Shown piece by piece: positions 1 to 64,000 of a stretch of 64,000 bases of DNA. Source of the stretch: Stylophora pistillata (taxonomy: Eukaryota); NCBI RefSeq assembly GCF_002571385.2, contig NW_019217875.1:187379-251378 (forward strand), given 5' to 3'. The first letter of the stretch is position 1. Each line of letters begins with the position of its first letter. The notes beneath the pieces are model-generated. The model was not told where the DNA came from. It searched no databases and was given only the letters and a program-made list of their open reading frames with translations. The position numbers were made by a program, and so were the translations under genes.

Positions 1-3000
1 GCATAGTATTGCAGCCTTGACGAGAAGAAGCCTTTTGCATGTGGAGAGGAAACAAGATGGCGGCCACAAGACCAAGGGCAATCGAACACATTATTTAACG
101 AATCTTTTCCGGTGGCTGTCGAAATAGCCGTATAGAAGCTAGAATCATCATAGTAATGCTGTATCAAAGTTCCATCTGAACTCCAGAGATGATAAAACGC
201 TAAAACTATAAAAATGTTAGACGAGCTAAAAAGCACACGTCCAAGTGTCATGCTGTCACGTGTCACTTACCATGTGAGAGGCTAATATGGTTATTACTTA
301 CCATATGAGAGGCTAATGCTTCAAAGAACACTTTGTATCACTCATTTCACGACCGAGTTGCCTTTAATTAGAGAGTTCGGTTCACTTAAGTAGGTCTACT
401 TAGATTTTCCTAGAAAAAATCTTCTCTTTGAGTTTACAAACGAAAACAGCGGCGGTTACACCTGTAAAAGACCTCTTTAGTTTCAAACGTCATTGTTTGG
501 TCACGTGGTCTGAAATGGGTAGACACCAGTTGCGGATATAGCAAGTTAATTGCGAAGTGTATCGAATATTTCACTCTTATTACGTCTGTAACTGCCACGA
601 TGTTTCCACGAATTCGGATTTGTCTTTTCACAAATACCCTAACGATTCTAAGCATTCAGAAGTTAAGTATCCATGCTATTTTCTCAATTTTCTCTAAATC
701 AAAAGAGTTAAGAGTGACATCTGATACTAAAGTCTACTCTGAACATTTCAAAGACGAGGATTTTAAGTTTGCAGACAGCTGGACTAGGAGATTGAAAGTG
801 GACGGCTTCTGTCCTTCCTCGTTTTTGTGGTCAGTCAACAAGAAGCTATTTCGTAAAGCAATAATTTTTTTTAGTGTTTCGTTTCCGAAACGAAAATGTT
901 TGGCATGGTTGTCACAGGGCCAAATTAAAATGAAGTAAAAGACGTAGGAAAAATCGGGGGATTTCAATTTGAGCCACGGAAAATTTACATCTTTGAAAAA
1001 GAAGACAGGAAAAGTGAAATTTCAAGCAAATGTGAAGTTGTTCTCTGGCCCTTATCGGGATGAGAGAAGTTCATCATGTAACTTGTTCACAACAGTTGAT
1101 AGATTCCTTCCCTTTCTCATCAATGCAAGTTAAAGTTGTAATGAAATCCTGGATGCTGATACTTACGCCCAGCGTATAACTGAGTGTTCCACATGAAAGT
1201 AATAAATCTTCTTAGGATCGCTTAGCAGTCCGTCGTAATCGTAGTAGTAATAGTTTGGACTGTTTAGGAAAAAATTGAAGGAGCTTTCTGGTTTGAAATG
1301 AAAATGTTTGAAAATAGCAAGCGAAAGCTCCCAACGGAGTCCAAACTCTACGTTAGTCACTCCATAGTCTTAGTATGTCTGGTCAGCTAAATCCTCGACG
1401 GGAAGATACTCCTTGCAGAAAATTAAGTGCTACATTTGCTTATCGTAAGAAATATAGCAGAGACTGACCAACAGTTTTCAAAGTAATCTTTCTGTTTAAA
1501 CAATCAATTATTCAATTTGAAAAGCGGAAATGATTTCAGAACACTTTTGTTTCATTATCTCACTAAACAAGTGGGGCTAACAGTCAAGATTCGATAACTA
1601 CTCTTGAACCAACATATGTTCTTAGCTTTTATATAATAGCTGAATTACGCAAGCATTTTTAATTAATTAGTTCTTGCACATGATCTGTTTAAGAAAAGAC
1701 GCATAGATAAAGTCACTGCTGAGATTTTTTTCTGGCTCCGTACTAGTATAGATTCCAATGATGTTGCTGTGGGTCTGTGCAGTTATAAGACACTCGGCTA
1801 CGCCCCGTATCCCAGTAACTTCTTTATTTTTACCACATTCTGACGTCACTTATCACTGAACAGCCGCATAGCATCATGTTGAACAGATAATGGGCTCACA
1901 GCTTTTGAAAAAGGGTAGTAAATATTTCCAAAAATTTTAAGAAAGACATCACGTCGTCCGATATATATGAGTATCTAACGCACCTACAAAAATGCAGTCT
2001 AATGACTATTAAAATGCACGACTCATAAAGTAGAAAGTAATGTTAAATCCTGTTTTCTTGTTTTGGAGGTCTGATATCCAATTCCACTCAGCCCCTACTG
2101 CGAACTGAAAAGGTAAAGAGCGGAAGCAAAACAAAATGAAGAAAAGTGTTAATACTGCTTTTAAACCCTCCTGGATCTAAGGGCTTTCCTACTAAAGGCC
2201 TTGTATATGTTGGGAATCGAATTCCACTGGTGTAGATTGTCAGAAAAAGGGGAAGATAAACGAGAGAGGATCTTTAAGATTATGATTATGCATTTTGTAA
2301 TCGAAATGATCTGGCACATCTCTATCAAAGTTAACGTTTATTTGAGAAATCAATTTGGAAAATAAATGGTTGAGTTATCATCAGGATGCATTGTAATAAA
2401 TTTGAGGGATGAATATTTGAAAAGCGTTGTAAAGTGGCGGTGACTAAAATTTTCAGAAGACACCAGAAACAACAGAGAAAATAAGAAATAGTGACACTGG
2501 TCCTGTTTCCTCACCTATCCCCTTTCCCCCTTCCTTTTTATGAGATTAAAGTAAGGTGTCGTTGGAAAAAGAGGGATTTTTAGGAGGGTAACTTGTTTTT
2601 ACTTCGTACAAGTCCTTTACCTGAACGAGAGTAACATCCCAAAAGCCAAGACCAAAAAGGAAATCGTTGTTCCCACTGAAAAGGAAAATTAATAAAACAT
2701 TATTTTCTGCTACGATGGTTCACCTCCTCTGACACGTCCATTACGTCTAATGCTTTAAAGTTGCCTAAAATATCCTGAAATATAACTCAATTGAACTTCG
2801 TGTTCTCCACTTATCATAACCACCCTAGCTCGTAAACATTTACATAGAATTACCAAATACAAATGAAGATAAACTTAGTTTGGTAAGGAGCACCGAGAAG
2901 CTAAAAAGCTTAGTTAGGTCACTCTTGCTTGACTAGAATCAAAATAACACACAACCTGTACTTGATTATGATGTTCTTTCACGAAGCTCGAAAATGCAAA

Positions 3001-5317
3001 CAATGATTGTGTCTTCGGCATGTATGATTTACTACTTATCCCTCAAAGGATCATTTCGTCGCAGTGCAATTTAATATAAGCGATCACTGCTCTCCGAGAG
3101 AATAAGCGATCCAGATGTGACTTCCAAGCGCTTATAATACAAAGTAACAAATAATCAAACTAAAACAGCTTCTTAAAGTTGCTTCTCTTGTTCAGTTTGA
3201 GCAGAAGCTAACGGGCTCCTCAAAGGAAACCAAGCACAGAGGTTGTAGAGTATACAACTACCTCTAGTGCATTTCGACATCAAATGGGTGATACAGATAC
3301 AATTTCTGTAGAAAGCTTCAGGTAGAAGAAATTGTACTTTCGACTGCCGTTTAAATGCCATTCGCAATTTCCTTTACCACCACGGTCGAATGGAGTGTCA
3401 CCATCATAATTATTTATTAAGGTTACTATCTCAACTACTTGCATCATTGTCTCTTACCTGCACCATAGTTACGCAATCTTTTGTCGTCTTTTCATTCTTC
3501 AACCCGTTGCAGCTGTATTGCTGTTCTGGCACACATGTTCCCTCGATAGTGATCTCACCGCCAGCTCCGCTGCACTTATCGCATTCGCCATCTTTAGCTT
3601 TCCAGTCCTTGAATTCAACACCTGTGACACACGATCACGAGGGAAGACAGAATCCAATTTTGAGAAAATACACCTAAGAAAGATTCTTACTGAGAGAACC
3701 AGCCAAGATCAATGGGTGCTAAGTTTACATCCAGCGTTTCAAATGTATCATTATTTAAATTTTTAAATCAGTTTTACTTTTTGTTTTCTTTTATCTCACA
3801 TCCAATATATATCCTCTTGCGGCAGCGGAGGATTTTGGAGGGATTCACATGGTTTTCAGGGGGAACAGTGTGTGTGGTCGGCTGACAAGCTGCATGTTAG
3901 GTCATAACCAAGTTCAGTCCACATTATTCAATAAAAAAACGATTGACAAGGCGGGAAATTTCAGTCGTTTAGTCATTATACCCTGACCTACTGGATTGAA
4001 TTCAGCACTTCCACTCACAACCTTTAAGTTGTGAAGCTGACCACTATTCACTTTGTTAGTAAACACCGTCTCGATGAAGCCAGTCTCTTTTCCTTCAAAA
4101 CCAAGGATAACTTCGCCTCCACGCCAACTTTACCGTCTTTATTTGAGAACGCCACATCTGATACTTTAACGTCGTGGTACTTTTCGGAATTGTTGTAGAT
4201 GTATTTCATCTGCAGGATGGGAGTAATCACAACGGTGTTACTTTCATTGTGACGACTGCTAATAACACATTAGGTATGCGAATTCAAATCGTAAAAAAGC
4301 CTGAGTATCCGTCAAAAACTATAGCACCTCTCCTTGGACTATTGTAATACAAATAAAATATTTCATATGTTAACATGACAAATGATCAAGTTTAACTGGG
4401 CACTTAAAATGGTGACCAGAGTGGCGTTTAATTCATACCAATTGTGAAACAGTGTGAACGTGCTCCAGATAAACCTACCCAGGAGACATGCACATCACCC
4501 GGTCGGATGTAAAACTATTCCAGAGTTATTGAGCATCAAACAGAAGAATTTAAAAGCTGAGTTAAAGCTTCAAATTCATTCATAGGAAGTCTTACGGGAA
4601 AATTGCGAGAAGAGCAGTTTCAGTGACTCTTTCATATCCAAGTAGCCTTTACGGCTTTCCCATGCCTCCCTTGCTGTAGTTGTGGATGAAAGCATGTGCA
4701 TATCATAACCAAAGTAAAGCGCTCTGATTGGTCAATTCAGCGTCCACCATTTGCCCATGGGTGTACGCTGCTGACGTGAGGAAATGCAAAGACTAGTTTT
4801 CCGCGCGCGCTTGTTTTTTTTTTCTGGTCACGTAAGATTTGTTTAATAAAAGAAAACTCTTTTGCTACATTGTACCAATATTATGTTATAAAACAAGTGG
4901 TAAACGCCACACGGTGTTTACCATTTTTTAACTATTCGGTGTCTTTTTTTGGAACAAAAATATTCCAACTTCGGAATATGGAATTGGGATATTTTTGGAA
5001 ATTTTTGGAAATTATCTGCAGTAAACTGTGACTTAAACCCCTTCTCGGTGTAACGTCTTCAATGAAGAAACATGAAAAATTGATTTCCTCTTATTAACTA
5101 GATGACAGAGAAGTCGGACTTATTTCCATGGATATCATGTTTTCCCAAACCTTGAACTCTTCTGACTCAGATTCTTCGAGGGATGCGTTCCACATTTGTT
5201 CTGCCACAAAATTGATCTTCGCAGAAGCTAAAGAAGAACAGACGTTACAATGCGCCCCCAAAGGATACGAAAAACATAAGTGTACAAATAAGGGTAACAA
5301 CAAACTTCATTCCTATC

Positions 5318-5480
5318 CAGGGCTGTAGCCAGACTTTAGGACAACACGAGGCAATTTTCGAGCGCCGACGGAGCGAGCAGCTAGGGGGGGTCTGGGGGCA
5401 TGCACCCCAGAAAATTTTGAAATGTAGAGGTTCAGAAATGCTCTTTTAAGGATTTTTCGTGGTATTTTTCTTCAGAGTGT
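5318..5480 (+). mobile_element. hAT-like terminal fragment at the breakpoint of homology between copy 1 and copy 3
   Basis: Starts CAGGGCTGTAGCCAG, contains GGGGGGTCTGGGGGCATGC..CAGAAAATTTTGAAA; copy 3 homology ends at ~5317. Confidence 0.5.
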
Positions 5481-6207
5481 AGTTGTTTGACTGACCTTAA
5501 GCATGAAAAGTTAGTGAGGTTACAAATCGTTGCCTCTGGAGAAATTAGCACTTCAAAAGCAGAATGATCATGAACGAAGACGACAGAAATGATATGATGG
5601 TATGATGAAAGCACATTCAGAGCTGCAACAGGCTGGAAGTGCTGTCATAAAAAGTTATCGTTAACATGGAGACGATTTTAAGTGTCCTTTCGGTTTTCTG
5701 TCGCAGTTTCATTTTTCTATTTTCCTTTAGAAAGGATGCAGGCAGATGGCAATCCGTTGACGGATGTCACGCCAGCTGCTGTACAACGTGTCTTCCTCAT
5801 CATAGTACTACGATCGAAGTAGGTAATATATTGCCAACCGTTCAATCAAAACCAGACGCAAATTTCAAGTAAATAGATACATCTATTGGGTCAAGTAAAT
5901 AGATATCAGATATCACTATACTCTTTCGTAATAATCATTTTTGCATTACATGGTAACTATAATATAATATAACGTGAGTGTCATGTGTAATATAATGTGA
6001 GTGTCGTGTCGCCATCACATGGGGTGAAAGCAAAGTAGGAACCAGGGGAGCTTCCTTGCTTAACCAAAATACGTTGGTATGGGATGAGTCGAAGGAGACG
6101 TTTGCTGACCCCCTTTGCCAAGGATATCGTTTTCGCTCATCGATATCGGTGCTGATTAAAATTTTGCAGATTTTCTACTACCCCAGTAAAAAAGGGCTTG
6201 AAATTAT

Positions 6208-6303
6208 TAATAATAATAATAATGATAATAATAATGATAATAATAATGATAATAATAGTAATGATAATAATAATAATAATGATAATAATAATAATGATAA
6301 TAA
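6208..6303. repeat. (AAT/GAT)n microsatellite
   Basis: Direct reading; much shorter in the paralogue at ~21400-21420. Confidence 0.95.
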
Positions 6304-6649
6304 TTACAATTTAGATAGCGCCAAAATGCAAAAGTTTTAAGGCGCTTTTACAGGATAAAAATGTACATGGTTCCATATTGAATAAGTTGAATGGGAGACT
6401 ACAGCTTTAGTGTACAGACAGAAAAAAGCTGTCACCATGTGTTTATGTTATAGAAAGATATAATAAAATAAAACAAAAAGAAAACTAAGAAGAAGAAGCC
6501 ACGCGTTCGTTGTTGATATTACCGACGTGTGACACAGGGTTTGGAAAAGGATACGAGATGTCTGCAATTGACCAAATAGGCATACCACACTTCTCTTGCT
6601 GAATTTTCCAGCAGTTCCCCCCAACACCCCTTATCGTCGTAACCGTGAA

Positions 6650-7397
6650 TAGGCCCTTATCGATTCTACTAGTAAAAGTAGCATGTTATGAAACACAACT
6701 AACAATTGCACTCCATTCCAGACTAAAAGCGATGAGGCACAAATGTACGATATACGATGATGAGTAGCGAGATGTCTTGATGACTCTTCTCTCGACTAAG
6801 TGCTTCGGTAATAGTTTGTTCTCCCAACTTCGACTCCTTGATCTTTTCTTTCCCACTGTGCCCGTGTTTTGGAAGCACAATTGGATGACAAAATGCTTTT
6901 CTTTGATGAAACAACTTTTCCGCAAGCAGTGCAAAATATGGTGTTACCTCTAGTACTTAGATGCTGATCTGGAAACTGATTGATGCGATCATGTAATGGG
7001 ACTTTTTTCCCGTCAGATGCTCCCTTGGTCTTGTATTTGCTGTCGGTTTTTTTCAGGCTCCAATCTCTAGAAATTTGAGCGGTTTCTGGCCTATCAGGCA
7101 ACTCTTCTCTTTCTTAGTTGCTCGACGCCATTTTGCTGCTTGTGAAAGCGGGAGCTGGGATGAACGCAATCTCTACTTCCGGTGTGCCCAGTCCTCTAGA
7201 CGACCAACGACGCAGTATTGCGGTAACCCTCTTCTCCTCCCCCAGACGAGAGAAAACAAACTGAAGCATGGACAGAACTTGGAAATAATCAATTTTAGAG
7301 ACCAAGCAAGTCATGACGCTGATAATGTTCCCTTCGAAAAACTAATCTTGGACTGACAGGGAATGAAACTTATACTTGCACAATCGATAAGGGGCTA
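6650..7397 (-). mobile_element. Non-autonomous hAT element with CGGBP1-like zinc-finger transposase N-terminal remnant
   Basis: 16-bp TIR TAGGCCCTTATCGATT / AATCGATAAGGGGCTA; 8-bp imperfect TSD ACCGTGAA/GCCGTGAG; empty site in the paralogue at ~21849-21861; ORF remnant DRINQFPDQHLSTRGNTIFCTACGKVVSSKKS. Confidence 0.85.
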
Positions 7398-8514
7398 GCC
7401 GTGAGGAAACAGAATCTTGAGCGGTTAAAATATTGAGTGTCTAAATCTCTTGAAATATCACAAGGATTGCGGCGCACTGGGAAGAGTATTATCATCCAGT
7501 GTCTCAGAGAATATAATTGAAAGACACGGTTAATCATCTAGAATTGATTAAAAAAATTGTCAAGGGTAACAGACACCTTGTGCTCCATATGCATCAGACT
7601 CGAAACGGTTAAACACAAATTGAGTCCACACTGCTCAATAAACGAAATATGTCCTCAGAAACTGTTTTCTAATAATTTTAATGTCAAAGGAAACTAGCTC
7701 AAGTTAATGATTAATAGTGTTAAAGAAATGTTATCTTGAATAATACAACCAATCAGTTTTCCTCGATGATATTTTCCAACCGAAGAAGAAGAGGACAGCC
7801 GAAGCTTGAAATGATGTTGAATGATAAGATGTCCCTACTAAGGTACGACTCATAAAATGCAACTAGCATTGTTCATTAGTCGCATGACTTGTTCAAAGCC
7901 ATCATAGATAAGAATAACCAAATCCACTTCTCTGAAAATGCAAATCGAAAATTTAACTTCTGATTTCGAAATCAAGATGTCTGCAAAAGAAACCGACGAT
8001 AAACGTTTTCAATCTTTTTTAAAGACGATTGTTCGAAAGACAGAGAGCAAACTTGACATTTTGTTGTTTGCTGTTCGCATCAACATTGCTCCAAAGAATT
8101 CCCCTAGTAAGCCAAACTAAACATTTAAATATATCTCTCAGTCAGTTTCGCATAAAGTAGAAGAAATATCAAAGGCAAAGCATTTCTTTCACATGACGTG
8201 AATGTTATGATTCATTTATGTTGTAAGTCTTCGACGAGTGTCATAAACACAACTTTCAACCTTGAGCGTTATTTCAACATCACCCCTCTTTTACCCGCAT
8301 TTAGGGAGAAGAAATGTATTTAATTTTACATACATTGTGCGAAGGATAAACCCACAAATTTGATCGCAGTAATATGGTCAGGAAACATGTTTCAGGCGAA
8401 ACGAAGCTGAAGCGAGCGATAAACACAAGTTTTACACGCAAGGGCGTCCACAAAGAAACCTTGGACACGGTTCATTTCCGTGTTTTCCTTCTTTGTTTTT
8501 ACGTAACCATAATA

Positions 8515-9030
8515 ACACATTGACATGCAAATGAGTAGAGGAAAAAAATCGTGATGTTATCAGATGATACCACGAAAAACACTTTAGATTACTCATTTCA
8601 TGCTCGAGTTGCCTTAGAGAGTTCGGTTGAGTTATCTTTTCAATATATAAGTACATTTTAAATCATTTTGGAGTTGATAAAGAGATGAATGCTTCAAACC
8701 ATGTCAGTTAGTTTGCGATGGTCTACATTTTGTAAAACTGCATATTCTTAGTTTTTAACACATTGACATGCAAATGAGTAGAGGAAAAAAAACGCACTGT
8801 TATCAGATGATACTACGAAATACACTTTTGATTACTCATTTCATGCTCGAGTTGCCTTAGAGAGTTCGGTTGAGTTATAAGTTTTCAATAAATACTGAGT
8901 ACATTTTAAATAATTTAGGAGTTGGTAAAGAGATGAATGCTTCTAACCTTGTCAGTCCAAATGATTCAAAATGCTGACGTCAAGTCTGTGATGATCTGCA
9001 TTTTGTAAAACTGCACATTTTTAGTGTTTT
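8515..9030. repeat. Local tandem duplication of ~240 bp
   Basis: TAACACATTGACATGCAAATGAGTAGAGGAAAAAAA at ~8513 and ~8757, followed by collinear similar sequence. Confidence 0.8.
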
Positions 9031-9049
9031 GAAGAGAACATTACAGATA

Positions 9050-9533
9050 GAGTCATGACTTGCTTGGTCTCTAAAATTGATTATTATCATGTTCTGTCCA
9101 TGGTTCAGTTTATTTTCTTTCGTCTGAGGGAGCATGGAAGGAAGGTTACCGCAATACTGCGTCTTTGGTCGTCTGAAGGACTGGGCACACCGGAAGTAAA
9201 GACTGCTTCCGTCCCAGTTTCCTCTTTCAAAAGCAACAAAATGGCGTCGAGCAACTAAGAAGGAGAACAGCTGCCTGATAGGCCAGAACCCGCTCAAATT
9301 GCTAAAGATCGGAGCCTGAACAAAACCAACAGCAGATACAAGACCAGTATTATAAGACTTTATTAACAATAAATCTATAATTTTGGCTTTTGGACTTATT
9401 TTGTGGTTTTTATTTTTAAGCATACATTAGGAAAAGTAGCATAGTTTTCAAAATTTGAGCATAGTTTGGAAAAAATCGGGCTTTGCTAGTAGCATAATCT
9501 GCTACTTTTACGAGCACAATTGATAAGGGCCTA
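9050..9533 (+). mobile_element. Second, internally deleted copy of the same hAT family
   Basis: Reverse-complement homology to 7040-7315; ends in TIR ..ATTGATAAGGGCCTA at 9533. Confidence 0.8.
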
Positions 9534-10471
9534 TCAGTACTTGAGCCGAATTTAACTGAGGAATATATACACCCCAAAATGTGGGTGTTGTACCAGACAA
9601 TAGATTAGCAGACGCGCAACCTCTGGAACGGACGGAACCTGTGGAAGCTGGGGAACCTGCAGAACCTGCGGAACTATTAATTTTTTTGTAAAAAAAATCA
9701 TGAAAGATAATATAAACTCAAAATACCGTAACACTATTAGAAATTTATTTTTCGGTTATAAAGAAGACTACGTTAACAAAGAAATATGTTTTTTATCGTC
9801 CCTGACGTCCATTCACAGGAACTCCTAGCTCACACAGTACAGTGAACCTGTGCGAACATGTAAAAGTTTCACTTTGCACAGTGGGTGAAATATGAGGATT
9901 TGCATGGCAATGAACAGTCGCGCTCTCAACCTTAAAAGATCTGGACTAGTTTTGAGTAAGGAAAACTTTACCCCGCTCAAGTGGTTGCTATTTTGCATCG
10001 TATGAATTTCTTGGTCTTACTTAGGGCCATCTGACCTCTGCTTTAGTTCATTTGCTTTGCCCTCTACATAATCGATTCCAAGATACGTCTGTAACGCCAT
10101 CCGAACAAATCCACTGCAATCAAATCGCTGTAAATTCGCTCTGGGCGACCCGATCACCCCGAAATTTAACATGTATCGCGGGCGGTAATGCTTATGACAG
10201 AACGGAAAATGCGTGCACTGTAAGTACCTCCGGTTGTCCCATACAAAGCCTTGGAAAAGTTAACAGGAATCGCGTAGCAAGAGAGGAAACAAGAGAGCGA
10301 TCACCTCTCTTGACCAGCTCATCCGACCCTGTCGTCTACGATAATCCTTTAAGGCTCTCTGGGTAACTTTGGAAACCATCGAATAATCTTCGTGTTAATC
10401 ATCGGAGTATATTCGGAGCTCGTACACTCTTCGGAAAATCATCGGAGCCGTTTTGAATTAAAAAAACAGAC

Positions 10472-11342
10472 NNNNNNNNNNNNNNNNNNNNNNNNNNNNN
10501 NNNNNNNNNNNNNNNNNNNNNNNNNNNNNNNNNNNNNNNNNNNNNNNNNNNNNNNNNNNNNNNNNNNNNNNNNNNNNNNNNNNNNNNNNNNNNNNNNNNN
10601 NNNNNNNNNNNNNNNNNNNNNNNNNNNNNNNNNNNNNNNNNNNNNNNNNNNNNNNNNNNNNNNNNNNNNNNNNNNNNNNNNNNNNNNNNNNNNNNNNNNN
10701 NNNNNNNNNNNNNNNNNNNNNNNNNNNNNNNNNNNNNNNNNNNNNNNNNNNNNNNNNNNNNNNNNNNNNNNNNNNNNNNNNNNNNNNNNNNNNNNNNNNN
10801 NNNNNNNNNNNNNNNNNNNNNNNNNNNNNNNNNNNNNNNNNNNNNNNNNNNNNNNNNNNNNNNNNNNNNNNNNNNNNNNNNNNNNNNNNNNNNNNNNNNN
10901 NNNNNNNNNNNNNNNNNNNNNNNNNNNNNNNNNNNNNNNNNNNNNNNNNNNNNNNNNNNNNNNNNNNNNNNNNNNNNNNNNNNNNNNNNNNNNNNNNNNN
11001 NNNNNNNNNNNNNNNNNNNNNNNNNNNNNNNNNNNNNNNNNNNNNNNNNNNNNNNNNNNNNNNNNNNNNNNNNNNNNNNNNNNNNNNNNNNNNNNNNNNN
11101 NNNNNNNNNNNNNNNNNNNNNNNNNNNNNNNNNNNNNNNNNNNNNNNNNNNNNNNNNNNNNNNNNNNNNNNNNNNNNNNNNNNNNNNNNNNNNNNNNNNN
11201 NNNNNNNNNNNNNNNNNNNNNNNNNNNNNNNNNNNNNNNNNNNNNNNNNNNNNNNNNNNNNNNNNNNNNNNNNNNNNNNNNNNNNNNNNNNNNNNNNNNN
11301 NNNNNNNNNNNNNNNNNNNNNNNNNNNNNNNNNNNNNNNNNN
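10472..11342. other. Assembly gap (others at 22240-22931, 27532-27559, 29008-29253, 59997-60825)
   Basis: Runs of n. Confidence 1.
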
Positions 11343-12470
11343 TCCCGCTTTCACAAGTAACAAAATGGCGTCGAGCAATTGAGAAGGAGAATGTTACTTT
11401 CGTAACGTATTTTCCTTTTTCTTTGGTTTAGTTTGTATAACTTGTTCATGAGCGATTCTGTACACTTTTCTTTGGTTTATTATTATTCATGCTGAGACTC
11501 CTGTGGTCAATGCAAGTTGCGTGATATGACCTTTGTAATCATGTGGCCGGAGACACCACATCCAATTCAGTCAAGTTTCGCCATCGGCGTTCTCGCCTTT
11601 TCTACTATCGCTGTTGTAGCTATCGTTTCTCTGAGTGATCGTTCCGTTAATTGCTACCCTCGCAAGAGCAAGATCAAAGTAAGTCTTCGCTACATATTTT
11701 TAGTTGTAATCGTGCCGCTATAGTTTAAGATCTATGCTCTAAGAGTGCTCTTGTTTAAATTTTGTGTCCTTAGCCGCATTAGTTTACATAAGCCTTTTGT
11801 ATCGCTTTGCCTTTAGCTCGAACCACATAATCACCACAACCATTGCTACGACCCTGCCATCTCAGCTACATCGCAATTTGTAATCTAATCCTTGTATTGG
11901 TGATTCATCGCTCCCTTCAAATAAACGTTTATGATTGATTTTCTATGATCTGATTACTTTGAACTGATTACGTGCGTTCGAGTACTTCGAGCTCCAGAGG
12001 CCAAGCCCTAACCTACACGTGGCATCGCTGCTGGTAAGTCACAGAGAATAGCTGCCTGATAGGCCAGAAACCGCTCAAATTGCTAGAGATCAGAGCCTGG
12101 AGAAAACCAACAGCAAATACAAGGCCAAGGGAGCATCTGACGGGAAAAAAGTCCCATTACATGATCGCATCCCAGTCGATCAGTTTCCAGATAAGCATCT
12201 ACGTACTAGAGGCAAAACCATATTTTGCACTGCTTGCGGAGGAGTTGTTTCATAAAAAAAAACGTATTTCAGTAGCCATTGTGCTTCCAAAACACACACC
12301 ACAAAAGATTAAGAAGTCAAAGTTGAGAGAACAAACTATTACCGAAGCACTTAGTCGAGAGAAGAGTCATCAAGACAGCACGCTGCCTAACGTCGTACAT
12401 CTTACATTTTGACATATTAAGTCATCGCTTCTAGTCTGGAATGAGATGCAGTAGTTAGTTGTGTTTTATC
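11343..12470 (+). mobile_element. Third copy of the hAT family, interrupted by a solo LTR
   Basis: 11343-11391 and 12044-12470 are collinear with the reverse complement of 6690-7150 (..EQTITEALSREKSHQD..). Confidence 0.8.
11392..12043 (+). mobile_element. Solo LTR (652 bp)
   Basis: TGTTAC...GTCACA termini; perfect 5-bp TSD GAGAA (11387-11391 and 12044-12048); internal AATAAA near 11920; the uninterrupted site is visible in the sister copy at ~9260. Confidence 0.85.
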
Positions 12471-12753
12471 AGAGCAAGTGTATAACTCACGATAAAGACA
12501 TTTTTGGCTAGAACACCCGTGTGGTCAGCGATCGAAAGTGTAAATCTCACTGCGACTGCAATTACATATATTGTCGGTTTTTACCGTCACACCATCATCA
12601 ATTGCCCATTTAACAAATAAGGTAAAGAATCAAAGACATAAAAGAAAATTACCATTCAAACAGTCTCGCAAAGATTTAGGTCTGTGATATGTTTCGTGCG
12701 GGAGATATTCGAAGAAATGTTATACTTAAATTTATAAGGCTTTGTATGGAGGT

Positions 12754-37963: not shown

Positions 37964-39457
37964 TTTCCCTCTAAGTCTTAGTCAGCAAAGTCGCTACGTT
38001 TCCATAACTAGAAACGGACTAAGTGAAACCTTGATCAAATGATAAATTAAGTTCACACTGACATCTCTTGAAATTTGCTTTTGATTGAACTGTGGACGAT
38101 TGATGAACTGATGTGACCACTCACGTTGCTCTCCATTTTCAGTAAAATTTGTCCTTCCGGTACGTGATAGGAAAGAAAAAGTTAATGACAGACTTCCTCT
38201 TCAAAACATAATTGAAAAACAGGCGTACCAAGTGCAGTGGATATTACCGCGTTTCCCTAATTAGAAACAGCATAGCCAGGTGTTTGCGGCCAAAAGTGTT
38301 TCAAAATGAATGCACGGGCGAGAAACAAGAGGAACCGGCAGAGTACCCTGTGAAAGGAATGGCGGGTGTTATGACCCGAAATTATAACAACGCTAAGGAG
38401 TGAATGCTGTGTACCTGCTCATCGATACTAATATTGCTATTTGTTTTCTAAAACTTACGATACCTTTGAAGGCGCGCTCCGATTGACAATTCAAACTCCG
38501 AATATCCTTTGCTATTCACCTCCGCGCATTCGAGCACAGGATTTTATACTCAAGAACTGATCATATCAATGAAAGAATAGGAGGATACGAGAGTGAATGG
38601 GGGAACACTTGTTACCAACGCTGTCTAGTCAAGGAACACTTGCTGGCGTTTTCCCTTCGATACAACACCGAAAACGGCTAACAACAAGTGATGCAAGTTA
38701 ACTTCTGTCAATATTCTGTTTTATTTATCTCAAATCCCAACTTTCCTGTGAAAGTTAAATCGATAAAAATATAAATTTGATTTTCTCACTTTTCAAAAGA
38801 CAATATCTCTGCGGAATCATTAGATTTTCTTAGCGTTAAAATCACGAAACGCATCAAAGTATCCGATAATCTATGATAAAACAACGTTTCATTAACTCTT
38901 TACTTTACAAACATTTCGATTTAAAAAAGCTCACATCTTGAGCTGCAAATGAAATTTCCTCACAACGCCAAACTTTCATTTCTGTTTTACTTCATAACCA
39001 AGAATTTTTTCGTTATTGTGCTACTCGCCTTCAAAACCTTCGAACTTCTGAACGAATCTAGAATACAAACACTTCATGTATGATCGTACTTATCGTTCTA
39101 AAGCCTTCGACTCTCGAGGAAAGGAAACAGTTTTCCAAATCTTATCAATTCACTCGGGCAAAAAGGTAATATTTTTACATCGTTAACTACTCAGCGACCA
39201 GCGCTGTTTGTGGTCACTGGACCGTTGTCTATGTCCAGTTTCGCGTGATCTTCACTCGCAGTAAGAGCTACACGGTGGAAATCCGGTCTCCTTTAAGATG
39301 GGGCTCCGTCGCGCGTAGGAACCTTGCGCACTTGTCTGTGCACCCGAGGAGCGTTCACCTCCCACACCTCTCGACCCAGTGACACAACACCCTTATGGAT
39401 TGGGTCCATATTGAGCATCAGTAGGAACTACAATCTTCGTCACCAATCCTTTCCCGG

Positions 39458-57065
<17,608 letters not shown>

Positions 57066-57207
57066 GGGCCTAAAGTAACATTCATTAATCTTCTGCTAAA
57101 GCCAGTCCATGTCAGTGGAGAAAAAGCGGAAAGAAATCGATGATTCAAGAAACAACTGACTTCTAATCATATGCTCCTTACAAAACATGAAATGGCTTTG
57201 GAGTTAA

Positions 57208-57238
57208 TCATGTGACGGTGAGATCGAGCTGTGATTGG
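57208..57238 (-). promoter_or_regulatory. Putative MBTPS1 proximal promoter: CCAAT box plus TCATGTGAC E-box
   Basis: ATTGG at 57234-57238 (CCAAT on the gene strand) and TCATGTGAC at 57208-57216, ~150 bp upstream of the ATG; possible 5'-UTR intron (donor ~57181, acceptor ~57070). Confidence 0.35.
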
Positions 57239-58049
57239 CTCAATGTCCCGGCGCACGGAAACAAACTGACCTTGTGAGGAATGTAATCGACCATTCAATA
57301 GCTTTATGGAGAAGTTATTGCTATTGGTAACTTAAAATTTTTCATGTTGGGGAAGACATAGAGAGGTCAGTTGAATTCGACATGCACACACAAGATAAGC
57401 ACAACTGGGCAATTGGATTATTTACCGGTCGTGCCTAAAGAGAATTCAACAAAAAAGAAAAAGAGGGGAATAAAACTGAGATAAAACTCGATCGCATTGA
57501 AGGATTGGTAGAATTAACTGCAAATAATAGAGGATGAAGAAATTTCGGTGAGACTGTACTCAAAGCTGGGATGAAAGACATACAAGTGATATTGTAGTTG
57601 GAAAAAAAACGAATAATTTTTGAGACACTACAGTCCAAGAGTAGTGGTCAGCGGTGTCCAACAGAAAAGTCGAGGGCAAGTTGAGAGGGCGGGGAGGAGT
57701 ACGCTGCCCATACACCCCAATCTTCCTAAGCTTTCATGTGTCCAAGCACCTGGTTTTCCCTTAAGCTATGGACATCCCTGGCAATTTCAATTTTTCATTT
57801 CTAGTACTTCGGAACTTATCAAGGCTGCTGAAAAACCAAAAATAAAAGGCTTTCGCTGAAACGCAAGCGGATACAAGCACGTTACACAGCGATGTCGTTA
57901 TACATCAATCTACTATAAACAACTCATAAATATAGAAATTAATGAGCCCTATCCCCTCCGGTTATAAATTTAATGTGCATTATAGTTAGTTTAGCGAAAC
58001 TCCTGACACTGACGTTCTTGACCTTGTAAAATGGAAACCAGTAGTCTAT

Positions 58050-58610
58050 ATTTACAAGCGAAGGCTTGCTTCCATAATGTACCAGGTCTATCATAATAGC
58101 TTACCTGATCGATTCGCAGCTCTATTTGAAACACGCAACAGCAATAATTCTTATAGTCTAATGCGTATAAATCATTTCTCACATGAGGTACGGTATAATA
58201 GCAACATTGGCAGAAATAGTGTAAGCTACAGAGGAGGATCCATTGTTTGAAATTTAATCCCTAAAGCCAACAAGGATTACGGCTTCCTCCAATTAACTTT
58301 TTAAACGAAAACTTAGACAGGCCTCGAATATAATAGACCAAATTCAATTCGAAAAAGAGGCCTGTATGGTAACATCAAAACAATCAGATTTCTTATACTT
58401 TTAGTTTTTATTTTTAGAAATTTTATTAATTAGATTTAAGGTTTTTATATTTAAGACTGTGCGTAAATATGGATTTTAATTGAGTTACTGGCAGGTCCAC
58501 ACCAGCCTTTAGGTTGCCGCAAACCGACCTGCCTTAATAAAAAGTATATGTATGTATGTATGTATGTAGTATGTGTGTATATATGTAGGTATATACGTAT
58601 GTATATGTTT
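58050..58610 (+). mobile_element. LINE 3' end remnant with (TATG)n tail
   Basis: ..MYQVYHNSLPDRFAALF..GRNSVSYRG.. then AATAAA and (TATG)n at ~58545-58605. Confidence 0.6.
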
Positions 58611-59850
58611 GTGGAGGAAAGAAACAAATAAACTACGCTTTCATCCCGACAAGCCTGTTTCGTGGTTGCCCACCCATTAGGGGATTTAATAAGAATATTC
58701 TTTACCATCACTTCTTACATACAAAATAATTTACATAATAACAATAATAAACATAGATCTAATCTATGCGACGCGAGGTTTAACAGTTCAGCTGTTGCGT
58801 ATGAGGGCTTTGTTTCTATGGCGGAAAGAAGACACGAGTTCATTATTACGTTTGTTGAGTGTAGAAAGTTTCGGTCGGTAAATGATTAGAGACTTTTCCT
58901 TTAGGCAGCGGTTGCATCTTTTGCTTGAGCTGTTGAACGGTGAATGCGTAGACAGGATGCGCCATGAAATATAGTGTTCGATGTTGTTGTCTTTGAGAGT
59001 CCAGATGTACTTGCTTAGTTCAGGTGAGTTTCTGTGTTTAGAGTGGCGGAATGATGCGGTATGGTTTCGGTATCTTGTTTTGAAGTCGTTTTCCTTGAGT
59101 CTGATGTATTTGTCTGTTGTGTTGTCAGTTATCGTTGCGTGTGACTGTAGCTTGGTAGATGACTGACGATTGTAGGCAGTTTCCTTCGAGTGGGCATGTG
59201 TTCTTTTGCCGGCAGTTGCATGTCTTCAAGTTCTTGTCTTGAGTGGTATTAGGGTTAGCTGTGGCGGTGTCGTTGGCTTGCGTGTATGGCTTTAGAATCT
59301 GCTTATTGTGGTTATCAATTATCTGTTTGGCGTTATTCATGCAGCTGTATCTTATTTTTATGGTGTTTCGGTTGAAGATTTTTCGGAGCTTGTTATCTTT
59401 AGGGAAGTGCTTGTCTATTAGGGCGAGGAACTTGTATCCGCTGTTAGTACTGGTGTTTTTGCTAAATGGAGGGGATGTACCAGATGGTGTAGTTGCGTTG
59501 TCTGTTTTTCCGTCTGTTTGTTGTTGGAGGTTCATACTGTAGTGTGTAGTGGTATCCGCTTTCGTCGATTGCTATCTGGTATGGAGGGACGGCTTGGTCA
59601 AAGGATGCTCTGTCGGAAGATAGGGAAGAAAGGCTTTTGTTGATGCCGGCGGGAATGTTCTTTGTAGTGATGGGCGGGTGCTTGCTCTCGCGTTAGACGT
59701 ATTGAAGTTCGGTGTTCGGTTTAGTGAAGGGCTGATAGGTGCTTTGGTTGAGGTTAAATGTGACTTCTAGGAAGTTAATGATTTGTTTGTTAGCTTCTAT
59801 GGTGATGCGTAGTCCGTTATTATTAAAGATGCGGCATATTTCTTTCTGTA
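58610..59850 (-). mobile_element. Penelope-like retroelement, 5'-truncated and degenerate (RT C-terminus plus GIY-YIG endonuclease)
   Basis: Translates to ..NGLRITIEANKQIINFLEVTFNL.., ..FLALIDKHFPKDNKLRKIFNRNTIK..YSCM.., CNCRQKNTCPLEGNCLQSSVIYQATV, FKTRYRNHTASF, ELSKYIWTLK, with frameshifts and stops. Confidence 0.9.
58643..58685 (-). ncRNA. Minimal hammerhead-ribozyme-like motif (core-mutated) at the 3' end of the Penelope element
   Basis: Minus strand ATCCC-CTAATGG-GTGG(GCAA)CCAC-GAAA-CAGGCTTGTC-GGGAT. Helix I is ATCCC/GGGAT, helix II has a GNRA loop, followed by GAAA and a GUC cleavage triplet. The core has 2 substitutions versus CUGAUGA. Confidence 0.65.
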
Positions 59851-60825
59851 TGTGTGTCCGTATCGCATTGTGGCGTACGAAGATGCCGAAGTAACATAAT
59901 TTTTCATTGCTGAGGTAAAATAAATATAAAGCTTAACTTCAGTGGCTTGTGAAGAGGTCTGTCTTATGTATTTACAAATCATAATATACACCACCANNNN
60001 NNNNNNNNNNNNNNNNNNNNNNNNNNNNNNNNNNNNNNNNNNNNNNNNNNNNNNNNNNNNNNNNNNNNNNNNNNNNNNNNNNNNNNNNNNNNNNNNNNNN
60101 NNNNNNNNNNNNNNNNNNNNNNNNNNNNNNNNNNNNNNNNNNNNNNNNNNNNNNNNNNNNNNNNNNNNNNNNNNNNNNNNNNNNNNNNNNNNNNNNNNNN
60201 NNNNNNNNNNNNNNNNNNNNNNNNNNNNNNNNNNNNNNNNNNNNNNNNNNNNNNNNNNNNNNNNNNNNNNNNNNNNNNNNNNNNNNNNNNNNNNNNNNNN
60301 NNNNNNNNNNNNNNNNNNNNNNNNNNNNNNNNNNNNNNNNNNNNNNNNNNNNNNNNNNNNNNNNNNNNNNNNNNNNNNNNNNNNNNNNNNNNNNNNNNNN
60401 NNNNNNNNNNNNNNNNNNNNNNNNNNNNNNNNNNNNNNNNNNNNNNNNNNNNNNNNNNNNNNNNNNNNNNNNNNNNNNNNNNNNNNNNNNNNNNNNNNNN
60501 NNNNNNNNNNNNNNNNNNNNNNNNNNNNNNNNNNNNNNNNNNNNNNNNNNNNNNNNNNNNNNNNNNNNNNNNNNNNNNNNNNNNNNNNNNNNNNNNNNNN
60601 NNNNNNNNNNNNNNNNNNNNNNNNNNNNNNNNNNNNNNNNNNNNNNNNNNNNNNNNNNNNNNNNNNNNNNNNNNNNNNNNNNNNNNNNNNNNNNNNNNNN
60701 NNNNNNNNNNNNNNNNNNNNNNNNNNNNNNNNNNNNNNNNNNNNNNNNNNNNNNNNNNNNNNNNNNNNNNNNNNNNNNNNNNNNNNNNNNNNNNNNNNNN
60801 NNNNNNNNNNNNNNNNNNNNNNNNA

Positions 60826-61845
60826 CATATGTTTCATATGTTTGTTGTTGTTTGATTTATCATCTACGGGTTTATGTCGAATTAATTTGATGGCCTGCTC
60901 CCAGTTGGCTTGTTAGCTCAATTGGTAGAGCGCTGCACTAGTATCGCAGAGGTCAGTGGTTCGAATCCCGTACAGGCCTGAAATTTTTTTCAGGTCTGAT
61001 TTTCACTATTGCTCAAATAGTGCTTTACTGCGAAGGATCGTGCACATATACGTTTCATAACCGCAGTTCATACATATGTTTCATATGTTTGTTGTTGTTT
61101 GATTTATCATCTACGGGTTTATGTCGAATTAATTTGATGGCCTGCTCCCAGTTGGCTTGTTAGCTCAATTGGTAGAGCGCTGCACTAGTATCGCAGAGGT
61201 CAGTGGTTCGAATCCCGTACAGGCCTGAAATTTTTTTCAGGTCTGATTTTCACTATTGCTCAAATAGTGCTTTACTGCGAAGGATCGTGCACATATACGT
61301 TTCATAACCGCAGTTCATACATATGTTTCATATGTTTGTTGTTGTTTGATTTATCATCTACGGGTTTATGTCGAATTAATTTGATGGCCTGCTCCCAGTT
61401 GGCTTGTTAGCTCAATTGGTAGAGCGCTGCACTAGTATCGCAGAGGTCAGTGGTTCGAATCCCGTACAGGCCTGAAATTTTTTTCAGGTCTGATTTTCAC
61501 TATTGCTCAAATAGTGCTTTACTGCGAAGGATCGTGCTCATATACGTCTCATAACCGCAGTTCACACATATGTTTCATATGTTTGTTGTTGTTTGATTTA
61601 TCATCTACGGGTTTATGTCGAATTAATTTGATGGCCTGCTCCCAGTTGGCTTGTTAGCTCAATTGGTAGAGCGCTGCACTAGTATCGCAGAGGTCAGTGG
61701 TTCGAATCCCGTACAGGCCTGAAATTTTTTTCAGGTCTGATTTTCACTATTGCTCAAATAGTGCTTTACTGCGAAGGATCGTGCTCATATACGTTTCATA
61801 ACCGCAGTTCACACATATGTTTCATATGTTTGTTGTTGTTTGATA
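60826..61845 (+). repeat. Tandem array of 247-bp units, each containing a tRNA-like (Thr-AGT-like) sequence and a Pol III terminator
   Basis: tRNA-like starts at 60907, 61154, 61401 and 61648 (period 247). A-box TAGCTCAATTGG, B-box GGTTCGAATCC, acceptor stem GGCTTGT/ACAGGCC, T7 run downstream. Units are nearly identical, and the array abuts the gap 59997-60825. Confidence 0.92.
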
Positions 61846-61995
61846 TTCCGAGAAATTAAGGAAATCAGATCCGATTCATGACGTGTCAGTACTGATCAAA
61901 GTTCAAAAGAGTTGCAAGAGGCTTCTCGAAATTTAAGATCGGTAGGAGCGATCCGGGCCGGTATTGCGATCATTTGGAAAATAAAACTGAGTCAA

Positions 61996-63177
61996 ATGGG
62001 TTTTCAGCTTGTCAGAATTGGTCAAGAATTCACAGACTTTGCTTTCAAGAATGTTTGTGAAAATGCGACCGAAAAGGACCTTGACTCGACAGCGCCAGTC
62101 GTATATGAAGTTATCACCGCAAGTTGTGCTGCGATGTTCTATTTGGTTATGTTCTCCTTGGGCATTTTCGGTGTTTGCTCCAGGTACTGTGCTAGAATCT
62201 CTTCTTCGCAAGGAGTGCTCTTTGTATTTTTCGTAGGGGTACTAATTACCTGTATAAATGCATTCACAAAGGCAAACAATCTCTGGGTGAAGGTGAGCTT
62301 CCGGCTCTTCACAGATCTAGTCATTGGAATTTTTTTCCCGATCTTTGGTGCCTGGCGTTTTTTTGAAATCCCAAACAGAGCTCAAGGAGAAGCCGACCCG
62401 CCGGGGAATGATAGACTGACTCTTGGTAAACAACAGCCTTCCATGGGTCTGGTAGTTTCCTTATTAACTTTTCCTCTGGTCATTATCGAGATTGTGCTGT
62501 TTGTCGCATCCCTGAGCTCCAACATAACAGACGAGGCGAAAGGAAGGTTGACCGTTTCAAAGTGGCACTATGTTAACGCGGACAAGTCTTTTTTCCTTTC
62601 TCAAAAGATTTTCCAAGTTTTTACCTATCTCTATCTGCGGAACACTACCATTTCCCAGGGTAAAGAGGAGAATGTTCAGTTTTATTTCAGATTATTGTCT
62701 TTTTTCAACTTTACCGAGTGGATAGACGCGCGAGTAAATGTAGAAGACGACATAGCTTTGAGTGGAATCAGTGCAGAAAATGATGGCTGGTTTAATTTAT
62801 TGACAGTGCTATACACAGCACTGATCATAGATTATCGTTTATTGTGTTCATTACTATTCCTTGAACATTCCATTGAAGTTCAAAATCACAACGCAGACCC
62901 GGCTAATGGGAATGATAATGGCGGCGGTAATCAAGAAATGTCGCCTTGTGATGAAATCAAAAGAGTTTGCGGTAATGCTCTTGGCAGTTTCTGTCTCATA
63001 GCCCCTGTATTCTGTGCTTTATATTTTGTGCGTGCATTCGATCTAAAACCATGGGTCAACATACTTGCTATTATTGTCAACGTTGTAATTACTGTTTGTG
63101 GAATTTGTCTCCTCCATTACAACGACTTGAGGGCCGATCCCAATCAACATAAAGAACCGAAAGGTGTTAAAATAATG
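61996..63177 (+). CDS. First large coding exon of a polytopic membrane protein, divergent otopetrin-like (gene continues past window end)
   Basis: Open frame of 394 codons from ATG 61996 to donor ATG|gtaagt at 63177/63178. About 9 hydrophobic segments. Motifs QKIFQVFTYLYL, LSFFNFTEW and TALIIDYRLLCSLLFLEH recall the otopetrin Q/N/Y helices. The CDS itself is well supported; the family assignment is tentative. Confidence 0.75.
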
Positions 63178-64000
63178 GTAAGTCTCCTTAAATTTATAGG
63201 TAAGGTAAGGTAAAGTCTTAAATTTATATGACAACTTAAAAAATGATTGATTTAAGTTAATATTTACGTCTCCTATAAGCCCCTTACAGTTCATTTCGAT
63301 GCCAAGACGTCGGTATCACAGAACGTTTTCCGAGAAATTTGTACGTTGGTGAAAGATTTCAGCGGTCGACGTTTTCATCGACATTGTCCTCAGTCTACTT
63401 GAAGAACCACCATATCTTTCTCCGCATACTCATTTCACGTTTATGGTCCATGCAATAGTGCAAATTAAGAGTAAAATCTGCTAAAATACCAGTTTGATTG
63501 CCGAAATGAGGTGAGAGTGAGATTTTCAAATCAAATTGTTATTATTTCTCGACTCTATCGACTTTGGCTAAGATCGCTTCGGGATCTATTAAATTGTGTT
63601 ATATCCGAATATGAGCCGCTGTTGAAAAGACTTTGATTAAAAAACTGTGCGGAAGCTGTTCAAGAACTTGTTGAATTGTGACTGTTCATTTGTAGGAATG
63701 AAGGCCTCCTCATTAAACTTCGTTTTGTATTCATCATAAACACGTGTCCTGAAAAGACACGTAGTCAAAGAATTAAAACGTAATAACAGCTGAAAGACAG
63801 AAAGACTAGGACTAAATTTGCGCTAGCAGAGTCTGTTGAGCGGTTCTGAAGGATCTCGATGTTATTTTATGTTTACAGCCGTTCTCAAGGATTTCGATGT
63901 TAGTTTATTTTTGGTGTTTCGTCTGGCCAACCACTGTGTGTCAAAGTAAACAAACGCAATAATGGGCAATACTCGACCCTTTTTTACCCTCTTATAGGTT

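Follow-up and report, generated by a model that had tools for sequence, protein, structure and literature searches.

The site at which protons cross otopetrins is debated: one model places it in a pore within the C-barrel (PMC6483595), another at a Glu/His bridge between the two barrels (PMC11343839). In the path proposed in PMC11343839, a proton passes from a glutamate on TM6 to a histidine on TM12 between the barrels, aided by prolines, by a phenylalanine that moves aside and by an aspartate on TM9 that binds the histidine once it is protonated; the TM6 proline serves the opening step in mOTOP2. According to PMC6483595, Glu-to-Asp replacement retained activity and His mutants were dead, most Gln and Asn mutants of the XtOTOP3 C-barrel gave virtually no current, and mutants of the TM9 Asp desensitised slowly. 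The FYR box has been described as a mark of all ODP proteins (PMC2268672). In the accessible text of PMC13183375, otopetrins are named only as an unclassified family.

pH control in corals bears on calcification, symbiosis and acidification. The genome of the stony coral Stylophora pistillata encodes an ordinary single-exon otopetrin with a PF03189 match, for which one locus was found (C430:198616-199920; L022:664-2565). This coral's copy and hydrozoan or jellyfish copies are 57-62% identical, and the EY, FFRFH and TM9 Asp marks are kept in 19/19 rows of ordinary cnidarian otopetrins. The coral gene is a plain candidate for proton transport.

Here we analyse a second, multi-copy family, starting from a gene in a window of 64,000 nucleotides (G000:C92:187379-251378; positions without a contig label are window positions). 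The gene resembles otopetrins in fold and relay residues, yet departs from them in Pfam score, helix count, C-barrel triad and FYR box; because it differs in all four, we file it as a variant rather than as an otopetrin member.

Gene structure and transcription

The gene is spliced and transcribed, and RNA contigs cover its first exon. The coding part of exon 1 (61996..63177, plus strand) supplies residues 1-394 of a 582-aa protein, covering TM0-TM8 and the start of TM9; its 394-codon frame runs from the ATG at 61996 to ...GVKIM at 63177, where the splice donor GTAAGT follows. Exons 2 and 3 were located with full-length relatives of 533-568 aa. Exon 2 (C92:251376-251704, plus strand) begins at 63998, with its first codon (63998..64000) in the window and the rest beyond it, and exon 3 (C92:252300-252537), also beyond the window, carries P521, G525, F526 and H529 of TM12. 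The three exons, joined by script, form an open 582-aa frame. Intron 1 (63178-63997, plus strand; GT..AG, 820 bases) is joined in X1 RNA contigs, and X2, X3 and X17 RNA contigs have exon 2 letters after 63179; X1 additionally holds contigs that run across this intron. The intron 2 joint, likewise GT..AG, is present in X1 and X5 poly(A) RNA contigs. The C-terminal tail here (C92:252480-252537) finishes with an Arg-Gly repeat, a feature absent from the aligned full-length relatives.

Upstream of the gene, at 60825-61844, lie four head-to-tail units of 247 bases that end 152 bases before the ATG; every unit includes a gene resembling tRNA-Thr(AGT). The unit has at least 233 genome matches, many of them 100% identical, and forms tandem arrays on dozens of contigs, which points to a very young mobile tandem repeat that carries a tRNA. 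Three broken frames at 58788-59932 (minus strand) resemble the end of a Penelope-type retroelement, a likeness that no Pfam match supported.

Predicted fold and topology

As the original prediction had proposed, the protein has strong structural similarity to otopetrins, and no other membrane-protein family gave a better match. The AlphaFold2 model of P0012, a full-length relative 54% identical to exon 1, was built from 104 alignment rows and has 13 long helices (pLDDT 87.8, pTM 0.85). The best 12 chains in VIA-align were all otopetrins (Z 21.0-24.7, rmsd 3.9-4.5, 342-406 residues aligned at 9-11% identity), with the next fold at Z 9.8; these alignments are colinear, TM1 to TM12, from model residue 60-68 to about 537. 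Foldseek placed otopetrins at ranks 1-9 (best E 9.3e-4). The window's own residues 30-297 gave a model (pLDDT 89.6) with seven long helices, in agreement with the seven hydrophobic segments noticed earlier in this block; a 19-residue hydropathy scan (cut 1.2) found only 5/7 of them, missing the Q and N helices on account of their polarity. When this N-block was compared with 48,161 chains by VIA-align, the top four were otopetrins (Z 14.9-16.1, rmsd 3.2-3.9, 196-203 residues aligned) and the next scored 10.9, whereas Foldseek on the N-block alone returned no match at E<=0.001. The Atlas, compared through relatives of the gene's protein, contains an independent model of a Hydractinia member with TM 0.62 to an Otopetrin cluster, and it also has a cluster of cnidarian proteins of which 16% carry PF03189. 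The ABCC TMD0 fold was considered and rejected, since its matches (Z up to 11.3) span five helices only.

In the predicted models, the protein matches the double-barrel fold of two homologous six-helix halves, although the internal repeat of the halves is weak (P 0.002-0.003). Two six-helix barrels in otopetrin order are thus predicted, preceded by an extra helix. The N-barrel, TM1-TM6, comprises residues 72-296 (62209..62883, plus strand; N-block model). It is followed by the expected polar N/G/D-rich linker (62884..62952, plus strand), which is likely cytosolic, and by two more helices before the intron, TM7 and TM8 (62965..63111, plus strand; from hydropathy and the P0012 model), the first of the C-barrel. 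Otopetrins are homodimers; a homodimer prediction for P0012 residues 38-536, run without an alignment, scored 0.00, a value that weighs neither for nor against a dimer in this family.

The extra N-terminal helix, TM0 (62092..62178, plus strand; residues 33-61, helix 4-32 of the N-block model), has no otopetrin counterpart: helix 26-60 of the P0012 model lies outside all 12 otopetrin alignments, and N-block alignments begin at model residue 33-45 in 12/13 rows. The count is therefore 13 helices against the twelve of otopetrins. Ahead of TM0 is a glycosylation sequon, N23-A-T (62062..62070, plus strand). A sequon falls within the last 30 residues before TM0 in 59/63 rows, versus 25/74 for the linker and 10/41 for the C-tail, and Lys/Arg counts alternate in the way that an N-terminus on the outside would predict, save in the TM3-4 loop; the rows in both counts are related, hence not independent. 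We infer a protein of 13 helices with its N-terminus probably outside and its otopetrin core in the normal orientation.

Sequence comparisons and family range

Sequence profiles give a different picture from the models. PF03189 did not match exon 1 or seven full-length relatives at the Pfam cut-off of 27.8 bits, and matched 1/104 aligned members at 19.1 bits (E 6.7e-4), which is under the cut-off and no better than unrelated membrane families; the profile-level similarity that the original prediction named as a check is absent to this extent. No other fitting Pfam family scored above cut-off for exon 1, the full-length relatives or the 104 aligned members. Comparison of the family with 19 cnidarian otopetrins by hhalign was not significant (E 0.13), and sequence and profile searches of solved structures returned nothing significant. 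Inventories based on Pfam overlook these genes.

The exon 1 protein has 189 homologues at E<=1e-3, and an alignment of 95 rows shows no variation at Q207 or N238 (another count gives N238 in 71/72), so the features observed in exon 1 are not due to chance. Named sequences make up 6 of the 120 homologues listed, all 6 from stony corals. A profile search gave 252 clusters at 50% identity, with 150 of the 252 listed; 12 of the 30 clusters looked up carry names, and all 12 are cnidarian (Hydractinia, Clytia, Exaiptasia, Acropora, Paramuricea, Xenia). The cnidarian range accordingly refers to 12 named clusters of 30, the other 18 being nameless and 102 of the 252 falling outside those listed. Cnidarians without a skeleton are among the named members, and every named member is annotated as 'uncharacterized' or 'hypothetical'. 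A search of the literature, mainly outside subscription titles, returned no description of this family; annotation tables in supplements, which were left out, might list the genes. The family is best read as a likely proton channel of a new otopetrin branch, which may be either deep-branching, as the original prediction suggested, or a duplicate that evolved fast.

Proposed relay residues and polar network

The acid and the histidine of the proposed bridge are both present, one on each barrel. Asp279 lands on the catalytic TM6 Glu in 4/4 structures and His529 of TM12 on the catalytic His in 11/12 chains, the register being obtained by counting from where each alignment ends, on the assumption that the last helix contains no gap. 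The acid and the His are about 9 A apart in CeOTOP8 and 13-15 A in mOTOP2. Zebrafish and chicken residue numbers were taken from 10.1101/542308, except that chicken E265 and H549, like mouse Y548 and worm Y564, were worked out from residues nearby. The TM6 position is D/E in 74/75 alignment rows, the TM12 His is kept in 45/51 and a Pro at His-8 in 39/49, and the relay residues are retained in members down to about 20% identity. Asp279 belongs to the motif D279-Y280-R281 on TM6 (62830..62838, plus strand), which combines an Asp at the relay-Glu position, the triad Tyr and an Arg that in otopetrins is otherwise confined to the FYR box of the C-barrel; besides the acid, Y is conserved in 71/75 rows and R in 71/74, and with the helix laid on the otopetrin C-half Tyr280 coincides with the FYR tyrosine in 8/8. 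The mOTOP2-type TM6 proline is replaced by Ala in 66/74 rows. Downstream of this motif, 46 bases (62841-62886) encoding the DYRLLCSLLFLEH core are almost identical in the gene and its neighbour G2, whose proteins are 57% alike; this may reflect either strong constraint or gene conversion.

The QKIFQV, FFNFTEW and LIIDYRLLCSLLFLEH motifs from which an otopetrin had been suspected are all in exon 1. On TM4, Q203-K-x-x-Q207 (62602..62616, plus strand) includes Q207, by motif the likely triad Gln (Q203 in 69/72 rows, K204 in 69/72, Q207 in 71/71). On TM5, N238-x-x-x-W242 (62707..62721, plus strand) includes the likely triad Asn, again by motif (N238 in 71/72, W242 in 68/72). The N-barrel thus has a Gln-Asn-Tyr triad of Q207, N238 and Y280, with the Tyr placed by register and the Gln and Asn by motif. 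E165, Q203, K204, Q207, N238, Y280, R281 and E290 of this barrel are 86-100% conserved, the strongest conservation in the protein. The set Q203-K-x-x-Q207, N238, Y280, R281 and E290 is patterned like E429-K-x-x-Q433, N528, Y571 and R572 in the C-barrel of the zebrafish protein, bearing out the suggestion that the first half blends N- and C-type signatures: a polar set of C type (QKxxQ, N, DYR) is found in the N-barrel.

A second repeat had been expected downstream, and a second six-helix barrel is indeed encoded in exons 1-3; the Q/N/Y triad expected with it is not. Its positions hold Leu451, no conserved TM11 Asn, Phe526 and Leu527, and the core of the C-barrel is hydrophobic. The column of Leu451 is Gln in 32/59 rows, mostly in Asp-type members (see below), and that of Phe526 is Phe in 44/50. 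In place of the FYR box the protein reads G-F-L, and Arg is outside the five commonest residues at its column.

C-type marks in the N-barrel might also arise from circular permutation, with the halves of an otopetrin swapped. The single weak Pfam match falls on the C-half of PF03189, and in one comparison 8/9 otopetrin rows matched the isolated N-block through their C-half. The full-length model is nevertheless colinear from TM1 to TM12, the acid is still on TM6 and the His on TM12, and the wide search aligned the N-block to the N-half in 4/4 rows with an equal or higher Z. Scores of the halves against the 19 cnidarian otopetrins (hhalign and HMM) were weak and out of register, and so cannot tell which half is closer. 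Permutation is already disfavoured, and we regard it as very improbable.

Members of the family differ at the start of TM9. K392 (63169..63171, plus strand) likely stands in place of the Asp tied to desensitisation, Asp509 of XtOTOP3, a position assigned from motif spacing only; in its column, located in the same way, Lys occurs in 38/70 rows and Asp in 18/70, including the paralogue on C405. In a quick tree, midpoint-rooted and with the otopetrin outgroup left out, the Lys-type rows, this gene among them, fell in a 27-row clade (SH-aLRT 99) that includes stony corals and Exaiptasia, and the Asp type grouped with hydrozoans and the C405 paralogue. The Lys-type clade bears introns and is expanded in stony corals. 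The paralogue (C405:90593-92347; L021:5591-7348, minus strand) is an intronless gene for 585 aa that keeps the TM9 Asp and the TM10 Gln, and is the most otopetrin-like copy of the new family in the genome.

Tandem cluster and state of this copy

A tandem cluster on C92, at 249-303 kb, begins with this gene. G1 and G2 are intact, G3 has a frameshift, G4 has stops and a frameshift, and exon 1 of G7 is disrupted; the cluster also includes one copy interrupted by N and one inverted fragment. Outside the cluster, C36 carries a three-exon copy and C405 a single-exon copy; further copies are on two small contigs.

Such a setting raises the question of whether the family works as proposed while this particular gene, as part of a birth-and-death cluster, can be dispensed with or is in decay. 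The broken copies G3, G4 and G7 are consistent with decay, as is the young repeat that ends 152 bases upstream of the ATG, and two raw RNA runs (sampled at ~2/100) contained almost no reads of the gene. Of 34 differences listed between run contigs and exon 1, 27 alter the protein (pN/pS 1.1; nonsynonymous sites make up 78% of exon 1 sites), a comparison of mixed-label contigs, unpolarised and without a control gene. One X5 contig carries a stop at W242, and the identical stop is found in pseudogene G4. As read from these contigs, the putative allelic differences of this copy have no purifying signal. Against decay, the 582-codon frame is open and both introns are spliced, a sister sequence 74% identical exists, dN/dS between the gene and G2 is 0.35, and the listed differences touch none of nine N-barrel core residues (E165, Q203, K204, Q207, N238, D279, Y280, R281, E290). 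We think decay of this copy unlikely, though deserving of serious weight.

Discussion

The reading we lean towards, with some reserve, is that the gene belongs to a cnidarian family with the predicted fold of a 13-helix otopetrin and likely conducts protons by an inter-barrel relay. A proton from outside would bind Asp279 on TM6, pass to His529 on TM12 and exit to the cytosol, or travel the opposite way, as the gradient dictates; release would follow a flip of His529. More speculatively, Gly525, at the position of the Phe563 that must move aside in CeOTOP8, might leave room for this flip, and Lys392, in place of the His-binding Asp, might slow desensitisation. In this scheme the Q/N/Y/R network of polar residues, which steadies the machine, would lie in the N-barrel rather than the C-barrel. 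The role would likely be to sense or relieve pH changes at the cell surface, in a family that gains and loses copies.

Several results speak against this reading: the absence here of the C-barrel triad, which is essential in XtOTOP3 (PMC6483595), the Ala that replaces the TM6 proline in most rows, the failure of sequence and profile searches to connect the family with otopetrins, and the mostly protein-altering differences of this copy. The otopetrin fold could instead have been put to another job, with the polar N-barrel serving as a pore or binding site for a different ion or small solute, or with the protein sensing pH at little flux. The lost triad would fit such a job, as would the peak of conservation in the N-barrel beside a hydrophobic C-barrel core, and anions are reported to pass through human OTOP3 as well (PMC13579931). 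The relay residues, one per barrel, are nonetheless retained in register, and the Pro and His of TM12 would be needless if only one barrel worked; we consider a change of job a minority prospect.

Proton conduction by the relay also admits a broader and more tentative formulation: an unannotated second cnidarian otopetrin lineage arranged as a mirror image. The polar network required in the C-barrel of known otopetrins would lie in the N-barrel, with the C-barrel closed off, and protons would still cross by the Asp/His bridge; in hexacorals the lineage would have expanded into a birth-and-death array whose pH sensors or proton exits desensitise slowly.

The original prediction saw, for a coral host, a candidate for pH regulation or calcification. 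In the latter case the protein could be a channel removing protons from skeleton-forming cells like sea-urchin Otop2l (PMC13000164). Homologues and run labels mark the host as a stony coral, a group in which the Lys-type clade has expanded, and a sustained flux would be well served by slow desensitisation. However, the family is present in Clytia, Hydractinia, Exaiptasia, Xenia and Paramuricea, Exaiptasia falls inside the same Lys-type clade, and the ordinary otopetrin is a simpler candidate. Because the family occurs in cnidarians without a skeleton and the genome has an ordinary otopetrin as well, a calcification-specific role is unsupported and to our mind improbable.

For the preferred reading, the family offers a natural test of the route that otopetrins use: with the bridge kept and the C-barrel triad gone, a single recording would tell the two models apart. 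Several unannotated channel-like genes per genome also join the short list of candidate coral proton pathways.

The ordinary cnidarian otopetrin (OtopLc-like in Hydra and Hydractinia) shares the genome and the predicted fold class with the new family, which differs in having several copies, shares about 20-30% identity over that span and has no significant profile match to it. Sea-urchin Otop2l is likewise of the otopetrin class and from a marine calcifier; its function and cell type have been shown (PMC13000164), whereas the new family is known from sequence and models and extends beyond calcifiers. Solved otopetrins comprise zebrafish OTOP1 (6nf4, 9mff), mouse OTOP2 (8ug6-8), chicken Otop3 (6nf6), Xenopus OTOP3 (6o84) and C. 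elegans OTOP8 (8ug4, 8ug5). Unlike these, the new family, at 9-11% identity, has TM0 and a likely outside N-terminus, GFL instead of the FYR box, no C-barrel triad, Asp for the relay Glu, Ala where TM6 has its Pro, Arg beside the Tyr of the same helix and, in this gene's clade, Lys for the TM9 Asp. Like them, it is predicted to have two sets of six helices in the same order, with an acid on TM6 and a His on TM12, Gln, Asn and Tyr in the N-barrel and a Pro at His-8.
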